DNA of 64,000 nucleotides from Escherichia phage vB_EcoM_RZ, in the sequence record MW598459. One strand, given 5' to 3'. Under the pieces are notes generated by a model, which saw only the letters and a program-made list of their open reading frames with translations, was not told the origin of the DNA and made no database searches. A program made the position numbers and the translations under genes. Below, piece after piece: positions 1 through 64,000 of the stretch (positions within the stretch are counted from its first letter, which is position 1; each line of letters begins with the position of its first letter).

Positions 1-919
1 CATCCGGCACAAACCCTTGCTTCAGTTTGTATTCATTCAATAATGCACGGAAGGTATCCGCATGAGCGCCACCGGTTGGATATTGTTTTATCTTCAGAGT
101 CCCAAGAGTCCCGGAAGCACGCCATTTTTCCATCTTAGCTTTATATTCCGCCCATGATATATGACCTTCATCAATATCATCCAGAGACACATCCAACAAG
201 TTGGCATCAATACGTTTGGCACATACTTCTTCAGCCATTTCCATGCTTATATAAAGCACGTTATGACCAGTCTGAAGATAGTCAGCGGCTAATGAACAAA
301 GTCCAAGGGATTTGCCGACGTTTGTCCCAGCCAGTAAAACGTTCTCTGTACCGTACTCAACCCCACCCTTTGTGATTTTATTCAGGATGTTAATACGGAA
401 CGGAACCTTCTTCGATTTGTTCAGATAAGTCTGGAATCGAGCTTCGTAATCGTTTAACCAGTCATGGCCCAGAGCGGAGTCAAAACAGATAGACAATGCA
501 TCGCGCATGATGTCGGGGATAGCACCAATATCCGGGATTCGTTTATCACGTTTATCTTTCGGAAGTTCGGCATTACTCTGGATTTCGATAATCCTGGATG
601 TGGCATTGAACATCGCAGACTTCTGTACATACTTCTCGGTTTCTTTAACCAACCATTCCTGGTCTTCTGGAGTATCGGCCAGGACTCCTAAGAGTTTCTT
701 TGTGCCTTCATATTCGACTTCAGAAAGGTCAGAACTATCGAGCGCGATATCAAGTGCAGTCTTAGTTGGTACCGCTTGATATTCTTTTACGTGTTCGTTA
801 ATCGTATTAAAAAGGGTCTTTGCAGGACCCTTTTCAAAATATGTGTTATTCAGATATGGCCAGACTTTAACAAAATATTCCTTGTTAAAGAGTAGCTGGG
901 ATAAAATAGTTTCTACCAC
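1..919 (-). CDS. 41: Replicative DNA helicase gp41, N-terminal ~306 codons; C-terminus lies beyond window edge
   Basis: Minus-strand frame reads MVETILSQLLFNKEYFVKVWPY... with P-loop GTNVGKS, matching T4 gp41 from memory; probable GTG start at 917-919 overlapping gene 40 stop; not in ORF track because truncated. Confidence 0.85.
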   Translation of the reverse strand, partial: MVETILSQLLFNKEYFVKVWPYLNNTYFEKGPAKTLFNTINEHVKEYQAVPTKTALDIALDSSDLSEVEYEGTKKLLGVLADTPEDQEWLVKETEKYVQKSAMFNATSRIIEIQSNAELPKDKRDKRIPDIGAIPDIMRDALSICFDSALGHDWLNDYEARFQTYLNKSKKVPFRINILNKITKGGVEYGTENVLLAGTNVGKSLGLCSLAADYLQTGHNVLYISMEMAEEVCAKRIDANLLDVSLDDIDEGHISWAEYKAKMEKWRASGTLGTLKIKQYPTGGAHADTFRALLNEYKLKQGFVPD

Positions 920-1257
920 TTCCACCACCTCTTTTTCATTTTAATCTTATCAATTTCATCTTGTATTTGCATTGTAACACACTTTTCTACATGCACTGCA
1001 AGCTCCGCTTTGCGGTCTTCGGAAGGGGTGCCGAAATCAACTGAAACTTTTCCAGATGGTTCAATTTTAATTCCGGTTACGTACACAATGTGACTGGACC
1101 CATCAGGGAGTGATAACAGAATTTCCTGTCGCACGGTTCCCATGGATTGCCGGATAATCTCCAAACTTTTTTCGTAGTAAGGTACAGAAGGAGCCTTAGC
1201 TCCCTCCGCATCTTTCTCGAAATTATCTAAATCAGATAAATCGATATCATTCATCAA
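913..1257 (-). CDS. 40: Head vertex assembly chaperone gp40-like (114 aa)
   Basis: Track ORF; position between uvsX and 41 as in T4; size matches gp40; assignment by synteny only. Confidence 0.55.
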   Translation of the reverse strand: MMNDIDLSDLDNFEKDAEGAKAPSVPYYEKSLEIIRQSMGTVRQEILLSLPDGSSHIVYVTGIKIEPSGKVSVDFGTPSEDRKAELAVHVEKCVTMQIQDEIDKIKMKKRWWKW

Positions 1258-2425
1258 GGTCTTCCATCATATCTAAATCGTTTTCAATATCTGCAGCAGA
1301 CGGTTTTGTCTTACCTTCCGGAGCAGTGTATTTTTCAACCTTGGAGGCAATAAGCGCGTCAACTTCGGCATCAACAACAGCATTGCTATCGATTGCACCC
1401 AGTTGGTAATGGCGTTTGATTGCATCACGGAAAGGTTCGTGTTTGAACAGTGGGCCCCAGAATTCGGTGCAGTTAGTATCTTTTGCGCGCCATGATTTTT
1501 CTTCGCGGACCATTTCACCGGTCTCAACATCAAGATATTCACGGTTATACCAACCAACTTTTGGTTTCACCACAAATCCGATTTCCATTGCCATATCAAG
1601 CAGGCCAGAATACGGGTCAATACCGCCATCGAATTTTACATCAATGAAGAATTTACTTTTCTCTTTGACCATACGAGATTTTTCGGCGTTCAGAACAAAT
1701 TGGAAGCCTTCAAGTTCTTTACCAGTTTCTTTAATCTGGCGTTTGCCGATAATGAATACGGTGTCCGCGGAATACATAACACCTGTACCGCCGGTCATAA
1801 CGGTTTTACTGTACATCTCAATCGTCTCGATTGTATGGTTAACCGCGACACAAGGAATATCCTTGATGCTAAAATATGGAGTAACAATACGGAACAGAGA
1901 TTTCAGGGATTTAGCACGAGTCATATCGCCAACAACTTTTTCGTTCATCGCATCTTCTGTTTCTTTTTTCGACGCCATGTTACCGATTGAGTCAATAAAG
2001 ATAATGACTTTTTCACCACGCTCAATTGCTTCAAGCTGGTTAACCATATCAACTTTCAATTGTTCAACCGACTGGATTGGTGTATGGATAACACGCTCCG
2101 GGTCAACTTTCATTGCACGAAGATAGGCTTCTGTGATACCAAATTCTGAATCATAGAACAAACAGATTGCATCGGGGTATTTGTTCATATATGCAGAGAC
2201 CATCGTTAAACCCATATTGGATTTAAAGTGTTTTGACGGACCAGCAAAAATAGTCAAACCTGACTGCATACCACCATCTAGTGCACCGCTGATTGCAATG
2301 TTCAGCATTGGGATTTTTGTACGAACTACATCTTTATCATTAAAGAACTTGGACTTGGTAAGAGTCGCAGTCATTTTGGATGTAGAAGCTTTAATCAAAC
2401 GGGATTTCAAATCTGCAATAGACAT
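1247..2425 (-). CDS. uvsX: UvsX RecA-like recombinase (392 aa)
   Basis: Track ORF; near-colinear match to T4 UvsX recalled from memory (MS..DLKSRLIKASTSK, GPSKHFKS P-loop, C-terminal acidic tail). Confidence 0.95.
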   Translation of the reverse strand: MSIADLKSRLIKASTSKMTATLTKSKFFNDKDVVRTKIPMLNIAISGALDGGMQSGLTIFAGPSKHFKSNMGLTMVSAYMNKYPDAICLFYDSEFGITEAYLRAMKVDPERVIHTPIQSVEQLKVDMVNQLEAIERGEKVIIFIDSIGNMASKKETEDAMNEKVVGDMTRAKSLKSLFRIVTPYFSIKDIPCVAVNHTIETIEMYSKTVMTGGTGVMYSADTVFIIGKRQIKETGKELEGFQFVLNAEKSRMVKEKSKFFIDVKFDGGIDPYSGLLDMAMEIGFVVKPKVGWYNREYLDVETGEMVREEKSWRAKDTNCTEFWGPLFKHEPFRDAIKRHYQLGAIDSNAVVDAEVDALIASKVEKYTAPEGKTKPSAADIENDLDMMEDLDE

Positions 2426-2504
2426 TCATTTTTTCCATAGGCACCATTATATTTTTCTCACAGGTTTAAGATAGGATAATTATATCACTGTATTTTTAGA
2501 GCAA

Positions 2505-2633
2505 TTAACGATTGAAACCACGATTAATTGCACGTTCAACAATCTTCCGGGTCTGACGTTTGTCCCACCAGTACATAAAACCAATACCAAATGCAGACAA
2601 CATCCACAGACTAATCAATAGCACACCAATCAT
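2505..2633 (-). CDS. Small hydrophobic protein (42 aa), hypothetical
   Basis: Hand-translated ATG..TAA ORF MIGVLLISLWMLSAFGIGFMYWW...; below track size cutoff; one predicted TM helix. Confidence 0.3.
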   Translation of the reverse strand: MIGVLLISLWMLSAFGIGFMYWWDKRQTRKIVERAINRGFNR

Positions 2634-2660
2634 AATATTTTTCCCGCAGTTCAGAGTAAT

Positions 2661-2768
2661 TTAGTAAACGTTTCCACGTTTCCAGTTTTCTTCAGCCAAA
2701 TGCTTATTACGCTTTTCTAATAGCAGCAAACCAATTACTGTTCCAACAATCAGAAGTAATAATAACAT
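2661..2768 (-). CDS. Small hydrophobic protein (35 aa), hypothetical
   Basis: Hand-translated ORF MLLLLLIVGTVIGLLLLEKR...; ATG overlaps stop of upstream lipoprotein gene (TGATG). Confidence 0.3.
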   Translation of the reverse strand: MLLLLLIVGTVIGLLLLEKRNKHLAEENWKRGNVY

Positions 2769-3271
2769 CAGTTAATACCTTGGCGTGCTTTCTCTTTAGC
2801 TACACATTTATTAATATAGCTCAGACGGTTTTGAGCAGAACGCTGATACATATCGCGGTACTCATTAGCTTTTGGAGAACCCGTCTCTGCTGCCTGATAA
2901 GCTTCCGCGCGCATAATGTTTATCTGCATATTGATGTATGACATGCAGACCTGTGAAATCTGGTTAACAGTGTCAAGGTCATTTTGTCGCTTGGTTTCTG
3001 CTTCCAGTTTGGCAATGATTTCGTCATGCTTCGCAGCTTGTTCGCGTTTGTACTCAATTTCACGTTGAGCATATTTCGCGCAGTTGTTTCCACATTGATT
3101 GTTGTCGCGTTTGTAGATAAGTCCAGTACCACCTTTGAAATCAAAGGAACCATTATGCACCTGACGGTCTGCAGCAATTCGCGCTTTACCAATCTCATTG
3201 GCATTAACAACATCACCCTGGTAAGCACAACCAGATAGCAGCATAACAGCTGCGATAGCTAACTTTTTCAT
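2768..3271 (-). CDS. Putative lipoprotein (signal peptide with lipobox LLSGC), hypothetical
   Basis: Track ORF 2768..3298; internal ATG at 3271 gives MKKLAIAAVMLLSGC with GAGGA RBS upstream; Gln/Ala-rich coiled region. Confidence 0.5.
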   Translation of the reverse strand: MKKLAIAAVMLLSGCAYQGDVVNANEIGKARIAADRQVHNGSFDFKGGTGLIYKRDNNQCGNNCAKYAQREIEYKREQAAKHDEIIAKLEAETKRQNDLDTVNQISQVCMSYINMQINIMRAEAYQAAETGSPKANEYRDMYQRSAQNRLSYINKCVAKEKARQGIN

Positions 3272-3281
3272 TGTATTTTCC

Positions 3282-3425
3282 TCAATTAAAACATTCATAG
3301 CGGGCTTGGAGTCCCAAAAATACCCAACCCAAAATTAAAGTTGGAATCATATGCGGAGTCATTATTGCCCAATAGATTGACATACTAAAAAATGCAATCA
3401 GTACAATAATTGTAATTATCTTCAT
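3282..3425 (-). CDS. Small membrane protein (47 aa), hypothetical
   Basis: Hand-translated ORF MKIITIIVLIAFFSMSIYWAIMTPHMIPTLILGWVFLGLQ...; ATG overlaps stop of imm-like gene. Confidence 0.3.
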   Translation of the reverse strand: MKIITIIVLIAFFSMSIYWAIMTPHMIPTLILGWVFLGLQARYECFN

Positions 3426-3664
3426 TTGGTTTCCTTGATGATAATTACTTGTGCGTTTGATTTACGCTCAGCAACGAGTGCCCAGATAAATGCAATAAAC
3501 CATCCGACCATTGTCCAACCTAACAGGAGGTTAACAAAGAAGATTCCGCAATTACTTTTGGTTCCTCGCAGTAGCGCGATAATCCATGGCAGAAAATATG
3601 CCAGTGCAGCCAGGAAGAAAGAACCAGCACCAAGAACAACAGTACCTGCAATTAATGTTTCCAT
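3422..3664 (-). CDS. imm: Imm-like superinfection immunity membrane protein (80 aa, two TM helices)
   Basis: Track ORF immediately downstream of gene 43 as imm is in T4; size and two-TM topology fit; sequence identity not verified. Confidence 0.45.
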   Translation of the reverse strand: METLIAGTVVLGAGSFFLAALAYFLPWIIALLRGTKSNCGIFFVNLLLGWTMVGWFIAFIWALVAERKSNAQVIIIKETK

Positions 3665-3704
3665 TTTAATATCCTTAATTTAATCATCAGTAGTTGATGG
3701 AGTA

Positions 3705-3734
3705 ATCATACGGCAATCCTTTGCCGTTGTAAAC
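3705..3734 (-). promoter_or_regulatory. Early sigma70-type promoter (-35 GTTTAC, 18 bp spacer, -10 TATGAT) with hairpin CGGCAA/TTGCCG in the spacer
   Basis: Read on minus strand directly between gene 43 stop and imm-like start; followed by conserved leader ..CCATCAACTACTGATGA. Confidence 0.5.
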
Positions 3735-3736
3735 AC

Positions 3737-6451
3737 TTAAAAATCAAACATATCAAAAAGAGATGCTTTTTTCTCGTAATCAACCTTAGCTGCTTCAGAG
3801 AACCCTGTTAATGGTTTGACAAAAGTCTTCTGGAACAGTGTGTTGTAGTCCATCCACTGCAAGACTTGGTCACGAATTTCAATCGGGAGTTCAATCCCTG
3901 ATGGCCATGCAATCACGGTTTCGCCAAACGGGTTACCAACTTTAAGAGGAAGCACATACACCTTTTCCCCTTCCATGATTTGTGGAACAGTCTTCAGACC
4001 TTTAGTTGCACGCATATATGCAAGCACACCTTTGATATGAGCCGGGCACTTAAATCCAGGGAAACCGCCTTCATTATATTTCTGGATGTTGTTAACCGAT
4101 GATACACCTGCGATGGTCATGTAGTTAAGCTCATTAAATTCCTTATTGAATTCCTTGAAGTATGTCTGCAGAGATTCTTCACCTTCTTGCAACATGCGGC
4201 GGATACATTCTTTCAGAGCTTTCTGACATGCCTTTGGAGTGCTCGACTTTTGAGTTTCCAGACCCATGATTTTCAGTTTCGGAACAGCATATCGTGTGCC
4301 TTCCATATCGTACACGTTCAACGCATAACGCTTCTTCGCCGTCCAGAACCCACCAACACCTTTAGAACCCAGCGGAGGACATGCAATCGCTTCACGGTCC
4401 ATAAACATAAGGTGCTGTTTGTTGTTCATGTATTCAGCCAGCTCACGGAAAGCTTTATCGATTGCCGGTTCCAGACGGTCTTTCGCGAACTTGTCCATGA
4501 AGTCAACCAGGTGGTTTGTATCACGGAATTTAGATTCACCACCAACCTTTTTAATCAGGTTATCGCACTGGATATAAATGGAGTCAGTGTCACCATAGAA
4601 TACGTAGGTTTCGCCGTTTGTCCCACAGACACTATCGAAGTATTCGTTAACTTTACGCTCAATCCACTGCAATGCAAGTTGTCCGAAAGATGTAATCGCG
4701 GTTGCATTTCGCAGGTCAAAGTAACGGAACCAGATATTACCCAGAGCGCCATAACAACTGTTGATAAGCAGTTTACGGTTAATCTGTGCGGTCATGCCTG
4801 CAACTTCTTCCATTTGTGCTTTGTACAACATACCATTCAGAACTGTTTGATTCAGTCCATGCAAGGTTGTTTTCATATTGTCATCAAAGTCATGACGATA
4901 ATCAACTTCAGGCTCGGTTGTACCAGTTCCTGGATTACGCAGAGCTTCCTTAATCAGTTCACCATTACGTTGAGCCGCAAGCATATAGCCTTTGTGTTCT
5001 TTACGCTGATTAAACACCTTGGTGACTTCTGTTGGAATAATACCTGCAACATCTTTAAAATACATCATACCATTTGGGGCACAACTAAATGTATCAGATG
5101 GACGGTCAGCAGTTCCTGCGATGTATTCATACATCTGGGCTGGAGCAAATGAACCGGCAATCGTTTCGGGACTGATGTTAATCTGTCGGATGATGCTCGG
5201 ATACAGAGATGTTAAGTCACAGCTCATTACATATTTGTATGCGTTCGGAATAGGTTCCTTAACAAATGCACCGGGGAACGATTGACGAACATGCGATTTG
5301 GTTTCCGGAATGACTTTGTTTTGAGTCTTCAGGCTGTTAAAGATAATCGCATCCCAAGTTTTGATTGGGCTGAATACAGACTGAATCTGCATCTTTGCAT
5401 AATAACCCATTGACTGACTCAGGTTAATAAACTGCCGCTTACGGTCAATCTGCACAACACGATAAACGTCGATGATGTTATAAGAAATATACCGTTGGTG
5501 ATTTGATTCACGCAGTTTAGAAATTGGGCCATCATATGGGAGTTTACCAACACCCAGTTCAGATTCCGCAACATAATCCAACGAATAAGACGGTTGATTT
5601 GTGAAGCTGAACTTTTTATACAGGTCCAGATAATCCAGAACAGAGATACCCAGAATCTGAATGATTTCTTGTTCTTCACCGAAACCGTTGTTAATGACCT
5701 TAACTTTTGTACGACGATGCGGACTCAGACGTTTTGCCGTAGCTTCACCAAATACATTTTTAAGACGGTTGTAGATATATGGAATATCAAACTTCTCGAT
5801 GTTCCAACCAGTTAACATAACCGGAGTTTTCTCGTTCCAGAATACCAAATACTGCTGGAGCATTTCTTCTTCTGAATCGAAAGCCATATAAACAATTTTT
5901 TCCAGGATTTCTTCAGGGACTTCATCGCCGCCATCTTCTTGCAGCTTAGCAGCAATATCAATAGACCATTGCTCCACAGTGGCGTATGGTGAGCTCAAAA
6001 GGTCAAAGACATAGAATTTATCGTCTACCGAATCATAGTGCGTCAGGGCATCAATAGGGTGACGTGCTTCAGACGGCTCAGGGAACCCATCGGGAGATGT
6101 CACCTCGATATCGAAGTTAGCAACACGGATTTTACTTGAATCATATTTGATTTCGTGTGGGTAACGGTCGGACAAGTATGCAAGTTTAAAGTCATCCATA
6201 CCCATAGCTTCGAGACCCATGTCATTCATTCGCTTCATCCACTGGGATGCATCACGCATGGAATCGAATTCTTTTTTCACACAACCTTTATTATAGATGT
6301 CTGTATACTTTGCAGCCTGGTCTTCACGGGCGTGCATAAACAAGCATGGAGCATAAGGGATTTCACGAACACGTTCATGACCGTTCTTGTCAATGTATCG
6401 TTCGAGCAGATTGTCACCGATTTGTTCGATAGTTAAATAAAATTCTTGCAT
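3737..6451 (-). CDS. 43: DNA polymerase gp43 (family B, 904 aa)
   Basis: Track ORF; FDIE exonuclease motif, DxxSLYPS, KxxxNSxYG and YGDTDS polymerase motifs; close to T-even/RB69 gp43 from memory. Confidence 0.97.
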   Translation of the reverse strand: MQEFYLTIEQIGDNLLERYIDKNGHERVREIPYAPCLFMHAREDQAAKYTDIYNKGCVKKEFDSMRDASQWMKRMNDMGLEAMGMDDFKLAYLSDRYPHEIKYDSSKIRVANFDIEVTSPDGFPEPSEARHPIDALTHYDSVDDKFYVFDLLSSPYATVEQWSIDIAAKLQEDGGDEVPEEILEKIVYMAFDSEEEMLQQYLVFWNEKTPVMLTGWNIEKFDIPYIYNRLKNVFGEATAKRLSPHRRTKVKVINNGFGEEQEIIQILGISVLDYLDLYKKFSFTNQPSYSLDYVAESELGVGKLPYDGPISKLRESNHQRYISYNIIDVYRVVQIDRKRQFINLSQSMGYYAKMQIQSVFSPIKTWDAIIFNSLKTQNKVIPETKSHVRQSFPGAFVKEPIPNAYKYVMSCDLTSLYPSIIRQINISPETIAGSFAPAQMYEYIAGTADRPSDTFSCAPNGMMYFKDVAGIIPTEVTKVFNQRKEHKGYMLAAQRNGELIKEALRNPGTGTTEPEVDYRHDFDDNMKTTLHGLNQTVLNGMLYKAQMEEVAGMTAQINRKLLINSCYGALGNIWFRYFDLRNATAITSFGQLALQWIERKVNEYFDSVCGTNGETYVFYGDTDSIYIQCDNLIKKVGGESKFRDTNHLVDFMDKFAKDRLEPAIDKAFRELAEYMNNKQHLMFMDREAIACPPLGSKGVGGFWTAKKRYALNVYDMEGTRYAVPKLKIMGLETQKSSTPKACQKALKECIRRMLQEGEESLQTYFKEFNKEFNELNYMTIAGVSSVNNIQKYNEGGFPGFKCPAHIKGVLAYMRATKGLKTVPQIMEGEKVYVLPLKVGNPFGETVIAWPSGIELPIEIRDQVLQWMDYNTLFQKTFVKPLTGFSEAAKVDYEKKASLFDMFDF

Positions 6452-6536
6452 TTGGTTTCCTTTATAGTCGAGTGATTGACTTTTGTTTTATGACTTGACG
6501 CTATTATACTACAAAAGGGACCGAAGTCCCTTTGCT

Positions 6537-6764
6537 TTAAATTTCTATTGTACGACGTTCGATAGTCGGATTACCATTTTCATCTTTAGTTCTAACCATA
6601 GCCTGGAAGACTCTCTGCCCAGGATGTAATAATTTATTGAGTTCCTTTTGAAATTCTATTTGAAGTTCTTTGGAAAGGTCAAAAATAGTTTGAGTTGGGG
6701 AAAGTCCATATATTTCTTTAAGGCGTTCACATGTTTCAATTTCATGCTTCATATCAATTACCAA
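6537..6764 (-). CDS. Hypothetical protein (75 aa)
   Basis: Track ORF co-directional, downstream of regA. Confidence 0.4.
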   Translation of the reverse strand: MVIDMKHEIETCERLKEIYGLSPTQTIFDLSKELQIEFQKELNKLLHPGQRVFQAMVRTKDENGNPTIERRTIEI

Positions 6765-7122
6765 TTGTGTATTTGGCTACAAGCTTCCAGTCGTCTTTTT
6801 GTTTGAAGGAGATAACACGGAAGTTGTTTGTTACTGCGAACAATTCATTATGCTCTTCTTCTTTGATAGCGATTAAGCCCCAGTCTTCAAGCAGTTGGGC
6901 AATGGAATCACGGCGCTGATAGTCTTCGCCGTCAATATCCACCTGACGACCATCCATGCGCAGCATTTCTTTGAAGTGAACAATATAATAACGACCTTGC
7001 TTCTGGAGGATGTGACAGCTCTGGTACAGCACACGGTCTTTATTATTTGCGATGCCCATACGGGTCAGAGTTTCTTTAACTTTCAGGAAGTCTTCAGGTT
7101 GCTTTAATGTAATTTCAATCAT
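6754..7122 (-). CDS. regA: Translational repressor RegA (122 aa)
   Basis: Track ORF; MIEITLK.PEDFLKVKETLTRMGIANNKD matches T4 RegA from memory; same length. Confidence 0.9.
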   Translation of the reverse strand: MIEITLKQPEDFLKVKETLTRMGIANNKDRVLYQSCHILQKQGRYYIVHFKEMLRMDGRQVDIDGEDYQRRDSIAQLLEDWGLIAIKEEEHNELFAVTNNFRVISFKQKDDWKLVAKYTIGN

Positions 7123-7123
7123 T

Positions 7124-7702
7124 TTACCATTCCAATATTTGTTTTTTAATTTCTTTTTGTTCTTTCACATTACTGGTAACGGTCTTTAAGAATTCATCCG
7201 TTACCAGACCTTTTGTCTTTTTCAAAACATCTTTAAGACTACCTTTGACTTTCAATGTTTCCATATACATCAAAGCATCATCTGCATTAATTGTATAATA
7301 TTTCATTAAAAGCTTTAACACAAGCTGGACGTTGACCGCATCCGGCTCAGCCTTTGCCCATTTGCCATAACGCTTGCCTTGTGGAACTGCATGCAGCAAA
7401 TAATTATAATGCTGTTGGTCTGTTAACCCGGAACCGATTAAGTTCATCACATTCACCTGCATAATGCAATCGACATGTTGGCTCAATGCGTTTTCCAACC
7501 AGAATTTATTGTAGTTTTCTGATTGAATCAGGTTCCGTGGTTTTTTGCTAACGGTTATGTCGTTAAGAATCGCGAACAATTCATTTTCTGCTTTCTCTTT
7601 GTATGAATCGGACAATTCCTGAATTTTGTTAAAGTCGCGTGATTTCCACGCAACCTCATGTTCGTTTAATTGAACGTCATCATCAAAGAGACTTACAGCC
7701 AT
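7124..7702 (-). CDS. 62: Clamp loader small subunit gp62 (192 aa)
   Basis: Track ORF between regA and gene 44, as in T4; size fits. Confidence 0.75.
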   Translation of the reverse strand: MAVSLFDDDVQLNEHEVAWKSRDFNKIQELSDSYKEKAENELFAILNDITVSKKPRNLIQSENYNKFWLENALSQHVDCIMQVNVMNLIGSGLTDQQHYNYLLHAVPQGKRYGKWAKAEPDAVNVQLVLKLLMKYYTINADDALMYMETLKVKGSLKDVLKKTKGLVTDEFLKTVTSNVKEQKEIKKQILEW

Positions 7703-8652
7703 TTCATTTCCCCAGCCAGTTGAGCAAACAGATAAGTCAAGTGAACTTCAGTATTGGCTGCAATGCCATGGTACTGATTATTCTCACCCACAATCTCATA
7801 CATACGGATGATGCTTGCACCAGTCAGTTTGCCATACATTTCATCAGCCAGCTTTGCAATGAAGCTTGAATAATCATTTGCATGCTTAGGAGCCAGCCCA
7901 CGGAGAACTTTAAAGTTACGGTCCTTAAGGGCATCAATCACATCATCAATTGGTGTGCGATTGTTTGTCACGATGCTCAGAATACCGGAATCGATAACAC
8001 CTTTTGCAGAGTAACGGTCAAGCTCATTAATTGTCTTACGCAGGTCCGGGAAGTTATGCTTAACCAGAGCAGCAACAACTTTCAGGTCTTCGATTTCAAC
8101 GCCTTCGTTTTTACATATCGCGACTGCACGATGAATCATCTCTTTCATCATAGTAGTCTGGTCAGCTGGAGTTGCTTCACCAAACTTAATTACGCGGCAA
8201 CGAGACTGCAACGGAGTGATGATACCATCGATATTGTTCGCGGTCATAATGATTGAACAGTTGCTCGAATAAGCTTCCATAAAGCTACGAAGGTGTCGTT
8301 GTGATTCAGCCAGACCCGCACGGTCAAACTCATCGATAACGATTACCTTACGGCGTCCTTCGATTGATTTAGATGATGCAAAGCGAGTCAATTCATTACG
8401 CACAAAGTCAATTCGACAATCGGAGCCGTTAACAAACAGCATATCAGAATTCGTATCCGCACACATAGCTTTTGCAACTGTTGTCTTACCAGTACCAGGG
8501 GAAGAACTGACCAGAATCAAGTTAGGAATCAAACCTTTTTTAACAATCGCCTCTAATGTTTCTTTATCATGAGCCGGAAGAATACACTCTGATAATGTAC
8601 CTGGACGGTATTTTTGTTCCCACATGAATTCTTTGTCATTAACCGTTAACAT
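7693..8652 (-). CDS. 44: Clamp loader ATPase subunit gp44 (319 aa)
   Basis: Track ORF; AAA+ Walker A SSSPGTGKTT and Walker B VIVIDEFD; synteny. Confidence 0.9.
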   Translation of the reverse strand: MLTVNDKEFMWEQKYRPGTLSECILPAHDKETLEAIVKKGLIPNLILVSSSPGTGKTTVAKAMCADTNSDMLFVNGSDCRIDFVRNELTRFASSKSIEGRRKVIVIDEFDRAGLAESQRHLRSFMEAYSSNCSIIMTANNIDGIITPLQSRCRVIKFGEATPADQTTMMKEMIHRAVAICKNEGVEIEDLKVVAALVKHNFPDLRKTINELDRYSAKGVIDSGILSIVTNNRTPIDDVIDALKDRNFKVLRGLAPKHANDYSSFIAKLADEMYGKLTGASIIRMYEIVGENNQYHGIAANTEVHLTYLFAQLAGEMKWL

Positions 8653-8708
8653 ATATTTTCCTCATATTAGTTTCTACTTTGTACTCCATGGGGCCGAAGC
8701 CCCATTTA

Positions 8709-9404
8709 TTAATCTTGGAATTCGTGGCTAGAGCCTTGTTCCATTGCAATCACATAGCTTGCTTGTGTGCCTTCAAACTTCGTAGCAAATTTATCATCTT
8801 TTGCCCAAAGCATAACACGATAATCAGCCGGAATCATTTTCATGTTCAGTTTGTTAATGATAAATTTAAACGCTGCATCACCTTCGTAATCGCCACACAC
8901 CAGGGAATACAATGGACGCGCTAACTCTTTATCTTCGAGCTGATTATAACCATGGATAACAATCTTACCGTCTTTGTTGGTGATTGCAAAAGTATCCAGA
9001 GACAAACCACCAGCCACACGCAGAAGCTGTTGCAGGTCACTACCTTTCAGGTCGAAAATAACCTTAGCTACCGGGAAAGGAATCTTCTTAGCAGGGAACA
9101 CGATAGTGCTCGGGTCTGCAGCAGGCCAGTGAATCGTTGAACGTTGGTCTTTGATAATGATGTTTGATGCATCTTCAGCCAGAGATACTTCAGCTTGGTC
9201 AGTTACCAGGCCCAGGATACTTAAGAAGCCGTTTAGGTCATAAATTGCAGCTTCAAAGTCGATTGTATCATTGATTTCGGCTTCGCCATATGACGCTCCA
9301 GTTACGGAACGAGTCAGGATGGTATTACCTGGCTTAAGCATAATGCCAGAGTAAATGGAAGTGAAGTTTTTCAGAACTGCGATAGTGTCTTTAGAGAATT
9401 TCAT
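8709..9404 (-). CDS. 45: Sliding clamp gp45 (231 aa)
   Basis: Track ORF; matches T4 gp45 from memory (MK.SKDT...LKNF..I.SGIMLK, WPAADPST). Confidence 0.9.
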   Translation of the reverse strand: MKFSKDTIAVLKNFTSIYSGIMLKPGNTILTRSVTGASYGEAEINDTIDFEAAIYDLNGFLSILGLVTDQAEVSLAEDASNIIIKDQRSTIHWPAADPSTIVFPAKKIPFPVAKVIFDLKGSDLQQLLRVAGGLSLDTFAITNKDGKIVIHGYNQLEDKELARPLYSLVCGDYEGDAAFKFIINKLNMKMIPADYRVMLWAKDDKFATKFEGTQASYVIAMEQGSSHEFQD

Positions 9405-9431
9405 TTAATTACCTTTTATTCAAATCAAAAA

Positions 9432-9863
9432 TTAAGCAACAACTGCCATTTGTTTGCGGATAGCTTCCGGAAGAGATTCAATATACTCTGGAAGTTGTGC
9501 AGCAATAATAGAACCAGCTTGCACCAGATGGTCATCAGAGTTAACACAATAATCATCTTCAAGACGTTCGGAACCGTCACGGTCGATAACCAGTTTAGCA
9601 CCAGCAGCCAGTGAATCGTTGTAGTGATTACGCATCAGTTCAATCCACTTATCAGATACATCAGTATCAATCACACCGTATAGCATGAATTTAATTTCTT
9701 GCGGCAGAGACTGCAGACGGGTAGCAGATGCTTCATCGCATGCCAGGACCCAGGATTTACGAACACGGTTTTGGTTATGCGGGTTAGCGTCAGTGCGGAT
9801 GGTTTTAACTTGGATATCTTTAGCAGTTACGTTGTTCATAATATTCTCTCTATTCATTATCAA
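9432..9863 (-). CDS. rpbA: RNA polymerase-binding protein RpbA-like
   Basis: Track ORF in the T4 rpbA position between 45 and 46; assignment by synteny; start may be an internal Met. Confidence 0.5.
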   Translation of the reverse strand: MIMNRENIMNNVTAKDIQVKTIRTDANPHNQNRVRKSWVLACDEASATRLQSLPQEIKFMLYGVIDTDVSDKWIELMRNHYNDSLAAGAKLVIDRDGSERLEDDYCVNSDDHLVQAGSIIAAQLPEYIESLPEAIRKQMAVVA

Positions 9864-10055
9864 TTAATCAAAGTATTCATATGCGAACCAGGCATTGTGT
9901 CTGTTCGCGATTATTTTAACATATTCTTCACCGAAAGCGTTTTGCAAGTCACGTTCAGTGACAAGGTGTTCATCTTTCGAAAAGGTATTAACTAACACAT
10001 ACCGTTTAATTTCAGGGACAGCCAATAAATGCTGCCCGGTTAAGAAGTCAGCCAT
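9864..10055 (-). CDS. Hypothetical protein (63 aa, 45.2-like position)
   Basis: Track ORF co-directional between rpbA and 46. Confidence 0.4.
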   Translation of the reverse strand: MADFLTGQHLLAVPEIKRYVLVNTFSKDEHLVTERDLQNAFGEEYVKIIANRHNAWFAYEYFD

Positions 10056-10090
10056 AATAGCCTCTATTATAACATCCTTGTTTTAAAACA

Positions 10091-11773
10091 TTATTCCATA
10101 ACAGTGAATCGACCAACTTTTTTCATCTGGAGATGTTGTCCGTATGCTTCCGGGTCATGGTCTCGGTGACTGATGATAAAGATGTTGGTGTCTTCCAATT
10201 TGTTCAGGATGGTAGCAATTGCTTTAACACCCTCTACGTCAGTGGCCGAGTCAAAAACTTCATCCAGAATCAATGTGTTAATATTAACACCAGATACTTT
10301 CGCAGCAATATCGCGCCATGTAAACAGCAATGCAATATCTATACGAGCTTTTTCGCCCTGGCTAAATGATGCATAACTAAAGTCTTCACGACCACGAGAT
10401 TTAATCGTTTCGTTGAACTCTTCATCTAACGTAAAGCTATAATCAGCTTCCATAACTTTAAGATAAGCGTTTATCTGCTTATTAAAGATAGGAATATATT
10501 TCTTAATAATCGCGCCCTTAATACCAGAATCTTTCAACATATCCGTTAAGATACCACGTTGATATTTTTCCATCACAAGGTCGGATTTTTGTTTGACTAT
10601 TTTATCAAGCTGGTCTTGAAGCATTTTAATGTCTGCTGCATGGTCAATAAATTCCGACTTAGCTTGCTCGATTAATGCTTTAACCTTTTTAGCTTTTTCG
10701 ACAGTCTGGACTAAGGTTTGTTTCTTAGTTTGAATGTCTTGAGCTATTGTACGCTGGTTTTGTCTTGCCTTGGTATACGCATCAAATTGCTCTTGAACAG
10801 CATTCTGGCGAGCTTTATGCTTATCAGCTGATGCATTACATTCTTCAATCTTTGACTCAATCCTGGCGACAATAGGGTCTCCTGGATGCAACTGACTGGC
10901 ACAAGTCTGACAACAACCGCCCTTCTCGTACAGACCAACAACCTTTCGGTAATCGTCAATCTTCGATTTAATCAGGAATGATTCCTGCTTTAACTTTGTG
11001 AGTTCGTGCTCGGGGTCTTCTCCCAAAATTATCTCGGTCAGTCTTGTTGTTGCTTCTTCGATAGTTGTCTTGATTCCACGTGCTTCTGTAGCAAGTTCAT
11101 CATACATCGTTTGCAGCCGCAACAGATTATCACCTGACAATTTTCTTTGACGGTCTTCGTTGTCCTGATAGATTTTAATCTGTTGAACGATACCGTCATG
11201 CTGTACATCCATAACCTGGATTTGGCTATTGACTTCGCGGATAAGAGATTTGTTCAGCTTATCCATATCGGCCAGTACAGAAACCTCTAAAAGGTCTTCG
11301 ACAAGCTTTCTTCTGGCAGGAGTGGATAGGCCCATAAAAGGGGTATATCCAGCTGTGCCGAGTACGACAATTTGTTTGAAACTGGCGTATGACATTCCGA
11401 TAAGCTGTTCAAATTCCGCTTGGAAGTCTTTACTGCTGGCAGATTCATCAAGACGTTTACCGCCACAAGAGATTTCAAAAACATTGGGTTTTTGCCCGCG
11501 TTTGATATAGTATTCTTTTCCATCATATTCCATCCACAATTCAACGAGCATATCTTTTTTGTTGCTCGAGTTAATCAACTGGCCTTTCTTTACATCACGG
11601 AAAGGCTTACCGAACATAGCAAAGGTAACCGCTTCAAGGAACGTAGATTTACCCGCGCCATTCTTGCCGGTGACCAGAGTTTTCTGGACTTTATCCAGTT
11701 CAACAGTAATCGGTTGAGCACCAACCGACATAATATTTTTATAGATAACTTTCTTAAGCTTAAAAGTCTTCAC
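10091..11773 (-). CDS. 46: Recombination nuclease subunit gp46 (SbcC/Rad50-like ATPase, 560 aa)
   Basis: Track ORF; N-terminal Walker A GKNGAGKST, long coiled coil with CxxC zinc hook (GGCCQTC), C-terminal Walker B LILDEVFD. Confidence 0.9.
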   Translation of the reverse strand: MKTFKLKKVIYKNIMSVGAQPITVELDKVQKTLVTGKNGAGKSTFLEAVTFAMFGKPFRDVKKGQLINSSNKKDMLVELWMEYDGKEYYIKRGQKPNVFEISCGGKRLDESASSKDFQAEFEQLIGMSYASFKQIVVLGTAGYTPFMGLSTPARRKLVEDLLEVSVLADMDKLNKSLIREVNSQIQVMDVQHDGIVQQIKIYQDNEDRQRKLSGDNLLRLQTMYDELATEARGIKTTIEEATTRLTEIILGEDPEHELTKLKQESFLIKSKIDDYRKVVGLYEKGGCCQTCASQLHPGDPIVARIESKIEECNASADKHKARQNAVQEQFDAYTKARQNQRTIAQDIQTKKQTLVQTVEKAKKVKALIEQAKSEFIDHAADIKMLQDQLDKIVKQKSDLVMEKYQRGILTDMLKDSGIKGAIIKKYIPIFNKQINAYLKVMEADYSFTLDEEFNETIKSRGREDFSYASFSQGEKARIDIALLFTWRDIAAKVSGVNINTLILDEVFDSATDVEGVKAIATILNKLEDTNIFIISHRDHDPEAYGQHLQMKKVGRFTVME

Positions 11774-11988
11774 AAAAGATTCCTTTTAATGTATCTTTTA
11801 GACCATTCTATCATATCATCATAATCTAAAAAGCATTCATCAAATTCAGCCATGCAAACCACTCCCTGCGCCGTTTTTGATGTGATATAAATTATTCCGA
11901 CATATCTAGAATTTTCTTCGGTATAATCAATATTTGCTACAAATTCATCATCAAGATTAAATTCAAAAGTCTTCATCATAATAAGCAT
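11770..11988 (-). CDS. Hypothetical protein (72 aa)
   Basis: Track ORF overlapping gene 46 start by 4 nt. Confidence 0.4.
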   Translation of the reverse strand: MLIMMKTFEFNLDDEFVANIDYTEENSRYVGIIYITSKTAQGVVCMAEFDECFLDYDDMIEWSKRYIKRNLL

Positions 11989-12226
11989 CCTTGATGCATG
12001 ATTCAGCCATATGAATTAATGTCTCTGGAGTATCATCTTCCATTACATTAAAGCTAAATTCTACGGCCCAATCGGTGACTACATAGACTTTGATAAGTTG
12101 ACCGGTTTCCCGGTCGGTGATAGCTTCAAACCAATACTTAATAGTATTCGGTTGATTATCGTCGTCAACCACATCACATTCGCGGATATGCTCAAGCCCC
12201 GCTTCATTAAAATCGTAAAGTCTCAC
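11963..12226 (-). CDS. Hypothetical acidic protein (87 aa)
   Basis: Track ORF co-directional between 47 and 46. Confidence 0.4.
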   Translation of the reverse strand: MRLYDFNEAGLEHIRECDVVDDDNQPNTIKYWFEAITDRETGQLIKVYVVTDWAVEFSFNVMEDDTPETLIHMAESCIKDAYYDEDF

Positions 12227-13242
12227 GGTTGCACCTCAAGATATAATTTGTTGGCCAATGCTTTGAGAGCTTTTGATTCTTTCTCATTGGCATCAGGTAA
12301 TGCATCGATATATTCTGCCATCATATCAGTTAAGCGTTTTATGTCTAACTCTTCTTCGGAGTCAGTCGTATCAACACTATTGTCAACCTTATTGACCACA
12401 CGCAAATCATGCACGCGCTTTTCTAATTCAGATTCAAACTTGGTCAGGTCTTTATCGACTTTTTCTACAATAACACGGACTGATAAGTCTTTAAAGTCGT
12501 CGTAGTTAATAGTTTCGTTTGGATAGAAAATCTTCCGATGCCAGGTGGTTTCATTCGGAATAAATTTCATCTCTTCGGTTTCGGTGTCAAATTCCCAAAA
12601 CCCACGAGGGTCATTCTCATCACCTGCTGTTAATGTCCATGGTGTCCCTATGTACTTAACGTTTGCAGCTTCTGAAATGGTATGGAAGTGTCCAGACCAA
12701 ACTTGCTTGTACTTCTTAAGGAAATCAGGCTCAAGCCCGTGGGATTTCAATCCTTTATAGAAATAAAACCCGGACAATTCCCAGTGACCAATGCAATATT
12801 CAGCACCAGAAGTTTTGATGTGTTGATGAATGTCAGTCGCGTTCTCGTCACACATCCATGGAATCATATCAATCTGACAGCCGTCAAAATCAACAGTCGT
12901 TGGCTTGTCGTAGATTTTAACATGGTCATACTTATTCAGGAGTTCGGTGATAGCATTAGGATGAATCTTATTCTTCAGATTCATGTCATGGTTCCCGACT
13001 ATCGTGTGCATAGTAATTCCTGCTTCACGAAGGAGTTCCATAATCTCGCGACTGAATTCCATCGTCTTATGCGTTACGGCCTTACGGACGTCAAAGATAT
13101 CACCATATTGAATCCAGACTTTAATTCCATTCGCCTTAGAATATGCAATCGCCTGTAAAATACCATCACGTTGAATGTTTTGAGCCCATGGGTCGTCAGC
13201 TTTGACACCTAAGTGCCAATCACCTAAATTTAAAATTTTCAT
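12223..13242 (-). CDS. 47: Recombination nuclease subunit gp47 (SbcD/Mre11-like phosphoesterase)
   Basis: Track ORF 12223..13269; ATG at 13242 gives MKILNLGDWHLG calcineurin-like motif I, later GNHD; T4 gp47 synteny. Confidence 0.9.
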   Translation of the reverse strand: MKILNLGDWHLGVKADDPWAQNIQRDGILQAIAYSKANGIKVWIQYGDIFDVRKAVTHKTMEFSREIMELLREAGITMHTIVGNHDMNLKNKIHPNAITELLNKYDHVKIYDKPTTVDFDGCQIDMIPWMCDENATDIHQHIKTSGAEYCIGHWELSGFYFYKGLKSHGLEPDFLKKYKQVWSGHFHTISEAANVKYIGTPWTLTAGDENDPRGFWEFDTETEEMKFIPNETTWHRKIFYPNETINYDDFKDLSVRVIVEKVDKDLTKFESELEKRVHDLRVVNKVDNSVDTTDSEEELDIKRLTDMMAEYIDALPDANEKESKALKALANKLYLEVQP

Positions 13243-13382
13243 AAGCCAAGCGCCATTATCGCAATGCAAAATAAAATTATTGAAATGAACCCGTCAGGAG
13301 TAGAAAAGAATCCTATCCAACAAGCTCGTGTGAATGTGTAGAATGCCATGAATAACACGACATATCCTAAAAATAATTCCAT
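13239..13382 (-). CDS. Small membrane protein (47 aa), hypothetical
   Basis: Hand-translated ORF MELFLGYVVLFMAFYTFTRACWIGFF...; stop overlaps gene 47 ATG. Confidence 0.3.
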   Translation of the reverse strand: MELFLGYVVLFMAFYTFTRACWIGFFSTPDGFISIILFCIAIMALGL

Positions 13383-13426
13383 ATACTCTCCTCAGTTGGT
13401 TCATTTTATCATCCCGAATATAAAGC

Positions 13427-13449
13427 AAAAAAGGAAGCACTAGGCTTCC
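13427..13449 (-). terminator. Intrinsic terminator hairpin (GGAAGC-ACTAG-GCTTCC) followed by U-run on minus strand
   Basis: Inverted repeat with A6 on plus strand (T-run on the transcribed minus strand). Confidence 0.45.
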
Positions 13450-13694
13450 TTTCCAATTAATACACCATACAGAGGTTCGCGATTAGACTTGAACTTGATT
13501 TTCTTATGGGTAATAGTACCTTCATTTTCTGCTTTAATACGAGCGGCTTCAAATTGAAGTATCATCTCATTTTTGTCAGATTTAATCTTATCAAAATCCG
13601 TCGAATTCGTCATTCATATAGCCTCTTAAACTTTTTCGTATTCGTCATTCATAAGTTTAAAAATCCGGGTGTTCGTCTTCAAAGCAACCGATAT

Positions 13695-13895
13695 TCATCG
13701 CTGCCACCACTTCTTAAGTTGATGTGAATCCACCCAAACCTTGGCCACGGGCTCAATCTGAAAAATACCATCAGAATACTGCCCAACCATTTTATATTCG
13801 GTTTCGGTCTGCTTGATACAGATATTACCGTATGAGCGAAGTCTGAAAGCGGCTCCAACAAGAAGCCGTTTAAAAGGTTTATTTACTAATGCCAT
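13695..13895 (-). CDS. Hypothetical protein (66 aa)
   Basis: Track ORF. Confidence 0.3.
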   Translation of the reverse strand: MALVNKPFKRLLVGAAFRLRSYGNICIKQTETEYKMVGQYSDGIFQIEPVAKVWVDSHQLKKWWQR

Positions 13896-14190
13896 TTACG
13901 ATTTCCCAAATTTGTTTGCGAGTAGTTTCCCACATCAACTTAATCAGGTCTTCCGTAACTGGTTGGCGGTAAATTCCACGCAGTTTAACTAAAGCATATT
14001 TGTATGCTTCAAAATTGTTTTCCAGCACCGCCCCTTGAGCATGCTTATTCAGTCGTGCAATTTCACGAGCATTCTTTTTCAGAATCTTTGCTGCTTGACT
14101 CTGTGCTTCGAGTGCGTTCGCTTCTTCGAGACGTTCCTGTGCTTCTTCAATCTGCTTATCGGTCAGTTGAGAAATATCTGGAGCTTGCAT
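13879..14190 (-). CDS. Hypothetical protein (103 aa)
   Basis: Track ORF co-directional upstream of the former. Confidence 0.45.
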   Translation of the reverse strand: MQAPDISQLTDKQIEEAQERLEEANALEAQSQAAKILKKNAREIARLNKHAQGAVLENNFEAYKYALVKLRGIYRQPVTEDLIKLMWETTRKQIWEIVNGISK

Positions 14191-14191
14191 A

Positions 14192-14443
14192 TTAATCCTT
14201 GGGAGTTAACTCAATTGTAAAATATAGATTAGCATTATCCACATGATAACGGTAATCAACGTTATTATCCGGCGAAGTAAATTCCAAATTCCGGACGTTT
14301 AAAGGGTCGATATCAATTGGAAGACCTTTTATGTCTCGCAGATAAAGTTTAATGAAATATGGGAGCGCAGTAAAGTCTTCCTCGATTTTATCTAAAAAAT
14401 CGGTAATATCAAATTGATGTTCCATATAAAAAATCCAAATCAC
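14192..14443 (-). CDS. Hypothetical protein (83 aa)
   Basis: Track ORF directly downstream of gene 55. Confidence 0.4.
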
Positions 14444-14966
14444 CTTCTTTATCTTTGGCGCTCTTATCAGACCCTGGCGCTTTAACTAAAGAGGATTCGT
14501 ACTGTGTCATTTTGTCATAGATGTCCTGGATAAATGTTTCATCAGCCAGAGCCACCATATCGTCGTCACGTGAATCATACACGTTATGAACGAAGTAGCT
14601 ATATTTCTTTGCCATTTCTTTACGTTCTTTTTTGATACGCTGAACGAAAGCATTGAAGCAAGCCATTGTTATGTAAGCATGTGGATTATCGTATTTTGTT
14701 TCGTCGAAGTTATGAAGACCTTTTATTGCGGCCTCAATTCCATCCGCTATCATTTCTTGCTTCCAGGATTGGGTATATCCGGAGAAGTTGAAACGTTTGC
14801 TAAGACCTTCGGCTATAAGCATAATTGCCAGGCCAATAACATCGTTCTGGCGAATAATTTTGTTCGGGTCGGTGTTCGCATTCAGCTTCTGTTTCCACTC
14901 CGAAATAGCTTTCAAAAGCTCTTTATTATTTACATAGTTATTCTTGGTTAATTTAATTTCGTTCAT
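14409..14966 (-). CDS. 55: Late transcription sigma factor gp55 (185 aa)
   Basis: Track ORF; matches T4 gp55 from memory ([42 protein letters not shown]). Confidence 0.9.
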
Positions 14967-15014
14967 ATCGCCTCACTTAGTATATGAATATTATATCATC
15001 CTTTATACAAAGCA

Positions 15015-15281
15015 TTAGCGAAGTAAACAGTAAGCCTGGAAGACCTTCTCCATAATTGCCTTAAATTCATGGATGTCAATATAAGGGATAACCTCGGCAT
15101 CACTAATGAATTCCATCAAACGGTCATGCTCGTTGTGGTATTGTCCTTCATTCAGCATACTGATATGGGACTCCCAAGAGCCGTACCCTTCTGCGTGCGG
15201 GAAGAATGTTATTTTCATAAATTCATCCACCCAAAACGTTCCCAGGTCCTGGACGGATATCATTGTATGATTGATGTGCAT
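15015..15281 (-). CDS. Hypothetical protein (88 aa)
   Basis: Track ORF in 55.x-like array. Confidence 0.4.
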   Translation of the reverse strand: MHINHTMISVQDLGTFWVDEFMKITFFPHAEGYGSWESHISMLNEGQYHNEHDRLMEFISDAEVIPYIDIHEFKAIMEKVFQAYCLLR

Positions 15282-15547
15282 CAGTACACCATCTGAGCAG
15301 CTTCTAAAACATCGTCAAGCTTATCAAACTGGTCAACATAATCAATCCCACCTACTTCATCTTTGGCATACAACCAATACTGATGGAATTCATATTCAAT
15401 AATAAAGTGGTCACCTTCAATCTGGAGAACACCAACATCATTAAATTGAACTGCATAACCCGCCAGACGTACATCATTCAGGAGTTCTTCTTTCATAGTA
15501 ATCATTTCCAGGTTTTTATCGTAATTAGAGAGTTTTATTTTAATCAT
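15281..15547 (-). CDS. Hypothetical acidic protein (88 aa)
   Basis: Track ORF. Confidence 0.4.
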   Translation of the reverse strand: MIKIKLSNYDKNLEMITMKEELLNDVRLAGYAVQFNDVGVLQIEGDHFIIEYEFHQYWLYAKDEVGGIDYVDQFDKLDDVLEAAQMVY

Positions 15548-15788
15548 TTAAGTAGTCCAGGAATTCGTCTAATGTCATGCCTTCCGCCCAAGCTATTTTA
15601 GGGTCAGGCATTTTCATATAAGTGGTCTTAGAGCTTATAGGAAGTATCCTGAAATCATAATGACTTCCACGTAGCCTCTTAGCCTCTTTTATAATAGTTT
15701 CACTATTAACCATCATAGATGTACGTTGGAAACCAGATAAAGCTTTAAGGACGATTATGGCTGATACACCTTCTGGTAAATTATTCAT
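15540..15788 (-). CDS. Hypothetical protein (82 aa)
   Basis: Track ORF. Confidence 0.4.
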   Translation of the reverse strand: MNNLPEGVSAIIVLKALSGFQRTSMMVNSETIIKEAKRLRGSHYDFRILPISSKTTYMKMPDPKIAWAEGMTLDEFLDYLND

Positions 15789-16111
15789 TTCGCACCCTTA
15801 ACAATTTTCAGGTCAACAAAACCTTTCTTGCGCTGGGACTTCATACGCTTGATAGCTTTATCAGAAACTTCTTTGTTTTCGCGCAGAAGCGGCAGACCAA
15901 ACGCTACTACATCAAATTCGTTCAGGATATACTGGACAAGGCTTTCACGAATACGCGCTTTACCCATTGTCTGACCTTCTGCAATAATCAACTTCTGTAC
16001 ATCGCCTTCCCACTGGTCCAGAATCTCAGGGGTAACGAAACCAGATTTCATCAGAGTGTTAACTTTAGCAAATGCGAAATTAGCGATGGTGTTAGTGATA
16101 GATGCAGTCAT
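15785..16111 (-). CDS. Hypothetical protein (108 aa)
   Basis: Track ORF. Confidence 0.45.
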   Translation of the reverse strand: MTASITNTIANFAFAKVNTLMKSGFVTPEILDQWEGDVQKLIIAEGQTMGKARIRESLVQYILNEFDVVAFGLPLLRENKEVSDKAIKRMKSQRKKGFVDLKIVKGAK

Positions 16112-16183
16112 GATATATTCCTCAGTCTCATTAAATTAAAATTTTATTATCCTAGGGTCATTATACCATGACCCCGTTGGTTT

Positions 16184-16381
16184 TTACTGCGCTTTAGCGC
16201 CTTTCCAACCTTCATACATCATTGCGGCGGAAATTAATATTGCTCCTGCACATTTTGAATAATAGAGATTCCAAAACCAGTTTAGAAAAACTTCATCATC
16301 AATACCTTGAGCTATCATATTTTCAAAGAACTGACGACGAGATTCAGCAATTCGCTGTGATAATTTAGATTCAGGATTCAT
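16184..16381 (-). CDS. Hypothetical protein (65 aa)
   Basis: Track ORF. Confidence 0.35.
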   Translation of the reverse strand: MNPESKLSQRIAESRRQFFENMIAQGIDDEVFLNWFWNLYYSKCAGAILISAAMMYEGWKGAKAQ

Positions 16382-16606
16382 TTAAATTTTCCAGTTACCG
16401 TTTTCATCAATAAATTTAATCCAGTCATTTACTGACCACTTAGTTGTATCGCCTTTTGGAGCAGAATTTAAAGCGTATAATCCTTGTTTAAAAAGCATTC
16501 GTTTGATATTCATGTTTTCCTCAGCTGTAACGATAGCACTCGTTTGATTTACGTTTTGCAACAAGATGAGAAGTATTATAATCCAAATCATCCTCAACGT
16601 ATACAT
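16382..16606 (-). CDS. Hypothetical protein with hydrophobic N-terminus; start uncertain (internal Met at 16591 or 16513 possible)
   Basis: Track ORF; overlaps upstream ORF so true start is probably internal. Confidence 0.35.
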   Translation of the reverse strand: MYTLRMIWIIILLILLQNVNQTSAIVTAEENMNIKRMLFKQGLYALNSAPKGDTTKWSVNDWIKFIDENGNWKI

Positions 16607-16814
16607 CTTTTTTCAACTGACGAACTTCTTTACGAAGCTGGCGATTCATTTCATTCTTAACTTCAGAATCAACACCACGCATACGCTTCCATTTGTCTGA
16701 ACGGAAGATATTTTCTTCAACTTGTTCCTGACTTACACCATCAGGTGCCTGACGGCGTCCTGAATAATAAAAATCTTTTACAGACAATTCTTTGCGACGA
16801 ATAGTTTTACCCAT
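16521..16814 (-). CDS. Hypothetical basic protein (97 aa)
   Basis: Track ORF. Confidence 0.4.
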   Translation of the reverse strand: MGKTIRRKELSVKDFYYSGRRQAPDGVSQEQVEENIFRSDKWKRMRGVDSEVKNEMNRQLRKEVRQLKKDVYVEDDLDYNTSHLVAKRKSNECYRYS

Positions 16815-16816
16815 AG

Positions 16817-17071
16817 TTACCTCAGCAGTTTGTATCCAATAAGATTTTTAATGTACTGGATATCTTTGACATCCAAATCCAACTTAAGGTCTTTCAGACG
16901 GTCACCCAGGGTCAAAAAGGTTACATGTTTCCAATTCTTCACTGGGCAACAATAAGTCTTAGGACCATTTGCAATTTCAATATTCTTATCAGTGACGGTG
17001 ATAAAAATCAGGCGCTCATCATCAAGATTAAGGGTGGCGACATTTTTCATTGAATGTAATTTCAGGCTCAT
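16817..17071 (-). CDS. Hypothetical protein (84 aa)
   Basis: Track ORF. Confidence 0.4.
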   Translation of the reverse strand: MSLKLHSMKNVATLNLDDERLIFITVTDKNIEIANGPKTYCCPVKNWKHVTFLTLGDRLKDLKLDLDVKDIQYIKNLIGYKLLR

Positions 17072-17244
17072 AATTTAATTTCCTTAGCTACTGAACAAAA
17101 TACACCACGGTCACAAATCATTTTAATATTAAGGTCAATTATGGTATACCACACATCCAGACTAGATATTTCAGTTACTAGAACAGCTTTGCCGTTGATT
17201 GAATAATACTGGTTGACTTTAATTTCTTTATCTTGGATAGTCAT
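17068..17244 (-). CDS. Small hypothetical protein (58 aa)
   Basis: Hand-translated ORF MTIQDKEIKVNQYYSINGK... served by the early promoter at 17276-17305; stop overlaps next ATG. Confidence 0.35.
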   Translation of the reverse strand: MTIQDKEIKVNQYYSINGKAVLVTEISSLDVWYTIIDLNIKMICDRGVFCSVAKEIKL

Positions 17245-17275
17245 TATGTTTTCCTCATCATTAGTTGATGGGATA

Positions 17276-17305
17276 ATGATACACCGTTCAAAGGGGCTTG
17301 TACAC
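17276..17305 (-). promoter_or_regulatory. Early promoter (-35 GTGTAC, 18 bp, -10 TATCAT) embedded in hairpin AAGGGG/CCCCTT that also terminates nrdH
   Basis: Read on minus strand; conserved leader CCCATCAACTAATGAGGA follows. Confidence 0.5.
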
Positions 17306-17310
17306 CCCTT

Positions 17311-17628
17311 TTAATCTTCAATTAAGTCCTGGTCATATCCCAGGGATATCAGTTTTGTTTTAAAGGCAGGAATATTTGTCATTTTTTCATCATTGACAAA
17401 AATCACTGGGTAACGAATGTTAAGGGTAGGATATCCAGCACGCTTAGCCAAAGACACGATTAATGGCCTGTCATAAGCGATTTCAGAGCCTTGTTTGTTA
17501 AGGACTGAATAGAATGTATAAGGAAGGTTTAAGGAGCCCAGAAGGCTCCTGACGTGCATACAACCAGGGCATCGACCGACTTCTTCGGGGATACCATAGA
17601 TTTCAATCTTAGTCGAGTTTTGGCCCAC
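17311..17628 (-). CDS. nrdH: Glutaredoxin-like protein NrdH (105 aa, CPGC redox motif)
   Basis: Track ORF; CxxC active-site motif; position next to nrdG/nrdD as in T4. Confidence 0.6.
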   Translation of the reverse strand: MGQNSTKIEIYGIPEEVGRCPGCMHVRSLLGSLNLPYTFYSVLNKQGSEIAYDRPLIVSLAKRAGYPTLNIRYPVIFVNDEKMTNIPAFKTKLISLGYDQDLIED

Positions 17629-17908
17629 AGGAAATCACTCCTTGGTAGTTCCAGGTTTTAATAACTTCTTCATCGCTGGTGGTTGCATACGGGACATAAA
17701 CCTGAATAAGGAAACCTGTGTCATCGAAAGAGAAATAAACCGTCGGTTTGATTCCATGAATCTCAGATAGAGCATAGATATCTTTAAGGTCTTCTTCTTT
17801 ATCAGCAAAGAATTTCGGGTCCAGGTCACAGTCGTGGAAGTACCATTCATCACCGAACTTGTCCCACGCGGTCCAATTAGTAGCTACATATTCTTCAAAA
17901 CGTTTCAT
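17609..17908 (-). CDS. Hypothetical protein (99 aa)
   Basis: Track ORF. Confidence 0.4.
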   Translation of the reverse strand: MKRFEEYVATNWTAWDKFGDEWYFHDCDLDPKFFADKEEDLKDIYALSEIHGIKPTVYFSFDDTGFLIQVYVPYATTSDEEVIKTWNYQGVISCGPKLD

Positions 17909-18144
17909 TCTTTCACCTTCATCATTTTAGCAATAACACTATGCACAGCCTGGATTCGTTTGTCGAACTCAGACCCTTCGAGGCCCTTTTCAGTACTCAG
18001 GGCGCCAATCATCACAAACAGCAATCCAAATGGGATAACCAGGATTAAAAGGCACACAATAAACAGGACAAATGTAATATTGGCCAGGATATCAGAAACA
18101 GCATTACGAAATTTATTCATATTTACCCTTAATTGATTAACCAA
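17905..18144 (-). CDS. Hypothetical membrane protein (79 aa)
   Basis: Track ORF; one long hydrophobic segment. Confidence 0.4.
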   Translation of the reverse strand: MVNQLRVNMNKFRNAVSDILANITFVLFIVCLLILVIPFGLLFVMIGALSTEKGLEGSEFDKRIQAVHSVIAKMMKVKE

Positions 18145-18234
18145 GCATTGATAAGCACTAAACTATACTGCGAATAAAATTCTGGACCAAAATGAAAAAT
18201 CATATCATTTATAGTATCCATAATATAATTAAAT

Positions 18235-18705
18235 TTAATCATGTTTCCACACCCCATCGGTATTTGACCAAAGTCGCTGATTATCTGACCCTCGCCACAG
18301 TTTTTTGGTCGGAAGATTTTTCTCATACTTCCCATCAATAATAATATCAACATATTTAAGCATTTCTAGTTGTTTAATATCTTCAAACTTATATCCTGTC
18401 CACATCCAAATGCTTTTATTTGGATAAAGATTTTTAACAGTTTGAACCACAGAGTGAATAACATCTCGGTTATCAGGATAGAGAGGGTCTCCTCCGGTTA
18501 TAGTTAATCCTTCTATATAATCATTATTCAAACATTCAATTAATTGTTCTAGTGTTTCACCAGTGAATGGAATGCCATTTCTAGCATTCCATGTTGATTT
18601 ATTATAACACCCTTCACATTTATGCAAACAACCTGTGACGAAAAGAACGACCCTGCATCCAGGGCCATTCACAAAATCGCAAGGATAAAATCTATCATAA
18701 TTCAT
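18235..18705 (-). CDS. nrdG: Anaerobic ribonucleotide reductase activating protein NrdG (radical SAM)
   Basis: Track ORF; CxxxCxxC cluster CLHKCEGC; downstream of nrdD. Confidence 0.9.
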   Translation of the reverse strand: MNYDRFYPCDFVNGPGCRVVLFVTGCLHKCEGCYNKSTWNARNGIPFTGETLEQLIECLNNDYIEGLTITGGDPLYPDNRDVIHSVVQTVKNLYPNKSIWMWTGYKFEDIKQLEMLKYVDIIIDGKYEKNLPTKKLWRGSDNQRLWSNTDGVWKHD

Positions 18706-20519
18706 TGGTGTTTAACCCTATGCATGATTTCTTTATTTTTGCCGAGATTAAATCCGCGTTCGTTCGGATTTCCCAAATAACCACAAGTTCTTCTTATTGT
18801 GTTCATCTTTTTAGGGTCAGTTTCTCCACAAATAGAACAAACAAATCCGTTTTCAGTAGGAGTCATTTCATGAGTACTTCCACACGTAAAACATTTATCT
18901 ACTGGCATATTAACACCAAAATAATCTAAATGTTGTGCGGCATAATCCCATACAGCCTCAAGACCTTTTAAGTTATTTTTCATATCAGGAAGTTCAACAT
19001 AAGAAATGTGACCACCTGTCGCAATGAAATGATATGGGGCTTCGCGAGAAATCTTTTCAAACGGAGTGATATTTTCTTCTACTGAAACGTGGAAACTGTT
19101 AGTGTACCAGCCTTTATCAGTAACATCCTTTACACTTCCATATTTTTCAGTATCAAGTTTACAAAAGCGATAACAAAGGTTTTCAGCAGGTGTAGAATAC
19201 AAACTAAAAGCAAAACCGGTTCTTTCAGTCCACTGCTTAAGACGAGCATTCATTTTAGTTAAAATTTCTTGCCCAATATCACGACCGGCAAGAATATTCA
19301 ATTCGTGAATACCAATGTATCCCAAAGACACTGAACTTCTACCGTTTTTAAATAACTCAATTATGTCGTCATCAGGTTTAAGACGAACCCCGAATGCACC
19401 TTCTTGGTAAAGAATAGGAGCAACAGTCGCTTTAACTCCTTTTAAAGAACTAATTCTACACATCAATGCTTCAAAGCATAAATCCATTCGCTCATTGAAC
19501 AATTCGATAAATTTCTGTTCATTGAACTGTGTTCCAATATAAGAATCTAACGCAATGCGAGGAAGATTCAGTGTTACAACACCAAGATTATTACGCCCAT
19601 CAAGAATTTCATTACCAGTCGAATCTTTCCATACGCTCAAGAAACTACGACAACCCATTGGAGAAACAGGAATAGATGAACCGGTGATAGCTTTGTTATT
19701 CTTAACTGAAATAATATCAGGATACATCCTTTTGCTTGCACACTCTAGAGCAAGCTGCTTAATATCATAGTTCGGGTCGTCTTTATAAAGATTAACACCT
19801 TCTTCAACGAACATAACAAGTTTAGGGAAAATAGGAGTTATCCCATCGCGACCAAGACCTTTGATACGATTTTTCAGAATTGCTTTCTGAATCATTCGTT
19901 CAGTCCAGTCAGTTCCCGTGCCAAACGTAATTGTCACAAAAGGCGTTTGCCCATTTGAACTAAAGAGCGTATTTACTTCATATTCATAAGCTTGGAATGC
20001 ATCATATACGTCTTTTTCTGTTTTAGATTGAGCATAATTCAATGCATCAGTGATTTGCCATTTTTCTGCATCTTCAATATGTTTTGCGTATGTACGTTTA
20101 ACATAAGGAGAAAATACTTTGTCTACATTAGCAAAAGTCGTTCCACCATATTGGTGAGAAGCAACCTGTGCAGTAATTTGTGCCATAATTGCAGTAGCAA
20201 CACCAATTGATTTAGGAGTTTCAATCTGCGCATTACCGAGCTTAAACCCGTTCTCAAGCATTCCTTTTAAATCTACTAAACAGCAATTAGTAAATGGAAG
20301 AGCGGGGGAATAATCAATATCATGGAAATGAATAATTCCACTTTCATGTGCTTTCATAATAAAAGACGCGACCATATTTTTGGCAATGTGTTTAGATACA
20401 ATACCAGCCATAAGGTCCCGTTGAGTTGGAAAAACACGAGAATCTTTATTAGCATTCTCGTTTAAAAGGTCTTTATTAGTTTTATGAATCAATCCTTCAA
20501 TTTCGTTTTCAATTGTCAT
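18702..20519 (-). CDS. nrdD: Anaerobic ribonucleoside-triphosphate reductase NrdD (605 aa), uninterrupted
   Basis: Track ORF; C-terminal zinc ribbon CFTCG...CSICG and glycyl-radical motif RTCGYLG; same length as T4 NrdD. Confidence 0.9.
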   Translation of the reverse strand: MTIENEIEGLIHKTNKDLLNENANKDSRVFPTQRDLMAGIVSKHIAKNMVASFIMKAHESGIIHFHDIDYSPALPFTNCCLVDLKGMLENGFKLGNAQIETPKSIGVATAIMAQITAQVASHQYGGTTFANVDKVFSPYVKRTYAKHIEDAEKWQITDALNYAQSKTEKDVYDAFQAYEYEVNTLFSSNGQTPFVTITFGTGTDWTERMIQKAILKNRIKGLGRDGITPIFPKLVMFVEEGVNLYKDDPNYDIKQLALECASKRMYPDIISVKNNKAITGSSIPVSPMGCRSFLSVWKDSTGNEILDGRNNLGVVTLNLPRIALDSYIGTQFNEQKFIELFNERMDLCFEALMCRISSLKGVKATVAPILYQEGAFGVRLKPDDDIIELFKNGRSSVSLGYIGIHELNILAGRDIGQEILTKMNARLKQWTERTGFAFSLYSTPAENLCYRFCKLDTEKYGSVKDVTDKGWYTNSFHVSVEENITPFEKISREAPYHFIATGGHISYVELPDMKNNLKGLEAVWDYAAQHLDYFGVNMPVDKCFTCGSTHEMTPTENGFVCSICGETDPKKMNTIRRTCGYLGNPNERGFNLGKNKEIMHRVKHQ

Positions 20520-20989
20520 TTTAAACTCTTTCTAAGCTGCTTCTTAAATGAAGCCATTAATTGTGTTTTGGTGTCAGATTCATTATAAGTCATACCATTC
20601 AAAAGCATTTCCCGAATCATTTCTTCTTTCCCCAGACGACCGAACTCTTTGGCTTTGTCTGCCACAAAATTAGGGTGAATATTGTTTTCGGTATAATCAG
20701 ATTTCAGATAGACAAGCAAACTCTCTAACCATTCCAGGTAGTCAACATCGCGACTTTTCAGACCCGAACGGCTGAACTTATGCTTCATTTGTCCTTCTGT
20801 CCCATTGCACAGATTGCATAGTAACCCGCGAACCTTACCAGCTTTTGGCCCGTTCAATTCGTGGTCATGGTCAAGATGGTTGGCCTGAACATCAGAGTCC
20901 AAATCACGGTGGCAAATTGGACACTTACCAGCTTGTGCATCATAAAGTTTTTGTTTTTCTTCTTTGTATAATTTGCCAGTCAACAACAT
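20516..20989 (-). CDS. 49: Endonuclease VII gp49 (Holliday junction resolvase, 157 aa)
   Basis: Track ORF; near-identical to T4 gp49 from memory (MLLTGKLYKEEKQK, HLDHDHELNGPKAGKVRGLLCNLCN). Confidence 0.92.
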   Translation of the reverse strand: MLLTGKLYKEEKQKLYDAQAGKCPICHRDLDSDVQANHLDHDHELNGPKAGKVRGLLCNLCNGTEGQMKHKFSRSGLKSRDVDYLEWLESLLVYLKSDYTENNIHPNFVADKAKEFGRLGKEEMIREMLLNGMTYNESDTKTQLMASFKKQLRKSLK

Positions 20990-21024
20990 AATAAACCCTT
21001 ACCATTATTAGATAAGGGTATTTA

Positions 21025-21201
21025 TTAAATATTATAGAACGAACGGTGCAACCGTTTAAATTGACGAATCATCTTTTTGGTAGGACGAGTATACAATCCT
21101 ACACAGGTGGCCATAAACTGGTCAGTAGGACTTCCTTTGATAAGAAGTTTCCAGACCTTGCCACCATTTAACTTTTCGGTATAGACTAATTTAGTTTTCA
21201 T
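21025..21201 (-). CDS. Small basic hypothetical protein (58 aa)
   Basis: Hand-translated ATG..TAA ORF; ATG overlaps stop of the next small ORF. Confidence 0.3.
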   Translation of the reverse strand: MKTKLVYTEKLNGGKVWKLLIKGSPTDQFMATCVGLYTRPTKKMIRQFKRLHRSFYNI

Positions 21202-21374
21202 CAGAATGCCTTATCAGCAAAACGAAGTTGAGCTTCGAGCCAATGTATATAATCAGCCGCAGCTTTAATCAAGTCAGATTCTTCATCGGGTAACTTACGA
21301 GAATCTGACAATTCGTAAAGCGAATGTTCAATCAGACGGCCTTTGTGACGGCCAACTTCAATTTTGGTACTCAT
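21201..21374 (-). CDS. Small hypothetical protein (57 aa)
   Basis: Hand-translated ORF MSTKIEVGRHKGRLIEHSLYEL... Confidence 0.3.
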   Translation of the reverse strand: MSTKIEVGRHKGRLIEHSLYELSDSRKLPDEESDLIKAAADYIHWLEAQLRFADKAF

Positions 21375-21490
21375 ATCCAAACTCCATATCGATTAAATCA
21401 TTGTTTGAAGGTTCATTATAATCTATTTCGGAATCGTTGTAAACAGGTTCCTCTGGCTCGACAGTTTCCCATCGAGCGGTATACCATGGC

Positions 21491-21799
21491 TTAACGGTCA
21501 CACCAATAACAACTTACTTCAAAATCAGGCTCGCCGTCGTCCCAGTACCAAGGACCAACCGGATGCCAATCGCCATGCTTATCTTCTTCATATTCTATAG
21601 ATTCAAGCCCAACGTATTGCCATTGGACTTCATAAGCAGTGCCACCAATTACAACAGTGTTCTCACCATACGGGTTAGCCACAGCAAAGTCAATACCTTC
21701 TTCCTTTGCCAGGGCGACCATGTATTCGTAGAGTTTATATTCCAGGTCGTCTTCGTTGCCATCGCCCAGATAAATTGTTTGTCCGTCTAATTCACTCAT
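21491..21799 (-). CDS. Hypothetical acidic Trp-rich protein (102 aa)
   Basis: Track ORF. Confidence 0.4.
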   Translation of the reverse strand: MSELDGQTIYLGDGNEDDLEYKLYEYMVALAKEEGIDFAVANPYGENTVVIGGTAYEVQWQYVGLESIEYEEDKHGDWHPVGPWYWDDGEPDFEVSCYWCDR

Positions 21800-21821
21800 A
21801 ATTCCACCATAAATTTGTCAA

Positions 21822-21989
21822 TCATTTAAAGTTCCAGAATGAAGCACCAACCAGAAATAAAGGCCAACAAATCATAGACGTCAGCCACCAACAAAAGTCA
21901 CCTGCACCGAAATCATCTAATTTAGCTAGGGTCTTAGCATAACCAATACCGATGATAAGATACAAAATACCCAACAATAATTCAATCAT
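21822..21989 (-). CDS. Small membrane protein (55 aa), hypothetical
   Basis: Hand-translated ORF MIELLLGILYLIIGIGYAK...; ATG overlaps nrdC stop. Confidence 0.3.
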   Translation of the reverse strand: MIELLLGILYLIIGIGYAKTLAKLDDFGAGDFCWWLTSMICWPLFLVGASFWNFK

Positions 21990-22249
21990 TTAAAATATTC
22001 TCGCAGTTCAGTGAATCCGCCAATATGACTTCCGTCAGGAGCAAATACTTGCGGCATGGTCAAACCAATTTGAGATTCGCGACCAAGTGCAGCCAGGAGT
22101 TGGGCAATCTTCTCATCATCAAACACACCTTTTTCTGGCATAACGTTGATGAACTCGTAAGGTTGTTTTTTAACATCCAAAAAACGTTTTGCATTATCGC
22201 AGAATACACAGCGATGAATAGATGAATCATAACCATATACTTTAAACAT
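21986..22249 (-). CDS. nrdC: Thioredoxin/glutaredoxin NrdC (87 aa)
   Basis: Track ORF; matches T4 NrdC from memory (MFKVYGYDS.IH.CV.CDNAKR, GLTMPQVFAPDGSHIGGF). Confidence 0.88.
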   Translation of the reverse strand: MFKVYGYDSSIHRCVFCDNAKRFLDVKKQPYEFINVMPEKGVFDDEKIAQLLAALGRESQIGLTMPQVFAPDGSHIGGFTELREYFK

Positions 22250-22250
22250 A

Positions 22251-22508
22251 TTATTCCTTAATTCCTAATACTTGTTTGAAGGTCTCAGTATAATCGGGGT
22301 ATTGACCGGTTTGTTCTTTATGTTTGACCATAATACCATAAACTTCTGAACGCATATTATTATATGAACGAGTTAAAGCAGATTTCAATACTGAATAACT
22401 ATCCGGAAGTTTACCGTGTTCTTTATAATAGGCCAGAGTTAATTCACGGACCGCCTTATCAGCAGTCTCAAGATATTCTTTACGCTTTGCCATTTTCGTC
22501 TCGCTCAA
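22251..22508 (-). CDS. Hypothetical protein (85 aa)
   Basis: Track ORF. Confidence 0.4.
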
Positions 22509-22812
22509 ATTTGTGTTTACAATGTCTGCATTTGTAACGAAGAGTACTAGTCTGCCAATGGACTAACTGGACCTGTTCAGTTCCGCATTCTGGACAGTTT
22601 GGAACACGCTTAGAAGCACGTTCCCGACGGCGAACCATAGTCATTACCATATCCCAATCAGTAACCTGACTATAATCGCCACAGCCATGAATCTTTCCCA
22701 ACTGCACAAGGTCAGCATCAATAAATTTTAAAAGACCTTTATTAACCCCCGCAGCGGGGGTCCATTCTGGAAATGCAGTTTCTGCAATATCTTCAGCTAA
22801 ACGTTGTTTCAT
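22480..22812 (-). CDS. Hypothetical zinc-ribbon protein (110 aa)
   Basis: Track ORF; CPECG...C.HCKHKF Cys pairs. Confidence 0.4.
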
Positions 22813-23840
22813 TTCAGCAGCTCCAGAGCCTGTTCCAGTTTATCCAGACGATTAGTTGATTCTTCCCAAAGTCGCTTGGCTTTGGTATAGTCTTCAGTTG
22901 CCTTTTTATTAATAGCAAGAGCTTCATTATACGCTGTTTCCAGGGCAACAATTTCAGGCGCTTTTTGTTTCACTGGCTCATTATTCAGATTATCAATCAG
23001 GTCTTCAAGGGTGGTAACTTCATGCGGAGCATTCATAATTTCCTCACTTTTCTTTTTATAAATTTCTGCATCAGTTGGTTGTTTTGCGCATTTAACTTCA
23101 CGCAATGTCACCACAATTTTCCAACCTTTCCAACCATGAGTACTGGTGATAGGGTCTACTTTAATTTTTTCAACAGTACGCATATAATTAAGGGCACACT
23201 GCATCTGTGAAGTAAGCGTGCTCGCGACATCAAGATACTTTTTGACATTTTCTGGAGTAGCTACCGGCGTAAAGAATTCATACTTAACTGTAATAATTAC
23301 CTGGTTTTCACCAGACTCTTTAACATTTATCATGTGCTCAGCCAAATGGGAAATAGTGCGATAATCGCTACCCATCAATTTTGTCGCTGATTTGATGATA
23401 GACATTTTGTTATCTCTGAATTCACGAGCCCAGCAATTTGCGAATTCAGAAACAGTATAGCCTTGTTTATCAAGGTAGTATTTTTCAACATCACCAAACC
23501 AATGATATCCAATTGTACCTTTACCATGTCTGGATTCAACGCCAAACTTATTAAGAAGGTCTTTATTAACCAGGTATGCCAGGACTCGGGAACCTTTAAA
23601 AGTTTTCTTGATATCATCTTTACCTGCACGACTCGCAATAGTCGCGATGTCTTTTTCAAAGCGACCAGATGCAACAATAGTCGAATCAATCTGATTTAAC
23701 CAGGAATTGATAATCGAAAGGATAGCCGATTCACCTGTTAATGGTTTTACTTTTGCATCGATAGTGGTGTTAAAGGCCCGGATATATTCGTTACGTGTCA
23801 TAGTGTTCTCCTCATAAAGTAGGAATTCATTATACTCCAT
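22809..23840 (-). CDS. Hypothetical protein (343 aa) with C-terminal coiled coil
   Basis: Track ORF. Confidence 0.5.
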   Translation of the reverse strand: MEYNEFLLYEENTMTRNEYIRAFNTTIDAKVKPLTGESAILSIINSWLNQIDSTIVASGRFEKDIATIASRAGKDDIKKTFKGSRVLAYLVNKDLLNKFGVESRHGKGTIGYHWFGDVEKYYLDKQGYTVSEFANCWAREFRDNKMSIIKSATKLMGSDYRTISHLAEHMINVKESGENQVIITVKYEFFTPVATPENVKKYLDVASTLTSQMQCALNYMRTVEKIKVDPITSTHGWKGWKIVVTLREVKCAKQPTDAEIYKKKSEEIMNAPHEVTTLEDLIDNLNNEPVKQKAPEIVALETAYNEALAINKKATEDYTKAKRLWEESTNRLDKLEQALELLK

Positions 23841-23859
23841 CCATCCCTGGAAGTAAACA

Positions 23860-24795
23860 TTATTTTAATGCTTTGATTGCCGCTTGCAATTTATTGCGTT
23901 GTTTTTCCATATTCTTGATGCGATTCAGAACATCCTGGATACCCTTTTTCTCATCTTCAATCAGACCATTTAAGCGGTTAACTGATTCCCGGATAGCATC
24001 AGCATGATAGCTCTCAATAGGCTTCATTGGTGGGTTAAAGATTTCAAGAGAGCTGTTTGGCTGGATTTTCCATTGATACATATTTTTAACTTCCAGTGGT
24101 GAAATTTTAGTCTGGTCGTAAGATTTAAACTGACCTGCAAATGCTGGGCCATATGATGCGGTAGGGATACGTTCCATTTCTGGTTCCTTTTTATCTTCTG
24201 GTTCATTTTTCTCTTGATAAGGAGCATAAGATAAAAGATATTCTTTAGTCAATTTAATATCAATGGCTATAGTTTTGAGGAATTTTTCCGTTTGGTGGAT
24301 ATAATTTGTATCTTCATCAAACGTGTACGATTCAACAGCATGGCGCATATAAAACAGCGCAATACCCATAACCTCTTTAAAGTTATGACAAAGAGCAACA
24401 TCGCCCTTGGTAGTTGGTTTGAACTTAATCTGTACACCATCATTCTTAATATTGATAATCAAGTTGTCAGAGTTAAAATTATAGTTCTTGATGTTAACCG
24501 GAGCTTTGCGAATACGAAATCCGCCGGCCAGAATTTCCTTGATACTCTTACGAACCGTGGCACCAAACAAAAACGCTGGGCGACGGCAGTAATCATTCAG
24601 AGAGTTAATTCTTACAATACGTTGACCATACCCCTGGGTAGCAGAACCTGATTTGATTTTGCCAAAGTTAACCAAAGAATTCATTGCGATAAGACGAGTC
24701 ACACGACCGTCATGTGGTTCATAACTACTAGCGTATTCTTTACGTGTTTTAATTTTCATATCATAGTCCAAATAATTTTTCATAGAATTTAGCAA
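23860..24795 (-). CDS. Hypothetical protein (311 aa) with C-terminal coiled coil
   Basis: Track ORF. Confidence 0.5.
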   Translation of the reverse strand: MLNSMKNYLDYDMKIKTRKEYASSYEPHDGRVTRLIAMNSLVNFGKIKSGSATQGYGQRIVRINSLNDYCRRPAFLFGATVRKSIKEILAGGFRIRKAPVNIKNYNFNSDNLIINIKNDGVQIKFKPTTKGDVALCHNFKEVMGIALFYMRHAVESYTFDEDTNYIHQTEKFLKTIAIDIKLTKEYLLSYAPYQEKNEPEDKKEPEMERIPTASYGPAFAGQFKSYDQTKISPLEVKNMYQWKIQPNSSLEIFNPPMKPIESYHADAIRESVNRLNGLIEDEKKGIQDVLNRIKNMEKQRNKLQAAIKALK

Positions 24796-24976
24796 TAGGC
24801 CAACACACCATCATAATTGCCAAAACAAACCAAAGCAGAGGCCATACTAGTGTAATGAATACTGCATCATAGCTTGATTCAATTTCGATTGGATTCCAAT
24901 CACCCGATTTATGAATGATAATGGTCGTCATGAATCCTAGCACAAAGTAAAGGAGAATAAAACCTACAATTTCCAT
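24761..24976 (-). CDS. Hypothetical membrane protein (71 aa, two TM)
   Basis: Track ORF. Confidence 0.4.
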   Translation of the reverse strand: MEIVGFILLYFVLGFMTTIIIHKSGDWNPIEIESSYDAVFITLVWPLLWFVLAIMMVCWPIAKFYEKLFGL

Positions 24977-25060
24977 ATTAACCTACAATATTTGAGAATA
25001 TCAGCCACAGAATACCTGTGGCAACGATTGCATAACCAAGAACAGCAAGCCATTCCATAA

Positions 25061-25909
25061 TTAATCCTTAAGCAATTCAATAACGTTCATCAGTTTCTGA
25101 CGTTCGGCTTTCGCTGCGCTATTCAGTCCTGACAGACGGAAAATTTCATCATCTTGCTGCTGGATGGTGATGTTAAGCTCTTCAATCTGTTTAGTGAAAA
25201 GCTCAATTTGCTCTGAATATTTTTCATTGCTTCGCACTGGAACAGGTTCCATTTTAGGAGCTTGTTCAATGGGGCTCTCGACTTCAACTTGGTCTTTAAT
25301 TTGACATAGTTTAATACGCTGGACGCCTCCAGTTTTAACATCATAAAAGGTAAGAATGCCGTGACATTCCAGTACAGACAATGCCAAACGAAGATGGAAT
25401 TTCCAATTATCATATTGACATCCACTAAAAGAAGAAATACTGTATTCACCTTCTTTTTGACCTTTAATAACATTAAATAGTTTATAATCTAAAGAATTAT
25501 TGGTTTTAAAGGTCATTTGTTTATCTTGACCGCTTGCTAAACGAGCGCCTAATGCCAATAAACGGCGCTGGTTTTTCCAAAGGTCTTTAACCACTTCATC
25601 AAACGTCATGGTGCTAATCGCACGACCATAAAGGTCATAGCCTTTATTATAATTTTTAAGTAGAATTTTGGCATTAGCACGAGACAACATACCTGAACGA
25701 TGAAGAGATTTCATGACTCGGTCTTCTAATGTAAGAAGACCAGTGGTCTTTTCAAAGATTTTAGTGAATTCAGCGGAATTAGTACAAACATTGAACTTAT
25801 TCCACATCATATATAAAACATTTAAAACCACATCTTTAGTGCTTGGAATACTGTTAAATTTAACAACTTTTTTAACTTCAGAACGAATTTCATTAATTGC
25901 TTGTGACAT
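25061..25909 (-). CDS. Hypothetical protein (282 aa) with C-terminal coiled coil
   Basis: Track ORF. Confidence 0.5.
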   Translation of the reverse strand: MSQAINEIRSEVKKVVKFNSIPSTKDVVLNVLYMMWNKFNVCTNSAEFTKIFEKTTGLLTLEDRVMKSLHRSGMLSRANAKILLKNYNKGYDLYGRAISTMTFDEVVKDLWKNQRRLLALGARLASGQDKQMTFKTNNSLDYKLFNVIKGQKEGEYSISSFSGCQYDNWKFHLRLALSVLECHGILTFYDVKTGGVQRIKLCQIKDQVEVESPIEQAPKMEPVPVRSNEKYSEQIELFTKQIEELNITIQQQDDEIFRLSGLNSAAKAERQKLMNVIELLKD

Positions 25910-25972
25910 AATAATTTCCTCAATAGATTAATCAAAGGTCAGAACCATTATACCATCCTTGGTATAAAGCGT

Positions 25973-26497
25973 TTATGCGAGAACCGTCTTTAAACGCTCT
26001 TCAAACTTCTGAAGGAGTACCTGGCGCTCTGCTCTTTGTTTGGTATAGGTTTCAATACGCTCTGAAGTGAGATTGTATTGTTCATTAACTGATTCCCGCA
26101 TGAATTCAGGAATCTCTTTACATGCTTTGATTTCATTGAACTTATCAAGCACCGCTTGTTGTTCAGCAATCAGACCATCATAATATTGGATATCTGATTT
26201 GATGTTTTGTACATCAGATTCAGTAGGCATATTTTTCTTTGCTCTTGTCGCCTGATACTCAGCATTAGTCTCTCTTGACCAGAACAAGGAGCGGTTTTTA
26301 TTGGTGTTTTTATACACATCAACAATACCAACTGAATCAACAGTCACAATCCAGTTCCAGGTGTTTTTATAAGTTTGACCACCTGATACTGTAATCTCAC
26401 CAGCACAAGCAACATCATTAAAGAACTTGCTTTGTGCTTCTGATTTAAAATTACCATTATTGTAATTAATCAGATTAAAGATTGATTTGGCTTCCAT
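25973..26497 (-). CDS. Hypothetical protein (174 aa)
   Basis: Track ORF with early promoter upstream. Confidence 0.5.
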   Translation of the reverse strand: MEAKSIFNLINYNNGNFKSEAQSKFFNDVACAGEITVSGGQTYKNTWNWIVTVDSVGIVDVYKNTNKNRSLFWSRETNAEYQATRAKKNMPTESDVQNIKSDIQYYDGLIAEQQAVLDKFNEIKACKEIPEFMRESVNEQYNLTSERIETYTKQRAERQVLLQKFEERLKTVLA

Positions 26498-26533
26498 TTT
26501 ATTCTCCAGTATTTGGTAACTCAGTATGGGAAC

Positions 26534-26563
26534 ATTATACGTCTATCCCCATACCATGTACAC
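26534..26563 (-). promoter_or_regulatory. Early promoter (-35 GTGTAC, 18 bp, -10 TATAAT)
   Basis: Read on minus strand upstream of ORF 25973..26497; leader of the GTAACTCAGTATGG class. Confidence 0.5.
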
Positions 26564-26565
26564 AT

Positions 26566-26868
26566 TTAATTAAAAGTTCTTTCAGTATTTTCACCACTGA
26601 ACCAGACGCTCTTAACGGCTTGCTGGGCGCGATGGAGCTGCTCTGCCATATAAACACCAAGGGCCTCAGCTTTACGTGCCCTGTGAGCTTCTGCGGCGAC
26701 TATTTGCAACTTATCCATCATGATAAGAGCTTTACATTTCTCCTTCAGAGCATATCGCTTCTTCTCTTCTGGGGTTTTGACCATTCCTCTTAACTTGTGC
26801 ATTTTCAACTTAAAATGGTCAGCAGATTTCAGACATGCCTCAATCATGTCAAGTTCATACTTTTTCAT
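26566..26868 (-). CDS. Hypothetical protein (100 aa)
   Basis: Track ORF. Confidence 0.45.
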   Translation of the reverse strand: MKKYELDMIEACLKSADHFKLKMHKLRGMVKTPEEKKRYALKEKCKALIMMDKLQIVAAEAHRARKAEALGVYMAEQLHRAQQAVKSVWFSGENTERTFN

Positions 26869-26874
26869 AATTCC

Positions 26875-27081
26875 TCACTTGCGACGACGTTTTGGTAATG
26901 GTTTAGGGAAGAACATTGCTTTACCTGCAGGGGTCAAAGTCACACGCAAAGCATTACCAATACCAAGGGATGCTTTAACCAGACCTTTGGCTTTTAACTC
27001 ACCAAATGCTTGACGTTGTTCAGGGTCACGAGTGTTAACCATCAGACCTTTTTCACCAGCAGCTTTGATTAATTCTAACAT
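26875..27081 (-). CDS. Hypothetical basic protein (68 aa)
   Basis: Track ORF. Confidence 0.4.
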   Translation of the reverse strand: MLELIKAAGEKGLMVNTRDPEQRQAFGELKAKGLVKASLGIGNALRVTLTPAGKAMFFPKPLPKRRRK

Positions 27082-27122
27082 TTTATTCTCCGTTTGTTTA
27101 TTTGGTAACTCAGTATGGAATC

Positions 27123-27152
27123 ATTATGCATCATGACCATCTGGTTGTACAC
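27123..27152 (-). promoter_or_regulatory. Early promoter (-35 GTGTAC, 18 bp, -10 CATAAT)
   Basis: Read on minus strand upstream of ORF 26875..27081. Confidence 0.5.
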
Positions 27153-27198
27153 ATATACTAAATAAAAATACTTAATAAAACCATAAAGGAGAAAGTTT

Positions 27199-27945
27199 AT
27201 GATTTTATCCGGAAGAACTGTTGATGAACTCAATGAAAAAGTCCAGGCTGCCTTGGCTGATAATTGGTATTTGTTTGGTTCTACTATGGTGTTGCCGAAT
27301 ACCCCTACAGATAGCAAAGAGCGTTTTTTCCAAACTATGTCCAGCTCGGAAACTCAGATACCGGGTCCGCTTGGTCCCAAAGGAGAACCGGGTGTACCCG
27401 GACCAAAAGGAGACCCAGGTGGGGATGGAAAATCTTCTTATCAGATATGGCTTGACTTGGGAAATACAGGAACTGTTGATGATTTTTTAACTGATACAGC
27501 AGGAAAGAGGGAAAAATCCGAGGTGTTTTGGAGTGGTATAAACGTTCTATTAACTAATGGTACGACTTCAAACATAATTAGTGTTTTAAAGGGGATTCCA
27601 CCGACTGCAGGGACTCTATCTCCGTTTTTTAGAACCACTGATGATAAGTTGTGGCCATATAACCAAGACAGAAGCCTAATGTTTAAACTCAACCTTATTG
27701 GTAATTTTGCAGGAGCCTCGCAAGCTCGAAGTATAACATTAAATTTCGTTGGAACCAACGGAAACACTTATATACAGAATCGTCCGGAAAATGCTACAGA
27801 TATTTTGTCTTTTACAACGTTCTTTAGCATTGATAAAGATGGGGCAATGGCAACCAATGGTACAGCTATAACTGTTATGCCAAATGGCGGCAACTTTACA
27901 ATAACCTCCGCATTGTTAGTAGCCGAACAAACAGTGACTTCATAA
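27199..27945 (+). CDS. Collagen-like repeat protein (248 aa), hypothetical; only plus-strand gene in a minus-strand region
   Basis: Track ORF; AAGGAG RBS 7 nt upstream of ATG; seven Gly-X-Y triplets; Asn/Thr/Gly-rich C-terminal half. Confidence 0.6.
   Translation: MILSGRTVDELNEKVQAALADNWYLFGSTMVLPNTPTDSKERFFQTMSSSETQIPGPLGPKGEPGVPGPKGDPGGDGKSSYQIWLDLGNTGTVDDFLTDTAGKREKSEVFWSGINVLLTNGTTSNIISVLKGIPPTAGTLSPFFRTTDDKLWPYNQDRSLMFKLNLIGNFAGASQARSITLNFVGTNGNTYIQNRPENATDILSFTTFFSIDKDGAMATNGTAITVMPNGGNFTITSALLVAEQTVTS
27364..27429 (+). repeat. Gly-X-Y collagen-like triplet run (GPLGPKGEPGVPGPKGDPGGDG)
   Basis: Seen directly in the translation of ORF 27199..27945. Confidence 0.8.
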
Positions 27946-27967
27946 ACAAAAAAGGGCCATCCGGCCC
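27946..27967. terminator. Hairpin GGGCC-ATCC-GGCCC flanked by A-run; strong intrinsic terminator for minus-strand transcripts, possibly bidirectional
   Basis: Perfect 5-bp GC stem; T6 follows on minus strand; sits between convergent genes. Confidence 0.55.
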
Positions 27968-28163
27968 TTAGATTGCACTCCAAAAATTATGGAATCTTAT
28001 AGTATTGATAGCCCAGTTAACAAACCTGCGAGTTTGTTTGGGAGTTGGTTTACATATGTACTTATTGTTGATTCGTCTGCCAGTTTCCCGACAGACTGCT
28101 TCGAGATACCAGCGCCGACCTTTATTAGGTCTTCCGTATGATAAGAAGACCTTCATTTCTTCA

Positions 28164-29174
28164 TTAACGATAATAGGAATTGTGGTTGTCAAGGTATACC
28201 TCTTCAACAAACTTGTCCCAGAACTTCATGTCTACCTTATCAGGCATACCATTCTTAGCAGCCTGGATGGCCAGAACTTCAACTAAATCGACAGTATCTT
28301 CAAGAAGTTCTTGAACTTCTTTAAATGGTAATTCACCAGCTTTAATCAGCTTAATGATAGAGGCTTCACGCAATGGGAATACCAAGTCACCTGTTTGGTA
28401 GATTTCCATCAATTGATACCCTGCACGATAAGCATGGCTCAGTGCTTTCCAATCAATACCTTCGTTAGCTTCTGCTTTACGAGCACGTTCACCATATTCG
28501 GCGTCGAGTTTATTCAGAGATTGCTTGAGCTCGATTAATGACAGAGTAGTTTGGTACTTACGTCCGAGAACAGTATAGAACGTTTGTGGACCTGTTTTCT
28601 CATGGTTATGGAATACCCATTCACAGAACTCGTTTTCAGGGAGTCTGTGTTTGATATCTTCTACCTTAGTACGACGAAGTCTATCAGGGATTCCTTCTTG
28701 ATAATCGACCCACTGTTCAGGAATCTGGTTAACAATTGCCAGTACACCACGCAGTGCAGCCAATCGAGAACCTTTAACACCATATTTGGAAGCTTGCTTA
28801 CGGACGTACCCCAAATAGGCTTTCATGTTAGTTGTATAGAACCGCGAACGGTTGTCTTGAATAAACTTCCATACATCTGGTAAATCGGATTTGACAACCA
28901 GGTTAGCCGGGGTGTGAATCATGTCCAGAGCAACGGTTTCGCCTTCGGCTGCCAGTTTAAAGAAATATTTCAGGCTATAAAGTTCATGGTCAATATCGTC
29001 TTTTGTATTTTTGGTAGCCGTGTTATTCGTGTTCAGGTTTGTATGGTTCATCGCGGTTCCGAGCAGGATATCTCGCGGATGAGGAACAAAGATTTCTTTA
29101 AAATCAACATCAGATTCCGGAGTGCTTGTTCCATAAAGATGGCTACCGAAGTAGCCTTTCATAACTGTTCTCAT
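28164..29174 (-). CDS. Pol-beta superfamily nucleotidyltransferase-like protein, hypothetical function
   Basis: Track ORF 28164..29204; ATG at 29174 gives MRTVMKGYFGSHLYGTSTPESDVDF (GS-x9-SDVDF nucleotidyltransferase motif); family not established. Confidence 0.55.
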   Translation of the reverse strand: MRTVMKGYFGSHLYGTSTPESDVDFKEIFVPHPRDILLGTAMNHTNLNTNNTATKNTKDDIDHELYSLKYFFKLAAEGETVALDMIHTPANLVVKSDLPDVWKFIQDNRSRFYTTNMKAYLGYVRKQASKYGVKGSRLAALRGVLAIVNQIPEQWVDYQEGIPDRLRRTKVEDIKHRLPENEFCEWVFHNHEKTGPQTFYTVLGRKYQTTLSLIELKQSLNKLDAEYGERARKAEANEGIDWKALSHAYRAGYQLMEIYQTGDLVFPLREASIIKLIKAGELPFKEVQELLEDTVDLVEVLAIQAAKNGMPDKVDMKFWDKFVEEVYLDNHNSYYR

Positions 29175-29623
29175 TTTTTGTCCTCGAAGTGGATTACAGG
29201 ACACATCTTAGATTTACGAGCTTTAATGTATTGAATAACGATGTTTTCTTTAGTTTCCTTTCCTTCACGTTTGGCTAGAATACGTTGCCATTCCTTTTCT
29301 TCTTTACGTAAATCATACCATGCGTGCAAATTCATCGCACCTAATGCCAAACCAATGGATAGCGCAATAATAAGAGCTATTGCAATCAACCCTAAAACAA
29401 ACCCTAGACTCAACAGAACAGGAGTACTTAATACAAAGAAATGCTCTAATACACCAGCTCCTGCAACAGTTAATCCAAAAAGCGTACTACCTGCAACAAC
29501 AGCACAAGCAAAACAAGCCCAAACCATTTTCCAGAAGTAAGCACACAAAGAGTGTGGTCGAGAATGACGGTCATAAAAACGGTCGTGTAATTTAACGTGC
29601 CAAGAGTTTGCATTGATAATCAT
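29171..29623 (-). CDS. Hypothetical membrane protein (150 aa, about three TM helices, basic C-terminal tail)
   Basis: Track ORF; stop overlaps the nucleotidyltransferase ATG. Confidence 0.5.
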   Translation of the reverse strand: MIINANSWHVKLHDRFYDRHSRPHSLCAYFWKMVWACFACAVVAGSTLFGLTVAGAGVLEHFFVLSTPVLLSLGFVLGLIAIALIIALSIGLALGAMNLHAWYDLRKEEKEWQRILAKREGKETKENIVIQYIKARKSKMCPVIHFEDKK

Positions 29624-29633
29624 AATATTTTCC

Positions 29634-30194
29634 TTAAGAGTTCATAGTTGGGATAACAGAGTTCAGATAAGAGACTAAAACTTTTAGCTCGTCCTTAGTA
29701 AATACCACTTCATTAAAACCATCGTGTACTTGGGTAATACATAGTTGGTCACGACCATCATGCTGAACAACAGTCAGTTCAGTATTATAATTCAATTCCT
29801 CTTCGTCACCGTCAAAGGTTTCACTAGAGCGAATCACTGCATCTTGACCTGGGACTTTCCATTCAACTTCTGGCTTACATTCTTCCTGGAACAGTTTGAA
29901 AATACAATCAAAGAATTTATCAGAATCGCTAATGCTCAGACATTTTTCATCTGTTTCAATATTAAACCCACCATCGTGCTTATAAATGCGAGCACATACA
30001 TCATCGTTAATATCAAATACACCACTAAAACTACCACTAAGATATTCGTCTTTATCCAAAACCTTTAAATCATAAAGTGGTTTAATATCTTGGATAGTCA
30101 GTACGATTTTATCGTCTTCTTGACAAAGCTCAATTGCATTATTAACTACTTCAGCGGTCAGTTCGCCAAACAATTCAGTTGTTTCAATAATCAT
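29634..30194 (-). CDS. Highly acidic hypothetical protein (186 aa)
   Basis: Track ORF; very high Asp/Glu content. Confidence 0.5.
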   Translation of the reverse strand: MIIETTELFGELTAEVVNNAIELCQEDDKIVLTIQDIKPLYDLKVLDKDEYLSGSFSGVFDINDDVCARIYKHDGGFNIETDEKCLSISDSDKFFDCIFKLFQEECKPEVEWKVPGQDAVIRSSETFDGDEEELNYNTELTVVQHDGRDQLCITQVHDGFNEVVFTKDELKVLVSYLNSVIPTMNS

Positions 30195-30204
30195 TTTCTG
30201 TTCC

Positions 30205-30489
30205 TCAACGGTTATGTTTTAAAATACTATAAAGTGCTTCTACTTGGCTTGCATCCAGGTAAATAACATCATCATCTTGCTCAATGGAAATCCCACCGGT
30301 ATTACCTTTAACAAAATTACATTCGCATACTTCAACTGGGCGGTATACGTCACCAACTGGATGCTCAGGCTCCAGAACAATCACACCATTTTCAGAATTG
30401 CCGCTTGGGTCATATAACATTACATTTTCCTCACTAACCACGAAAAGAATAAACCGATTAAAATAGGACCTATAATCATTGTTGACCAA
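30205..30489 (-). CDS. Hypothetical protein (94 aa)
   Basis: Track ORF. Confidence 0.4.
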   Translation of the reverse strand: MVNNDYRSYFNRFILFVVSEENVMLYDPSGNSENGVIVLEPEHPVGDVYRPVEVCECNFVKGNTGGISIEQDDDVIYLDASQVEALYSILKHNR

Positions 30490-30511
30490 GCCCAGGGTTC
30501 TAAGTAATAAA

Positions 30512-30769
30512 TCATCTCATGCTCCTGTGCCAACAATTTCTTGGTTCACGTTTAAAAATTTCATCATGCATTGATTGACAACCAACACAATATATCACAC
30601 CTTTAATCGCTTGTCTCCGCGCTTCAGGAATTTTTTCGTCGCAGTCAAAACAGAATTCAGCAGACTCCCTTTCAACTGCAACCTGTGCTCTCGCATGGGT
30701 GATAGCGGCCTGTACAACCGCTTCCATCTCTAACTGTTCAGCACCATCTTTTGCAAATCCAACAGCCAT
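30512..30769 (-). CDS. TraR/DksA-family C4 zinc-finger protein (85 aa)
   Basis: Track ORF; CFDCDEKIPEARRQAIKGVIYCVGCQ four-Cys finger typical of TraR/DksA C-terminus. Confidence 0.5.
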   Translation of the reverse strand: MAVGFAKDGAEQLEMEAVVQAAITHARAQVAVERESAEFCFDCDEKIPEARRQAIKGVIYCVGCQSMHDEIFKREPRNCWHRSMR

Positions 30770-30951
30770 TATTCTTTCAACCCATTCAGATAAGCAATTA
30801 ATTCTTCTTTAGAACTATTCAAATCACGCTTACACTGTTCTATTCCAGAATATGAATAACCTTCACAATATTCAACAGCCAGGTCATTGGATGCATTTTC
30901 AATGTGCCAAGCGAGTTTGATAATTTTCTCAATCTGTTCAGTAGTTAACAT
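30769..30951 (-). CDS. Hypothetical protein (60 aa)
   Basis: Track ORF. Confidence 0.35.
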   Translation of the reverse strand: MLTTEQIEKIIKLAWHIENASNDLAVEYCEGYSYSGIEQCKRDLNSSKEELIAYLNGLKE

Positions 30952-31208
30952 TATGCAGTCCTGTAATCAATAATTTCGTCAAGGAACATATCCAATGCTT
31001 CCAGAGCATTGCCAACTTTTGCTTCTAATTCTTTACCGCCAGATACAGATGGGGCTGCCCAAGCATAAGCTGCCATTTCATCATCTGCTTCACGAATTGC
31101 TGCAACTAATGCAGAGATTCTCTTTGCTTGTTCTAAAGTAATCATTATTCCACCACATATGATAATGAGAAAATTGCTGATGAAAGATGAGTAGCATCTT
31201 CTTCGCAC
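30951..31208 (-). CDS. Hypothetical protein (85 aa)
   Basis: Track ORF; start may be an internal Met. Confidence 0.35.
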   Translation of the reverse strand: MRRRCYSSFISNFLIIICGGIMITLEQAKRISALVAAIREADDEMAAYAWAAPSVSGGKELEAKVGNALEALDMFLDEIIDYRTA

Positions 31209-31348
31209 AGTTCAAATGGAGCTTTCTGCAAGAGTTCAACCACTTCTTCATCAGTGGCACTGTCCATAAAGATTGCATAATCATTAAGATAGATAACAAC
31301 CTCATCACCAGTATTAACTGCATCAATCTTGATATTTTTAATTCTCAT
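31145..31348 (-). CDS. Hypothetical acidic protein (67 aa)
   Basis: Track ORF directly served by the early promoter at 31377-31406. Confidence 0.4.
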   Translation of the reverse strand: MRIKNIKIDAVNTGDEVVIYLNDYAIFMDSATDEEVVELLQKAPFELCEEDATHLSSAIFSLSYVVE

Positions 31349-31376
31349 TGTATTCTCCTCAGTAGTTGATGGGATA

Positions 31377-31406
31377 ATAGTACACCCTTTTTATAAGGAT
31401 GTAAAC
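31377..31406 (-). promoter_or_regulatory. Early promoter (-35 GTTTAC, 18 bp, -10 TACTAT)
   Basis: Read on minus strand; conserved leader CCCATCAACTACTGAGGAGAATA precedes ATG at 31348. Confidence 0.5.
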
Positions 31407-31416
31407 CCCCTAAATG

Positions 31417-31446
31417 AAAAAAGGTCCACCCGAAGGCAGACCTTTT
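31417..31446 (-). terminator. Intrinsic terminator hairpin with U-run on minus strand
   Basis: Inverted repeat AAAAGGTC...GACCTTTT just downstream of the stop of ORF 31450..31833. Confidence 0.45.
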
Positions 31447-31449
31447 GAA

Positions 31450-31833
31450 TTACTCTAGTGTTAACAGATACTTAGTCTGAAAGAAAACTCCAACGATATC
31501 GTCCAGAGTCGATTGAATAGCCTTAGGTACAACTTTATAGACTCTTTCCGAGCTTTTAATCATTTCATCTAAAAACAAAATTGTATCTTTCGGCAAGTCC
31601 GAGGCGGACGGTAATGCAGCTTTGTATTGTTTCCCGCTGTAACCTAACCATTGCTCACTGAACTGGTCGAGTGGACCTTGGATTTCTGTGAAGTAGAAAT
31701 CATAAGCTTTATGGCGGGCGTAACTTTTGGTTTCAAGATGGGCGGATTTAAAATAAGCCAAAGAGACTAACAACCACCCAATATATGAATCCACCTCAGA
31801 CCCACGACCCGTTACGAAATCATCAAATTTCAT
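31450..31833 (-). CDS. Hypothetical protein (127 aa)
   Basis: Track ORF. Confidence 0.45.
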   Translation of the reverse strand: MKFDDFVTGRGSEVDSYIGWLLVSLAYFKSAHLETKSYARHKAYDFYFTEIQGPLDQFSEQWLGYSGKQYKAALPSASDLPKDTILFLDEMIKSSERVYKVVPKAIQSTLDDIVGVFFQTKYLLTLE

Positions 31834-32164
31834 CTTCCAATTTTACCTTCATTAATTTAGCGTATTCGACTGCAGCAGCACGGCCATCAATTTGACATGT
31901 GATTTCATTTACACATTGACTCTTATTGTTCCATTCAGTTTTAATAAAAGCCCAAAATTGTTCGGACTGCTCGACGCTGGGTTCTTTGAATTGCGAATAG
32001 ATTTGCATCGCACTATCTGCATACTGGGTAAATTTACCATCTGTAGCAGAGGACATATTTGGGCCTAAACAGCCCATTAGTAATAGACTTAGAGAAAGTC
32101 CTCGAATAAGGTCCATAAAGGACTCCTTATTGTTGGTCATGATTACGCTTTGCAGCCTTAACAT
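31823..32164 (-). CDS. Putative secreted protein or lipoprotein (LLLMGC lipobox-like), hypothetical
   Basis: Track ORF; start uncertain. Confidence 0.4.
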   Translation of the reverse strand: MLRLQSVIMTNNKESFMDLIRGLSLSLLLMGCLGPNMSSATDGKFTQYADSAMQIYSQFKEPSVEQSEQFWAFIKTEWNNKSQCVNEITCQIDGRAAAVEYAKLMKVKLEDEI

Positions 32165-32190
32165 AGCGGAATACTAGTTAGTAACTGTAT

Positions 32191-32466
32191 TTATAATCTT
32201 TTAAATTTGAAACAATACATTGCAAATAAATCAGAAAAATGTCTATCAACCCATATTCTTTGCACTGGACTAGTAACAGTCAACATATAATGTGATTTTT
32301 GTAAATTTATTCCATTTTTATTCGGGCATTCTTTATTAACAGAATGGTACGTGCTTGCTACTATTTCAATTTCCCTTTCATATCTCTCGCTATCTGTTTG
32401 TGTGGGGATAAATGCAATCCCAGCAATAACAAAAATAGAGATATACGTCCAAACCTTGTATATCAT
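32191..32466 (-). CDS. Hypothetical membrane protein (91 aa)
   Basis: Track ORF; hydrophobic N-terminus. Confidence 0.4.
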   Translation of the reverse strand: MIYKVWTYISIFVIAGIAFIPTQTDSERYEREIEIVASTYHSVNKECPNKNGINLQKSHYMLTVTSPVQRIWVDRHFSDLFAMYCFKFKRL

Positions 32467-32473
32467 GCGAACC

Positions 32474-33046
32474 TCAGCTTGTTAATTCGAGCCAATGTTT
32501 CCTGCATAAAGATACGTACGATTCATTCCCACCGACTAACACTTGCTCGCCGTCCTTTACAGCAGCACCGTCGATTACTCGCGCGGTCATGGTTGCTTTC
32601 CGGCCGCAATGACAGACGCCCTTTAATTCAACCAGTTTATCCGAAATAGCCAGAAGTCTGGCTGAACCGGGAAATAATTGACCCCGAAAATCTGTTCTTA
32701 ACCCGTAACACATAACGGGGATATTGTAATTATCAACCACTTGAGCTAACTGGTCAATTTGCTCTGGTAACAAAAATTGAGCTTCATCGACCAGGACACA
32801 ATGGATATCCTTTTGAGACTCGGCCCATTTATAGAATTCAAACAGGTTCATGTCGGCCGTTACCAGGTTTGCTTCCTGGCTAATACCAATACGTGATTTG
32901 ATTTCAGATTCCGAGTCCCGATTATCAATAACAGGTTTTAGCAAAAGCACACTCATTCCACGCTCTTTATAGGAATAAGCTGCAGTCAGCAATGAAGCTG
33001 TTTTGCCTGCATTCATTGCTGCGTAATGATAAATTAAACTCGCCAT
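32474..33046 (-). CDS. tk: Thymidine kinase (190 aa)
   Basis: Track ORF; P-loop AAMNAGKTASLL, VDEAQF, C-terminal zinc ribbon CHCG...C; T4 tk-like. Confidence 0.9.
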   Translation of the reverse strand: MASLIYHYAAMNAGKTASLLTAAYSYKERGMSVLLLKPVIDNRDSESEIKSRIGISQEANLVTADMNLFEFYKWAESQKDIHCVLVDEAQFLLPEQIDQLAQVVDNYNIPVMCYGLRTDFRGQLFPGSARLLAISDKLVELKGVCHCGRKATMTARVIDGAAVKDGEQVLVGGNESYVSLCRKHWLELTS

Positions 33047-33055
33047 ATCACCTTC

Positions 33056-33241
33056 TTAAAGCGTATTCACATAAGCTATTAATTCGTTTTCTTTCGCATC
33101 AAATCGATTAGCAAATTCTTCCTGATGTTCGGCATCTATCGGACCATATTCATCATAAAAGGCGTTTGCTTCCGTATGCTCATCCAAAAGCTCATGGATA
33201 AGCTCAAATAATCTACTTTTCTGACTAATGCTTAAACTCAT
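33056..33241 (-). CDS. Hypothetical acidic protein (61 aa)
   Basis: Track ORF. Confidence 0.4.
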   Translation of the reverse strand: MSLSISQKSRLFELIHELLDEHTEANAFYDEYGPIDAEHQEEFANRFDAKENELIAYVNTL

Positions 33242-33444
33242 TTCGGTTCACCATATCGCACAAATTTAGGATGTTCGCAATAACCAGAATGAAAACCTTC
33301 ACCCTTATGATTAGAACATCCTTTATTAGAACAGTACCACCAGTAATCATATTCGCAATTCATTTCATCATTGCATAAAGCTGCGATTACTGGCCATTCA
33401 CATTTTTCACATTTGGCCGTTTTAAGAATTCGGGCTTGGCTCAT
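33238..33444 (-). CDS. Hypothetical Cys-rich protein (68 aa)
   Basis: Track ORF; multiple CxxC/CxxxC pairs. Confidence 0.4.
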   Translation of the reverse strand: MSQARILKTAKCEKCEWPVIAALCNDEMNCEYDYWWYCSNKGCSNHKGEGFHSGYCEHPKFVRYGEPK

Positions 33445-33895
33445 AATCCACCACTATTAAATCAATATCAGGAGTAAACATGTCGATTAATTTAGAAACC
33501 TTATCCCAATCGCCGCCAGCAATACCACAACCAATACGAGGAATATAAATTACCGGTTTAAACAAAAGGGTTTCTGCCTGTAGATTTAATTCTATCATAC
33601 AATTTACTAAAGCGCCATAATCAAGATTAGGGCCCGGTTCATATTGGGTGTACAAATTATAGCACATACCAAACCCAGTAGGTTTATGTTTAAAAACAAT
33701 AGACATATCGCCGAGTTTTTCTCTGGAACCATATTCAGTAGTGGTTTTATCTATTTCTAAAACTTTTGGATAGGCCTTCGCCAACTGTCCAGCTACGCCA
33801 GAACCCATTGTGTGAAAGCAGTTGCAACCATGTGCAATAATATTGCCTTGAAGAAAGAGGGCGACGATATCGCCCTTAATATACTGGGTAATCAT
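33422..33895 (-). CDS. Macro-domain-like protein (157 aa), putative ADP-ribose binding/hydrolysing
   Basis: Track ORF; GDIVALFLQGNIIAHGCNCFHTMGSGVAGQL resembles the macro-domain N-terminal ADP-ribose binding motif; motif-level only. Confidence 0.5.
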   Translation of the reverse strand: MITQYIKGDIVALFLQGNIIAHGCNCFHTMGSGVAGQLAKAYPKVLEIDKTTTEYGSREKLGDMSIVFKHKPTGFGMCYNLYTQYEPGPNLDYGALVNCMIELNLQAETLLFKPVIYIPRIGCGIAGGDWDKVSKLIDMFTPDIDLIVVDYEPSPNS

Positions 33896-34251
33896 TTAGA
33901 GTTCAACCCTCTATTATATGAATCCACTAACCTGTCAACCATACTGGTGCAGGCCGCCTTATATTTTGCACTTGAAAGAATGCAATCCATTTCAAATAAT
34001 TTCTTTTCATATTTGTTGGATAATACATTCTTTTTCAAAAGTGTATGTTCAACATCATTTTGGCCATCTTTATATGCCGCGGTGAGCTTGGCGCTGAACT
34101 GGATTACACAATCCACATTGCTTGGTGCGCAATAATCTTTAGCCGTCCTCGTTGCATATTCTATGATGCTGTTGTTGTCATCGCTCTGTACTGAAGCTAT
34201 TCCTCCCATGCTGAATACTAACCCTATGGCTAAAGTGATAACTCTTACCAT
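33892..34251 (-). CDS. Secreted hypothetical protein (119 aa, signal peptide)
   Basis: Track ORF; hydrophobic N-terminus with cleavage-like site ASVQS. Confidence 0.45.
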   Translation of the reverse strand: MVRVITLAIGLVFSMGGIASVQSDDNNSIIEYATRTAKDYCAPSNVDCVIQFSAKLTAAYKDGQNDVEHTLLKKNVLSNKYEKKLFEMDCILSSAKYKAACTSMVDRLVDSYNRGLNSK

Positions 34252-34253
34252 TT

Positions 34254-34796
34254 TTAATCCACCGTTTTTAATAGGCCTCGTGATTTTAAGTAGTTAGCTT
34301 TTTCTAGGACCTGTGAAGCATACGTATTACCAGCTTTCACATTCCATCCTGCGTTATATGATGATAGTGTTTTCCTTATATCCCCCTTATGAATATTCAA
34401 CCAGTATGAAAGCTCAATGTAAGCCCAGCGTGCACTGTTCTCTCTCTTGCTTATCATCTTGATTATTTCTTTATCTGTCATTGTCCACCCAACCTGTTTC
34501 ACGCGTTCGCGCACGGTTGGAAGATAATTTTGGAATATACCATATGCATGATGCTTATCTTTATTTAATCCAGTATTAATCCCAGCAGAACTCTCCTGCC
34601 AGGTTAAACCAGCCATGATATATCCCAAACCATTATGTTGGTGCGGATTTTCTTTGTACTTACCATTTTTCTGGAACTGTTCTCCAAACGCATAAGCATA
34701 TTGGAGGTTTTCCATTTGTTCATTACTGAAAGTAGGCTCTACGCTATGGGCAGACATACTAACTGTCAATAGTAAGGTGGCGATTACTTTTTTCAT
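34254..34796 (-). CDS. Secreted lytic-transglycosylase-like protein (180 aa)
   Basis: Track ORF; signal peptide MKKVIATLLLTVSMSAHS; GLTWQESS catalytic-Glu-like motif and YGIFQ as in SLT domains; tentative. Confidence 0.45.
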   Translation of the reverse strand: MKKVIATLLLTVSMSAHSVEPTFSNEQMENLQYAYAFGEQFQKNGKYKENPHQHNGLGYIMAGLTWQESSAGINTGLNKDKHHAYGIFQNYLPTVRERVKQVGWTMTDKEIIKMISKRENSARWAYIELSYWLNIHKGDIRKTLSSYNAGWNVKAGNTYASQVLEKANYLKSRGLLKTVD

Positions 34797-34806
34797 GAAT
34801 TCCCCA

Positions 34807-35265
34807 TTAGATATAAATCACTTTTGTGCTAATTTTTCCTTCCAGACGATTAGAGTTAACAAACGCCATACGACAACACATGGTCGGAGACTTCCCAGGA
34901 ATAGCGGGGTTAACTGTCATTCCTAACCACAGGTTCTTGTCCGTGATTTCCAGACGAAGTGGACGGTAGTTCACATTCGGGTCAATTTGTGCTTCAACTT
35001 CCGGGAGTGGTTTCATCTCCAAGAATTCAACGATTTCTTTTACATGTGGTGTGATTTTTCCAAACAAGTCAAAAACATATTGTTCATCAATTTCACGTTG
35101 GATTGCACGGTCCAACAGGTGTGGACTGTACTTAATGAAGAATGCCTCAAGGCCTGCTTCTTTACAAGCCTTGTTGATAGCATTATTAATTTTGAGGAAC
35201 TCCGTTTCAAAAATGCGACGAAGTTTATTGCGGCGAATGTAAACACTTGAATCGATAGTAGTCAT
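34807..35265 (-). CDS. regB: RegB site-specific endoribonuclease (152 aa)
   Basis: Track ORF 34807..35322; ATG at 35265 downstream of early promoter gives MTTIDSSVYIRRNKLRR..., matching T4 RegB from memory. Confidence 0.85.
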   Translation of the reverse strand: MTTIDSSVYIRRNKLRRIFETEFLKINNAINKACKEAGLEAFFIKYSPHLLDRAIQREIDEQYVFDLFGKITPHVKEIVEFLEMKPLPEVEAQIDPNVNYRPLRLEITDKNLWLGMTVNPAIPGKSPTMCCRMAFVNSNRLEGKISTKVIYI

Positions 35266-35292
35266 GATTATCTCCTTTTGTTTGATGGGATA

Positions 35293-35321
35293 ATCATAAC
35301 TCATTTCAATCTGCTTGTACA

Positions 35322-35322
<1 letters not shown>
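35293..35322 (-). promoter_or_regulatory. Early promoter (-35 GTGTAC, 18 bp, -10 TATGAT)
   Basis: Read on minus strand upstream of regB; leader TATCCCATCAAACAAAAGGAGATAATC. Confidence 0.55.
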
Positions 35323-35901
<579 letters not shown>

Positions 35902-35905
<4 letters not shown>

Positions 35906-36120
35906 TTCACTTCCTCATCAGATGCAGTATCATATTCTACCAAACGAAGGCCATCATATCCGCCACGAACAGAGATATACGTACTCGGATAAACAATTTC
36001 TTTACCATTCCATTGGCCACCGTCCCAACATTCCATAAAGCCTTGTTCGCCCTGTTCATGGAACCAGTCAACAAACAGCTTCAGAGCTTCTTCAGAACCT
36101 TCAATTGTCAATTTAGACAT
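35902..36120 (-). CDS. Hypothetical protein (72 aa)
   Basis: Track ORF. Confidence 0.4.
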
Positions 36121-36409
36121 ATTTTTTCCAATCAGAAATCATATGAATCTCTTGGTCATAAGTCAAGAGACTACGAGTAATAATACCCTTACAAGGCCCA
36201 GAGATGAACTCGAGAGTAAAGTAAGGAACCTGTTTCATTAATCGGATACTTGGAGCATGACATCTAAAACGAGAGCCCTTAAAGGGCCCCGACATGAATA
36301 CATATTCTAATGGATAGAAATAAGCATATTCAAAATTTGTAGTAAGGTCCTCTCTTCGGACCTTACGTGAGAAATAGCAGAACTCAAAAAGTTCTTCATC
36401 AGTCATCAT
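36113..36409 (-). CDS. Hypothetical protein (98 aa)
   Basis: Track ORF. Confidence 0.4.
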   Translation of the reverse strand: MMTDEELFEFCYFSRKVRREDLTTNFEYAYFYPLEYVFMSGPFKGSRFRCHAPSIRLMKQVPYFTLEFISGPCKGIITRSLLTYDQEIHMISDWKKYV

Positions 36410-36933
36410 TGCATTCCTATCACAAAGAACAGTGGCAGAGGTTTAGAACCTTGGCACATAAATTTATTCATCATTGTCTGATAAGCTTCATAGAACTTAT
36501 CCATCGCTGGTAGGCGAATAGGCTCTTCAATAATAATCAATAATCGGGTAACAGACAGTCCACGATATTTGTGAAAATGATCTTCATCTAAAAATGAACG
36601 AACAGTATCATATACAACAAAACCAGGTCGTTCAACATTAAGATGTGGCTGTGCTTTAGAAACCCGCTTTATTATATCACAGATTTCTCGTGAGCGATGC
36701 GAAGAACTCGACATAACAATTACATCATTACCCTTAGAAACCCAATCCGCAGCAAATTGTGCAATGGCACTTGTTTTACCTGTTTGCCTTCCGCCGTCAA
36801 GTCTAAGAGTACCAAACTCTTGCATTCTTGAAGCGGGTTCATACCAGGTGTATTGGTCTGAATCTAAGCGTTCAATGGCGCGTTCAGCGAAGGCGTGCAT
36901 TAAGGTTAGATAAATGGGAGTTAAAAATTTCAT
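36406..36933 (-). CDS. Small P-loop NTPase-like protein (175 aa)
   Basis: Track ORF; Walker A GGRQTGKTSA and Walker B-like LLIIIEEP. Confidence 0.5.
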   Translation of the reverse strand: MKFLTPIYLTLMHAFAERAIERLDSDQYTWYEPASRMQEFGTLRLDGGRQTGKTSAIAQFAADWVSKGNDVIVMSSSSHRSREICDIIKRVSKAQPHLNVERPGFVVYDTVRSFLDEDHFHKYRGLSVTRLLIIIEEPIRLPAMDKFYEAYQTMMNKFMCQGSKPLPLFFVIGMQ

Positions 36934-37093
36934 AGTTGCCTCTTAGTTGTGGGGCCGTTCCTTGGCACATAATTCATCCGTGTATCCGTATGTAAACCCT
37001 TTACCGCACTTGGGCTCGACCTTATTACAGGTAGGGAAAGGTCCATCACTCAGAGGACGCAACGTTCATGAGGAGAGGGTCGGCTTGCCTTTA

Positions 37094-37393
37094 TTAGAAA
37101 GAACCAGAGCCTTTAATTGTGTTCTGGCGACCTTTATTTTCTAATTCAGAATGGTCGATTTCGTATGCTTGTGCTACACCAAAGGCCTTTTTAACTTTAG
37201 CTAAAGAACCTTTAGATGTAACAATATTAAAAGTATTACCTTTGGTAAAATCAACCAAATCAACTTGTACACCCTGTTTACCGAGGCTTGCGACAATAGC
37301 ATCAACATATTGTTGGTCTAAAGTACCTTGGACTCCAATTTGGAATGCTTTAGGGGCTTTGGCTTCTGTGATAAATTCTTGATAAGTTTTCAT
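37094..37393 (-). CDS. Internal protein (IPII/IPIII-like) with capsid targeting sequence
   Basis: Track ORF 37094..37432; ATG at 37393 gives MKTYQEFITEA, the T4 internal-protein leader; located beside denV as ipII is in T4. Confidence 0.7.
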   Translation of the reverse strand: MKTYQEFITEAKAPKAFQIGVQGTLDQQYVDAIVASLGKQGVQVDLVDFTKGNTFNIVTSKGSLAKVKKAFGVAQAYEIDHSELENKGRQNTIKGSGSF

Positions 37394-37441
37394 TTTATAT
37401 TCCATTGTTTGGCTGATAAAATCATTATACAACCTTTTTAG

Positions 37442-37858
37442 TTAAGCGTACACAGCTTTCCCATAGTATTTGTACCAAGCAGGCTTTTGAGAAATTTTCT
37501 CATTCAGTCTGGCTTGACTGATTTCAATTGACCAGATTGATGGTTGATAATCATTCTTCCATTCATCAGGAATATCAGTTAAATCTTGGGTAGAAATATC
37601 TTTTATGTTAAACCCTCGCTTTAAACATTCCGCAATAAGTTCTTGATGCCGGTTTTTAAGGAACAAAAGCTTATCATAAAAGAAGATGACATGACCAGTC
37701 CCTAAAAGGAAAGATGATGGGATTTTAAAGTCAGAAACCTTTTTACCATTTTGTACATGCTTACGAACAGCACCAAACACGCGAGGAAGTTCACGATATT
37801 CAGCCATAAGATGTTGGTCAGCGAGTTCAGATACCAGGGTTAAATTAATGCGAGTCAT
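37442..37858 (-). CDS. denV: Endonuclease V DenV (pyrimidine dimer DNA glycosylase, 138 aa)
   Basis: Track ORF; [35 protein letters not shown] matches T4 DenV from memory. Confidence 0.95.
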
Positions 37859-37884
37859 GTTTGTTCTCCGTAGTTGATAGGGTC

Positions 37885-37914
37885 ATTATAACCCTATCAT
37901 TTGGAGATGTACAC
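37885..37914 (-). promoter_or_regulatory. Early promoter (-35 GTGTAC, 18 bp, -10 TATAAT inside hairpin GATAGGGT/ACCCTATC)
   Basis: Read on minus strand between e stop and denV start. Confidence 0.55.
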
Positions 37915-38402
37915 TAATATGCGTCAAAAGTTCCGGTGCGGAAAGTTTCAATAACTCGTTTAGCTCGGTTCGGAGTCTGGACTTTATACCATCTTGAGTC
38001 TGCCAGTTCCTTGGCAGCCGCTTCCCATGATTTAGCCTTCAGCAATCGCATACCCTTAGGAAAACCAGCAACACCAGCAACACCCATCTGGAATACCATA
38101 TTAATGAGTGCACAACGACGAACTTCATCAAGTACATCATAAACAGGTTTTAAGACAGGATGCCTCAAGATTCCGGCTTTAGCTTTTTCGACCGAACGGT
38201 TAAACAATGTTTCAGCTTCGTGCTGGGTTATGCGACCATTACAGACGCGACCCATGAGCTTGTCGAGCTCGGCACGAGCAACATCTTTAGATGGGTTCTT
38301 AGTTATCAGTTGCCCGATGCCAATGGTCCAATAGCCTTCAGTATCTTTATACAAATCCAACTTACAACCTTCATCTATACGTAACATTTCGAATATATTC
38401 AT
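37914..38402 (-). CDS. e: Lysozyme e (endolysin, 162 aa)
   Basis: Track ORF; [25 protein letters not shown] matches T4 lysozyme from memory. Confidence 0.95.
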
Positions 38403-38428
38403 AATACCCCCTTATATAGGGGTATTTA

Positions 38429-38893
38429 TTATCCGAAAATTTGAGTCATTACCTTGTACATCGATTTGCCCATCACATACTGCCATTGACTCGGTTTAAT
38501 CAGAGCAAATGCATCGAACTCTGGAACCGAACTACCATCCGGGAAGGTATGATAGGCAGAGCATTTACTATGTCTGAACTGCTCATGCTCGACCGGAACC
38601 GTGTACAAAAACAGGTGAAGATTTTTGTTATCTGAATAACGGAATTCACCTAAGTCTTTTAAGAATGCTGGGTCGTATTGGGTAAACCCGGTTTCTTCTT
38701 CGGTTTCACGGATAGCCGCTTCAATCGGGGATTCACCAGCTTCAACATGACCCTTAGGGATGTCCCATTTGTGTGCAGGCATACCTGGTTTACGAGAACC
38801 AGTCACACGACCCATGAATAACTCTTTATCTTCAGTCATGAAAATAATGCCAGCAGATAATTCTTTCACCTTGTTTTTCTTACTCATCGTCAC
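38429..38893 (-). CDS. nudE: Nudix hydrolase NudE (e.1-like)
   Basis: Track ORF; Nudix box GHVEAGESPIEAAIRETEEETG; position next to e. Confidence 0.8.
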   Translation of the reverse strand: MTMSKKNKVKELSAGIIFMTEDKELFMGRVTGSRKPGMPAHKWDIPKGHVEAGESPIEAAIRETEEETGFTQYDPAFLKDLGEFRYSDNKNLHLFLYTVPVEHEQFRHSKCSAYHTFPDGSSVPEFDAFALIKPSQWQYVMGKSMYKVMTQIFG

Positions 38894-39116
38894 GTTTCCA
38901 TGATTGGTTAAAAATATCGCTCATTAAAAATTCAAGTCTATTTTCCAATGAAGGGCTTTCACTACTAGAAACTTGAACCATGTAGTCAGCAATAGGTCGG
39001 AACATATCCAAGTCAGTTTCTAAATCATCTTTGATTTTCTCTTCTGATGTACCTGTATCATAGGAATACAGATAAGAATCGCATGACTCAGATTTAATAT
39101 AAATTGCAATACTCAT
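38880..39116 (-). CDS. Hypothetical acidic protein (78 aa)
   Basis: Track ORF. Confidence 0.4.
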   Translation of the reverse strand: MSIAIYIKSESCDSYLYSYDTGTSEEKIKDDLETDLDMFRPIADYMVQVSSSESPSLENRLEFLMSDIFNQSWKRDDE

Positions 39117-39700
39117 TTACGACATTCCTCAATAAAGGAGTTCAATGTATTTTTCTTAGTGATATCGTCATATACCTTTTTAACTTTAGAAATACGAAAA
39201 GGTACTTCAATAACCATAGTCCATAAAAATGATGCAATAAGCCCAGCGAGAGCAGTAGAAAAGCACGCACCCATTACAGCTACGGGTGCTTCATTTTTGC
39301 CTGTCAAGAAAAACCACAGGAATGGTAAAAATAAGATTCCAGCCCAGGCATAAAACCTGGAACAAATTAACTTATCAAATTCATCACTCCAGGTACGAAA
39401 TCCATATTTCTTGCTATAAGAAATTAATGGGTCGGGTGTCTGTTCTTTGAGCGGTTCTGGTTGATGCCCATTAATGATGTATCCCATTTTATATTCCTTA
39501 ATTAAAAGCTCTTTCACATGACGATTGCATCGCGACCAATCAACGTTTTCCACCTTGATTCCTTCATCACCATCATCAAGGTTCGCCCAATATTTTTTGG
39601 TAATCATAAATTCGTCTCTTGATACAATTATACCTGTATTTTCTGCCCGGCGGATGAAGTTTACATCAACACCCATGCAGCCAGTTTCATAAAGGGCCAT
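39113..39700 (-). CDS. Hypothetical membrane protein (195 aa) with C-terminal FIEEC motif
   Basis: Track ORF; C-terminal TM pair then ..NSFIEECRK. Confidence 0.45.
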   Translation of the reverse strand: MALYETGCMGVDVNFIRRAENTGIIVSRDEFMITKKYWANLDDGDEGIKVENVDWSRCNRHVKELLIKEYKMGYIINGHQPEPLKEQTPDPLISYSKKYGFRTWSDEFDKLICSRFYAWAGILFLPFLWFFLTGKNEAPVAVMGACFSTALAGLIASFLWTMVIEVPFRISKVKKVYDDITKKNTLNSFIEECRK

Positions 39701-40386
39701 TACCAGCCCTCCATAGGGAATTCCAGATATACTTGAGCATTAACGCGGATTTCATTTGTAATCTTTTTAACACGGTCGGTATTACGAGACACACGACCAA
39801 ACCAGCGCCAACCGTTACTTACTGCGCGAGAACCCGTATGCCATGTCTGCCAATCAAACTGGAGCAACGTGCGGTCAGGAGCATCCCACTTGGTTAATTC
39901 ATTGGACTCAATTTTTTCCAGAACTTCTTTATGCCACTGGCGATAGATAAGTTCGCCTTCAGGAATCTGACTAAATTGCGCAGTTCCGGTTGCAAAATAA
40001 GTAGGACACACATCAGCGTTAACAAGACCAAGAATATGTTCAGAATGGTAACGAGGATTGTCATAATCAGGTTGCCCTGCAGTAATAAAGTGTTGACCAA
40101 CCGGAATATCCGGGCGTGGTACATCGTCATGGTGATAACCTGGGATAGCAGGATACCAACCAGGCATCAGCATATGAACCCGAGAATCAAATACAACCTG
40201 GTCGGTGTTCCAATCATCCGGCAGACTCATAATAAAGCTACGAGTAATAGGACCGCCATTGTCAAAAGCGAAAGCCAATGAGCTGTTGAAGAACATAGTT
40301 TCGTTTTTGATTTTATCATTAGAAATTTTACCAGCGAAACTGCCTACTGCATGAGCTTGAGAATTAAAAGTTTTTGGACCGTTCAT
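39700..40386 (-). CDS. Hypothetical protein (228 aa)
   Basis: Track ORF. Confidence 0.5.
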   Translation of the reverse strand: MNGPKTFNSQAHAVGSFAGKISNDKIKNETMFFNSSLAFAFDNGGPITRSFIMSLPDDWNTDQVVFDSRVHMLMPGWYPAIPGYHHDDVPRPDIPVGQHFITAGQPDYDNPRYHSEHILGLVNADVCPTYFATGTAQFSQIPEGELIYRQWHKEVLEKIESNELTKWDAPDRTLLQFDWQTWHTGSRAVSNGWRWFGRVSRNTDRVKKITNEIRVNAQVYLEFPMEGW

Positions 40387-40445
40387 AATATTTTCCTCAT
40401 TGATTGTGGGACCATTGTGTCATAGCCCCACTTGGATGTACACAA

Positions 40446-41405
40446 TTATTTTTCGAAAGGGCGAATTAAATGCTGGTTAGCTTTGAAACGTTTAACATAG
40501 TCTTCGTGACCCAGGGTGTTGTACATATTAACCACTTCCTGATAATGTTCCCAGGCATACTCACGGAACCATCCAGAAGTAATGGAGGTACAGACTTTTT
40601 CCAGCGCAATATGGAAGCTCACGGATGGAGAGATATTGAACTCATTGGGAACCTGCGAACGCTCCAGAGCGAGTACACATGCTTCTTCATAAACCCCTGC
40701 CAGTTTAATAATCTCAGGGAGTGCTTCAAATTTTTCACGCGAGGTCATAACTTCTGAATCATCCTTCATATAGAACTTATATGCAGGTTTATCAGCAAGC
40801 GCCACGGCCTCGTGGATGGAGTCATGGTCAAGGGTATAGATTGTATCATTAAAGAAAGTTTTCTTGCCCACGTCTAGTTTAGGGTGACTATATGACAATG
40901 TTTCTGCCTGGCGCTGCAGCATGATTTTATGCAGTTCGTCATTAAGAACAACACCCTTATTGCGAAGGTAATTAATATGACTCATTGTCTTCAGGAAGAA
41001 TGGATTGTTCTTCAGGTAACGATGAGACAGTTTAATTGCCAGACAAATATCAGGAGTCGCCCAATAGAAACCTGTAAGACGGTCTTTCTTAATATGATTT
41101 TCAGCGTATTTCAAGAGACGATAACTTGAGGTGAAATCTTCATCTTGAAGCTCACCAGTAATTTCTCGTACGTTAGTCAGGGCACGGACAATATAAGCTT
41201 CAAAATAGGTTTCTTTGCCATTGTACATACATTTAAAAGCTTGGACATCAGGGTTATCCACAGGAACATGAGCACCGAACATACGTGCTTTAAAGTGGTT
41301 CCAGGAGCCCTGGTCAGCGATAAAGTCCCAATCAGAGTTTTCAATTTTCTGACTTTCAATCAGACCAGCGTTATGTAATGCACGAGAACCAATAACTAAC
41401 ATCAT
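40446..41405 (-). CDS. Hypothetical protein (319 aa) with N-terminal GS...SDWDF nucleotidyltransferase-like motif
   Basis: Track ORF; MMLVIGSRALHNAGLIESQKIENSDWDF; early promoter upstream. Confidence 0.5.
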   Translation of the reverse strand: MMLVIGSRALHNAGLIESQKIENSDWDFIADQGSWNHFKARMFGAHVPVDNPDVQAFKCMYNGKETYFEAYIVRALTNVREITGELQDEDFTSSYRLLKYAENHIKKDRLTGFYWATPDICLAIKLSHRYLKNNPFFLKTMSHINYLRNKGVVLNDELHKIMLQRQAETLSYSHPKLDVGKKTFFNDTIYTLDHDSIHEAVALADKPAYKFYMKDDSEVMTSREKFEALPEIIKLAGVYEEACVLALERSQVPNEFNISPSVSFHIALEKVCTSITSGWFREYAWEHYQEVVNMYNTLGHEDYVKRFKANQHLIRPFEK

Positions 41406-41433
41406 AATATTTTCCTCATTAGTTGACGAGATA

Positions 41434-41463
41434 ATGATACTACGTTTCTTTAGACTTGTATAC
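41434..41463 (-). promoter_or_regulatory. Early promoter (-35 GTATAC, 18 bp, -10 TATCAT)
   Basis: Read on minus strand upstream of ORF 40446..41405. Confidence 0.5.
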
Positions 41464-41506
41464 TAAATCTTGTACATAATTTTCTTATCACATCCTTGTG
41501 ATTAAA

Positions 41507-41734
41507 TTATTTTCCTAACGAAATACGAGTAGGTTTTTTGCCAAAATATTCTTCATAAGAACCATCTAAACGACCCGCTTTAGACCGACAGTATGAATCG
41601 TACTTTTTGTAATAAGTCATCTCAGTATTATAACGCGGGTGTCTATCAGCCATAATAATACTTAATGGCCAACCTTTGGCATAATCGCGAAGACCATTTA
41701 TTTTACTAATGTATCTTTTCTTTAATTTTAGCAT
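41507..41734 (-). CDS. Hypothetical basic protein (75 aa)
   Basis: Track ORF. Confidence 0.4.
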   Translation of the reverse strand: MLKLKKRYISKINGLRDYAKGWPLSIIMADRHPRYNTEMTYYKKYDSYCRSKAGRLDGSYEEYFGKKPTRISLGK

Positions 41735-41952
41735 GAGCTCGGGTACCAGATTTTACCGTCGGCGCGGGCAACGAAGGTACGACCAGCTTCTTCGCCGTAA
41801 CAAGAGCTATTCAGCCAATCTTCAAGACGAACTTCACCGTCATAATCATCTAGCTCAACACCAAAATCCTGAGCAGAAGCCATATCTTTTACTTTCTTAT
41901 ACAGGGCAGCCAGTTCAAGAGCAGCTTTTTCTAATTCGTTAATATCAGTCAT
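41728..41952 (-). CDS. Small acidic protein, paralog family member (C-terminus ..WYPSSC)
   Basis: Track ORF; C-terminal motif related to the three upstream paralogs. Confidence 0.45.
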   Translation of the reverse strand: MTDINELEKAALELAALYKKVKDMASAQDFGVELDDYDGEVRLEDWLNSSCYGEEAGRTFVARADGKIWYPSSC

Positions 41953-41961
41953 TTTTATTCC

Positions 41962-42174
41962 TTAGCATTCGTAAGAGGAGGACACCCAAGAGGTACCACT
42001 AATTGTAATACAACCATTATAAAGCGTAATATGTCGTTCTAGGTCACGAACACCATCAATGTAGATATCAGCTTCTTCGCGTTCTTCTTTACAAATCTGG
42101 ATAACGTTTTCAATAGCTGCCGCGGCAGTACGGATTGCACAATCTAATTCACGAGACATATAATTCCTTAACAT
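41962..42174 (-). CDS. Small protein, paralog family member (C-terminus ..SWVSSSYEC)
   Basis: Track ORF. Confidence 0.45.
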   Translation of the reverse strand: MLRNYMSRELDCAIRTAAAAIENVIQICKEEREEADIYIDGVRDLERHITLYNGCITISGTSWVSSSYEC

Positions 42175-42449
42175 TCAGAAGAGGAGGACACCCAACCGCC
42201 ATTTTCCAGGTCAGTTGTATAGTCATGAGTGTTAACAATAGCCCATTCAGGATGGCCATATTCTTCCCAATGGGCAAGGTCAGCTTTCAAGGCACCAGGA
42301 GAATAATAGTCACCGCCCATACCGCGAGCAGGGTATATATTAAAATGAGTCTCATATTTGTTTGCAATTTCCTCGGCACGCCGAATAGCTTTATGGATGT
42401 CATTTACTGCGTTAGCCAGTTCTTTATTTTTACGGTAATCATTCATCAT
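42168..42449 (-). CDS. Small protein, paralog family member (C-terminus ..GWVSSSSEC)
   Basis: Track ORF. Confidence 0.45.
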   Translation of the reverse strand: MMNDYRKNKELANAVNDIHKAIRRAEEIANKYETHFNIYPARGMGGDYYSPGALKADLAHWEEYGHPEWAIVNTHDYTTDLENGGWVSSSSEC

Positions 42450-42458
42450 AACGTTTCC

Positions 42459-42749
42459 TTAGCACATTGCCGAAGAGGAGACCCAAGCACCAACTGTAAC
42501 GACACCGTTTTCAACTTCACCGCCGTTGTTTTCAATTTCATCTTTAAACCACTGGGAGCATTCATAACCGACAGGATAATATGTACGGCCTGAACCATAA
42601 TCACCGGTACCGAATTGGATACCATATTCATCTGCGATTTCTTCGCAGTGTTTTTCAATTTCAGAGGTCTTATTTAGAAGAGAATAGATGGCTTTTTCTG
42701 CAGATTTCTCATCATAATACTTGGGGATAGCAATTTCAATTTTATTCAT
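42459..42749 (-). CDS. Small protein, paralog family member (C-terminus ..AWVSSSAMC)
   Basis: Track ORF. Confidence 0.45.
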   Translation of the reverse strand: MNKIEIAIPKYYDEKSAEKAIYSLLNKTSEIEKHCEEIADEYGIQFGTGDYGSGRTYYPVGYECSQWFKDEIENNGGEVENGVVTVGAWVSSSAMC

Positions 42750-43099
42750 GATTTACATTCCTTAATAAAGGTTTCAAGGTCATTACGTTTTGTTTTGTCT
42801 AGGAACTTATTATACTCAGCCATTGCCGAAGCATATCTCTTACGGCTAGGAGCATTCACTGCATTTGTGTGACAGATATCATAAACAACCGGGATAAAAT
42901 AAGCCACAACAGCCGGAGCAATTATCATAAAGAAGCCCATCTCAATAGGCATGACTCCCTCGATTGCAGCCATAACCGTGGTCATTACCAGACCAACCAA
43001 ACCACCGAGCATACCGGTGACAATTCCCAATAATAAATTGCCGCCAATATCATATTCAGCCAATTGATAAACATGTGATGCAAGACTAGGCCGTTCCAT
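42746..43099 (-). CDS. Hypothetical membrane protein with C-terminal FIKEC motif
   Basis: Track ORF 42746..43192 trimmed to internal ATG at 43099 adjacent to the upstream stop; several TM helices. Confidence 0.4.
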   Translation of the reverse strand: MERPSLASHVYQLAEYDIGGNLLLGIVTGMLGGLVGLVMTTVMAAIEGVMPIEMGFFMIIAPAVVAYFIPVVYDICHTNAVNAPSRKRYASAMAEYNKFLDKTKRNDLETFIKECKS

Positions 43100-43445
43100 T
43101 ACGAACCTCCTTAATAAATTCTTCGGCACATTTAATTTTGTGCTCTTCTTGTAGGGAAACACATTTTTGTTCCCACTCTTTAACTCGTCCACGATATCCT
43201 TTATTCATATGATTTTGATGCCATACATTTATCAAAATCATACTCAGGACTGTAATAAAAGGAGCTGCGATTATTAGCGCCCAGGCAACTCCAACACTAA
43301 TGATATCCATATCCCCACAAACCACCATCATTATAACCCCAACAATGCACATGGACAAAGCTCCAAATGGAGGCATAAGGTCTTTATCAATCTTGTCTGC
43401 GTATACAAATTTTTCTGGTTTACTTGGCAGATATAACGTTCGCAT
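43086..43445 (-). CDS. Hypothetical membrane protein with C-terminal EEFIKEV motif
   Basis: Track ORF 43086..43481 trimmed to internal ATG at 43445. Confidence 0.4.
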   Translation of the reverse strand: MRTLYLPSKPEKFVYADKIDKDLMPPFGALSMCIVGVIMMVVCGDMDIISVGVAWALIIAAPFITVLSMILINVWHQNHMNKGYRGRVKEWEQKCVSLQEEHKIKCAEEFIKEVRNGTA

Positions 43446-43992
43446 TTTGAACCCCTTTAGCATATTCACGACATTCAGCAATAAAACGATTAAGCTTACG
43501 TTTCCGTTTACGACCCTCTAATGTATACTCAGCCGCCAAATCAAGAAGCTCATCTTTATCATAATTTTTAATATCAGTATAAGTTGGGCGGCGGTCAACC
43601 ATTCCAAAGTGGTCACCATTTTCCAACATCAAATAACACACCAAATGGTCATCATCGTCCGCATTAATAAGCTGCTTATAATCACTTGGTTCATTTAACG
43701 CATACACAGAATAACTCAGCCCAGCGAATTCCACTCGTTGAATACCCAGATTTACGTCAATAATTTCCAAGGCATCTGCAAAAGAAAGGTCTTCAGCTAA
43801 AGCAAAAATAAAAGGCAATTTGGTAGTATCGCCGCGACTTGTTGTTCTTCTTAAGAAATCATTGGAATAGCCCAAGTCGCGGCGGATTCTATAAAGAACT
43901 GTGTTAGTTTCAGTGGCAAGACCACTACCGCCAAACCATTCCACATTTGATAAAAGATTATCATATAAAGTCATAATTTTCTCCTCTCCCAA
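43420..43992 (-). CDS. Hypothetical protein (190 aa) with basic stretch RKRKRK and FIAEC motif
   Basis: Track ORF. Confidence 0.45.
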   Translation of the reverse strand: MGEEKIMTLYDNLLSNVEWFGGSGLATETNTVLYRIRRDLGYSNDFLRRTTSRGDTTKLPFIFALAEDLSFADALEIIDVNLGIQRVEFAGLSYSVYALNEPSDYKQLINADDDDHLVCYLMLENGDHFGMVDRRPTYTDIKNYDKDELLDLAAEYTLEGRKRKRKLNRFIAECREYAKGVQNANVISAK

Positions 43993-44016
43993 TTAGGGGG
44001 CTTTACCCCCTTTATC

Positions 44017-44610
44017 TTACTTAAGTGAATTAATGTATTCTTCAATGTCAGCGGACGTGGTATCCACACCAACCTGTGGGCCTTTGAAGGTTTCAACACG
44101 CATCAGAGTGTCTTCAATATCAATCTTAGTCAATGCAGCGATTTCAACAACATCATCTGCAGTCGCAATACCCAGGGCAGATACCTTACGGGTTTCGCGG
44201 ATGTATTCCAGTTTAACAGCTAGTTCCTGACGAGAATCATCCAACTCTTTAACTTTCAATTTAATTTCATTACGCATTTCAACATAATCATCTGCCTTCT
44301 TACGAAGTTGTTTAGCAGTACGACGATACAGGAGACCCAGTTTAGCATGGACCTGGACATCCGCACCATCAGCAATCAGTTTGCGGATTTCACGCTCTTT
44401 TGAAGCGGCGAGTTGGTCTTTTTCATTCGCTAACTCACGGATGCGTTTTTCTTCATTAACCGACTTAACGTGGGCGGTCTGGAGCTCAGTAATCTTGTCA
44501 ATCAGGGTAGACGCTGCTTGAGTATATTGGTCTTCAATAGACAGATTTTTTGTCATTGCAGTACCCAGTTTGGAGCGGATGAATTCAACAAGTTTCTTTA
44601 AAGTATTCAT
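44017..44610 (-). CDS. Coiled-coil protein (197 aa), possibly PspA/IM30-like
   Basis: Track ORF; heptad-rich throughout; family assignment tentative. Confidence 0.45.
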
Positions 44611-44676
44611 GGTATTTCCTTCAGTTGGTTAATATTTTATTATCCAATGTTTTATTGTGTAACTCAGTATGGAATC

Positions 44677-44706
44677 ATTATGCCTTAAAGCAGGGGGCTT
44701 GTATAC
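44677..44706 (-). promoter_or_regulatory. Early promoter (-35 GTATAC, 18 bp, -10 CATAAT) adjacent to GGGGG/CCCCC hairpin
   Basis: Read on minus strand upstream of ORF 44017..44610. Confidence 0.5.
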
Positions 44707-44718
44707 CCCCTTTTTTAA

Positions 44719-45162
44719 TTAAATTTCAAATTCTTTGCGGAAGTTGGAAGCATAAGACTGAACTGACGCTTTGTTGAATCCAAACTCACGCACAATCATA
44801 TCAATAACAGCTCTGCGAGCAGCACCATTAGACATATTAACAGTTTTGAACATATCATAGCATAAATCTTTGTTGCTCATACCGGAGCGTTTAGGTGCCT
44901 TACGCTCAGCTTTTGGTTCAGCTTTAGGAGTAGGTTTAACTTCTGGGTTAACCTGTCCATCATTCAGACCTTTAAAAATTTTACCTGCCAGAGTTGCCAG
45001 TTTAGCAGCTTCGCCACGAGTGATACCAAATACTGCCGGGTTAAATGAAATACCTTCAGCTGTCAGACGTTTGAAGAACATACGTGCTGCGGATTGTGCT
45101 TCAGCTTCAGAAGAGTTGTTTAATGCCAGTTTAACATACTTAACCAGTTTTGAAGTTTTCAT
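44719..45162 (-). CDS. Hypothetical protein (147 aa), paralog of 45246..45671
   Basis: Track ORF 44719..45213 trimmed to ATG at 45162 (MKTSKLVKY...); shared C-terminal domain ..NGAARRAVID..QSYASNFRK. Confidence 0.5.
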   Translation of the reverse strand: MKTSKLVKYVKLALNNSSEAEAQSAARMFFKRLTAEGISFNPAVFGITRGEAAKLATLAGKIFKGLNDGQVNPEVKPTPKAEPKAERKAPKRSGMSNKDLCYDMFKTVNMSNGAARRAVIDMIVREFGFNKASVQSYASNFRKEFEI

Positions 45163-45204
45163 TTTATTATCCCGTTTGTTTATTTGGTAACTCAGTATGG
45201 GATA

Positions 45205-45234
45205 ATTATACATTATCCCACCTGGAAGTAAAAC
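45205..45234 (-). promoter_or_regulatory. Early promoter (-10 TATAAT inside hairpin TGGGATAAT/ATTATCCCA; weak -35)
   Basis: Read on minus strand upstream of ORF 44719..45162. Confidence 0.4.
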
Positions 45235-45245
45235 ACTTTTCTCAA

Positions 45246-45671
45246 TTATTTTTGAGCTTTGCGGAAGTTGGATGCATATGACTGAACAACAGTCTTTTTG
45301 ATATCATGGGTGGTAACCAGAACATCAATCAGAGCGCGACGAGCTGCATTATCATTCATATCAATTTCTGCAAATGCCTGGAAGCAAATGTCACGAGCGT
45401 TACCAGATTTGGACTGGATTTTTTCTTCTTTAACTTCTTCAATTGGGAATTCAATCATTTCAGCTTGGATTAATTCAATGATAGATTCTTTTGACTGTTT
45501 GGTGTTTACCTTCAGTTCAGAATTAAGGGACTTGGCAATGGCAACAATCTGGGTTGAAGTCAGATGGATAAGTGCATCTTCACGAATGCAGATTTCACAT
45601 ACTTCGTCAGCAACCATTTTGTTAGTGATGCGGGTAACAGAGAATGCAGAGGTCAGGGTCAGAAAGTTCAT
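45246..45671 (-). CDS. Hypothetical protein (141 aa), paralog of 44719..45162
   Basis: Track ORF 45246..45752 trimmed to ATG at 45671 (MNFLTLTSAF...); C-terminus ..NDNAARRALID..QSYASNFRK. Confidence 0.5.
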   Translation of the reverse strand: MNFLTLTSAFSVTRITNKMVADEVCEICIREDALIHLTSTQIVAIAKSLNSELKVNTKQSKESIIELIQAEMIEFPIEEVKEEKIQSKSGNARDICFQAFAEIDMNDNAARRALIDVLVTTHDIKKTVVQSYASNFRKAQK

Positions 45672-45722
45672 TTTATTTCTCCAAAGTTTTGTTTGATTCA
45701 GTGTGTAACTCAGTATGGAATC

Positions 45723-45752
45723 ATTATGCACCCGGTCAATCTGGATGTACAC
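45723..45752 (-). promoter_or_regulatory. Early promoter (-35 GTGTAC, 18 bp, -10 CATAAT)
   Basis: Read on minus strand upstream of ORF 45246..45671. Confidence 0.5.
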
Positions 45753-45790
45753 TACTTTTTGAAGAAAATTTCAAATTTATTCGGGGTATA

Positions 45791-45811
45791 AAAAAGCCCG
45801 CATTGCGGGCT
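45791..45811 (-). terminator. Intrinsic terminator (AGCCCGC-ATT-GCGGGCT plus U-run on minus strand)
   Basis: Perfect 7-bp stem immediately downstream of stop of ORF 45813..46367. Confidence 0.6.
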
Positions 45812-45812
45812 G

Positions 45813-46367
45813 TTAGTTCTTATAAAAGCGGAACGGATTTATATGGAAGGCGAGCATAGCCTTAGGGATGGGTCGGGACAGAAGGCTCTTGAGCTTCCAG
45901 CCACAATAAACACGCAGATAAAAGGTGATTCCACCGACCTTAAGATAAGGAACAGAAGCAAAAACACCCCAGGCATTGTCCGTCCACATAAAGAGCCATC
46001 CGTGATGAGCTTTATCCGGGGAACCAGATTCGACATCAGGATTACCTTTATAATGGAATTCTGAATTGCAATCACGACCGAGCTTGTGGTAAGCAAAATT
46101 GTATGCTTTGTTTCGCCAGAGCCAGGCTACTCGTTGGAAGTAAACACCTAATGGCCATTTTCGGATTTTTGACCAACGTTTGACATGACCCCGGTCACCA
46201 TCAATCGGATTATCATAAGTCATCATCCAATCAAACCCGAACGGAAGTTTACCAGTCTTTTTATTATGGAACGGAACTACAAATGGAGCCAGGATAACGG
46301 CCAGAATCATGGAGATAAAATCCAGCGGAACTAACAGAATCCAACTCAAATATTTTAACAGTTTCAT
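45813..46367 (-). CDS. Hypothetical membrane protein (184 aa)
   Basis: Track ORF 45813..46508 trimmed to ATG at 46367 (MKLLKYLSWILLVPLDFISMILAVILAPFVVPF); upstream part of track ORF overlaps the RNA region. Confidence 0.5.
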   Translation of the reverse strand: MKLLKYLSWILLVPLDFISMILAVILAPFVVPFHNKKTGKLPFGFDWMMTYDNPIDGDRGHVKRWSKIRKWPLGVYFQRVAWLWRNKAYNFAYHKLGRDCNSEFHYKGNPDVESGSPDKAHHGWLFMWTDNAWGVFASVPYLKVGGITFYLRVYCGWKLKSLLSRPIPKAMLAFHINPFRFYKN

Positions 46368-46390
46368 ACGTTTCTCTTTAGTTGATTTAT

Positions 46391-46418
46391 AAAAAAGCCC
46401 CAACCTTTCGGAAGGGGC
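46391..46418 (-). terminator. Hairpin with U-run on minus strand, probable terminator of the tRNA/small-RNA transcript
   Basis: GCCCC...GGGGC inverted repeat preceded by A6 on plus strand. Confidence 0.4.
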
Positions 46419-46458
46419 TATACCTTGTCGGGGTTCCACCTGCAAGGCAAGTGTTTGT

Positions 46459-46550
46459 ACGAAACGCCGGGATTCGAACCCGGTTATTAAGCAGTTGACG
46501 CTACTCAATATTTTTAAAAGGCCATATCTCGACCATATCCGAACGTTCCG
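46459..46550 (-). ncRNA. tRNA-like element (canonical T-arm CCGGG-TTCGAAT-CCCGG plus 7-bp acceptor-like stem) without a recognisable cloverleaf; possible small stable RNA
   Basis: Hand-folded from minus-strand sequence; 92 nt between paired acceptor-like ends; D and anticodon arms not identifiable. Confidence 0.3.
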
Positions 46551-46718
46551 TCAAAAACGCTACTCGGCTTACGGCAAAGATATTTCCTCGAATCGATAAT
46601 TCGGTGCGCCGTTTCTGCTGTGATATAAGGGGACATCAACAAATCGTAAAGATTTATTAATGTCAGTCCTTAAACAGGGAACATCAGTCCGACGACTTAC
46701 CGGTAGCGACCCGGTTTC

Positions 46719-46958
46719 TCATTCAATTGTAATAGCTAATTTGACTTTAACAACCTTATAATTGGAATCAAGGTCATTGAATTCCATAAAATTTGTTGCT
46801 AGTCTGCGAGTCGGGAAACTTAGATATTTATTATGTTCGGGTGGAGCAGTTAATGCAAACCATGGGACTTGTTTATCATTTTCGTCAAACTCATCAAAGC
46901 TATAAACCAGCTCGTTGCTGGTTATATCCATAACTGCATATGATTCACTAATAACCAT
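46719..46958 (-). CDS. Hypothetical acidic protein (79 aa)
   Basis: Track ORF 46719..47003 trimmed to ATG at 46958 with GAGGA RBS; the TTG-initiated extension overlaps tRNA-Arg. Confidence 0.45.
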   Translation of the reverse strand: MVISESYAVMDITSNELVYSFDEFDENDKQVPWFALTAPPEHNKYLSFPTRRLATNFMEFNDLDSNYKVVKVKLAITIE

Positions 46959-46973
46959 AATATCCTCAGTAAT

Positions 46974-47050
46974 TGGTCGGGGTGGTGGGATTCTAACCCA
47001 CAACCTACGGTTTAGAAGACCGTTGCTCTATACAATTGAGCTACACCCCG
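46974..47050 (-). tRNA. tRNA-Arg (anticodon UCU)
   Basis: Hand-folded cloverleaf: acceptor CGGGGTG/CACCCCG, D-arm GCTC..GAGC, anticodon stem ACGGT/ACCGT with loop CUUCUAA, T-arm GTGGG-TTAGAAT-CCCAC, 3' ACCA encoded. Confidence 0.75.
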
Positions 47051-47127
47051 GGTGGCCCCATCCAGATTTGAACTGGTAACCTTTCCCTTATGAGGGGACT
47101 GCTGCTAACCAATTGAGCTACAGGGCC
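47051..47127 (-). tRNA. tRNA with CAU anticodon (Met or Ile2)
   Basis: Hand-folded: acceptor GGCCCTG/TGGGGCC (two GU pairs), anticodon loop CUCAUAA, T-arm CCAG-TTCAAAT-CTGG; abuts tRNA-Arg. Confidence 0.65.
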
Positions 47128-47132
47128 TAAAA

Positions 47133-47399
47133 TTAAATTACAAATCCAGCGGGAGCATTATCATCTTTAATCATATGCTGAATTGTATGATAAGTTAGTT
47201 CTTCTGGTGCAACCAGATAAGCCGCAACGTTAACTAGTGGAATTATTTTTGGTTTAGCGAATGTGCTATCGGCAATTGCCATAAAGGACTCGCCGTCGGT
47301 CTCAACTTCGCCAAATTGACACTCATACGAAATAGAGCAGCGTTTGGTAGTGGTTGTCTTTGTTTTAGGGTCATAAAAAGCTAATTTTAATACTAACAT
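47133..47399 (-). CDS. Hypothetical protein (88 aa)
   Basis: Track ORF directly upstream of tRNAs. Confidence 0.4.
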   Translation of the reverse strand: MLVLKLAFYDPKTKTTTTKRCSISYECQFGEVETDGESFMAIADSTFAKPKIIPLVNVAAYLVAPEELTYHTIQHMIKDDNAPAGFVI

Positions 47400-47536
47400 A
47401 ACACCTCAAGTAAAATTAAGTAAAGTAAGTTTGATTAATAGCACATGCTATTATGAAAGATTCTTTGAGGGAAGAACCTTTGGTAATAGAGGGTACTTAT
47501 TAATAATAACACACAACTCTTAAAGCATATTACTTG

Positions 47537-47917
47537 TTAACCTTCATCAACAATAGTGTGGGTGTTGGCATTAACAATCTGCCACCAGTCAAAACGGTTA
47601 GAACCATAACAAGGCTTATTCTCGTTTTCTTTAATGATAACGCGCAGTTCATCTTCAGTCGCAGCTTTTGCAATTAGGTCTGCATAACCACCCCGGGGAT
47701 AATAGTTATCACCAGCAAAGAGCAAAAAGTTTGTTTTGATATTCTTGAATTCTTCAAGAGTAATAACCGTTCCAGATGGTTGAACAATATCTACGTAACT
47801 ATATCCTAATTTTTGAGCTTCATCTACCGCTTCAAGCAGGGTGTCATGCGCCCACCCAATTTGGCAATCTGGTTTTTCAGATGGATTTGCCTGATAATCC
47901 GCATACACTTTATACAT
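47537..47917 (-). CDS. Hypothetical protein (126 aa)
   Basis: Track ORF 47537..47965 trimmed to ATG at 47917 (MYKVYADYQANPSEKPDCQ...). Confidence 0.45.
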   Translation of the reverse strand: MYKVYADYQANPSEKPDCQIGWAHDTLLEAVDEAQKLGYSYVDIVQPSGTVITLEEFKNIKTNFLLFAGDNYYPRGGYADLIAKAATEDELRVIIKENENKPCYGSNRFDWWQIVNANTHTIVDEG

Positions 47918-47918
47918 T

Positions 47919-48104
47919 TTACTCACCTTTAGAGATTTTATCCATAACGAAAGAGATTGAACCAATTAAAAATGCAACTACTAAAGAGATTATATTCTCA
48001 GAAGTTGAAAGCATATTCAACATAAAGCCAGCAAACATGCTAAAACCAAAAGTGGTAACAGCAACAAGGGCAGTAACATTTCTAATTAATTCGCAACGTT
48101 TCAT
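47919..48104 (-). CDS. Small membrane protein (61 aa)
   Basis: Track ORF trimmed to ATG at 48104 preceded by conserved leader CAACTACTGAGGAGAATAAA. Confidence 0.4.
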   Translation of the reverse strand: MKRCELIRNVTALVAVTTFGFSMFAGFMLNMLSTSENIISLVVAFLIGSISFVMDKISKGE

Positions 48105-48162
48105 TTTATTCTCCTCAGTAGTTGATAGGTCTAGGTTATGATATACTAGACCAGTAACTGTT

Positions 48163-48384
48163 TTATTCAGCACCAACGGCTTTCAAAAGTTTTTTAAGGT
48201 TGACAATACCACGGGCAGAGAAAGTAACCTTACCACCTGTTTCAGATACAGAACCTGTAAGTTTTGCCAATTTATCATTTGGTAACTTTTTAAAATCCTT
48301 CAGTGTACCATCAAAAGTTTTAGATTGAATCGGCAATTCGTCATGCATTTTAGCTTCGTTAATAAATTCTTGATACGTTTTCAT
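48163..48384 (-). CDS. Internal-protein-like (73 aa) with capsid targeting sequence MKTYQEFINEA
   Basis: Track ORF; T4 internal-protein leader; own early promoter. Confidence 0.65.
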   Translation of the reverse strand: MKTYQEFINEAKMHDELPIQSKTFDGTLKDFKKLPNDKLAKLTGSVSETGGKVTFSARGIVNLKKLLKAVGAE

Positions 48385-48412
48385 TTTTTGACCCTCAGTA
48401 GTTGATGGGATA

Positions 48413-48441
48413 ATTATACGCTATCCCATTTAAAAGTACAC
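48413..48441 (-). promoter_or_regulatory. Early promoter (-35 GTGTAC, 17 bp, -10 TATAAT inside hairpin GGGATA/TATCCC)
   Basis: Read on minus strand upstream of ORF 48163..48384. Confidence 0.55.
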
Positions 48442-48696
48442 TTATTTTTTAGGGATACGATAGTAACGCATCTCAACATCTTTCTGCTTGTACCACTTTT
48501 TGATAAGGTCTTCAGAACCGCTAATAGTAACGATGTCATAACGACCATCATGCGATACTTCAGCACTTAACTGCATGAAATTGTCCAGTGAACGACGGAA
48601 TTCCTCATTGGAAAAACTGCCACGCGGCGAACCAACATAAGCAAACTCAACTTTTGCATTTGCAGATTCAGTAATAAATTCTTGATAAGTTTTCAT
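48442..48696 (-). CDS. Internal-protein-like (84 aa) with capsid targeting sequence MKTYQEFITES
   Basis: Track ORF 48442..48726 trimmed to ATG at 48696. Confidence 0.65.
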   Translation of the reverse strand: MKTYQEFITESANAKVEFAYVGSPRGSFSNEEFRRSLDNFMQLSAEVSHDGRYDIVTISGSEDLIKKWYKQKDVEMRYYRIPKK

Positions 48697-48721
48697 ATAG
48701 TCTCCAGTAGTTGATGAGATA

Positions 48722-48751
48722 ATCATACTACAGTTATCCCATCGCGTATAC
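48722..48751 (-). promoter_or_regulatory. Early promoter (-35 GTATAC, 18 bp, -10 TATGAT)
   Basis: Read on minus strand upstream of ORF 48442..48696. Confidence 0.5.
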
Positions 48752-48752
48752 T

Positions 48753-48995
48753 TTATTTTAAGTCTTCCAGACGTTTTTTCATCTTGGTGCCGTTCTTAGC
48801 AATTTCACCCGCGTCTGAACAAAGAGCAAGGAGAGCTTTAACTTTACCCTGGTCGCCTTTAAAAGATGATGCATCTACAGAATCGGCAAGTTCTTTGATA
48901 CGTGCAAACAGGCGCTCTGCTTCAGCAAGGGCTTGACCAAGTTTAACTTCCATACCATGGGAAGATTCTGTTATAAATGTTTGATAAGTTTTCAT
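48753..48995 (-). CDS. Internal-protein-like (80 aa) with capsid targeting sequence MKTYQTFITES
   Basis: Track ORF. Confidence 0.6.
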   Translation of the reverse strand: MKTYQTFITESSHGMEVKLGQALAEAERLFARIKELADSVDASSFKGDQGKVKALLALCSDAGEIAKNGTKMKKRLEDLK

Positions 48996-49003
48996 TTGAA
49001 GCC

Positions 49004-49276
49004 TTATTTAAGATAAATTGCATATTTTTTATAACCAGCTGTCTCATGACGGAGACCCTTGTCATTGGCAAAACGCTCAATGTTATTAATTTGGTTCTGG
49101 TCAAGTTCTGAAATGTCAAACGCGAAAAAGTTGCGTTTGTTACCAATTGTTATATGGTCAGTCAAGTCAATGCTATACAGGTGATTGATATTGTCAATCA
49201 TAGATTTGACTGCTTTACTAATTTTTACTTCTTCATTCAGTTGTGACTCGTTGAAAAATTCATTGAAAGTTTTCAT
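49004..49276 (-). CDS. Internal-protein-like (90 aa) with degenerate targeting sequence MKTFNEFFNES
   Basis: Track ORF. Confidence 0.55.
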   Translation of the reverse strand: MKTFNEFFNESQLNEEVKISKAVKSMIDNINHLYSIDLTDHITIGNKRNFFAFDISELDQNQINNIERFANDKGLRHETAGYKKYAIYLK

Positions 49277-49284
49277 AAGAAACC

Positions 49285-49617
49285 TTATTTATAAAGTTTT
49301 GCCAGTTCTTTACGTCCACGAGCAGACATAATAAATTGTTCATCGCCAATTTTAAAATATGCCATACCACCGTCAACAGCGATACCAATTTCTTTAGTAC
49401 CTTCTTTGCCTTTCCACTTGCCACCAGATTTCAGGACAGCTTCAACTGCAGCTTTGGAATATTTGGACGTTTGAAAACGTTCATTACCAATCTGAAAGAA
49501 AACACCATCTGCATTTTTGGTTAAACCAAATTTCAGAGAGCCTTCACTATCATCAATTGATTTGGTCTCATTGATGGCGGATTCGGCTAAAAACTCGTTG
49601 TAAGTTTTGATGTTCAT
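49285..49617 (-). CDS. Internal-protein-like (110 aa) with targeting sequence MNIKTYNEFLAES
   Basis: Track ORF; own early promoter. Confidence 0.6.
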   Translation of the reverse strand: MNIKTYNEFLAESAINETKSIDDSEGSLKFGLTKNADGVFFQIGNERFQTSKYSKAAVEAVLKSGGKWKGKEGTKEIGIAVDGGMAYFKIGDEQFIMSARGRKELAKLYK

Positions 49618-49648
49618 TTTAACTCCGTTTGTTCGTTGGTGTAGGTGT

Positions 49649-49677
49649 ATAATACTGCACCTACACTCATTTGTACA

Positions 49678-49678
<1 letters not shown>
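49649..49678 (-). promoter_or_regulatory. Early promoter (-35 GTGTAC, 18 bp, -10 TATTAT inside 9-bp hairpin GTGTAGGTG/CACCTACAC)
   Basis: Read on minus strand between 57B stop and ORF 49285..49617. Confidence 0.55.
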
Positions 49679-50368
<690 letters not shown>

Positions 50369-50369
<1 letters not shown>

Positions 50370-51046
50370 TATATTACCTTATTAATTTTATCAAAAAGTT
50401 CTTCGAGTGTGCCATCGTTTTTAATAACAATGTCACTAGCTAGTGGTGGAAGTCCAGCTTCCGTAATGTGTGTATCAGTAGAATGATTTGCTTCATCGCG
50501 TTCTACAAAGATTATTGTAGCACCCATCGCCCGAAGCGAATCAAGTTCGTTCTTTTGGCGAACATCTGGGACAACGTAATATTTATATCCAGAATAGAGG
50601 TTGTCAAGATAGTCGCATGCAAAAGTTTTAATCCAAAACATGCTGTCGAACTCTGTACAAACAATATCAGTTCCAAGGGTCTGCATGAAACGTCTAACTG
50701 TCCAGGGCTCAACATTATTTAGTGTGTGAAATTCAATGATTTTACGAACCATATCTGGATTCGGAAGGTCAAGATTATATTGTTGTTTCAACCATTCAAG
50801 AGCATCAACCAGAAGAATATAAGCTTCGGTGTTGTTCATTATCAAGGTTTTTTCACGGTCATAACCTTGTCCATCAAAATTTTCCAGGGTCAAATTGTGT
50901 GGCAGGTCTTGACGAATCCACGCGTTATAAAGCGCTTCTTTAATCGGACCAGCAAGCTGCCACTTTGTTCCGTTTTGACTAATAACATAATCAGCAGTCG
51001 TATCTTTACCACTGCGTTTTTTACCCACAATCGCAATTAATTTCAT
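50369..51046 (-). CDS. 1: Deoxynucleoside monophosphate kinase gp1 (225 aa)
   Basis: Track ORF; P-loop GKKRSGKDTTAD; T4 gp1-like. Confidence 0.88.
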
Positions 51047-51642
51047 ACGTTTCTCATAGATGGATGCATTGACTTAGACCTGATTTCCTGTTGCATTGCC
51101 GCATTACTATCAATCTGTGGTCTACCTTCTATTATTATACCATCAATTTCTACAGCAAAAGACTTAAAGTTAAAAGTTGCTGTTGCAATGATAGCCGGGT
51201 CAGAATCTTCTTTATATGAATACTGAATCTCTGACAGGTCGGACGGCCATGCTCCATAGTAATGGATTGACATGACAATTTTGTCCTTGTTGTTATCTAA
51301 GATATGAAGCGTGACCGCTTCGGGACGACCCTTCGGATGCCATGCTTTTGATTCGTGTGTGATGTAGTTGTTGAGCGAGAGCATCCATTTATAGATATCA
51401 AGCCATGCTCTTAGGTCTTTGTCACACAGAAAGTTAACAATCAGCGGGTCGAATTCTATTGTACTACCAGGAAGACTGGAGCGATTTATACCTTGTGTTC
51501 CGCCCGGGACATCCGTCACAGGAATGTGAACCCCTGGGAGGGTAACGTCTTGAACGTTTAGTTTAAAGGTCTGTGTGAGGTTTGAATCGCTCACCTCTAA
51601 TATAAAGTTAGTCGTGTTAGTTTGATTATATAAACCTGACAT
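51043..51642 (-). CDS. 3: Tail completion / sheath stabilizer gp3-like
   Basis: Track ORF 51043..51819 trimmed to ATG at 51642 (MSGLYNQTNTT...); position between 1 and 2 as in T4. Confidence 0.6.
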   Translation of the reverse strand: MSGLYNQTNTTNFILEVSDSNLTQTFKLNVQDVTLPGVHIPVTDVPGGTQGINRSSLPGSTIEFDPLIVNFLCDKDLRAWLDIYKWMLSLNNYITHESKAWHPKGRPEAVTLHILDNNKDKIVMSIHYYGAWPSDLSEIQYSYKEDSDPAIIATATFNFKSFAVEIDGIIIEGRPQIDSNAAMQQEIRSKSMHPSMRNV

Positions 51643-51727
51643 AGTGCACCTTGTTTGCTTTAAAACAATCAGTGTTATAATGGTTCTAGACCTTTTGTCC
51701 TTACCAATAACACTGACCGATAATAGA

Positions 51728-52561
51728 TTATGAATTTCTCCATACTTTCTGTGAAGAAAATCTTTTGCCTTTTGAAAAAAACTGCTGAAGGGGGAGTAAT
51801 ACCACATTTGCCCAGTCACTGGGCTTGATTTCAGTAATAGTACCTTTTATATTGCCAGGTATATATGCTTTAATCATCTGGTCAGCCCCTTTAAATCCCT
51901 TCACCTTTGACCAATCAATCTTCAGATGAGTCTTGTTCGTAATCGTAGGAGTATTAGCATATTGCTTAAGAAGTTCCTCAAGGAACTCTTGACGTGCCTT
52001 CGGTGGAATATAGTGCAAGTTCAAACCATACATCAAATTGTGCTTACCTAGCCCAAGATAAATGATTAACGGATATTTGTCCCAGTACGGAAGAGTATCC
52101 TTATGCTTTGCATCATAGATATAAGCATAAATCTTACCCGGTTGAGGTTTAGCCGTTACGTGGCCACGAACTGATTTCTTAATTGTCTCAGCGAACCATC
52201 TGGCAGATTTGGTGTTGCTTGCTGCGCCTTCGTTAGCAATCTTATCTCTTATGCTCTTTCTAAAGCTATTCACCATTATCAGCTGGCGTTCAGCCTTCGT
52301 AAGTTTACCGGCGGGTTTCTTTTTGAGCTTGGATACTTTATAAGCAGTCTGAATTCTCGAATGATATCTTGACATGCTTTTGGTAAAGGTCGAATAGTTG
52401 ATTCCTTTCTCTTCAGCAAACTTCTTCGAGGTCATTCCCTTTTCTTTTGCTGTATAAAATTCAACCCCTATTTCAACCCATTGTTGTTCGGATTTACTGG
52501 GTTTTGGACCTGGTTTATCTACAGATTCATTGATAAATGTAAAAATACTCATCCTTTCCAT
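51728..52561 (-). CDS. 2: DNA end protector gp2-like (277 aa; alternative ATG at 52552)
   Basis: Track ORF; basic protein of T4 gp2 size in syntenic position. Confidence 0.7.
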
Positions 52562-53277
52562 CCTTCTATAAAATTAATCAAATCATTTTTTAAATAGTAT
52601 GGTAAGGTTTCTGTATAGCCATCGACCATAATATCTTTATTCAAATAACCTCTGTCTTTTATATATAATACAGATATTGCGGATTCTAACATTTTGGCTT
52701 GTGCACCCAGTTCAAATTCTCGATAATATAATTTGGAACTAATGCATTTGGAAAAATGATTTTGCTGCCACAATCTAAAATCATGATTGGAAGTTATACC
52801 ATACTTTAAAGCAGTTCCGCCCGGATATTCTATTTTATTAACATAAACAATAGCAGGTTTCTTTGCGTTAAATCCTTTGTGACAACAGTTTGGACATCCT
52901 TTGTTTTTTGTTGTAAAGTTGTTTAGATTTGTAATCCAACTGGTTGAACATGTAGAACACTTTATATAGGCTTTTGATTTTGTAAAAGTTGAATATGTGG
53001 TATCCCATTTATCAAAACTATACAATGGATTCACGGAATTTATTCTTGTGATTGCATCTAATTCAGATATTAATTTGCTTTCACCATAAGAACGTTTTAA
53101 ATTACAATTAGAACACCAACTTTTTGTTTTTAACTTATGCTTTAAAACAGTTGCTTTGTATTTGCATGTTTCTTCACATATAAAGCACTTTACAAATATC
53201 AAAGTTTTTGATTTATTAAAATCGCCTTGTCCCACTATCTCGCCATTTGTGATGTTAAAATCTGAACAATCGTACAT
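52549..53277 (-). CDS. Cys-rich hypothetical protein (242 aa), possible GIY-YIG-like nuclease with N-terminal zinc fingers
   Basis: Track ORF; CxxC pairs CFICEETC...CSNCN and CSTCS...CPNCCH; C-terminal IVYVNKIEY...KYGITSN...R...E; lies between genes 4 and 2. Confidence 0.4.
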
Positions 53278-53729
53278 TATAAACCCTTATATCCCATTTT
53301 TCTAAGCGCATCTTCAGTAATCAATCTAAACTGGATGCCCATTTTATCGGCTACGGCCTGCGCTGCTTTCCACTTATCCTTGTTAACGGCCCAAGTGTAC
53401 ATTTCGTTCATAAACCTCTTCTTACTTGCGGCGGTCGTATTGACTGGTTTTGCCGGCGGCCTTGTTTCCTTTTTGGGTTTGACCTCAAAGAAAAACTGTT
53501 GTCCATTTGAGAATTTCACCCACATATCCATGTAATATCTGCGTTTTTTACCATCCGCATTACTGAAATATGGAATAATTACGGTCTCAGAGCCCCATTG
53601 TATCACATCTGGATGATTATCTAACCAATTAAATACAAATTTTTCCCAATTTGACCTGTATGTGATTTTCTTCCAGTCTCCTTTGTACTTGGCAACGTTT
53701 TTTGGCTGCCACTTCCCGGAGTATGCCAT
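53277..53729 (-). CDS. 4: Head completion protein gp4 (150 aa)
   Basis: Track ORF; MAYSGKW.PKN..KY.GD.KKITYRSNWEKF matches T4 gp4 from memory. Confidence 0.92.
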   Translation of the reverse strand: MAYSGKWQPKNVAKYKGDWKKITYRSNWEKFVFNWLDNHPDVIQWGSETVIIPYFSNADGKKRRYYMDMWVKFSNGQQFFFEVKPKKETRPPAKPVNTTAASKKRFMNEMYTWAVNKDKWKAAQAVADKMGIQFRLITEDALRKMGYKGL

Positions 53730-53757
53730 ATAGCCTCCTAATAAATATTGATATACT

Positions 53758-53765
53758 TATTTATA
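53758..53765 (-). promoter_or_regulatory. Late promoter TATAAATA for gene 4
   Basis: Exact T4 late consensus on minus strand 28 nt upstream of gp4 ATG; part of palindrome AGCCTCC...GGAGGCT shared with gene 53 RBS. Confidence 0.55.
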
Positions 53766-53777
53766 AATGGAGGCTTT

Positions 53778-54380
53778 ATGCTTTTTTCATTTTTTAACCC
53801 AATTGATTATGATGCAAAAACAATCAGAAAAAACTCGGCATCATTAACGAAAGAAGACGTCTTAAGCATCCCAATGACTGACATCTTCAGAAACTATCGT
53901 GCCTATTTTGATAAGGTTGCGGTTAATTATACACCAAAAACATATTACATCGCTGGAGCTCCGAGACCTGAAGAACTTGCATACCAGCTCTATGGAAACA
54001 CGCAACTCTATTGGGTTCTCCTTATGCTTAATAATATCTATGACCCTTATTATGGTTGGATATGTTCACAAGAATCATCGTATCAGGCATCAATTCAACG
54101 CTATTCAAATATAGGTGGTAATCAGGTTCTTTATCATGTAAATGAAGATGGTGAAAAATTCTGGAATCTTGTTTCTTATCCTGATAATCCGTACACCTGG
54201 TATGATAAAGGTGATAAGAATAAATTGTACCCACAATATGAAGGTCCATTGGCTGCAGTAGATATCTATGAAGATGCTATTCGCAAAAATGAATATAAAC
54301 GAGAAATAAAGATAATCGACCCTAATGATATCGAATCATTTATTTCGGCATTAATCCGTGAGATGGAGAAGGCATTATGA
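53778..54380 (+). CDS. 53: Baseplate wedge protein gp53
   Basis: Track ORF 53748..54380 trimmed to ATG at 53778 with GGAGG RBS (MLFSFFNPIDYDAKT...); matches T4 gp53 from memory. Confidence 0.88.
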   Translation: MLFSFFNPIDYDAKTIRKNSASLTKEDVLSIPMTDIFRNYRAYFDKVAVNYTPKTYYIAGAPRPEELAYQLYGNTQLYWVLLMLNNIYDPYYGWICSQESSYQASIQRYSNIGGNQVLYHVNEDGEKFWNLVSYPDNPYTWYDKGDKNKLYPQYEGPLAAVDIYEDAIRKNEYKREIKIIDPNDIESFISALIREMEKAL

Positions 54381-56119
54381 TTAATATGTCAGATAATGTA
54401 AGTTGGTTCGTCGGTGTTGTCGAAGACCGAATGGACCCACTTCAACAAGGCCGAGTCCGTGTCCGTGTATGGGGTATGCATCCATATGAGAAATCGCAAG
54501 GGCCTGTAAAAGGTATCAGAACTGAAGACCTGCCATGGATGTCTGTACTGATGCCAACATCATCTGCATCAGTTTCTGGTATTCAAACTGCAATGACCGG
54601 TATGGTGCCAGGGACTCAAGTATATGGTCACTTTTTAGACAAGTGGAAACTCAACGGGCTTGTTATTGGTACGTATGGTTCAGCCTCAAGACAAAAAGCA
54701 AATCCCAACGAAGGCTTCTCTGACCCCACAGGACAATATCCACTTTATGTAGGTAATGATGCTGCTGCGCTCAACCGTGGCGGTGAGGTTGGTTATGATG
54801 CAACTTCGAACGTAATTCAGGATGCAAACACCGATGTAGGTATTAACCCTGATGGCCTTGATTTGAGTCAAGTTAAGCCAGATGATAATCCTAATTTCAC
54901 AATTGAAAATATGCTTCACCGTGATGAAGGTCTTCGTTTGAAAGTATATTGGGACACCGAAGGTTATCCTACTATAGGTATAGGACACTTAATTGCACCA
55001 CAACCTATTAGAGATATGAATCAGATAAACAAAATATTATCTAATCAAATAGGCCGTGAAGTTAAAGGTAACCCTGGTGCAATATCAATGGACGAGGCTT
55101 CTAAGTTATTCCAGGAAGACCTTAAAAAAGTTCAAAACGATATAGGCCGGCATAGTGTTGTAGGCCCGGTTTACAATAAAGAAAACCGTTCGAGACAAAT
55201 GGCTCTTGAAAACATGGCTTTCCAAATGGGATTGGGTGGGCTTGCTAAATTTAAAACGATGCTCGCTGCAATGTTAGCCGGAGATTATAAGAAAGCATTT
55301 GATGCCGCCCGTGATTCTGTATGGTTTAACCAAACTAAAGGCCGTGCATCAAGGGTATCAATGATTATCCTCACAGGTAATATGGAATCATATGGTATTA
55401 TGGCCCCTAAAGAAAGGTCATTTAAAGGGCGTTCATATAGGATGATTCAAACCTTTGCAGCCCCTGCAAATTCTGACCCAGCCGACCCGTGGACTCCAGA
55501 AGATACGAGGATTTTGTTTAAAGAGCCAGAATCCAGTTACAAGGGCGAATATCCTTATGTGCAGACAATGCAAACTGAAGGCGGGCATGTTCAGGAATTC
55601 GATAACACCCCTGGACAAGAACGTTATCGACTGATTCACCCGACCGGTTCCTATGAGGAAGTTGCACCAGATGGTCGTAAGACTTCGAAGACAGTGGCTG
55701 ATGGATATTATATGACCCAGGGCGATTCGAGTACTTACGTTGGCGGTAATAATAAAGTCAACGTTGGTGGTGATGAAACCTATTATAATATGGCTAACGT
55801 TCGTCGTCAGACCGATGGAAACGAAAGCATTCATATTCGTGGGAATGAAACCAAAACCATTGAAGGTGACGGTACAATTATTGTCAAAGGTAATGTAAGT
55901 ATTCTGGTCGAAGGTAATGCTGAAATAACTGTTAAAGGTGACGCAAAAACTCTTGTCGAAGGTAACCATGATTATACGGTAAATGGTAATGTCAAATGGT
56001 CCGTTAATGGAAACGTTGATATGACCGTGGCTGGCAATTGGTCCGAAACAATGTCAACAATGAGTTCTATTGCATCTGGTCAATATACTATTGATGGTTC
56101 GAGGATTGACATTGGCTAA
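54377..56119 (+). CDS. 5: Baseplate hub / tail lysozyme gp5 (580 aa)
   Basis: Track ORF; OB-fold N-terminus, lysozyme domain YWDTEGYPTIGIGHL, C-terminal beta-helix VxGxxxxx repeats. Confidence 0.95.
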   Translation: MINMSDNVSWFVGVVEDRMDPLQQGRVRVRVWGMHPYEKSQGPVKGIRTEDLPWMSVLMPTSSASVSGIQTAMTGMVPGTQVYGHFLDKWKLNGLVIGTYGSASRQKANPNEGFSDPTGQYPLYVGNDAAALNRGGEVGYDATSNVIQDANTDVGINPDGLDLSQVKPDDNPNFTIENMLHRDEGLRLKVYWDTEGYPTIGIGHLIAPQPIRDMNQINKILSNQIGREVKGNPGAISMDEASKLFQEDLKKVQNDIGRHSVVGPVYNKENRSRQMALENMAFQMGLGGLAKFKTMLAAMLAGDYKKAFDAARDSVWFNQTKGRASRVSMIILTGNMESYGIMAPKERSFKGRSYRMIQTFAAPANSDPADPWTPEDTRILFKEPESSYKGEYPYVQTMQTEGGHVQEFDNTPGQERYRLIHPTGSYEEVAPDGRKTSKTVADGYYMTQGDSSTYVGGNNKVNVGGDETYYNMANVRRQTDGNESIHIRGNETKTIEGDGTIIVKGNVSILVEGNAEITVKGDAKTLVEGNHDYTVNGNVKWSVNGNVDMTVAGNWSETMSTMSSIASGQYTIDGSRIDIG

Positions 56120-56129
56120 TATACTTCCA

Positions 56130-56651
56130 ATGAGCACTGACCTAGGAGACTCCATGGAAGGAGCCTCAATCGATGTTACGTTTACGGCTCAATTAGAAAC
56201 AAACGAAACATTAGTCGAAATAAATATAACTGAATATGAGGCCACCCCTGGCGTTAATGTTGAGGAGAATCATCTTTATGGTGTTTATGAATCCGTGTTC
56301 GGATTCGCAGATGATGCACTTAAATATCGGCTTAATGATGAATTCAAAACTGCCGGTTCATGGGAAGACCTTCCTACCGATAAGAGTACTCAATTGTATC
56401 TCTGGAGGGCTCCAGCGAGCCTCCAGAAGGTCTTTTCATACACGGTAACCCTAACCTATGACTTTCAAGAAGAGAGCTCTGGTGGAGACACAGGGAGCTC
56501 CGGCGGCAGTAATAGCCGTGCAGGTAATGAGACCGACCCACCTCCTGCTCCAGTAAGAAAAACAATGACAAAAGTTTACACAAAAACTATCGTTGGTAAC
56601 TGGTCAAGATGGGCAGATAAACTGCGTTCATACGTATACGCGAGGGATTAA
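56130..56651 (+). CDS. 5.1: gp5.1-like hypothetical protein
   Basis: Track ORF 56070..56651 trimmed to ATG at 56130; position between 5 and 5.4. Confidence 0.5.
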
Positions 56652-56944
56652 TGGCTGGATTAAGTTTTAATCAATGTGTTACAGCAGGCCACGAAGCATG
56701 GCCACCGACTGTAATTAATGCAACTCAAGGTAAAGTATTCACCGGGGGAATTCCGGTGTTAGTTGCCGGAGACCCTATTACCGAGCATACCGAAATTAAA
56801 AAACCATATGAAACTCACGGTGGAGTAACACAACCGCGCACATCAAAAGTATTTGTTACCGGTAAGAAAGCTGTTCAAATGGCAGACCCGATTTCATGTG
56901 GTGATACTGTGGCTCAAGCCTCATCAAAAGTCTTTATAAAATAG
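56651..56944 (+). CDS. 5.4: PAAR-repeat spike tip protein gp5.4 (97 aa)
   Basis: Track ORF; same length and position as T4 gp5.4; Cys/His pattern typical of PAAR proteins. Confidence 0.8.
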
Positions 56945-56952
56945 GAAATAAA

Positions 56953-58899
56953 ATGGCTACTCCTACGAATTACCAATTAACAAGAACCGTTAACGCTATC
57001 CCAAAAGTATTTGTGGGAGCTACGTTTGAAGAAATTAAAAAGAACATCATCGACTGGTTATCAAGCCAGGATGAATTTAAGGATTATGATTTCGTAGGTT
57101 CGCGAATGAATATCCTGATTGATATGCTTGCGTATAATACACTTTATATGCAGCAGTTTGCTAATACAGCAGTTTATGAATCATTTATCGGAACTGCAAA
57201 CTTAAGGTCTTCGGTTGTTCAGGCGGCACAGGATAATGGATATCTTCCATCTTCACGTTCGGCCGCAAAGACTTCGGTTATGTTGACATGTTCTCATGCT
57301 CTACAACCATCGAATATTGAAATCCCACGAGGAACTAAATTCCTGGCCTATGCTCGTGATACATCAGCTGACCCTTATGTTTTTGTTACCACGGAAAACG
57401 TTATCGCGGTTAAAGATATTAACAACCAATACCTTCCGATTGTATCTCTGGCACAGGGTCGTATTATTCGTACGGAACTTTTATATGACCCGAAACAACC
57501 TATTCTTATCCGCGACCCGGATATCGACCGCAAAGAAGTTAAGTTATATGTGAATGGTGTTGAGTGGGATGACTGGACGAACAAATCAATGGTTCATGCT
57601 GGTTCGACTTCCACCATATTTTATATGCGTGAAACAATCGATGGCTATACCGAATTTTTCTTTGGTGAAGGTGAATCCACCAAATCTGTAGCTGGTGGTG
57701 TTATGGAAGCCAACTATATTGGCGGTCTCAAACCTGTGCAAGATTCGACAATTGTTATTGAATATCTTCGTACCTCAGGGGCAGATGCAAACGGTGCTGT
57801 TGATTTCAGTTATGCCGATACTTTGTCCTATATAACAGTGGATAAAATTACTGAAAACTATAATAACGACCCTGATTATGTCGGTGCCGATGGCGGTGGT
57901 GACCCAGAAGATATCGAACGTATCCGTGAACTAGCTGTTGTTAAACGTGAAGCGCAGATGCGTGCTGTCACCGGAACGGATTATGATACCTTCGTATCCG
58001 AAAGATTTGGCTCAATCGTGCAAGCCGTACAGACGTTTACAGACGCTAATAAACCTGGGTATGCGTTTATATCAGTTAAGCCTAAATCGGGCTTGTATCT
58101 CACTGCAGTGCAGCGTGAGGACATCCAGAACTACCTTAGCGAGTTCAACGTATCAACAATTACACCATCGGTAATTTCTCCGGATTATTTGTTCCTTAAA
58201 CATAATATCAAAGTATCTTATGCGCTGAACAAATTACAAGAATCTGAACAATGGTTGCAAGCACAAATCATTAATCAGATTGACCGTTATTATATCGATG
58301 AAGTTGAAATCTTTAACAGAAGTTTTGCTAAGTCAAAAATGCTTACATATGTGGATAATACTGACCATAGTATTCTTGGTTCATCTGCAACCATTTCGAT
58401 GGTGCGTGAAGTCCTGAACTTCTTTAAGACTCCAGAATCCGGCATTAAATACTATAACCAGTATGGCAACCGTTCAGTCGAATCAAGTGAATTTGAATTT
58501 GTTCCGACCACGGGTGAAGCCTATAACGTTCGCATTGTCGCAACTGATAAAGATTCTCGTGGTGACGGTAAAATGGTAATTGGTCCATTCCGTCCAGGCG
58601 ATGTTATTGAAAATGTAAACATCCAGCCTTACCTACTAGATGACTTTAATAAAATGGAAGCTCCGGCTGACCAAACAGTTTATTACGCAATTGGCGAAAT
58701 TGACTATTACTCTGATTATATTTTTTGGGATATCGCTGCGATTGGATTGACCTCCGACCGCTTTGAAGTTCAATCAATCGAACTTTATGCAAGCCCTAAC
58801 CAAGATAATATATACACGCAAGATGGTTCACTGATTGTATTTGAGAATGACCTTCGTCCGCAATATACAAAGATTGACCTTGAACCAATTACACTATAA
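56953..58899 (+). CDS. 6: Baseplate wedge protein gp6 (648 aa)
   Basis: Track ORF; synteny and size. Confidence 0.88.
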   Translation: MATPTNYQLTRTVNAIPKVFVGATFEEIKKNIIDWLSSQDEFKDYDFVGSRMNILIDMLAYNTLYMQQFANTAVYESFIGTANLRSSVVQAAQDNGYLPSSRSAAKTSVMLTCSHALQPSNIEIPRGTKFLAYARDTSADPYVFVTTENVIAVKDINNQYLPIVSLAQGRIIRTELLYDPKQPILIRDPDIDRKEVKLYVNGVEWDDWTNKSMVHAGSTSTIFYMRETIDGYTEFFFGEGESTKSVAGGVMEANYIGGLKPVQDSTIVIEYLRTSGADANGAVDFSYADTLSYITVDKITENYNNDPDYVGADGGGDPEDIERIRELAVVKREAQMRAVTGTDYDTFVSERFGSIVQAVQTFTDANKPGYAFISVKPKSGLYLTAVQREDIQNYLSEFNVSTITPSVISPDYLFLKHNIKVSYALNKLQESEQWLQAQIINQIDRYYIDEVEIFNRSFAKSKMLTYVDNTDHSILGSSATISMVREVLNFFKTPESGIKYYNQYGNRSVESSEFEFVPTTGEAYNVRIVATDKDSRGDGKMVIGPFRPGDVIENVNIQPYLLDDFNKMEAPADQTVYYAIGEIDYYSDYIFWDIAAIGLTSDRFEVQSIELYASPNQDNIYTQDGSLIVFENDLRPQYTKIDLEPITL

Positions 58900-58918
58900 G
58901 CCTCTTCGGAGGCTTTTT
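58899..58918 (+). terminator. Intrinsic terminator (AGCCTC-TTCG-GAGGCT then T5)
   Basis: Perfect stem with UUCG tetraloop and T-run between gp6 and gp7. Confidence 0.6.
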
Positions 58919-58927
58919 AAGGAAACC

Positions 58928-61900
58928 ATGATGAGTGTTAAAGCCCCTTATGTAACCAGCTTACGGATTGATAAACTATCTGCTAACCAGGTTAGCATAA
59001 AATGGGATAATGTTGGCGCCAACTTTTATTATTTTGTTGAGATTGCTCCGACAAAAGAAAATGGTGTTGCTATTCCAGAAGAAAATCTGTTATGGAGGAA
59101 TTTAGGTTATACTCCAGACAATGAATGGTTCGAACAAGATTTTATTCGTCCAGTATCATTTTACAAAATGCGTGTTGCTGTTGCAGCAATGGGTTTTGAA
59201 CAATCTGATTGGGTTTATACCGAAGAATTTGAAACCTTTGCAACTAACGCATACACATTTGAACACATGCGTGAGTTTACATTAACAAATAAATTCATCG
59301 AAGAAAAATTCACAAACAATAATCAGGCTTATATCAACTTTAATAATGATGCAATTATGGCATCGTTGATGTCTGAAGATTTTAGCTTTACTCCTGCCTA
59401 TTCTCATTTGTCTTCAATTTCAAACTATGTATTAAAAGAAGACCAATATCACGAAATTCAGGGTAGTATTCAGCCAGTGTGTAACGATGTTAATCGTACG
59501 ATGATTGCTGAACTCGGTGGTGTACTGTATTTGTTTGAACGATTCCAGACAACGGTCAAAGTCTCCAATGATAAAGGGCAGAACTGGTATTATGTAAAAT
59601 TGTTTAATGACCGTATCGGTAACCCGGTTTCGCGCACAATTTATTATCAATCAGATACGACAACTTACGTACTCGGGTATGACCGAATTTTTTACGGTCG
59701 CAAATCAAGTGATATAAGATGGTCTGCTGATGATGTTCGATTCAGTTCTCAGGATATAACATTTGCAAAAATTGGTTCGGATATCAATCTCGGATTTGAT
59801 ATTGAAATATTTGGCACATACGCAAGACTCCCGGCATACATCTCGACAATTGCCGAAGCAATTACTACCACCGATTCCATGATTTACGTTGCCGGGCGCG
59901 ACCGCGTATACAAGGCTAAATCTTCTGATGCTCCAATTGATAACGACCCTAACTCTCCAACATTCGGTGAAAAATTATTTGAAGCTGGATATAGTACAAT
60001 AAGCGGCAACCCAAAAGCTGTTTGTTACAAGATGGATTCAATTGACGGTGAAGTGTTTGCATTAATCACGGGTGAAGTAAAGGAAGAACGCCAAGACCCG
60101 ACTAAGCCTGAAAACGTTGTCGATTCATTATCAAAGGGCGTTTATAAATTAAATACCGATACCGATACATGGACACGAGTTTTTGGTAATACAGAGGATG
60201 AACGTCGCCGTATTGAACATGGTTACACAAGCATGTCAACTGATGGAATTGAACTTTTTATCAGTTCAAGTAACTTCCGTTATTCCGTTGAGCCAGATAC
60301 CGAACTCCCTGCTAAGTATCCTGAAGAAGTTAACGAAGCAGTCAAATATGTGTATGATGAACAATGGATACATGACAAGCATTATTTGATGATGAGTTTT
60401 AGGTCGAATAAAGATTCAGGTTGGGAAGAGTTTAAACCTGGACGTATGTCATATTACGCTGAACCGTTCTTTAACTGGTCTCGCCGTGATGATACTCGTT
60501 GTTGGATTACCACATCAGACAGAGCTCTGGTTGTATATAATGACATGCTGTATCAAAAGATTATCGATACCTTTGGTGGTTCATCCCCTGAACGTATTGT
60601 GCACGAATACTGGAATAAAGGTCAAGTGAAAGTTACTTCTCCTAACATCGAATTCAATGGCTTTAAAAAATATGCCTCGGGTATTATGTTACATAAAAAT
60701 ACTGGTGAGCTTATTGGTTATTTTGAATTCGACTATCGTATGCGTGATGAAGTTAGATTAATCTGGAAACCGAAAGAAGTTATGTTCACTGCAGAATTAC
60801 AGAACCAGGAACATGATATTCCATGGACCCCGGATAATGATGAACAAGAGAAAGACCCGGACTTGCGTCCTCTTTTAACAAAGATGGTTCCGGATAGTTA
60901 TTTGCTCCAGGATAGCAACTTCGAAAAATTCTGTGAATATTATTTGCAGTTTATCAGTGATGGTTCTGGCACATATTATAACAACCTTTTGAACTTGATT
61001 CGCAACCAATACCCACGCGAGGAAGATGCATGGGAATACCTTTGGAGTGAAATGTACAAAAGAAATATATATTTGTCAAAGACCAAGCGTGACGAAGTAG
61101 TTCGTTTCTTTGAAGCAAGACAGTCTGATTTTTGGGCAACCAAGGGGACTGAAGCATCCTATAAGTTTTTATTCAAATTGTTATATAATGAAGACGTTGA
61201 AATCGATATTGAATCCAAGAACGGAACCGAGTATGACATAATCGTCGAATCTGATAACATCAGCGAAGATATTGTTGGACAAACAATTTACACACCAACT
61301 GGCCGCAGTAACGTTACCTATATGGAGCGTGACTACAAACAGGGTAAATTGAGATGGCGTATCACGATTCATAACTTGCTTGGTCGCTTTATTGTTGGGC
61401 AAGAAATTAAATCCGAAAGGACTTCCTTTGAAGGCATGATTGTTCAGGGTGTTCGCGGAAAAGAATTACTTAGCAACAACATCGATTATATCAACCGAAA
61501 TCGTTCTTACTATGTAATGACCATTAAATCAAGTCTCCCAACATCTCGTTATCGTAATGACGTATTGAGATTTGTTCATCCGGTTGGATTTGGATTCGTT
61601 GGAATTACATTATTGACAATGTTTGTTAATGCTGGTCTGTCATTAAAACACACAGAAACCATTATCAATAAACTGAACAACTATCGTTGGTCGTCGGGTA
61701 TTCCGTCAGAATGGTGTGACCGTATCGCAGTTATTGGAGCCGATGGAAACATTGAGCATAATGCTGTTACAGGCGAAGCAGTATATAATATTGCTCCTAA
61801 CGCAGGTTTACCGTTCCCATTACCAGCAGATTATGACGCCGAAAACGATTTTTCAGATTTTCATGGGACTCTCCCATCTGAACGTCGTAAAAAATACAGT

Positions 61901-62026
61901 CCATTGTTTGACCAGTCCGCCGTGACTTTTGCTAACTGGCGCAATTTGGTTAATCAACGTCTTAAGGATGATATTGGTAATCCACGCGACCCGAAAGACC
62001 CCACACAGGTAAAGGTAAATGAATAA
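58928..62026 (+). CDS. 7: Baseplate wedge protein gp7
   Basis: Track ORF 58835..62026 trimmed to ATG at 58928 (MMSVKAPYVTSL...); size and synteny. Confidence 0.88.
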   Translation: MMSVKAPYVTSLRIDKLSANQVSIKWDNVGANFYYFVEIAPTKENGVAIPEENLLWRNLGYTPDNEWFEQDFIRPVSFYKMRVAVAAMGFEQSDWVYTEEFETFATNAYTFEHMREFTLTNKFIEEKFTNNNQAYINFNNDAIMASLMSEDFSFTPAYSHLSSISNYVLKEDQYHEIQGSIQPVCNDVNRTMIAELGGVLYLFERFQTTVKVSNDKGQNWYYVKLFNDRIGNPVSRTIYYQSDTTTYVLGYDRIFYGRKSSDIRWSADDVRFSSQDITFAKIGSDINLGFDIEIFGTYARLPAYISTIAEAITTTDSMIYVAGRDRVYKAKSSDAPIDNDPNSPTFGEKLFEAGYSTISGNPKAVCYKMDSIDGEVFALITGEVKEERQDPTKPENVVDSLSKGVYKLNTDTDTWTRVFGNTEDERRRIEHGYTSMSTDGIELFISSSNFRYSVEPDTELPAKYPEEVNEAVKYVYDEQWIHDKHYLMMSFRSNKDSGWEEFKPGRMSYYAEPFFNWSRRDDTRCWITTSDRALVVYNDMLYQKIIDTFGGSSPERIVHEYWNKGQVKVTSPNIEFNGFKKYASGIMLHKNTGELIGYFEFDYRMRDEVRLIWKPKEVMFTAELQNQEHDIPWTPDNDEQEKDPDLRPLLTKMVPDSYLLQDSNFEKFCEYYLQFISDGSGTYYNNLLNLIRNQYPREEDAWEYLWSEMYKRNIYLSKTKRDEVVRFFEARQSDFWATKGTEASYKFLFKLLYNEDVEIDIESKNGTEYDIIVESDNISEDIVGQTIYTPTGRSNVTYMERDYKQGKLRWRITIHNLLGRFIVGQEIKSERTSFEGMIVQGVRGKELLSNNIDYINRNRSYYVMTIKSSLPTSRYRNDVLRFVHPVGFGFVGITLLTMFVNAGLSLKHTETIINKLNNYRWSSGIPSEWCDRIAVIGADGNIEHNAVTGEAVYNIAPNAGLPFPLPADYDAENDFSDFHGTLPSERRKKYSPLFDQSAVTFANWRNLVNQRLKDDIGNPRDPKDPTQVKVNE

Positions 62027-63023
62027 TTCATCTGTAGTTTATCGTTCGATAATTACCTCGAAATTTCGAACTGAAAAAATGTATAACTTTTATAAAATGA
62101 TTGGCAACGAGCCCGACCAGAATACGATGTATGTAACATTCGGTCGTGCTGAACCCTGGGCATCAAATGAGAATGACCCGGGGTTCGCCCCGCCTTATCC
62201 GGTTGATACGGCACAAGGTGTTGAAGATACTTGGACAAATATGATGGGTGCAGTCAAAGTTTATAAGTCAATGCTTGATTGTGTTGTCCCACGTAAAGAC
62301 TGGGGCGATATTAGATATCCTAATCCGCTTAACTTCCAGGTAGGGGAAATTGTTGTAGCTAACAGTGCTCCGTATAACCGAACTGATGTTGGTAAAGGTT
62401 GGATGGTTTATCGTTGTGTAGACGTTCCTGATGTTGGGACTTGCTCCATTTATTCTATTATCAATAAAGAAGAGTGTTTAAAACTCGGTGGTAAATGGAC
62501 TGCAGAATATAACTCGACGAGAGCTCCAGCTGGGACTGGCGATACAGAAGGACGAGTCGATATGGGCGATGGTTATCTCTGGGAATATTTGTATGAGATT
62601 CCACCTGATGTATCCATCAACCGTTGTACTAACGAATATATTGTTGTTCCATGGCCTGAAGAAATCGAAGAAGACCCATCACGTTGGGGCTACAAAGACA
62701 ATATCAGCTGGCAACAAGATGATTTCGGTTTAATATACAGAATCAAAGGATATACAATCAGATTTAAAGCATTTATGGATTCCATTTATTTCCCAGAGTT
62801 CAGTCTCCCGGGGAACAAAGGTTTCCGCCAGCTGTCGATTATATCCAACCCACTTGAAGTTAAAGTACATCCTAATGACCCAAATATCAAAGCAATCAAA
62901 GAATACTACGATGCAATTGATTTGGACCGTCATTCCGGGGAAATGATTTATATGGAAAACCGCCCACCGATTATTCGTGCAATGGACCAGACAGAAGAAG
63001 TTAACATTATTTTTGAATTCTAA
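62019..63023 (+). CDS. 8: Baseplate wedge protein gp8 (334 aa)
   Basis: Track ORF; identical length to T4 gp8; synteny. Confidence 0.88.
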   Translation: MNNSSVVYRSIITSKFRTEKMYNFYKMIGNEPDQNTMYVTFGRAEPWASNENDPGFAPPYPVDTAQGVEDTWTNMMGAVKVYKSMLDCVVPRKDWGDIRYPNPLNFQVGEIVVANSAPYNRTDVGKGWMVYRCVDVPDVGTCSIYSIINKEECLKLGGKWTAEYNSTRAPAGTGDTEGRVDMGDGYLWEYLYEIPPDVSINRCTNEYIVVPWPEEIEEDPSRWGYKDNISWQQDDFGLIYRIKGYTIRFKAFMDSIYFPEFSLPGNKGFRQLSIISNPLEVKVHPNDPNIKAIKEYYDAIDLDRHSGEMIYMENRPPIIRAMDQTEEVNIIFEF

Positions 63024-63025
63024 CA

Positions 63026-63048
63026 AGGGACCTTCGGGTCCCTTTTTT
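63026..63048 (+). terminator. Intrinsic terminator (GGGACC-TTCG-GGTCCC then T6)
   Basis: Perfect stem, UUCG loop, T-run directly after gp8 stop. Confidence 0.65.
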
Positions 63049-63052
63049 ATTC

Positions 63053-63060
63053 TATAAATA
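63053..63060 (+). promoter_or_regulatory. Late promoter TATAAATA for gene 9
   Basis: Exact late consensus about 28 nt upstream of gp9 ATG. Confidence 0.6.
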
Positions 63061-63087
63061 TAGCTATATCAATAACGAGGCTTACCT

Positions 63088-63957
63088 ATGATTAATCAAA
63101 CCCCAAAATTATTAGTAGACATCGGCGAGATTGGTAACGCCAGCACCGGTGATATTCTATATGAAGGCGGTCGTAAACTGAACGTGGATTTAGACAGTTT
63201 GTATAATACATTCGGCGACCAGCGTCTGTACTCTGTGAACAATGGAGAAAACTCCCAGGTACTTCATGCTACTGGCTACTATCAAAAAGCCACAAATATC
63301 ATCGAATGGAACTCAACTGTTGCTCTCGGTTCTATGCGGGATGTCAATACTGCCGAAGGCGTTATCACTGCAAGAATTGCAAAAGGTAAAGCAGGCGAAG
63401 GTGTTATCTTTATTAACTCCAATGGTTCATTATCCACCTCGTTGCCTCTGGAAGTTGAACTACAAGGCACAGATTCATTCCTGACTGCTGCAACGAACAA
63501 AATGAAATTTACTCAGCCTTATACAAAAATTACATTGTGGTGTATTGACGATGCTAACGGCGTAGGGACCTGGGACTACAAAATTGAAAGTATGTTTGGC
63601 AACCAATCTGTATTGCTCGACAAAACATACAATATGAGCTCGGTTGTTCGTGATATTCCACTTGCTTTCCGTGCAGATTATAAAACTATCAAATTGATGC
63701 TGACGGCTATTTCAACAGACGAAACTAAATACAAAGCATCAGAAATATTACTTTACATCGACCTTAAGGACCGCAAGGTATATAGCACAGAATACGCTGT
63801 AATCAGACGTGGACAAACCAATGAAGAAGATGAGATATATGCCATCGATTTTAGAATTGATAACCAGGATATCATTCAGGCGGCTATAAGCTCACCCACT
63901 GCCATGAAGCTCGCTATTAAAGTAATTTCCGCCCAAACAATCGGAGTACCGGTATAA
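63088..63957 (+). CDS. 9: Baseplate wedge / long tail fiber socket protein gp9 (289 aa)
   Basis: Track ORF; size and synteny with T4 gp9. Confidence 0.88.
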   Translation: MINQTPKLLVDIGEIGNASTGDILYEGGRKLNVDLDSLYNTFGDQRLYSVNNGENSQVLHATGYYQKATNIIEWNSTVALGSMRDVNTAEGVITARIAKGKAGEGVIFINSNGSLSTSLPLEVELQGTDSFLTAATNKMKFTQPYTKITLWCIDDANGVGTWDYKIESMFGNQSVLLDKTYNMSSVVRDIPLAFRADYKTIKLMLTAISTDETKYKASEILLYIDLKDRKVYSTEYAVIRRGQTNEEDEIYAIDFRIDNQDIIQAAISSPTAMKLAIKVISAQTIGVPV

Positions 63958-64000
63958 TGAAACAGAATTTAAAAATTGGCAATATGGTTGATGATGGTAC
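63957..64000 (+). CDS. 10: Baseplate wedge protein gp10, first 14 codons only (window edge)
   Basis: ATG overlapping gp9 stop (TAATG); MKQNLKIGNMVDDG matches T4 gp10 N-terminus from memory. Confidence 0.7.
   Translation, partial: MKQNLKIGNMVDDG

Follow-up and report, generated by a model that had tools for sequence, protein, structure and literature searches.

The minus-strand segment 46722-46391 very probably represents the 3' end of a phage tRNA transcription unit, composed of orthologs of the T4 genes rnaD and rnaC, a trailer hairpin and an intrinsic terminator; this high confidence applies jointly to the identity and structure of the segment, and not to the decoy function discussed below. 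The window, i.e. the whole stretch of 64,000 nucleotides from Escherichia phage vB_EcoM_RZ (MW598459) analysed here, belongs to a T4-like coliphage whose closest records are Gaprivervirus phages. According to its predicted structure, rnaC is a tRNA mimic over its full length, with its own ends forming a 7-bp acceptor stem that is stacked on a canonical T arm. Species 1 RNA (rnaC) and species 2 RNA (rnaD) of T4, located beside the tRNA genes, have been known since the 1970s, and the entity described here is hence an already known one: the rnaD-rnaC pair of T-even phages, two separate and complete RNA genes. The features are as follows.

46603-46722, minus strand: rnaD ortholog (T4 species 2 RNA), 88% identity to T4; covariance model R2, 139.6 bits
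46597-46602, minus strand: A/U-rich linker GAAUUA between rnaD and rnaC, from flank comparison
46458-46596, minus strand: rnaC ortholog (T4 species 1 RNA), 139 nt by the T4 annotation, expanded cloverleaf; covariance model R1, 163.5 bits
46589-46595, minus strand: acceptor stem 5' strand CGAUUCG, pairing with 46466-46460 (C-G, G-C, A-U, U.U, U.U, C-G, G-C)
46519-46588, minus strand: D-side domain, a 3-bp stem AGG (46588-46586) / CCU (46521-46519) around a long irregular hairpin
46485-46510, minus strand: anticodon-side arm, a 10-bp stem (46510-46501 / 46494-46485) capped by the 6-nt loop 2, CGUCAA (46500-46495)
46467-46483, minus strand: T arm, a 5-bp stem with the canonical 7-nt T loop UUCGAAU
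46456-46466, minus strand: acceptor 3' strand CGUUUCG (46466-46460), U at the discriminator position (46459) and ACA (46458-46456) at the place of the tRNA CCA
46420-46455, minus strand: 3' trailer with hairpin GCCUUGC...GACAAGG, conserved with T4
46391-46419, minus strand: intrinsic terminator of the tRNA/stable-RNA unit, a hairpin followed by UUUUUU

Orthology with the T4 stable RNA genes

In the T4 record, rnaC (species 1 RNA; NC_000866 70908-71046) and rnaD (species 2 RNA; 71053-71171) are annotated as misc_RNA immediately 3' of tRNA-Arg. A collinear alignment with T4 spans rnaD, rnaC, the trailer and the terminator, with 137 of 139 positions identical in rnaC (98.6%; window 46596-46458), i.e. 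two base differences, and 88% identity over the 119 nt of T4 rnaD. The two loci share order, spacing, sequence, trailer, terminator and their position at the end of the tRNA unit, and rnaC is placed distally in the tRNA cluster as in T4, 3' of rnaD and 5' of the operon terminator. The suggestion of an earlier note on this DNA, that the region may be a counterpart of the small stable RNAs beside the T4 tRNA cluster, is borne out by this alignment. A few differences are also seen. In T4, rnaD directly follows tRNA-Arg, whereas here a 79-aa ORF (46957-46719) lies between the two, and this upstream ORF has its TGA stop (46721-46719) within the first bases of rnaD. The 3' end of rnaD reads ACCG here and ACCA in T4, and the T4 trailer has an 11-nt insertion that is absent here.

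Upstream of the pair, ARAGORN places tRNA-Met and tRNA-Arg at 47127-46974. The T4 late promoter TATAAATA was not found on the minus strand between 46300 and 47300, and sigma-70-like promoter matches were not above chance. A search for a host origin by blastn against 5,426 complete E. coli genomes gave no match.

The terminator is formed by the hairpin AGCCCCUUCC-GAAA-GGUUGGGGCU and a U tract (46419-46391, minus strand), and a simple terminator scan missed it because the stem holds tandem U.U mismatches. Folded together with the upstream trailer hairpin it reaches -27.3 kcal/mol (z = -3.3); with this fold, the stem and the U tract, the hairpin terminator previously placed at 46391-46418 is real. 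A terminator is also annotated at the equivalent place in phage G2469, and the SegB paper (PMC2330249), citing Broida and Abelson, has the T4 transcript ending after the species I RNA gene.

Expanded cloverleaf of rnaC

RNA folding, a check proposed in the earlier note, gave a cloverleaf for rnaC as its minimum free energy (MFE) fold (-50.2 kcal/mol, z = -4.55), and the RNAalifold consensus agrees with this fold of the window sequence. The T arm that the note had pointed out, CCGGG-TTCGAAT-CCCGG, is present at 46483-46467 (minus strand); it is unique in the window and finds no match in 100 shuffles even when two mismatches are allowed. It adjoins the acceptor 3' strand with zero bases between them, as in tRNA. 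The D and anticodon arms were earlier described as not recognisable, but rnaC possesses both a D-side and an anticodon-side arm in expanded form: the D-like 3-bp stem encloses 64 nt, and the D-side hairpin consists of four helices capped by loop 1, UUGACG (46554-46549).

The predicted structure was evaluated in 24 diverse homologs from about a dozen genera, with 500 shuffles and slid controls. In these homologs 92.6% of cells are paired (about 40% in the slid controls) and 33 of the 53 pairs show compensatory change, which none of the 500 shuffles reaches. For instance, acceptor pair 3 (46595-46589 / 46466-46460) is A-U in nine sequences, G-C in 14 and G.U in one, while in Pectobacterium phage PM2 pair 1 has become A-U and both U.U mismatches U-A. 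PM2 also has U-A for A-U in the D-like stem, and the inner D-side helices are built of other sequence with unchanged architecture in nine phages. Compensatory change is found in eight of the ten pairs of the anticodon-side stem, and T-stem pair 3 is G-C in nine sequences and U-A in 13. Moreover, the rnaC sequences of PM2 and Melville fold independently to the same shape, and a length of 139-142 nt is kept across the homologs.

These comparisons also settle which bases make up the acceptor stem. The earlier note had proposed a 7-bp acceptor-like pairing of CGGAACG (46550-46544) with CGUUUCG (46466-46460), which does exist in the window sequence but shows no covariation and is no better than shuffled columns in the 24 homologs (82% of cells paired, 500 of 500 shuffles at least as good, pair 3 broken in 13 of 24). 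The 5' strand at 46550-46544 is therefore ruled out, and 46595-46589, at the presumed mature 5' end, pairs instead with the 3' strand. Hence the region is divided not into a 92-nt tRNA-like piece and a 170-nt spacer but into rnaD (46722-46603) and rnaC (46596-46458). A local hairpin at the rnaC 5' end, CGAGGA-NNNN-UCUUUG, was spotted by eye and discarded, being lost in diverged homologs.

Downstream of the acceptor stem, most homologs have U plus ACA, and U plus CCA is encoded in Klebsiella phages and PM2; the NCCA position is conserved among rnaC homologs, and its discriminator U does not vary. A candidate elbow contact joins the T loop to the GG at 46523-46522 (G.U in 22 sequences, C-G in two). 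Two lineages, CIP9 and Kc304, have non-canonical T loops, so recognition of rnaC cannot strictly need the T-loop motif. As to the mature ends, the T4 annotation begins one base 5' of the acceptor stem and stops inside ACA; the U at 46596 would be N(-1) of rnaC.

A decaying tRNA pseudogene beside live tRNA genes, as the earlier note had alternatively considered, would agree with a T arm that has no tRNA model match (best tRNA-Sec, 16.6 bits, E = 1.6). However, rnaC is 98-99% identical across T4, RB69, SP18 and Shfl2, which represent four genera, whereas the adjacent rnaD is only 77-88% identical; 33 rnaC pairs carry compensatory changes, the length is conserved and a stable transcript is shown in T4. 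We consequently regard decay as highly improbable and rejected this explanation.

Comparison with tRNA, tmRNA and other tRNA-like RNAs

Like a canonical tRNA, rnaC has a four-helix junction with the helices in the same order, a 7-bp acceptor that joins the two ends of the RNA and stacks on a 5-bp T stem (loop UUCGAAU), a CCA-like triplet after the discriminator base, a tRNA-array location, and the candidate elbow contact between GG and the T loop. It differs from tRNA in its size of 139 nt, in the replacement of the D arm by a 3-bp stem plus a 64-nt hairpin, in the tandem U.U mismatches of the acceptor stem and in the lack of an anticodon: instead of a 5-bp stem and a 7-nt anticodon loop, it has a stem of 10 bp whose 6-nt loop would pair with another loop. 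Models of tRNA do not detect it. ARAGORN found only tRNA-Met and tRNA-Arg and called neither tRNA nor tmRNA in rnaD-rnaC. At Rfam gathering thresholds only the two real tRNAs pass, with no RF00005 or tmRNA match to rnaC, and matches at E up to 10 are at chance level (NsiR1 on the terminator, tRNA-Sec). The tRNA-Sec match, the best of the tRNA clan, falls below the gathering score of 47 and is built on the rejected acceptor at 46550-46544. The covariance-model scan proposed in the earlier note thus lends the region neither Rfam family nor tRNA support, nor does ARAGORN a tRNA call. As none of the 4,227 Rfam families matches rnaC or rnaD, both appear to be without an Rfam family.

An acceptor/T-arm minihelix on a larger non-decoding RNA is also seen in tmRNA, which some phages encode. 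One alternative reading is that rnaC is a working acceptor RNA, which would be trimmed, supplied with CCA and aminoacylated, and would carry or donate an amino acid outside decoding in the manner of tmRNA or viral tRNA-like structures. The 7-bp acceptor with its T arm, the invariant discriminator-position U and the CCA encoded at the right place in Klebsiella phages and PM2 are in accordance with such a role. Nevertheless, the triplet encoded by most members is ACA rather than CCA, rnaC lacks both an anticodon and a long variable arm, the acceptor stem holds tandem U.U, and G3.U70 occurs in PM2 only (pair 3 is otherwise A-U or G-C). ARAGORN calls no tmRNA, a tag reading frame and all four tmRNA pseudoknots are missing, and rnaC has less than half the size of tmRNA. 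To our knowledge, the older literature reports no acceptor activity for species 1 RNA. Taken as a whole, a working acceptor seems very unlikely.

Other RNAs to which rnaC may be compared are YrlA (a bacterial and phage Y-RNA-like RNA), the viral tRNA-like structures and mascRNA, which are non-coding, partly tRNA-shaped and handled by tRNA enzymes. In YrlA the 5'/3' stem is the Ro-binding helix and the tRNA-like module is internal, whereas in rnaC the ends themselves form the acceptor stem. Rfam families of the YrlA and tRNA-mimic kind gave no match up to E 10.

Distal loops of rnaC and structure of rnaD

Loop 2 of rnaC (CGUCAA) is the exact complement of loop 1 (UUGACG) over 6 nt, and the loop-loop pairs are 99.3% paired across the homologs. 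In the Klebsiella phage clade the two loops change jointly from A-U to G-C (UUGGCG / CGCCAA), and PM2 keeps a 4-bp core of the complementarity. The perfect 6-nt complementarity and the one compensatory event in one clade indicate a 6-bp intramolecular kissing loop between the distal loops, which we propose as part of the structure. Given this complementarity and covariation, the contact probably closes the anticodon end. Unpaired loop sequences of rnaC are nearly invariant over the genera sampled and its stems drift.

rnaD is a structured RNA of its own that can part from rnaC in evolution. Its helices comprise hairpin H1 (46715-46699), closing helix H2 (46696-46690 with 46611-46604), H3/H4 and a variable central hairpin (46669-46629), and its conserved motifs are GUUCCCUG (46682-46675) and UCACAGC (46623-46617). 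Among 24 distinct sequences, 95.2% of cells are paired and 14 of 23 pairs show compensatory change (reached by 0 of 500 shuffles), and the MFE z-score is -3.7. The linker GAAUUA that follows is presumed to be an endonucleolytic processing site, with RNase E as the candidate nuclease in view of work on the T4 p2Sp1 precursor. In Karam-, Moon- and Gelderlandvirus phages, similar short A-rich spacers (AAUUA, AACAA, AAUAA) lie between tRNA-Trp and rnaC.

Short conserved motifs that are unpaired inside their own hairpins might also point to base-pairing regulatory sRNAs, in which UUGACG and CGUCAA of rnaC and GUUCCCUG and UCACAGC of rnaD would pair with phage or host mRNAs or tRNAs; the term "regulatory RNAs" is used loosely in papers. 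However, each rnaC loop complements the other and varies with it, indicating an internal partner, and no target is known, nor has any trans-acting sRNA been functionally characterised in T4 (PMC3014915). We hence find regulation of this kind quite unlikely.

Coding potential

Many GenBank records place small protein-coding genes here, i.e. hypothetical proteins from automatic annotation, corresponding to a 42-aa TTG ORF (46514-46642) and a 231-aa TTG ORF (45813-46508). The 42-aa frame does not stay open in T4, nor in Melville, PEi20, Ursula, PM2, fGh-Ecl04 and Klebsiella phages, and these in-frame stops rule it out as a gene. Moreover, the substitutions obey base-pairing and not codon logic, and the 231-aa ORF would cross the terminator, so that the probability of protein-coding genes is close to negligible. 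The earlier description of 46551-46718 as non-coding accordingly holds in that no conserved protein is encoded, but the interval is not spacer, being part of rnaD and rnaC. Both RNAs are conserved, structured, non-coding genes. In addition to the gap in Rfam, among the GenBank phage records listed many have no annotation at this locus or show spurious CDSs ("hypothetical protein") in its place.

Distribution among phages

The region is found in about 800 phage records; among the matches listed, nearly all are T4-like phages of Enterobacterales, some of them with rnaC and rnaD annotated. In Karam-, Gelderland-, Winkler- and Kagamiyamavirus phages, rnaC has annotated tRNAs on both sides within the tRNA array, and where these abut it the spacers measure about 3-11 nt. 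rnaC is missing from JS98 and TH40, and in other genera only diverged rnaD-like copies are present. Pattern scans of IMG/VR and a metagenome collection yielded 59 metagenome loci. Of 68 viral and metagenome loci that were newly retrieved, 20 matched the covariance model. The weaker-scoring loci that were inspected all belong to known sequence types and show no new loop variants.

This distribution bears on the notion that both structures are a cis-acting processing and stability module, which would direct endonucleolytic cuts and guard the operon 3' end while the released RNAs are inert by-products. Their place at the operon 3' end just before the terminator, in T4 as in the window, fits well with such a module, as do the tRNA-like ends, the A/U-rich linkers flanking the RNAs and the fact that no trans function has ever been found. 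On the other hand, rnaC sits mid-array in Karam-, Gelderland- and Winklervirus phages, its near-invariant unpaired loops and drifting stems show more constraint than a processing signal needs, and it is far better conserved between genera than rnaD. Convergent adaptive change is also seen in rnaD: when a T4-like phage was evolved on ECOR34, a semi-permissive host, one SNP in this gene came up in each of the three lines (PMC12685909). A purely cis-acting module is thus conceivable, but we are rather doubtful of it.

Possible functions

T4 RNAC and RNAD accumulate late as stable transcripts, as detected by Northern blot and RNA-seq (PMC9697503), and their function is stated to be unknown (PMC3014915, PMC9697503, PMC12685909). 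For function or published structure of species 1 RNA, the literature covered gave only such statements; the sequencing papers of the 1970s, a possible source for the cloverleaf and the mature ends, lay outside its scope. We know of no function assigned to the T4 species RNAs since the 1970s.

We suggest that rnaC would be cut from the polycistronic transcript like its tRNA neighbours, with RNase P or RNase E acting on the 5' side and exonucleases trimming the 3' side, where CCA may also be repaired. The closed, compact fold may then yield a stable RNA that accumulates late in infection, offering an acceptor/T minihelix to tRNA-binding host factors while being unable to decode. Such an RNA could serve as a decoy or sponge for, e.g., a tRNA-directed defence enzyme or a processing enzyme, and would contribute host-specific fitness rather than an essential function. 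A decoy role of rnaC, as a tRNA mimic whose anticodon side is masked, is a guess, which we put forward tentatively as a possibility. It seems unlikely, though not implausible, that the anticodon end is deliberately closed, that rnaC inhibits or diverts a host tRNA-directed enzyme (e.g. one that modifies acceptor ends or a tRNA-cleaving defence toxin), and that rnaD is a second, independent anti-host RNA. If true, this would at last provide a function for the T4 orphan RNAs, and would reveal in T-even phages a counter-defence of a new, RNA-based class. The comparative model makes the old orphan testable through its true acceptor stem, the kissing loop, the conserved NCCA position and the candidate elbow contact.

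One study reports that the T-even tRNA locus counters the tRNA-cleaving defence Septu (PMC13096335). Since each of the two RNAs can occur without the other and is sometimes lost, and since rnaD carries the adaptive SNP, host-specific roles are suggested for rnaC and rnaD, perhaps in a tRNA-centred arms race between phages and host defences.

Identity of the locus

The tRNA genes and the RNA region beside them are arranged as follows.

47127-47051, minus strand: tRNA-Met
47050-46974, minus strand: tRNA-Arg
46721-46719, minus strand: TGA stop of a short ORF downstream of tRNA-Arg
46419-46391: terminator, a hairpin with a U tract
46365, minus strand: ATG of the downstream gene

About 330 nt between the TGA and the next gene (minus strand) hold no conserved reading frame. 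The 361-nt region is present in about 800 records of the phage collection (blastn), nearly all of them T4-like Straboviridae of Enterobacterales, with TH57 (99.4%) and the Gaprivervirus CJ20 (97.5%) as top matches. A search of 5,426 complete E. coli genomes gave no DNA match. The T4 reference record places two misc_RNA genes immediately 3' of tRNA-Arg, rnaD (71053-71171, "small, stable RNA; species 2 RNA") and rnaC (70908-71046, "species 1 RNA"), and T4 and the window align collinearly, starting at the first base of rnaD, across rnaC and the 3' trailer as far as the terminator. By blastn, window 46722-46603 is 88% identical to T4 rnaD, and 46596-46458 agrees with T4 rnaC at 137 of 139 positions. 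Annotation, collinearity and identities together indicate that 46722-46458 (minus strand) is the rnaD-rnaC pair of a T4 relative and thus an already known object, as the earlier note had proposed in suggesting a counterpart of the small stable RNAs of T4. That note was mostly right in its observations and right in this interpretation. Its other option, a degenerate tRNA, seems very improbable; ARAGORN and Rfam called no tRNA, tmRNA or other curated family at the region.

The terminator it described is also real (z = -3.3 when folded with the trailer hairpin), and was missed by a simple scanner because its stem has a tandem U.U. The dinucleotide CC (47052-47051) is the sole separator of tRNA-Met and tRNA-Arg (47127-46974, minus strand), so that tRNA-Met has only part of its CCA end encoded and would need it completed after the RNase P cut at tRNA-Arg.

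Structure of rnaC

Near homologs of rnaC were collected from T4, RB69, SP18, Shfl2 and VR7, and distant ones from Karam-, Moon-, Kanagawa-, Winkler-, Kagamiyama-, Gelderland- and Mosugukvirus, Klebsiella phages and metagenomic contigs. RNAalifold on eight homologs gave a four-arm fold, from which a covariance model was built.

46595-46589 with 46466-46460, minus strand: acceptor stem (C-G, G-C, A-U, U.U, U.U, C-G, G-C)
46588-46586 with 46521-46519, minus strand: D-like stem, 3 bp, AGG/CCU
46554-46549, minus strand: loop 1 (UUGACG), capping a long four-helix hairpin inside the D-like stem
between the D-like domain and the 10-bp arm: A/U-rich linker
46510-46485, minus strand: 10-bp arm, capped by loop 2 (CGUCAA, 46500-46495)
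between the 10-bp arm and the T arm: one unpaired A
46483-46467, minus strand: T arm, CCGGG-UUCGAAU-CCCGG
46459 and 46458-46456, minus strand: 3' end, U followed by ACA

Every distant phage yields a full-length match to the model (71-164 bits), even nine in which the internal 60 nt differ in sequence. On a 24-sequence alignment 92.6% of cells are paired and 33 of 53 pairs show compensatory changes; none of 500 shuffles reaches these values, and slid controls are about 40% paired. The window's rnaC adopts this fold as its minimum-free-energy structure (-50.2 kcal/mol, z = -4.55), and the PM2 (Pectobacterium phage) and Melville sequences each arrive at it independently. Acceptor pair 3 is G-C in 14 sequences and A-U in 9. 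PM2 has A-U at pair 1, U-A in place of both U.U, and U-A in the D-like stem where all other sequences keep A-U.

The T arm reported earlier is genuine: it is unique in the window, and no shuffle has a match even at 2 mismatches. The 7-bp acceptor proposed with it, CGGAACG (46550-46544) with CGUUUCG (46466-46460), is present in the window sequence but is not a conserved pairing. Over the 24 sequences 82% of its cells are paired, no better than shuffled columns (500/500), and pair 3 is broken in 13. The 5' strand of this pairing is part of the apical helix beneath loop 1, where a G-to-A change turns U.G into U-A. The only tRNA-clan match, tRNA-Sec (16.6 bits, E = 1.6), was built on this false acceptor.

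A U directly follows the acceptor 3' strand in every homolog, and then comes ACA in most and CCA in Klebsiella phages and PM2, exactly the position of N73-CCA in tRNA. A chargeable acceptor RNA is nevertheless quite improbable. rnaC imitates a tRNA over its whole length and has a closed anticodon end, the closure itself being a proposed kissing loop.

Loop 1 is the exact reverse complement of loop 2 over 6 nt, which chance alone would produce about once in 4,096. The Klebsiella phage clade has UUGGCG and CGCCAA instead; no other base of either loop changes there, and the two substitutions fall at positions that would be partners and keep Watson-Crick pairing. PM2 retains a 4-bp core. From this complementarity and one compensatory event, we read the loops as a putative 6-bp intramolecular kissing loop closing the anticodon end. 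The GG at 46523-46522, just 5' of the 3' strand of the D-like stem, is invariant save in CIP9 and Kc304 (CG), the sole phages with odd T loops (UGCAUGC and UGCAUUC). It co-varies with T-loop position 2 (46475-46476, minus strand), as G.U in 22 sequences and C-G in these two, so that a G.U55-like contact would become C-G. This is only suggestive of an elbow-type tertiary contact, parallel to that of tRNA G18/G19 with psi55/C56.

Nine of the fetched comparison loci have unrelated sequence in the inner ~60 nt of the D-side domain, with the same helices, a UUGACG-type loop and an unchanged tRNA-like core (L007 628-766, L036 604-742, L029 831-971, L035 602-742, L033 604-745, L034 604-743, L030 828-967, L031 804-943, L037 531-669). 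This segment is a mosaic or rapidly evolving module within conserved rnaC.

Structure and distribution of rnaD

For rnaD, a nine-sequence alignment was followed by a covariance model.

hairpin H1, from the covariance model
46696-46690 (GUCGUCG) with 46611-46604 (CGGCGCAC), minus strand: closing helix H2
two further helices and a hypervariable central hairpin, from alignment and covariance model

Among 24 distinct sequences 95.2% of cells are paired and 14 of 23 pairs are compensated (reached by 0 of 500 shuffles). Klebsiella, Moon-, Kanagawa- and Karam-like phages have diverged copies (16-33 bits) some hundreds of bases upstream of rnaC. The weak but significant matches (23-33 bits) at L030 323-420, L031 323-418, L021 788-890 (minus strand), L033 238-339, L003 342-472 and L015 6805-6907 have in common AAGUCGUC, (G/A)UUCCCUG-type, UCACAGC and GGCGCA motifs, and their helices are compensated. 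JS98, IME341 and TH40 possess rnaD and lack rnaC; the two RNAs are therefore separable and can be lost independently. The terminal ACCA of T4 rnaD is ACCG, ACAG or ACCU in other phages, hence rnaD has no conserved CCA end.

Maturation and possible function

The rnaC of Karam-, Gelderland-, Winkler- and Kagamiyamavirus phages lies within the tRNA array, in the position of an additional tRNA gene: Karam- and Gelderlandvirus records have it flanked by tRNA-Trp and tRNA-Gly across spacers of 5-11 nt, and in Kagamiyama- and Winklervirus tRNA-Trp lies within a few bases 3' of it. rnaC is preceded by a spacer (AAUUA and similar) of the kind found after tRNA 3' ends, which supports maturation by the tRNA-processing machinery; the enzyme responsible for each end is inferred. 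RNase E reportedly separates species 2 from species 1 in the T4 p2Sp1 precursor. The last part of the upstream ORF contains a sigma-70-like TTGTTA-16-TACAAT (46753-46726, minus strand) that stops 4 nt short of the 5' end of rnaD; the region has no more matches of this kind than chance would give.

The tRNA transcription unit ends in two RNA genes that are conserved, structured and non-coding. In T4, a primary transcript of ~1.75 kb gives rise to eight tRNAs and to the species I and II RNAs, and terminates after species I (PMC2330249). Both RNAs accumulate late by RNA-seq and Northern blot, "of yet unknown functions" (2022 omics study, PMC9697503), and a 2026 paper shows the T-even tRNA locus to serve counter-defence against a tRNA-cleaving Septu system (PMC13096335). 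The RNAs would be excised by tRNA-type processing and may owe stability to their compact fold. Acting in trans, the acceptor/T/NCCA face might then engage a tRNA-binding host factor, decoding being impossible, and we tentatively suggest rnaC as a possible decoy or sponge for such a factor. An inert processing or stability module is a rather doubtful alternative, against which stand the near-invariant loops and the internal position of rnaC in the tRNA arrays of other genera. Base-pairing sRNAs seem unlikely. With the acceptor pairing corrected, the covariation-backed model makes the old question of function testable.

Annotation of the region

rnaC and rnaD are annotated in only a few records and match no Rfam family, a widespread gap. 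Many GenBank T4-like genomes carry spurious 'hypothetical protein' CDSs over rnaC, rnaD and even the terminator (L002 1582-1710; L011 574-702 and 708-869; L108 1433-2128; window 45813-46508, minus strand). Small proteins are an extremely improbable explanation of the locus. A 42-aa TTG ORF (46514-46642), which several records label 'hypothetical protein', is interrupted by a stop in T4 itself as well as in Melville, PEi20, Ursula, PM2, fGh-Ecl04 and the Klebsiella phages, and a 231-aa TTG ORF annotated in CJ20 (45813-46508, minus strand) would span the terminator and half of rnaC. The adjacent ORFs 44719-45213 and 45246-45752 (minus strand; 164 and 168 aa) look like paralogs, with a C-terminal '...AARRA(V/L)ID...VQSYASNFRK' segment in common.

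Follow-up and report, generated by a model that had tools for sequence, protein, structure and literature searches.

Polymorphic families of internal proteins (Ips) in the T-even phages, from Ip4 onwards, are said to have been described by Repoila et al. in 1994 (EMBO J 13:4181); the Ip numbering used here is based on GenBank/UniProt names and later papers. In T4, the first 10 residues suffice to direct foreign proteins into the head, and the prohead protease gp21 cleaves at an L/I-x-E motif at the end of this capsid targeting sequence (CTS) (PMC9026906). Ips have been characterized as a diverse set of injected proteins that inhibit type IV enzymes (PMC3012670, PMC6024577), and in 2025 T4 Ip1 (IPI), Ip2 (IPII) and Ip3 (IPIII) were each reported to block a distinct GmrSD type IV variant (PMC12373910). 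The IP loci have been described together with their promoter/stem-loop elements and >30 variants (PMC2839356). The P22 gp7/16/20, T7 core and phiKZ/SPN3US inner-body proteins likewise travel within the capsid and are passed on to the host, and those of phiKZ and SPN3US are processed after glutamate by a gp21-like protease (PMC9026906); however, these proteins are large and mostly conserved, many of them form a DNA conduit or inner body, and they do not constitute a shuffled set of small unrelated cassettes with a common 10-residue address tag.

We analyzed a 64,000-nucleotide stretch of DNA (the window) from a T4-like coliphage that belongs to Gaprivervirus (VR7/SP18 group). ORF listing combined with a six-frame motif scan found exactly six leader-bearing ORFs, all on the minus strand. 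Five of them are consecutive and form an array at 48163-49617, as a sequence-only reading of the window had proposed; the sixth copy that it had placed beside denV was also recovered, i.e. ipF, which carries the CTS. These six genes are internal-protein (ip) genes in the two classical variable IP loci of a T4-like coliphage: the array fills the interval between genes 57B and trna.4, the classical location of ipI in T4, and ipF occupies the denV/e locus, where T4 carries ipII and ipIII. The features, in the order in which they are read on the minus strand, are:

49678-50133, minus strand: gene 57B, the conserved flank upstream of the array, for which relatives carry the annotation RNA ligase, cyclic nucleotide phosphodiesterase or anti-CBASS Acb1.
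49618-49677, minus strand: ipE cassette, TGTACA-N17-TATTAT (49677-49649), unlike the other cassettes in sequence.
49285-49617, minus strand: ipE, 110 aa; N-terminus MNIKTYNEFLAES; leader MNIKTYNEFLAE then S; predicted mature part ~98 aa, pI 9.3.
49004-49276, minus strand: ipD, 90 aa; N-terminus MKTFNEFFNES; atypical leader MKTFNEFFNE then S; Ip9 family.
48753-48995, minus strand: ipC, 80 aa; N-terminus MKTYQTFITES; leader MKTYQTFITE then S; predicted mature part 70 aa, pI 8.8; Ip5 family.
48697-48752, minus strand: ipB cassette, hairpin 48713-48743 with TATGAT in the loop region; 5' leader ATCAACTACTGGAG at 48702-48715.
48442-48696, minus strand: ipB, 84 aa; N-terminus MKTYQEFITES; leader MKTYQEFITE then S; predicted mature part 74 aa, pI 9.0; divergent Ip6-like.
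48385-48441, minus strand: ipA cassette, TGTACT (48440-48435), N16, TATAAT (48418-48413).
48163-48384, minus strand: ipA, 73 aa; N-terminus MKTYQEFINEA; leader MKTYQEFINE then A; predicted mature part 63 aa, pI 9.8; Ip8 family.
48105-48162, minus strand: array-closing cassette upstream of trna.4, 7-bp hairpin 48128-48152; 5' leader ATCAACTACTGAGG at 48113-48126.
47919-48104, minus strand: trna.4 homologue, 61 aa, hydrophobic; the conserved flank downstream of the array.
37442-37858: denV, with ipF directly downstream.
37094-37393, minus strand: ipF, 99 aa; N-terminus MKTYQEFITEA; leader MKTYQEFITE then A; predicted mature part 89 aa, pI 9.3.

The arrangement therefore uses the same two loci as T4 (57B-trna.4 and e/denV) for proteins of similar size that are also mostly basic. 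The gene counts differ, with five genes rather than one in the 57B-trna.4 interval and one rather than two at denV/e, where ipF lies downstream of denV and the T4 genes ipII and ipIII lie between e and denV. To place the array among its relatives we used the annotation of T4, VR26 and P8 together with 28 IMG/VR loci, which were collected with 57B as the anchor. Across the 32 T4-like loci compared, the interval contains between 1 and 5 CTS genes, and nearly all of its ORFs carry a CTS. The whole 2-kb region is moreover present at 96.5-99.4% identity in at least three database phages, and the array does not represent a new expansion. Genes for gp67, gp68, gp21 and gp22 are encoded in the close relative VR26, the gp21 of which is 88% identical to T4 gp21; the head-gene cluster falls outside the 64-kb window.

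The leader is the feature that unites the six genes, each of which begins with a sequence resembling MKTYQEFIAE. Using a PSSM built from 36 distinct leaders from related loci, we obtained scores of 26.7-33.9 for the six genes, the next best score in the whole window in all six frames being 12.2. A regular expression for the leader gave six matches in the window and none in 200 shuffles. When translated and aligned with the six, T4 IPII and IPIII had the N-terminus MKTYQEFIAEA, and on this alignment we identify the leader of the six genes as the T4 CTS. An (L/I)-x-E site of the type cut by gp21, as in T4, is present in every one of the six proteins. It closes the leader, lying at residues 8-10 in ipA (INE), ipB, ipC and ipF (ITE in each case) and at residues 10-12 in ipE (LAE), which has a further I-N-E at residues 15-17. 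In ipD the site at residues 8-10 is an atypical FNE, with Phe in place of Ile/Leu at the canonical P3, and a strict LNE follows at residues 13-15; T4 IPI is itself cut at an I-T-E at residues 17-19. The PSSM and regular-expression results argue that the resemblance is not due to chance. The leader is conserved as amino acids, the codon changes within it being synonymous (Thr ACG/ACT, Tyr TAT/TAC, Glu GAA/GAG, Ile ATT/ATA/ATC).

Beyond the leader the six proteins diverge completely, as had been claimed, since BLAST similarity among them was restricted to the leader; apparent similarities between ipB and ipF and between ipE and IPIII disappeared once the leader was removed. We compared the mature parts of the 16 Ip families found in the 32 loci by profile-profile alignment (hhalign) and obtained a single related pair (92% probability), consisting of the ipB family and a family absent from the window; every other pair of families fell below 12% probability. 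No homology of the mature parts to T4 Ip1, Ip2 or Ip3 was detected, BLAST matches being confined to the leader and hhalign giving <3% for all window-T4 pairs, so that targets cannot be transferred from T4 by homology. In a Pfam scan none of the six proteins reached threshold, the best match, DUF7412, scoring 18.5 bits where 27 was required and covering the leader only. Among the PHROGs, five of the six fall in 'internal head/virion protein' families; Ip5, Ip6, Ip8 and Ip9 are among the names used in the source records, RB15 Ip9 being one example. The exact sequences of all six proteins are already public, and five of these six are named internal head or virion protein.

Most members of the array can be assigned by annotation and homology to the polymorphic T-even Ip families, with which they share the locus and the promoter/stem-loop association (PMC2839356). 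Most of them had been expected to be uncharacterized; four of the five fall in families that already bear the names Ip5, Ip6, Ip8 and Ip9 (ipC, ipB, ipA and ipD, respectively). The ipA protein matched phrog_8765 'internal virion protein' (E 1.3e-20), and tblastn recovered it from 106 phage records, in only three of which identity was >=99%; it is annotated as 'ip8' in VR5, and an identical public sequence carries the name 'internal head protein'. The ipB protein matched phrog_8111 (E 1.9e-13) and grouped with the 77-aa Ip6 of VR26; only 13 of its 244 tblastn records had >=90% identity and the remainder had 40-46%, i.e. ipB is a rare 84-aa variant that is 40-46% identical to the common Tequatrovirus form. 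The mechanically called ipB ORF reaches further upstream, to an ATG at 48726 inside the promoter cassette. The ipC protein matched phrog_3499 (E 2.4e-41), it was found in 495 phage records and its counterpart in VR26 is annotated 'ip5, similar to RB51 Ip5'. In contrast to the polymorphic Ip families, ipD has an atypical leader and ipE carries no Ip name. The ipF protein, which is already public with an identical sequence, matched phrog_2667 'internal head protein' (E 1.7e-42). Ip families move between the two IP loci: a relative ~49% identical to ipC adjoins the lysozyme gene e in other phages, and the ipF family is located in the 57B-trna.4 interval in others. The mature parts are basic in five of the six proteins (pI 8.8-9.8) and near neutral in ipD (pI 6.3).

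The array was also said to contain several members with an early promoter/hairpin cassette of their own. This is correct for three of the five genes: ipA, ipB and ipE are each preceded by an early-promoter-like -35/-10, a stem-loop overlapping the -10 and then the RBS and start codon, and a degenerate form is present upstream of trna.4. It does not apply to ipC and ipD, which lack a cassette upstream and instead start 8 nt past the preceding stop codon (that of ipD for ipC and that of ipE for ipD). The ipA hairpin (48405-48429) has the -10 hexamer in its loop (MFE -11.3 kcal/mol, z -1.5) and is followed by the 5' leader ATCAACTACTGAGG at 48393-48406, which includes the RBS; a 24-nt direct repeat (family D6) is common to the ipA and ipB cassettes, and the ipB hairpin has an MFE of -11.5 kcal/mol (z -1.1). 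A 9-bp hairpin surrounds the -10 hexamer of the ipE cassette (49637-49669; MFE -14.0 kcal/mol, z -2.4), with 3 of 200 shuffles equally stable. The ATCAACTACTGAGG 5' leader occurs in five copies in the window compared with 0.06 expected, and the stems differ in sequence from copy to copy but share their position. When the region was scanned for generic sigma-70 promoters and terminators, the counts were those expected by chance. We found no convincing late promoter in the array; its single TATAAATA (49286-49293, at the ipE/ipD junction) was rejected, as this motif occurs five times in the window compared with 5.8 expected by chance and the site would leave a 5' leader of only ~3 nt, too near the ipD start codon.

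These elements resemble PeSL cassettes (PMC2839356, PMC4122927) in being intergenic, in combining an early promoter and an RBS with a stem-loop that overlaps the -10 box, and in being repeated across variable regions where they coincide with indel breakpoints. They differ in that their stems are short and AT-rich, exceed shuffles in stability only to a modest degree (z -0.8 to -2.4) and have no T-runs, and so fit the 'analogous, weaker' IP-associated elements of PMC2839356; they also differ in that the repeats gain ~33 nt of homology from the leader-coding sequence. The leader-coding 35 nt form a five-copy direct-repeat family with 66-86% identity. Breakpoints relative to close relatives fall within either (i) the leader-coding sequence or (ii) the repeated early-promoter/stem-loop cassette: homology to VR20, VR25 and VR26 ends at ipC+8 or ipB+47 and restarts within the repeated ATCAACTACTGAGG 5' leader, at a point 25 nt upstream of trna.4. 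This pattern supports a process in which whole cassettes would be exchanged by recombination between ~100-bp repeats, each made up of the early-promoter/stem-loop element and roughly 33 nt of leader-coding sequence.

Taken as a whole, the observations are probably best explained by Ips that are packaged, cut by gp21 and injected, that act as nuclease inhibitors and that are diversified by cassette swapping. By analogy with T4, the N-terminal CTS of 10-12 residues would bind the scaffolding core so that the protein is built into the prohead, gp21 would cut after the (L/I)-x-E at the end of the leader, and the mature proteins of 6.8-10.7 kDa, mostly basic, would be left free among the packaged DNA and be ejected with it into the host ahead of any phage gene expression. 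Each Ip would then most likely serve as a stoichiometric inhibitor of one host defense nuclease variant that attacks the incoming modified phage DNA, a role with a documented precedent in the case of GmrSD-type type IV restriction enzymes, and carrying many unrelated Ips would broaden the range of strains that can be infected. A literature search for virion proteomics, cleavage or injection of these six proteins or of VR7-group Ips yielded nothing usable; packaging, cleavage and anti-defense activity are ascribed to the six by comparison with T4. Anti-restriction activity had been attributed to T4 IPI, which is correct, but it is not confined to IPI, since all three T4 Ips have had targets since 2025. 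The interpretation is supported and already known: the 'evolving arsenal of injected effectors' is a published view (PMC3012670, PMC2839356, PMC12373910), and it is not new because the proteins are public and the IP loci, cassettes and >30 variants have been described since 1994.

The alternative that fares best retains injection and an anti-defense role but assumes targets outside GmrSD-type type IV restriction; such targets could be further modification-dependent nucleases, DNA glycosylases or systems of abortive infection that fit whichever DNA modification gapriverviruses have. Gapriverviruses reportedly have no known enzymes for hydroxymethylcytosine synthesis (PMC8056088), so the relevant host nucleases may differ from those blocked by the T4 Ips; homologues of DenB and Alc are nevertheless kept, which points to an unknown modification (PMC8056088). 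The missing homology to Ip1, Ip2 and Ip3 is in keeping with other targets, as are the position of the array next to another anti-defense gene (57B/Acb1) and the occurrence of the ipA and ipF families in Klebsiella, Enterobacter and Dhakavirus phages, the DNA chemistry of which may differ. However, targets are known for three Ips alone, and in each case the protein inhibits an enzyme of the GmrSD family; that family is very diverse, with a broad substrate range that includes arabinosylated DNA. We regard this alternative as possible but rather unlikely.

A second alternative accepts packaging and injection but places the main action of the proteins on nucleic acid or head assembly instead of on host defenses; they could neutralize charge, organize the condensed DNA, assist the scaffold, or protect or accompany the DNA as it enters. 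The basic mature parts would suit such roles, and T4 IPIII mutants show aberrations of head assembly (PMC9026906). Set against this, the presence and absence of families varies extremely between near-identical phages, which argues against a general structural need, the mature parts lack any mutual similarity, and the T4 Ips are non-essential, with specific anti-restriction targets for all three (PMC12373910). We consider it improbable on balance.

A gene that bears on this question is ipE, which was labeled 'hypothetical' in every record seen and had no Ip name in any. It belongs to the CTS internal-protein class, which is a small addition to the known picture; a second small addition is that the protein consists of a beta-beta-beta-beta-alpha unit duplicated internally, with a fold predicted with moderate confidence to be Whirly/PUR-like; the other four structure models had pLDDT values of 52-63. 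A PDB sequence search with ipE returned nothing at E <= 10. An exhaustive HMMER profile search with the ipE family gave seven matches at E <= 0.001, among which there were no cellular homologues and the full-length matches were all CTS-bearing phage proteins. The predicted fold suggests nucleic-acid binding and not enzyme inhibition, which would count against a nuclease-inhibitor role, although the model is only moderately confident. Extending this, ipE might represent a new class of injected Ip with a duplicated Whirly/PUR-like nucleic-acid-binding module, the gaprivervirus Ips being aimed at non-GmrSD defenses. We think this doubtful; if it were true, ipE would act on DNA or RNA at entry and not by binding a restriction enzyme; it might, for instance, shield modified DNA or single-stranded stretches, or sequester a host RNA.

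It is very improbable that the leader is a by-product of DNA-level homogenization (through recombination or gene conversion between cassettes, or a retained conserved translation-initiation region) on early accessory proteins of an ordinary cytoplasmic kind that stay out of the virion, because, despite the fivefold leader-coding repeat, the breakpoints inside it and the early-type promoters at three genes, the peptide is conserved through synonymous codon changes and across distant families and genera with only 48-63% overall identity, the Glu of the cleavage motif is present in 32 of the 36 distinct leaders, and in T4 the first 10 residues are sufficient for head targeting of foreign proteins (PMC9026906).

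Injected nuclease inhibitors shuffled as cassettes thus remain the preferred reading. It adds little as a discovery, because the locus, leader, cassettes and most of the gene families had already been described and annotated. Ips are nevertheless the only phage counter-defense factors that are already in the host cell when the DNA arrives, and targets have been assigned to only three of the >30 known variants; all three are T4 proteins, and for two of them the assignment dates only from 2025. A phage with six unrelated Ips offers a useful pool of candidates for the inhibition of type IV restriction or of other first-line defenses, and also has a bearing on host-range prediction for therapeutic T4-like phages.

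An open reading frame (ORF) listing of 46.5-51.5 kb and a six-frame motif scan confirmed in full that five consecutive genes at 48163-49617 begin with the T4 capsid targeting sequence (CTS). The sixth copy proposed beside denV was also found, directly downstream of that gene. These genes, and the neighbours that identify their loci, are:

48163-48384, minus strand, ipA, 73 aa (ORF listing)
48442-48696, minus strand, ipB, 84 aa (ORF listing)
48753-48995, minus strand, ipC, 80 aa (ORF listing)
49004-49276, minus strand, ipD, 90 aa (ORF listing)
49285-49617, minus strand, ipE, 110 aa (ORF listing)
49678-50133, minus strand, 57B, immediately upstream of the array
37094-37393, minus strand, ipF, 99 aa (six-frame motif scan)
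37442-37858, denV, just upstream of ipF
37914-38402, lysozyme gene e, followed by denV

The mechanical ORF for ipB is longer, running from 48726, a start that falls within the promoter/stem-loop cassette 5' of ipB; the MKTYQEF start at 48696 has GGAG 5 nt upstream. The six-frame scan of the window found no further copy of the leader motif, and the motif did not occur in any of 200 window shuffles. Scored with a position-specific matrix derived from 36 different leaders at related loci, the six ip leaders reached 26.7-33.9, against 12.2 for the next best window site. The array is a real, non-random feature.

Alignment to the N-termini translated from the T4 record (MKTYQEFIAEA for both IPII and IPIII, MKTFKEF...ITE|A for IPI) agrees with the identification of the leader as the CTS. 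IPIII residues 1-10 are enough for targeting into the T4 prohead core, and the prohead protease gp21 cuts after L/I-X-E (PMC9026906). The expected gp21 site was found at the canonical position in five of the six leaders, i.e. ipA (MKTYQEFINE|A), ipB (MKTYQEFITE|S), ipC (MKTYQTFITE|S), ipE (MNIKTYNEFLAE|S) and ipF (MKTYQEFITE|A), but not in ipD (MKTFNEFFNE|S), where F-N-E stands instead and a strict L-N-E follows five residues later, recalling T4 IPI with its likewise more distal site. Since 15 of the 16 aligned Ip9 family members have Ile at the position of this ipD Phe, the family is normal and the ipD leader an atypical variant within it. The leader copies differ by synonymous codons (Thr ACG/ACT, Tyr TAT/TAC, Glu GAA/GAG, Ile ATT/ATA/ATC), and the leader is therefore conserved as a peptide, not as DNA alone. 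The predicted mature products are 6.8-10.7 kDa, and five are basic (pI 8.8-9.8) like the T4 Ips, while ipD is near neutral. The head-gene cluster of this phage lies outside the window; its relative VR26 carries gp67, gp68, gp21 and gp22, and because VR26 gp21 is 88% identical to that of T4 the same cleavage specificity is expected.

A 24-kb stretch is ∼96% identical to Escherichia phage DK-13, Yersinia phage vB_YenM_P8 and MN01, and 94% to Shigella phage SP18; the close relative VR26 is classified as Gaprivervirus. For the 2-kb array region the identities are 99.4% (DK-13), 98.5% (P8) and 96.5% (MN01), and this region can be aligned in part to ∼500 T4-like phages. In P8 and VR26 the array is flanked by 57B and trna.4, the position that holds the single ipI gene in T4, and ipF occupies the e/denV locus of T4 ipII and ipIII. 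The order at this second locus (35322-39700) is nudE - e - denV - ip - (vs.8-like), which differs from nudE - e - ipIII - ipII - denV - vs.8 in T4. Downstream of the array are only two tRNA genes, Arg-TCT and Met-CAT (46974-47127, minus strand), whereas the corresponding T4 region has eight tRNAs, two small RNAs and segB. The annotation of 57B varies by record (RNA ligase, cyclic nucleotide phosphodiesterase, anti-CBASS Acb1); by the Acb1 annotation of some relatives, an anti-defence enzyme here adjoins the injected-protein array.

We compared 28 IMG/VR loci anchored on 57B with those of T4, VR26, P8 and the window, listing all ORFs between 57B and trna.4. Across the 32 loci this interval spans 269-1667 bp and one to five ORFs, nearly all starting with the CTS or variants such as MQTLHEFLVEN and MMTFNEFLMES. 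The gene order is E-D-C-B-A in the window and P8, E-D-C-B' in VR26, E-D-X-B' in VR25, E-D-X-Y-B' in VR20 and IPI only in T4. Families also move between the two ip loci: the ipF family fills the 57B interval in other phages, ipE relatives adjoin endolysin in Citrobacter and Salmonella phages, and an Ip5 relative adjoins lysozyme in VR20 and many Tequatroviruses. At the array position of ipC, VR20 and VR25 have a 99-aa ORF (5639-5938 in both loci, L004 and L006) with a strongly diverged leader (MQTLHEFLVEN / MQTFHEFLVEN; Q for K, L/F for Y, H for Q) ending in V-E-N, not L/I-x-E, perhaps a CTS that is decaying or has re-specialised.

Complete divergence after the leader was borne out. BLAST among the six proteins and T4 IPI, IPII and IPIII aligned nothing beyond the leader, and when the mature parts of the CTS ORFs from the 32 loci were clustered and their family profiles compared pairwise, all window-window and window-T4 Ip pairs were below 3% probability. 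The one related pair joined ipB/Ip6 to a 58-60-aa family absent from the window (92%). Of the profile searches, which the sequence-only reading had proposed as a check on the mature regions, the Pfam scan of the six proteins gave no match and the comparison of mature parts no relation to the T4 Ips. Most of the families are already named: VR26 calls its array genes ip9, ip5 and ip6, the ipA homologue is ip8 in the VR5 annotation, and ipD homologues listed include 'Ip9 [Enterobacteria phage RB15]'. Five of the six fall in PHROGs 'internal head/virion protein' families, with ipE in one of unknown function. Phage records number 495 for the Ip5 (ipC) family, 244 for ipB (only 13 at ≥90% identity), 106 for ipA (only 3 at ≥99%) and 54 for ipE.

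That several members have their own promoter/hairpin cassette held for ipA, ipB and ipE, but not for ipC and ipD. These two genes have no cassette upstream; each starts at a repeated TAAATAAGGYTTC junction, 8 nt past the stop codon of the gene before, and they are therefore presumably co-transcribed with ipE. Upstream of ipA, ipB and trna.4 the common unit is a short hairpin with a -10-like hexamer in its loop, then ATCAACTACTG(A/G)(A/G)G, a 14-mer that includes the ribosome-binding site. The window has five copies of this 14-mer (0.06 expected), all on the minus strand:

3685-3698, minus strand, 14-nt leader
31357-31370, minus strand, 14-nt leader
48113-48126, minus strand, 14-nt leader
48393-48406, minus strand, 14-nt leader
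48702-48715, minus strand, 14-nt leader

Each copy lies ∼6 nt downstream of a T4-type early promoter -10 box, with its own distinct short stem-loop before it and a small ORF after it. The two non-array copies (3685, 31357) stand behind textbook T4-type early promoters (GTTTAC...TATGAT/TACTAT) and precede an 80-aa membrane-like and a 67-aa acidic ORF. The ipE cassette is distinct (TGTACA-N17-TATTAT around a 9-bp hairpin). The cassette hairpins fold, but exceed shuffles in stability only modestly (z -0.8 to -2.4); none has a T-run. A perfect T4 late-promoter consensus, TATAAATA, lies at 49286-49293 (minus strand) over the last ipE codons, 9 nt before the ipD start; its function is doubtful, as the octamer is at chance expectation in the window and the transcript would be nearly leaderless.

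Homology to VR20 and VR25 ends at ipC codon 3, and to VR26 47 nt into ipB; with each of these phages it picks up again 25 nt upstream of trna.4, within the repeated 14-nt leader. Between these breakpoints cross-matches are limited to ∼100-bp cassette-plus-leader units, the pattern that recombination between such repeats would produce. Cassettes and breakpoints fit the published description of IP-locus elements: according to PMC2839356, Repoila et al. 1994 had observed PeSL-like elements at both of the highly variable IP loci, built on T4 early promoters with weaker AT-rich stem-loops, and >30 IP variants were known.

The array was already known at all levels: the leader and the loci, the cassettes, the majority of the gene families, and the exact proteins too, all six of which are public, five named internal head or virion protein. 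The one modest addition of our analysis is ipE, labelled 'hypothetical' in every record. Its relatives, including remote ones from an exhaustive profile search, all start MKTY.EFL.ES and sit in Ip loci, which makes it a member of the Ip class. It is internally duplicated (half-versus-half score reached by 0 of 2000 shuffles; hhalign 95%), and its moderately confident AlphaFold model (11-sequence alignment; pLDDT 78.7, pTM 0.65) has two beta-beta-beta-beta-alpha units, although the other four models of ipE were poor (pLDDT 52-63). Single-stranded nucleic acids are common ligands of the Whirly/PUR-like fold class predicted for ipE, so the model suggests nucleic-acid binding by ipE as a lead, not a result. 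The ipD model (pLDDT 77) gave generic matches only.

Two caveats bear on function. The mature domains showed no resemblance to Ip1, Ip2 or Ip3 in the profile comparison, and gapriverviruses keep homologues of DenB and Alc but reportedly lack the known enzymes of hmC synthesis (PMC8056088), so their DNA chemistry, and with it the host nucleases that matter, may differ from the T4 case. By analogy with T4 the mechanism of the array appears well understood: IPI* inhibits the GmrSD enzyme of CT596 (PMC3012670), and in 2025 Ip2 and Ip3 were shown to block one further GmrSD variant each, the variants being very divergent and the Ips giving no cross-protection (PMC12373910). With this precedent, the proposed evolving arsenal of injected effectors is the accepted conclusion, and the six proteins most likely act in strain-specific neutralisation of nucleases that attack the incoming modified DNA.

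Follow-up and report, generated by a model that had tools for sequence, protein, structure and literature searches.

What is a reading frame of foreign composition doing between two essential structural genes of a T4-like phage, and why is the gene on one side of it so divergent when the remaining neighbors are nearly identical to those of close relatives? The question is posed by a 64,000-nucleotide stretch of Escherichia phage vB_EcoM_RZ (MW598459), here called the window, which derives from a T4-like Gaprivervirus. In the ORF listing of the window, an intact, ATG-initiated ORF of 242 amino acids plus stop occupies 52549..53277 on the minus strand. Upstream of it lies gene 4 (gp4, head completion protein; 53277..53729, minus strand) and downstream gene 2 (gp2, DNA end protector; 51728..52552, minus strand, annotated start 52552), the names gp4 and gp2 coming from comparison with the annotated relatives DK-13, fPSFA, SP18 and VR7. 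The initial annotation had described a 242-amino-acid ORF with overlapping start and stop codons at this site, and this is borne out: the gp4 stop and the ORF start share one nucleotide in TAATG, and the ORF stop and the gp2 start overlap by four in ATGA. In our judgment the ORF is quite probably a free-standing homing-endonuclease gene of the T5orf172 class. This prediction covers the whole ORF and draws on its match to PHROG 681, its orthologues, its absence from relatives, its GC content and its dN/dS, and such a gene would account for the sharp boundary between a foreign-looking gene 4 and its near-identical surroundings.

We judge that 52549..53277 is not a chance ORF because it has orthologues, about 1097 matching cluster representatives and a dN/dS of about 0.15. 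The orthologues show 100% identity in DK-13 and fPSFA and 69% in Yersinia phage MHG19. Every carrier has an intact copy, and only two differences, both synonymous, separate the window ORF from that of DK-13. The dN/dS value was obtained against the MHG19 orthologue, with dS near saturation, and is similar in the zinc-binding half and the nuclease half of the protein. The ORF is under purifying selection. Its wider family emerged from an exhaustive homologue search (about 1097 cluster representatives at E<=0.001), a word-indexed search having returned two proteins only, and most family members are 24-37% identical to the window protein. No paralogue of the ORF was found elsewhere in the window.

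The C-terminal part of the protein (residues 136-242; 52552..52872, minus strand) is predicted by profile, alignment and AF2 model to be a T5orf172/GIY-YIG-like nuclease domain. Its key residues are Y145, K158, G160, R168, E198, G220 and E223, carried in the motifs IVY145V and K158-Y-G160-I-T and at R168 and E198. The Tyr, Gly and catalytic-type Arg and Glu of GIY-YIG enzymes are present as Y145, G160, R168 and E198; these four and G220 are invariant in 45 sequences, and K158 and E223 are nearly so. When the C-terminal profile was compared with the PDB, the best two matches were the UPF0213 GIY-YIG proteins 1ywl and 1zg2, which are weak (E 0.036 and 0.052) and align with Tyr, Gly-Thr, Arg and Glu in register with the window domain. 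The resemblance to a GIY-YIG core that the initial annotation had noted in the C-terminal segment is thereby supported, both by the invariant residues and by the alignment with UPF0213 proteins. The AF2 model of the whole protein has a pLDDT of 92; the nuclease domain modeled alone reaches 97 and has the beta-beta-alpha-beta-alpha topology of the GIY-YIG fold. Foldseek searches of the PDB with the whole model and with the domain alone gave no significant match, I-TevI appearing only at E 7.4. A match to HhaI in a single-sequence PDB search (E 0.14) was not reproduced by profile searches and is taken as chance.

The family assignment of this domain is indirect. PHROG 681, labeled 'endonuclease', matches the window protein at E 2.5e-29, and family members are annotated 'endonuclease' in the T4-like phages RB49, Phi1, JSE and RB16. 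When the window protein itself was scanned against Pfam and NCBIfam, the output was limited to a DUF4379 match below threshold and noise (HypA, Elf1), with no match to Pfam nuclease models even at E<=10. The MHG19 orthologue scores 19.5 bits against T5orf172 (cut-off 20) and 15 bits against MUG113 (cut-off 22.3). Among the 45 homologues, MUG113 is matched in 21, T5orf172 in 15 and GIY-YIG in five at E<=0.01; the bit-score cut-offs are the curated ones of the profiles of the Pfam clan GIY-YIG (PF10544, PF13455, PF01541). The window protein falls below the Pfam nuclease thresholds whereas some of its homologues match, and its clan membership is therefore assigned by transitive homology. Profile searches, which the initial annotation had proposed as a check, place the homologue family in the T5orf172/MUG113/GIY-YIG clan, with treble-clef zinc fingers of the CapR/DUF4379 type.

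Two other kinds of phage homing endonuclease were considered and rejected. An HNH (Mob-type) enzyme is argued against by the lack of any HNH motif or PF01844 match in the window protein or in the top families of its homologues. Membership of the T4 Seg type is rejected on the C-terminal position of the nuclease domain, the lack of NUMOD and SegE matches in the window protein and the failure of both BLASTP and hhalign to relate it to the Seg-like genes of phage PSD2001; hhalign of the C-terminal profile with the Seg-type GIY-YIG domains of that phage gave a probability of 6%.

The initial annotation had noted two zinc-finger-like CxxC...CxxC clusters, which precede the nuclease domain, and all eight cysteines are in place, at positions 31, 34, 55 and 58 and at 107, 110, 128 and 131, with CapR and DUF4379 matches in homologues. 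They define two presumed DNA-binding modules of zinc-ribbon/treble-clef type, module 1 at residues ~12-68 (53074..53244, minus strand; C31, C34, C55, C58) and module 2 at residues ~72-135 (52873..53064, minus strand; C107, C110, C128, C131). Each has two cysteine pairs, at spacings of 20 and 17 residues, respectively, and the second pair is CxxC in both. The eight ligands are conserved in an alignment of 45 homologues, where C128 and C131 are invariant and the cluster 1 cysteines are found in 24-42 of the 45. Module 1 is modeled by AF2 as three strands with helices at pLDDT >90. Under curated thresholds, DUF4379 (PF14311) reaches 20.8 bits at residues 100-133 of the window protein, below the cut-off of 24.5, and the CapR homology domain (PF21817) gives no match in the window protein itself. 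The MHG19 orthologue exceeds both cut-offs, with 27.2 bits for DUF4379 against 24.5 and 30.6 bits for CapR at residues 77-131 against 24.2, and each profile is matched by 34 of the 45 homologues. All four cysteines of CapR are needed for DNA binding (PMC8096241), and the zinc modules of the window protein are likewise predicted to bind DNA.

Together, these two halves resemble a class that has been defined before, the T5orf172 homing endonucleases with zinc-finger repeats of CapR, DUF723 or DUF4379 type (Barth, Dunham & Seed 2023, PMC10448857). Its members include Gp165, Gp174 and Gp130 of ICP1 and Orf141 of T5 (PMC10448857; Netter et al. 2021, PMC8096241), and Orf141 has been related to the ICP1 T5orf172 homing endonucleases Gp165 and Gp130 (PMC8096241). 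The window protein is directly homologous to T5 Orf141 (E 8e-17), which itself matches CapR at 2e-24. Genes of the class adjoin essential genes at genetic-exchange boundaries in the Vibrio phage ICP1, T5-like phages and others (PMC10448857). The window protein shares the class architecture, in which repeated four-Cys zinc modules at the N terminus precede a C-terminal T5orf172 domain, and the window ORF likewise adjoins essential structural genes at a boundary of sequence exchange. It differs from the class in its host, a T4-like Gaprivervirus, T4 itself having no T5orf172 genes in the survey (PMC10448857); in its zinc motif, CxxC-(17-20)-CxxC as opposed to CxxC-(24-26)-CxC in CapR; and in the attachment of its clade to the junction of genes 4 and 2. 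Most likely, then, the window ORF is a T4-like Gaprivervirus example of the already described T5orf172/CapR-zinc-finger homing-endonuclease class. The initial annotation had offered a new DNA-targeting protein as an alternative, which does not hold for a class already in the literature (PMC10448857, PMC8096241, PMC8263062). The finding is a further example of that class and brings no new principle.

Comparison with better-characterized nucleases helps to place the enzyme. ICP1 Odn (Gp88) is the sole T5orf172 protein with demonstrated nuclease activity; it cuts DNA in vitro and requires a conserved glutamate, E180 (PMC8263062). Like Odn, the window T5orf172 domain keeps a catalytic-type Arg and Glu, and E198 would correspond in role to E180, a correspondence inferred by alignment to GIY-YIG proteins. 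The two differ in that Odn has a RepA_N DNA-binding domain and a satellite origin as its target, whereas the window protein has zinc modules and a homing-type distribution. T4 Seg proteins and I-TevI offer another parallel, being of the same nuclease superfamily and encoded by free-standing genes inserted among the conserved genes of T-even phages. A four-Cys zinc finger occurs in I-TevI too, and SegF and SegG are known for co-conversion of flanking markers, with which gene 4 of the window can be compared. Domain order is reversed relative to Seg and I-TevI, the window nuclease domain being C-terminal, and there is no NUMOD3 or helix-turn-helix module. SLX1 and UPF0213 proteins (URI-type GIY-YIG) are 16-19% identical to the window protein and are cellular proteins of repair or unknown function; they lack zinc modules of the CapR type and are not mobile.

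Within Gaprivervirus, the distribution of the ORF is that of a mobile gene. In the 2.1 kb that surround it, the window matches Escherichia phage DK-13 at 98.6% identity and Shigella phage fPSFA at 98.0%, and both phages carry the ORF. In SP18, VR7, VR20, VR26 and many other Gapriverviruses the junction is empty and genes 4 and 2 overlap directly. In PSD2001, P8 and P479 the exact same gene 4 | gene 2 junction holds a gene of 215 amino acids, a Seg-like GIY-YIG+NUMOD3 nuclease gene whose product gives no BLASTP alignment with that of the window ORF. Presence of the ORF is therefore polymorphic at one precise site among close relatives, and among about 1230 phage records in which gene 4 has a homologue, no more than three contain the ORF. 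The comparison of this junction across related phages that had been suggested in the initial annotation thus finds it empty in most close relatives and filled by an unrelated Seg-like nuclease gene in some; the ORF is neither universal at this site in T4-like phages nor predicted to have a non-nuclease fold.

Composition and flanking sequence point the same way. The GC content of the ORF is 29.8% (GC3 23.5%), as compared with 38-42% in neighboring genes and 39.5% in the window, and the ORF is compositionally foreign. Identity comparison marks gene 4, which has a Pfam TnsA-like_N match, as a divergent allele: it has 71-73% nucleotide identity to the Gapriverviruses SP18, VR7 and UPEC07, which lack the homing-endonuclease gene (HEG), whereas genes 1, 3 and 2 reach 95-99% and the 48-nt spacer between genes 4 and 53 is at 100%. 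In 100-bp bins against SP18, genes 1, 3 and 2 stand at 94-100%, except for 80% at 51700-51799, and identity is 98.5% in the final bin ahead of the 3' end of the ORF. It is down to 67-80% over gene 4, and from the gene 4-53 spacer onward it is 85-100% in nearly all bins, two standing at 82% and 67%. Gene 4 alleles at least 89.6% identical to that of the window occur in only five database records (DK-13, fPSFA, P8, P479 and PSD2001), and in each of the five a nuclease gene sits where gene 4 meets gene 2; in all other records gene 4 is at most 73.6% identical to the window allele. Linked exchange of flanking sequence, or co-conversion, is indicated here by the divergence of gene 4 and by the linkage of its allele to a nuclease gene.

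The joints preserve a trace of the gene-less arrangement. Gene 2 keeps its 95-99% identity to relatives without the ORF as far as the downstream joint, AGGATGGAAAGGATGA (52549..52564, minus strand), which encodes the final five codons of the ORF (…GWKG*) and was located from junction sequences. The BLAST block common to the window and SP18 stops at 52564. AGGATGGAAAGGATGA is identical to the 3' end of gene 4 in SP18 and VR7, which lack the ORF, and in the window it overlaps the ATG of gene 2. Yersinia phage MHG19 has the same 18 nt (AGGATGGAAAGGATAATG) on each side of the ORF, so that 16-18 nt of the old gene 4 end are kept or duplicated at the 3' end of the ORF. Because gene 4 is divergent, its allele is linked to nuclease genes, the old gene 4 end is retained and GC is low, these features together indicate that a foreign gene 4 allele and the ORF were acquired as a cassette of ~1.2 kb. 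The gene 4 allele appears to have been co-transferred with the nuclease gene, and the pattern would be as expected from double-strand-break repair with co-conversion. The mobile nuclease suggested in the initial annotation is supported at the sequence level by a junction that is empty or otherwise occupied in relatives, by low GC and by the linked gene 4 allele.

We propose a model in which the ORF is expressed late, co-transcribed with genes 4 and 2 from a late-promoter-like motif and translationally coupled to its neighbors through the TAATG and ATGA overlaps. A motif search found a T4-type late-promoter motif, TATAAATA, upstream of gene 4 (53758..53765, minus strand). Such motifs are not above chance in number across the window, and TATAAATA is therefore suggestive by position alone; it is probably the promoter of a gene 4 - ORF - gene 2 transcript. 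Neither sigma-70 promoter-like nor terminator-like sites exceed the chance expectation in the region, and on the minus strand the interval from gene 4 to gene 2 contains no terminator-like site. In the model, the tandem CapR/DUF4379-type treble-clef zinc modules (residues ~12-135) would recognize a DNA site, and the T5orf172/GIY-YIG-superfamily domain (136-242, with Y145, R168 and E198 of catalytic type) would cut near the bound site. In a mixed infection, the enzyme would cut the genome of a co-infecting Gaprivervirus lacking the ORF, the likely target lying either in the 3' part of gene 4 or at its junction with gene 2 in the gene-less phage. Recombinational repair from the carrier genome would then copy in the ORF together with a linked, cleavage-resistant gene 4 allele, the carried allele presumably being without the target site. 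The target is placed on the gene 4 side only because the exchanged tract is asymmetric and because the ORF parts the old gene 4 end from gene 2. DNA binding by the zinc modules, DNA cleavage, the position of the target and homing by the ORF product are what we infer for this locus.

Could the protein have left homing behind? One alternative is a domesticated derivative of a homing endonuclease that no longer homes and instead employs its zinc modules, either with the nuclease or without it, to repress or tune transcription, as the PLE CapR does, or to destroy competitors or satellites, as ICP1 Odn does. Both co-options are documented for the same domain family (PMC8096241, PMC8263062), the ORF is under purifying selection, and its lineage is held at one junction in five divergent T4-like phages. 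The invariant catalytic-type residues nevertheless speak against a pure CapR-like repressor, and rarity in Gaprivervirus combined with a swapped flanking gene is the classical footprint of homing. PADLOC defense models gave no matches and no satellite target is known, and we regard a domesticated function as unlikely.

Less likely again is an inactive relic of a homing endonuclease hitch-hiking in the gene 4 - gene 2 operon. Phage homing-endonuclease genes often degenerate once fixed, as part of the homing cycle, and the sub-threshold Pfam scores of the window protein could be read as such decay. Against this, the ORF is intact in all carriers, it departs from its DK-13 counterpart at two synonymous positions only, either domain has a dN/dS of about 0.15 (with dS near saturation), and no loss has occurred among the eight zinc ligands or the Tyr, Arg and Glu. 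An accessory factor of the head-completion or DNA-end module, such as a nuclease cooperating with gp4 (which has a TnsA-like nuclease fold) or with gp2, might be suggested by the fixed place between gp4 and gp2 in five lineages, by translational coupling to both neighbors and by the HK97 precedent of HNH proteins that assist terminases (PMC10448857), but it is highly improbable for an ORF of foreign composition, carried by just three of the roughly 1230 phage records in which gene 4 has a homologue, at a site that may be empty or hold an unrelated Seg-like nuclease gene.

A homing endonuclease of the T5orf172 class remains our preferred reading, and within it the history of the lineage deserves comment. 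The four nearest relatives of the window protein are that of MHG19 (69% identity) and three metagenomic proteins (45, 39 and 35%), and in all four cases the contig is T4-like and the neighbors are a TnsA-like gp4 on one side and gp2 on the other. After these, the closest relatives are found in T5-like phages, upstream of the tape-measure gene. Because its four closest relatives are all at the gene 4 | gene 2 junction, the ORF lineage appears faithful to that site, which is what a homing lineage would be predicted to show. A scan of IMG/VR returned distant paralogues only (24-38% identity), with no family member at the gene 4 | gene 2 junction, and close relatives without the gene were sought for MHG19 and for the L014 metagenomic phage and none were found. 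Members of the junction clade share 34-69% identity in the nuclease protein, 58-74% in gp4 and 57-72% in gp2. Retention at one junction down to 35% identity, with an MHG19 divergence about that of gp4 and gp2, would also fit a useful gene that has been passed on vertically over a long time.

The window ORF and the Seg-like gene are both joined to the same gene 4 allele at an identical ...GGGTTTATAATGTAC junction. It is possible, and we put this forward tentatively as somewhat short of an even chance, that the ORF represents a distinct, junction-faithful T5orf172 clade that has followed the gene 4 | gene 2 boundary of T4-like phages through deep divergence (35-69% identity between members), travels as a two-gene cassette, with an allele of the essential gene 4 as immunity cargo, and in Gaprivervirus competes with the Seg-like gene for a landing pad. 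If so, the junction would be a naturally occurring setting in which to follow how homing genes succeed and compete with one another at a single site, and it could yield the first mapped target of a T5orf172 homing enzyme with zinc fingers, enzymes of this kind having no mapped target in the literature cited here. For the window case, easily grown coliphages provide both naturally gene-less alleles and a rival nuclease gene that occupies the same site.

Nuclease genes are also found at neighboring junctions of relatives. A MobB-like HNH gene lies between genes 3 and 2 in VR7, fPSFA and UPEC07, an HNH-looking gene lies between genes 4 and 53 in UPEC07, and PSD2001 has a second Seg-like gene between genes 53 and 5. 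The cluster around genes 2, 4 and 53 is therefore, as far as gene content in these genomes indicates, a hot spot for free-standing nuclease genes. In DK-13, fPSFA and MHG19 the ORF is annotated merely as 'hypothetical protein', and for all three the name putative T5orf172-type homing endonuclease is now warranted.

The product of gene 4, the head completion protein (53277-53729, minus strand), matches the Pfam family Tn7_TnsA-like_N (E = 1.9e-22), which has a restriction-endonuclease-like fold. The name 'head completion nuclease', given to gp4 in some records, is consistent with this match. In the Yersinia phage MHG19, the 3' part of gene 4 together with the nuclease gene (2201-3227 of its locus) is closest at the nucleotide level to DK-13 and fPSFA, at 72%, whereas the best nucleotide matches of its gene 2 are Cronobacter and Enterobacter T4-like phages, at about 78%. 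This difference in best matches hints that gene 4 and the nuclease gene may travel jointly in the MHG19 lineage too.

The junction of genes 4 and 2 is also occupied in Escherichia phage PSD2001, by a Seg-like GIY-YIG+NUMOD3 gene (2348-2995 of its locus, minus strand). This gene lies at the same site as the nuclease ORF of the window, and the two are unrelated. PSD2001 also carries the window-type gene 4 allele, which joins the Seg-like gene through an identical ...GGGTTTATAATGTAC sequence. Between genes 53 and 5, the phage has another Seg-like gene (4098-4733, plus strand).

Other nuclease genes are housed within the same cluster. MobB-like HNH genes, all on the minus strand, sit between genes 3 and 2 in Escherichia phage UPEC07 (2529-3203 of its locus), VR7 (1529-2185) and fPSFA (1529-2188), and fPSFA has both the T5orf172-type gene and a MobB-like gene. 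UPEC07 has in addition an HNH-looking gene between genes 4 and 53 (4436-5143, minus strand); gene 4 is longer in this phage, and the HNH-looking gene overlaps it. Within the window, the mechanical ORF list made genes 3 and 2 (51043-51819 and 51728-52561, both minus strand) too long at their 5' ends, and the annotation of DK-13 and SP18 places their starts at 51642 and 52552, respectively.

Several local differences from SP18 were observed elsewhere. By BLAST, 55936-56942 has no match in SP18; SP18 carries at the equivalent place, between genes 5 and 6, a 2064-nt ORF (RB43ORF205w-like), and DK-13, unlike SP18, matches the segment. Near the gene 57A/57B boundary (50100-50300), identity to SP18 is only 48-70%, compared to 93-100% in the surroundings. 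Only two tRNA genes (Arg-TCT and Met-CAT; 46974-47127, minus strand) are present where SP18 has three (Arg, Asn and Met), and the region around them (45.8-48.9 kb) is patchily matched by BLAST to SP18 and DK-13 alike. Apart from these differences, a tail needle knob domain of the Sf6 type (PF16532, E = 2.6e-32) is encoded by a 248-aa ORF (27199-27945, plus strand) whose neighbours are on the other strand.
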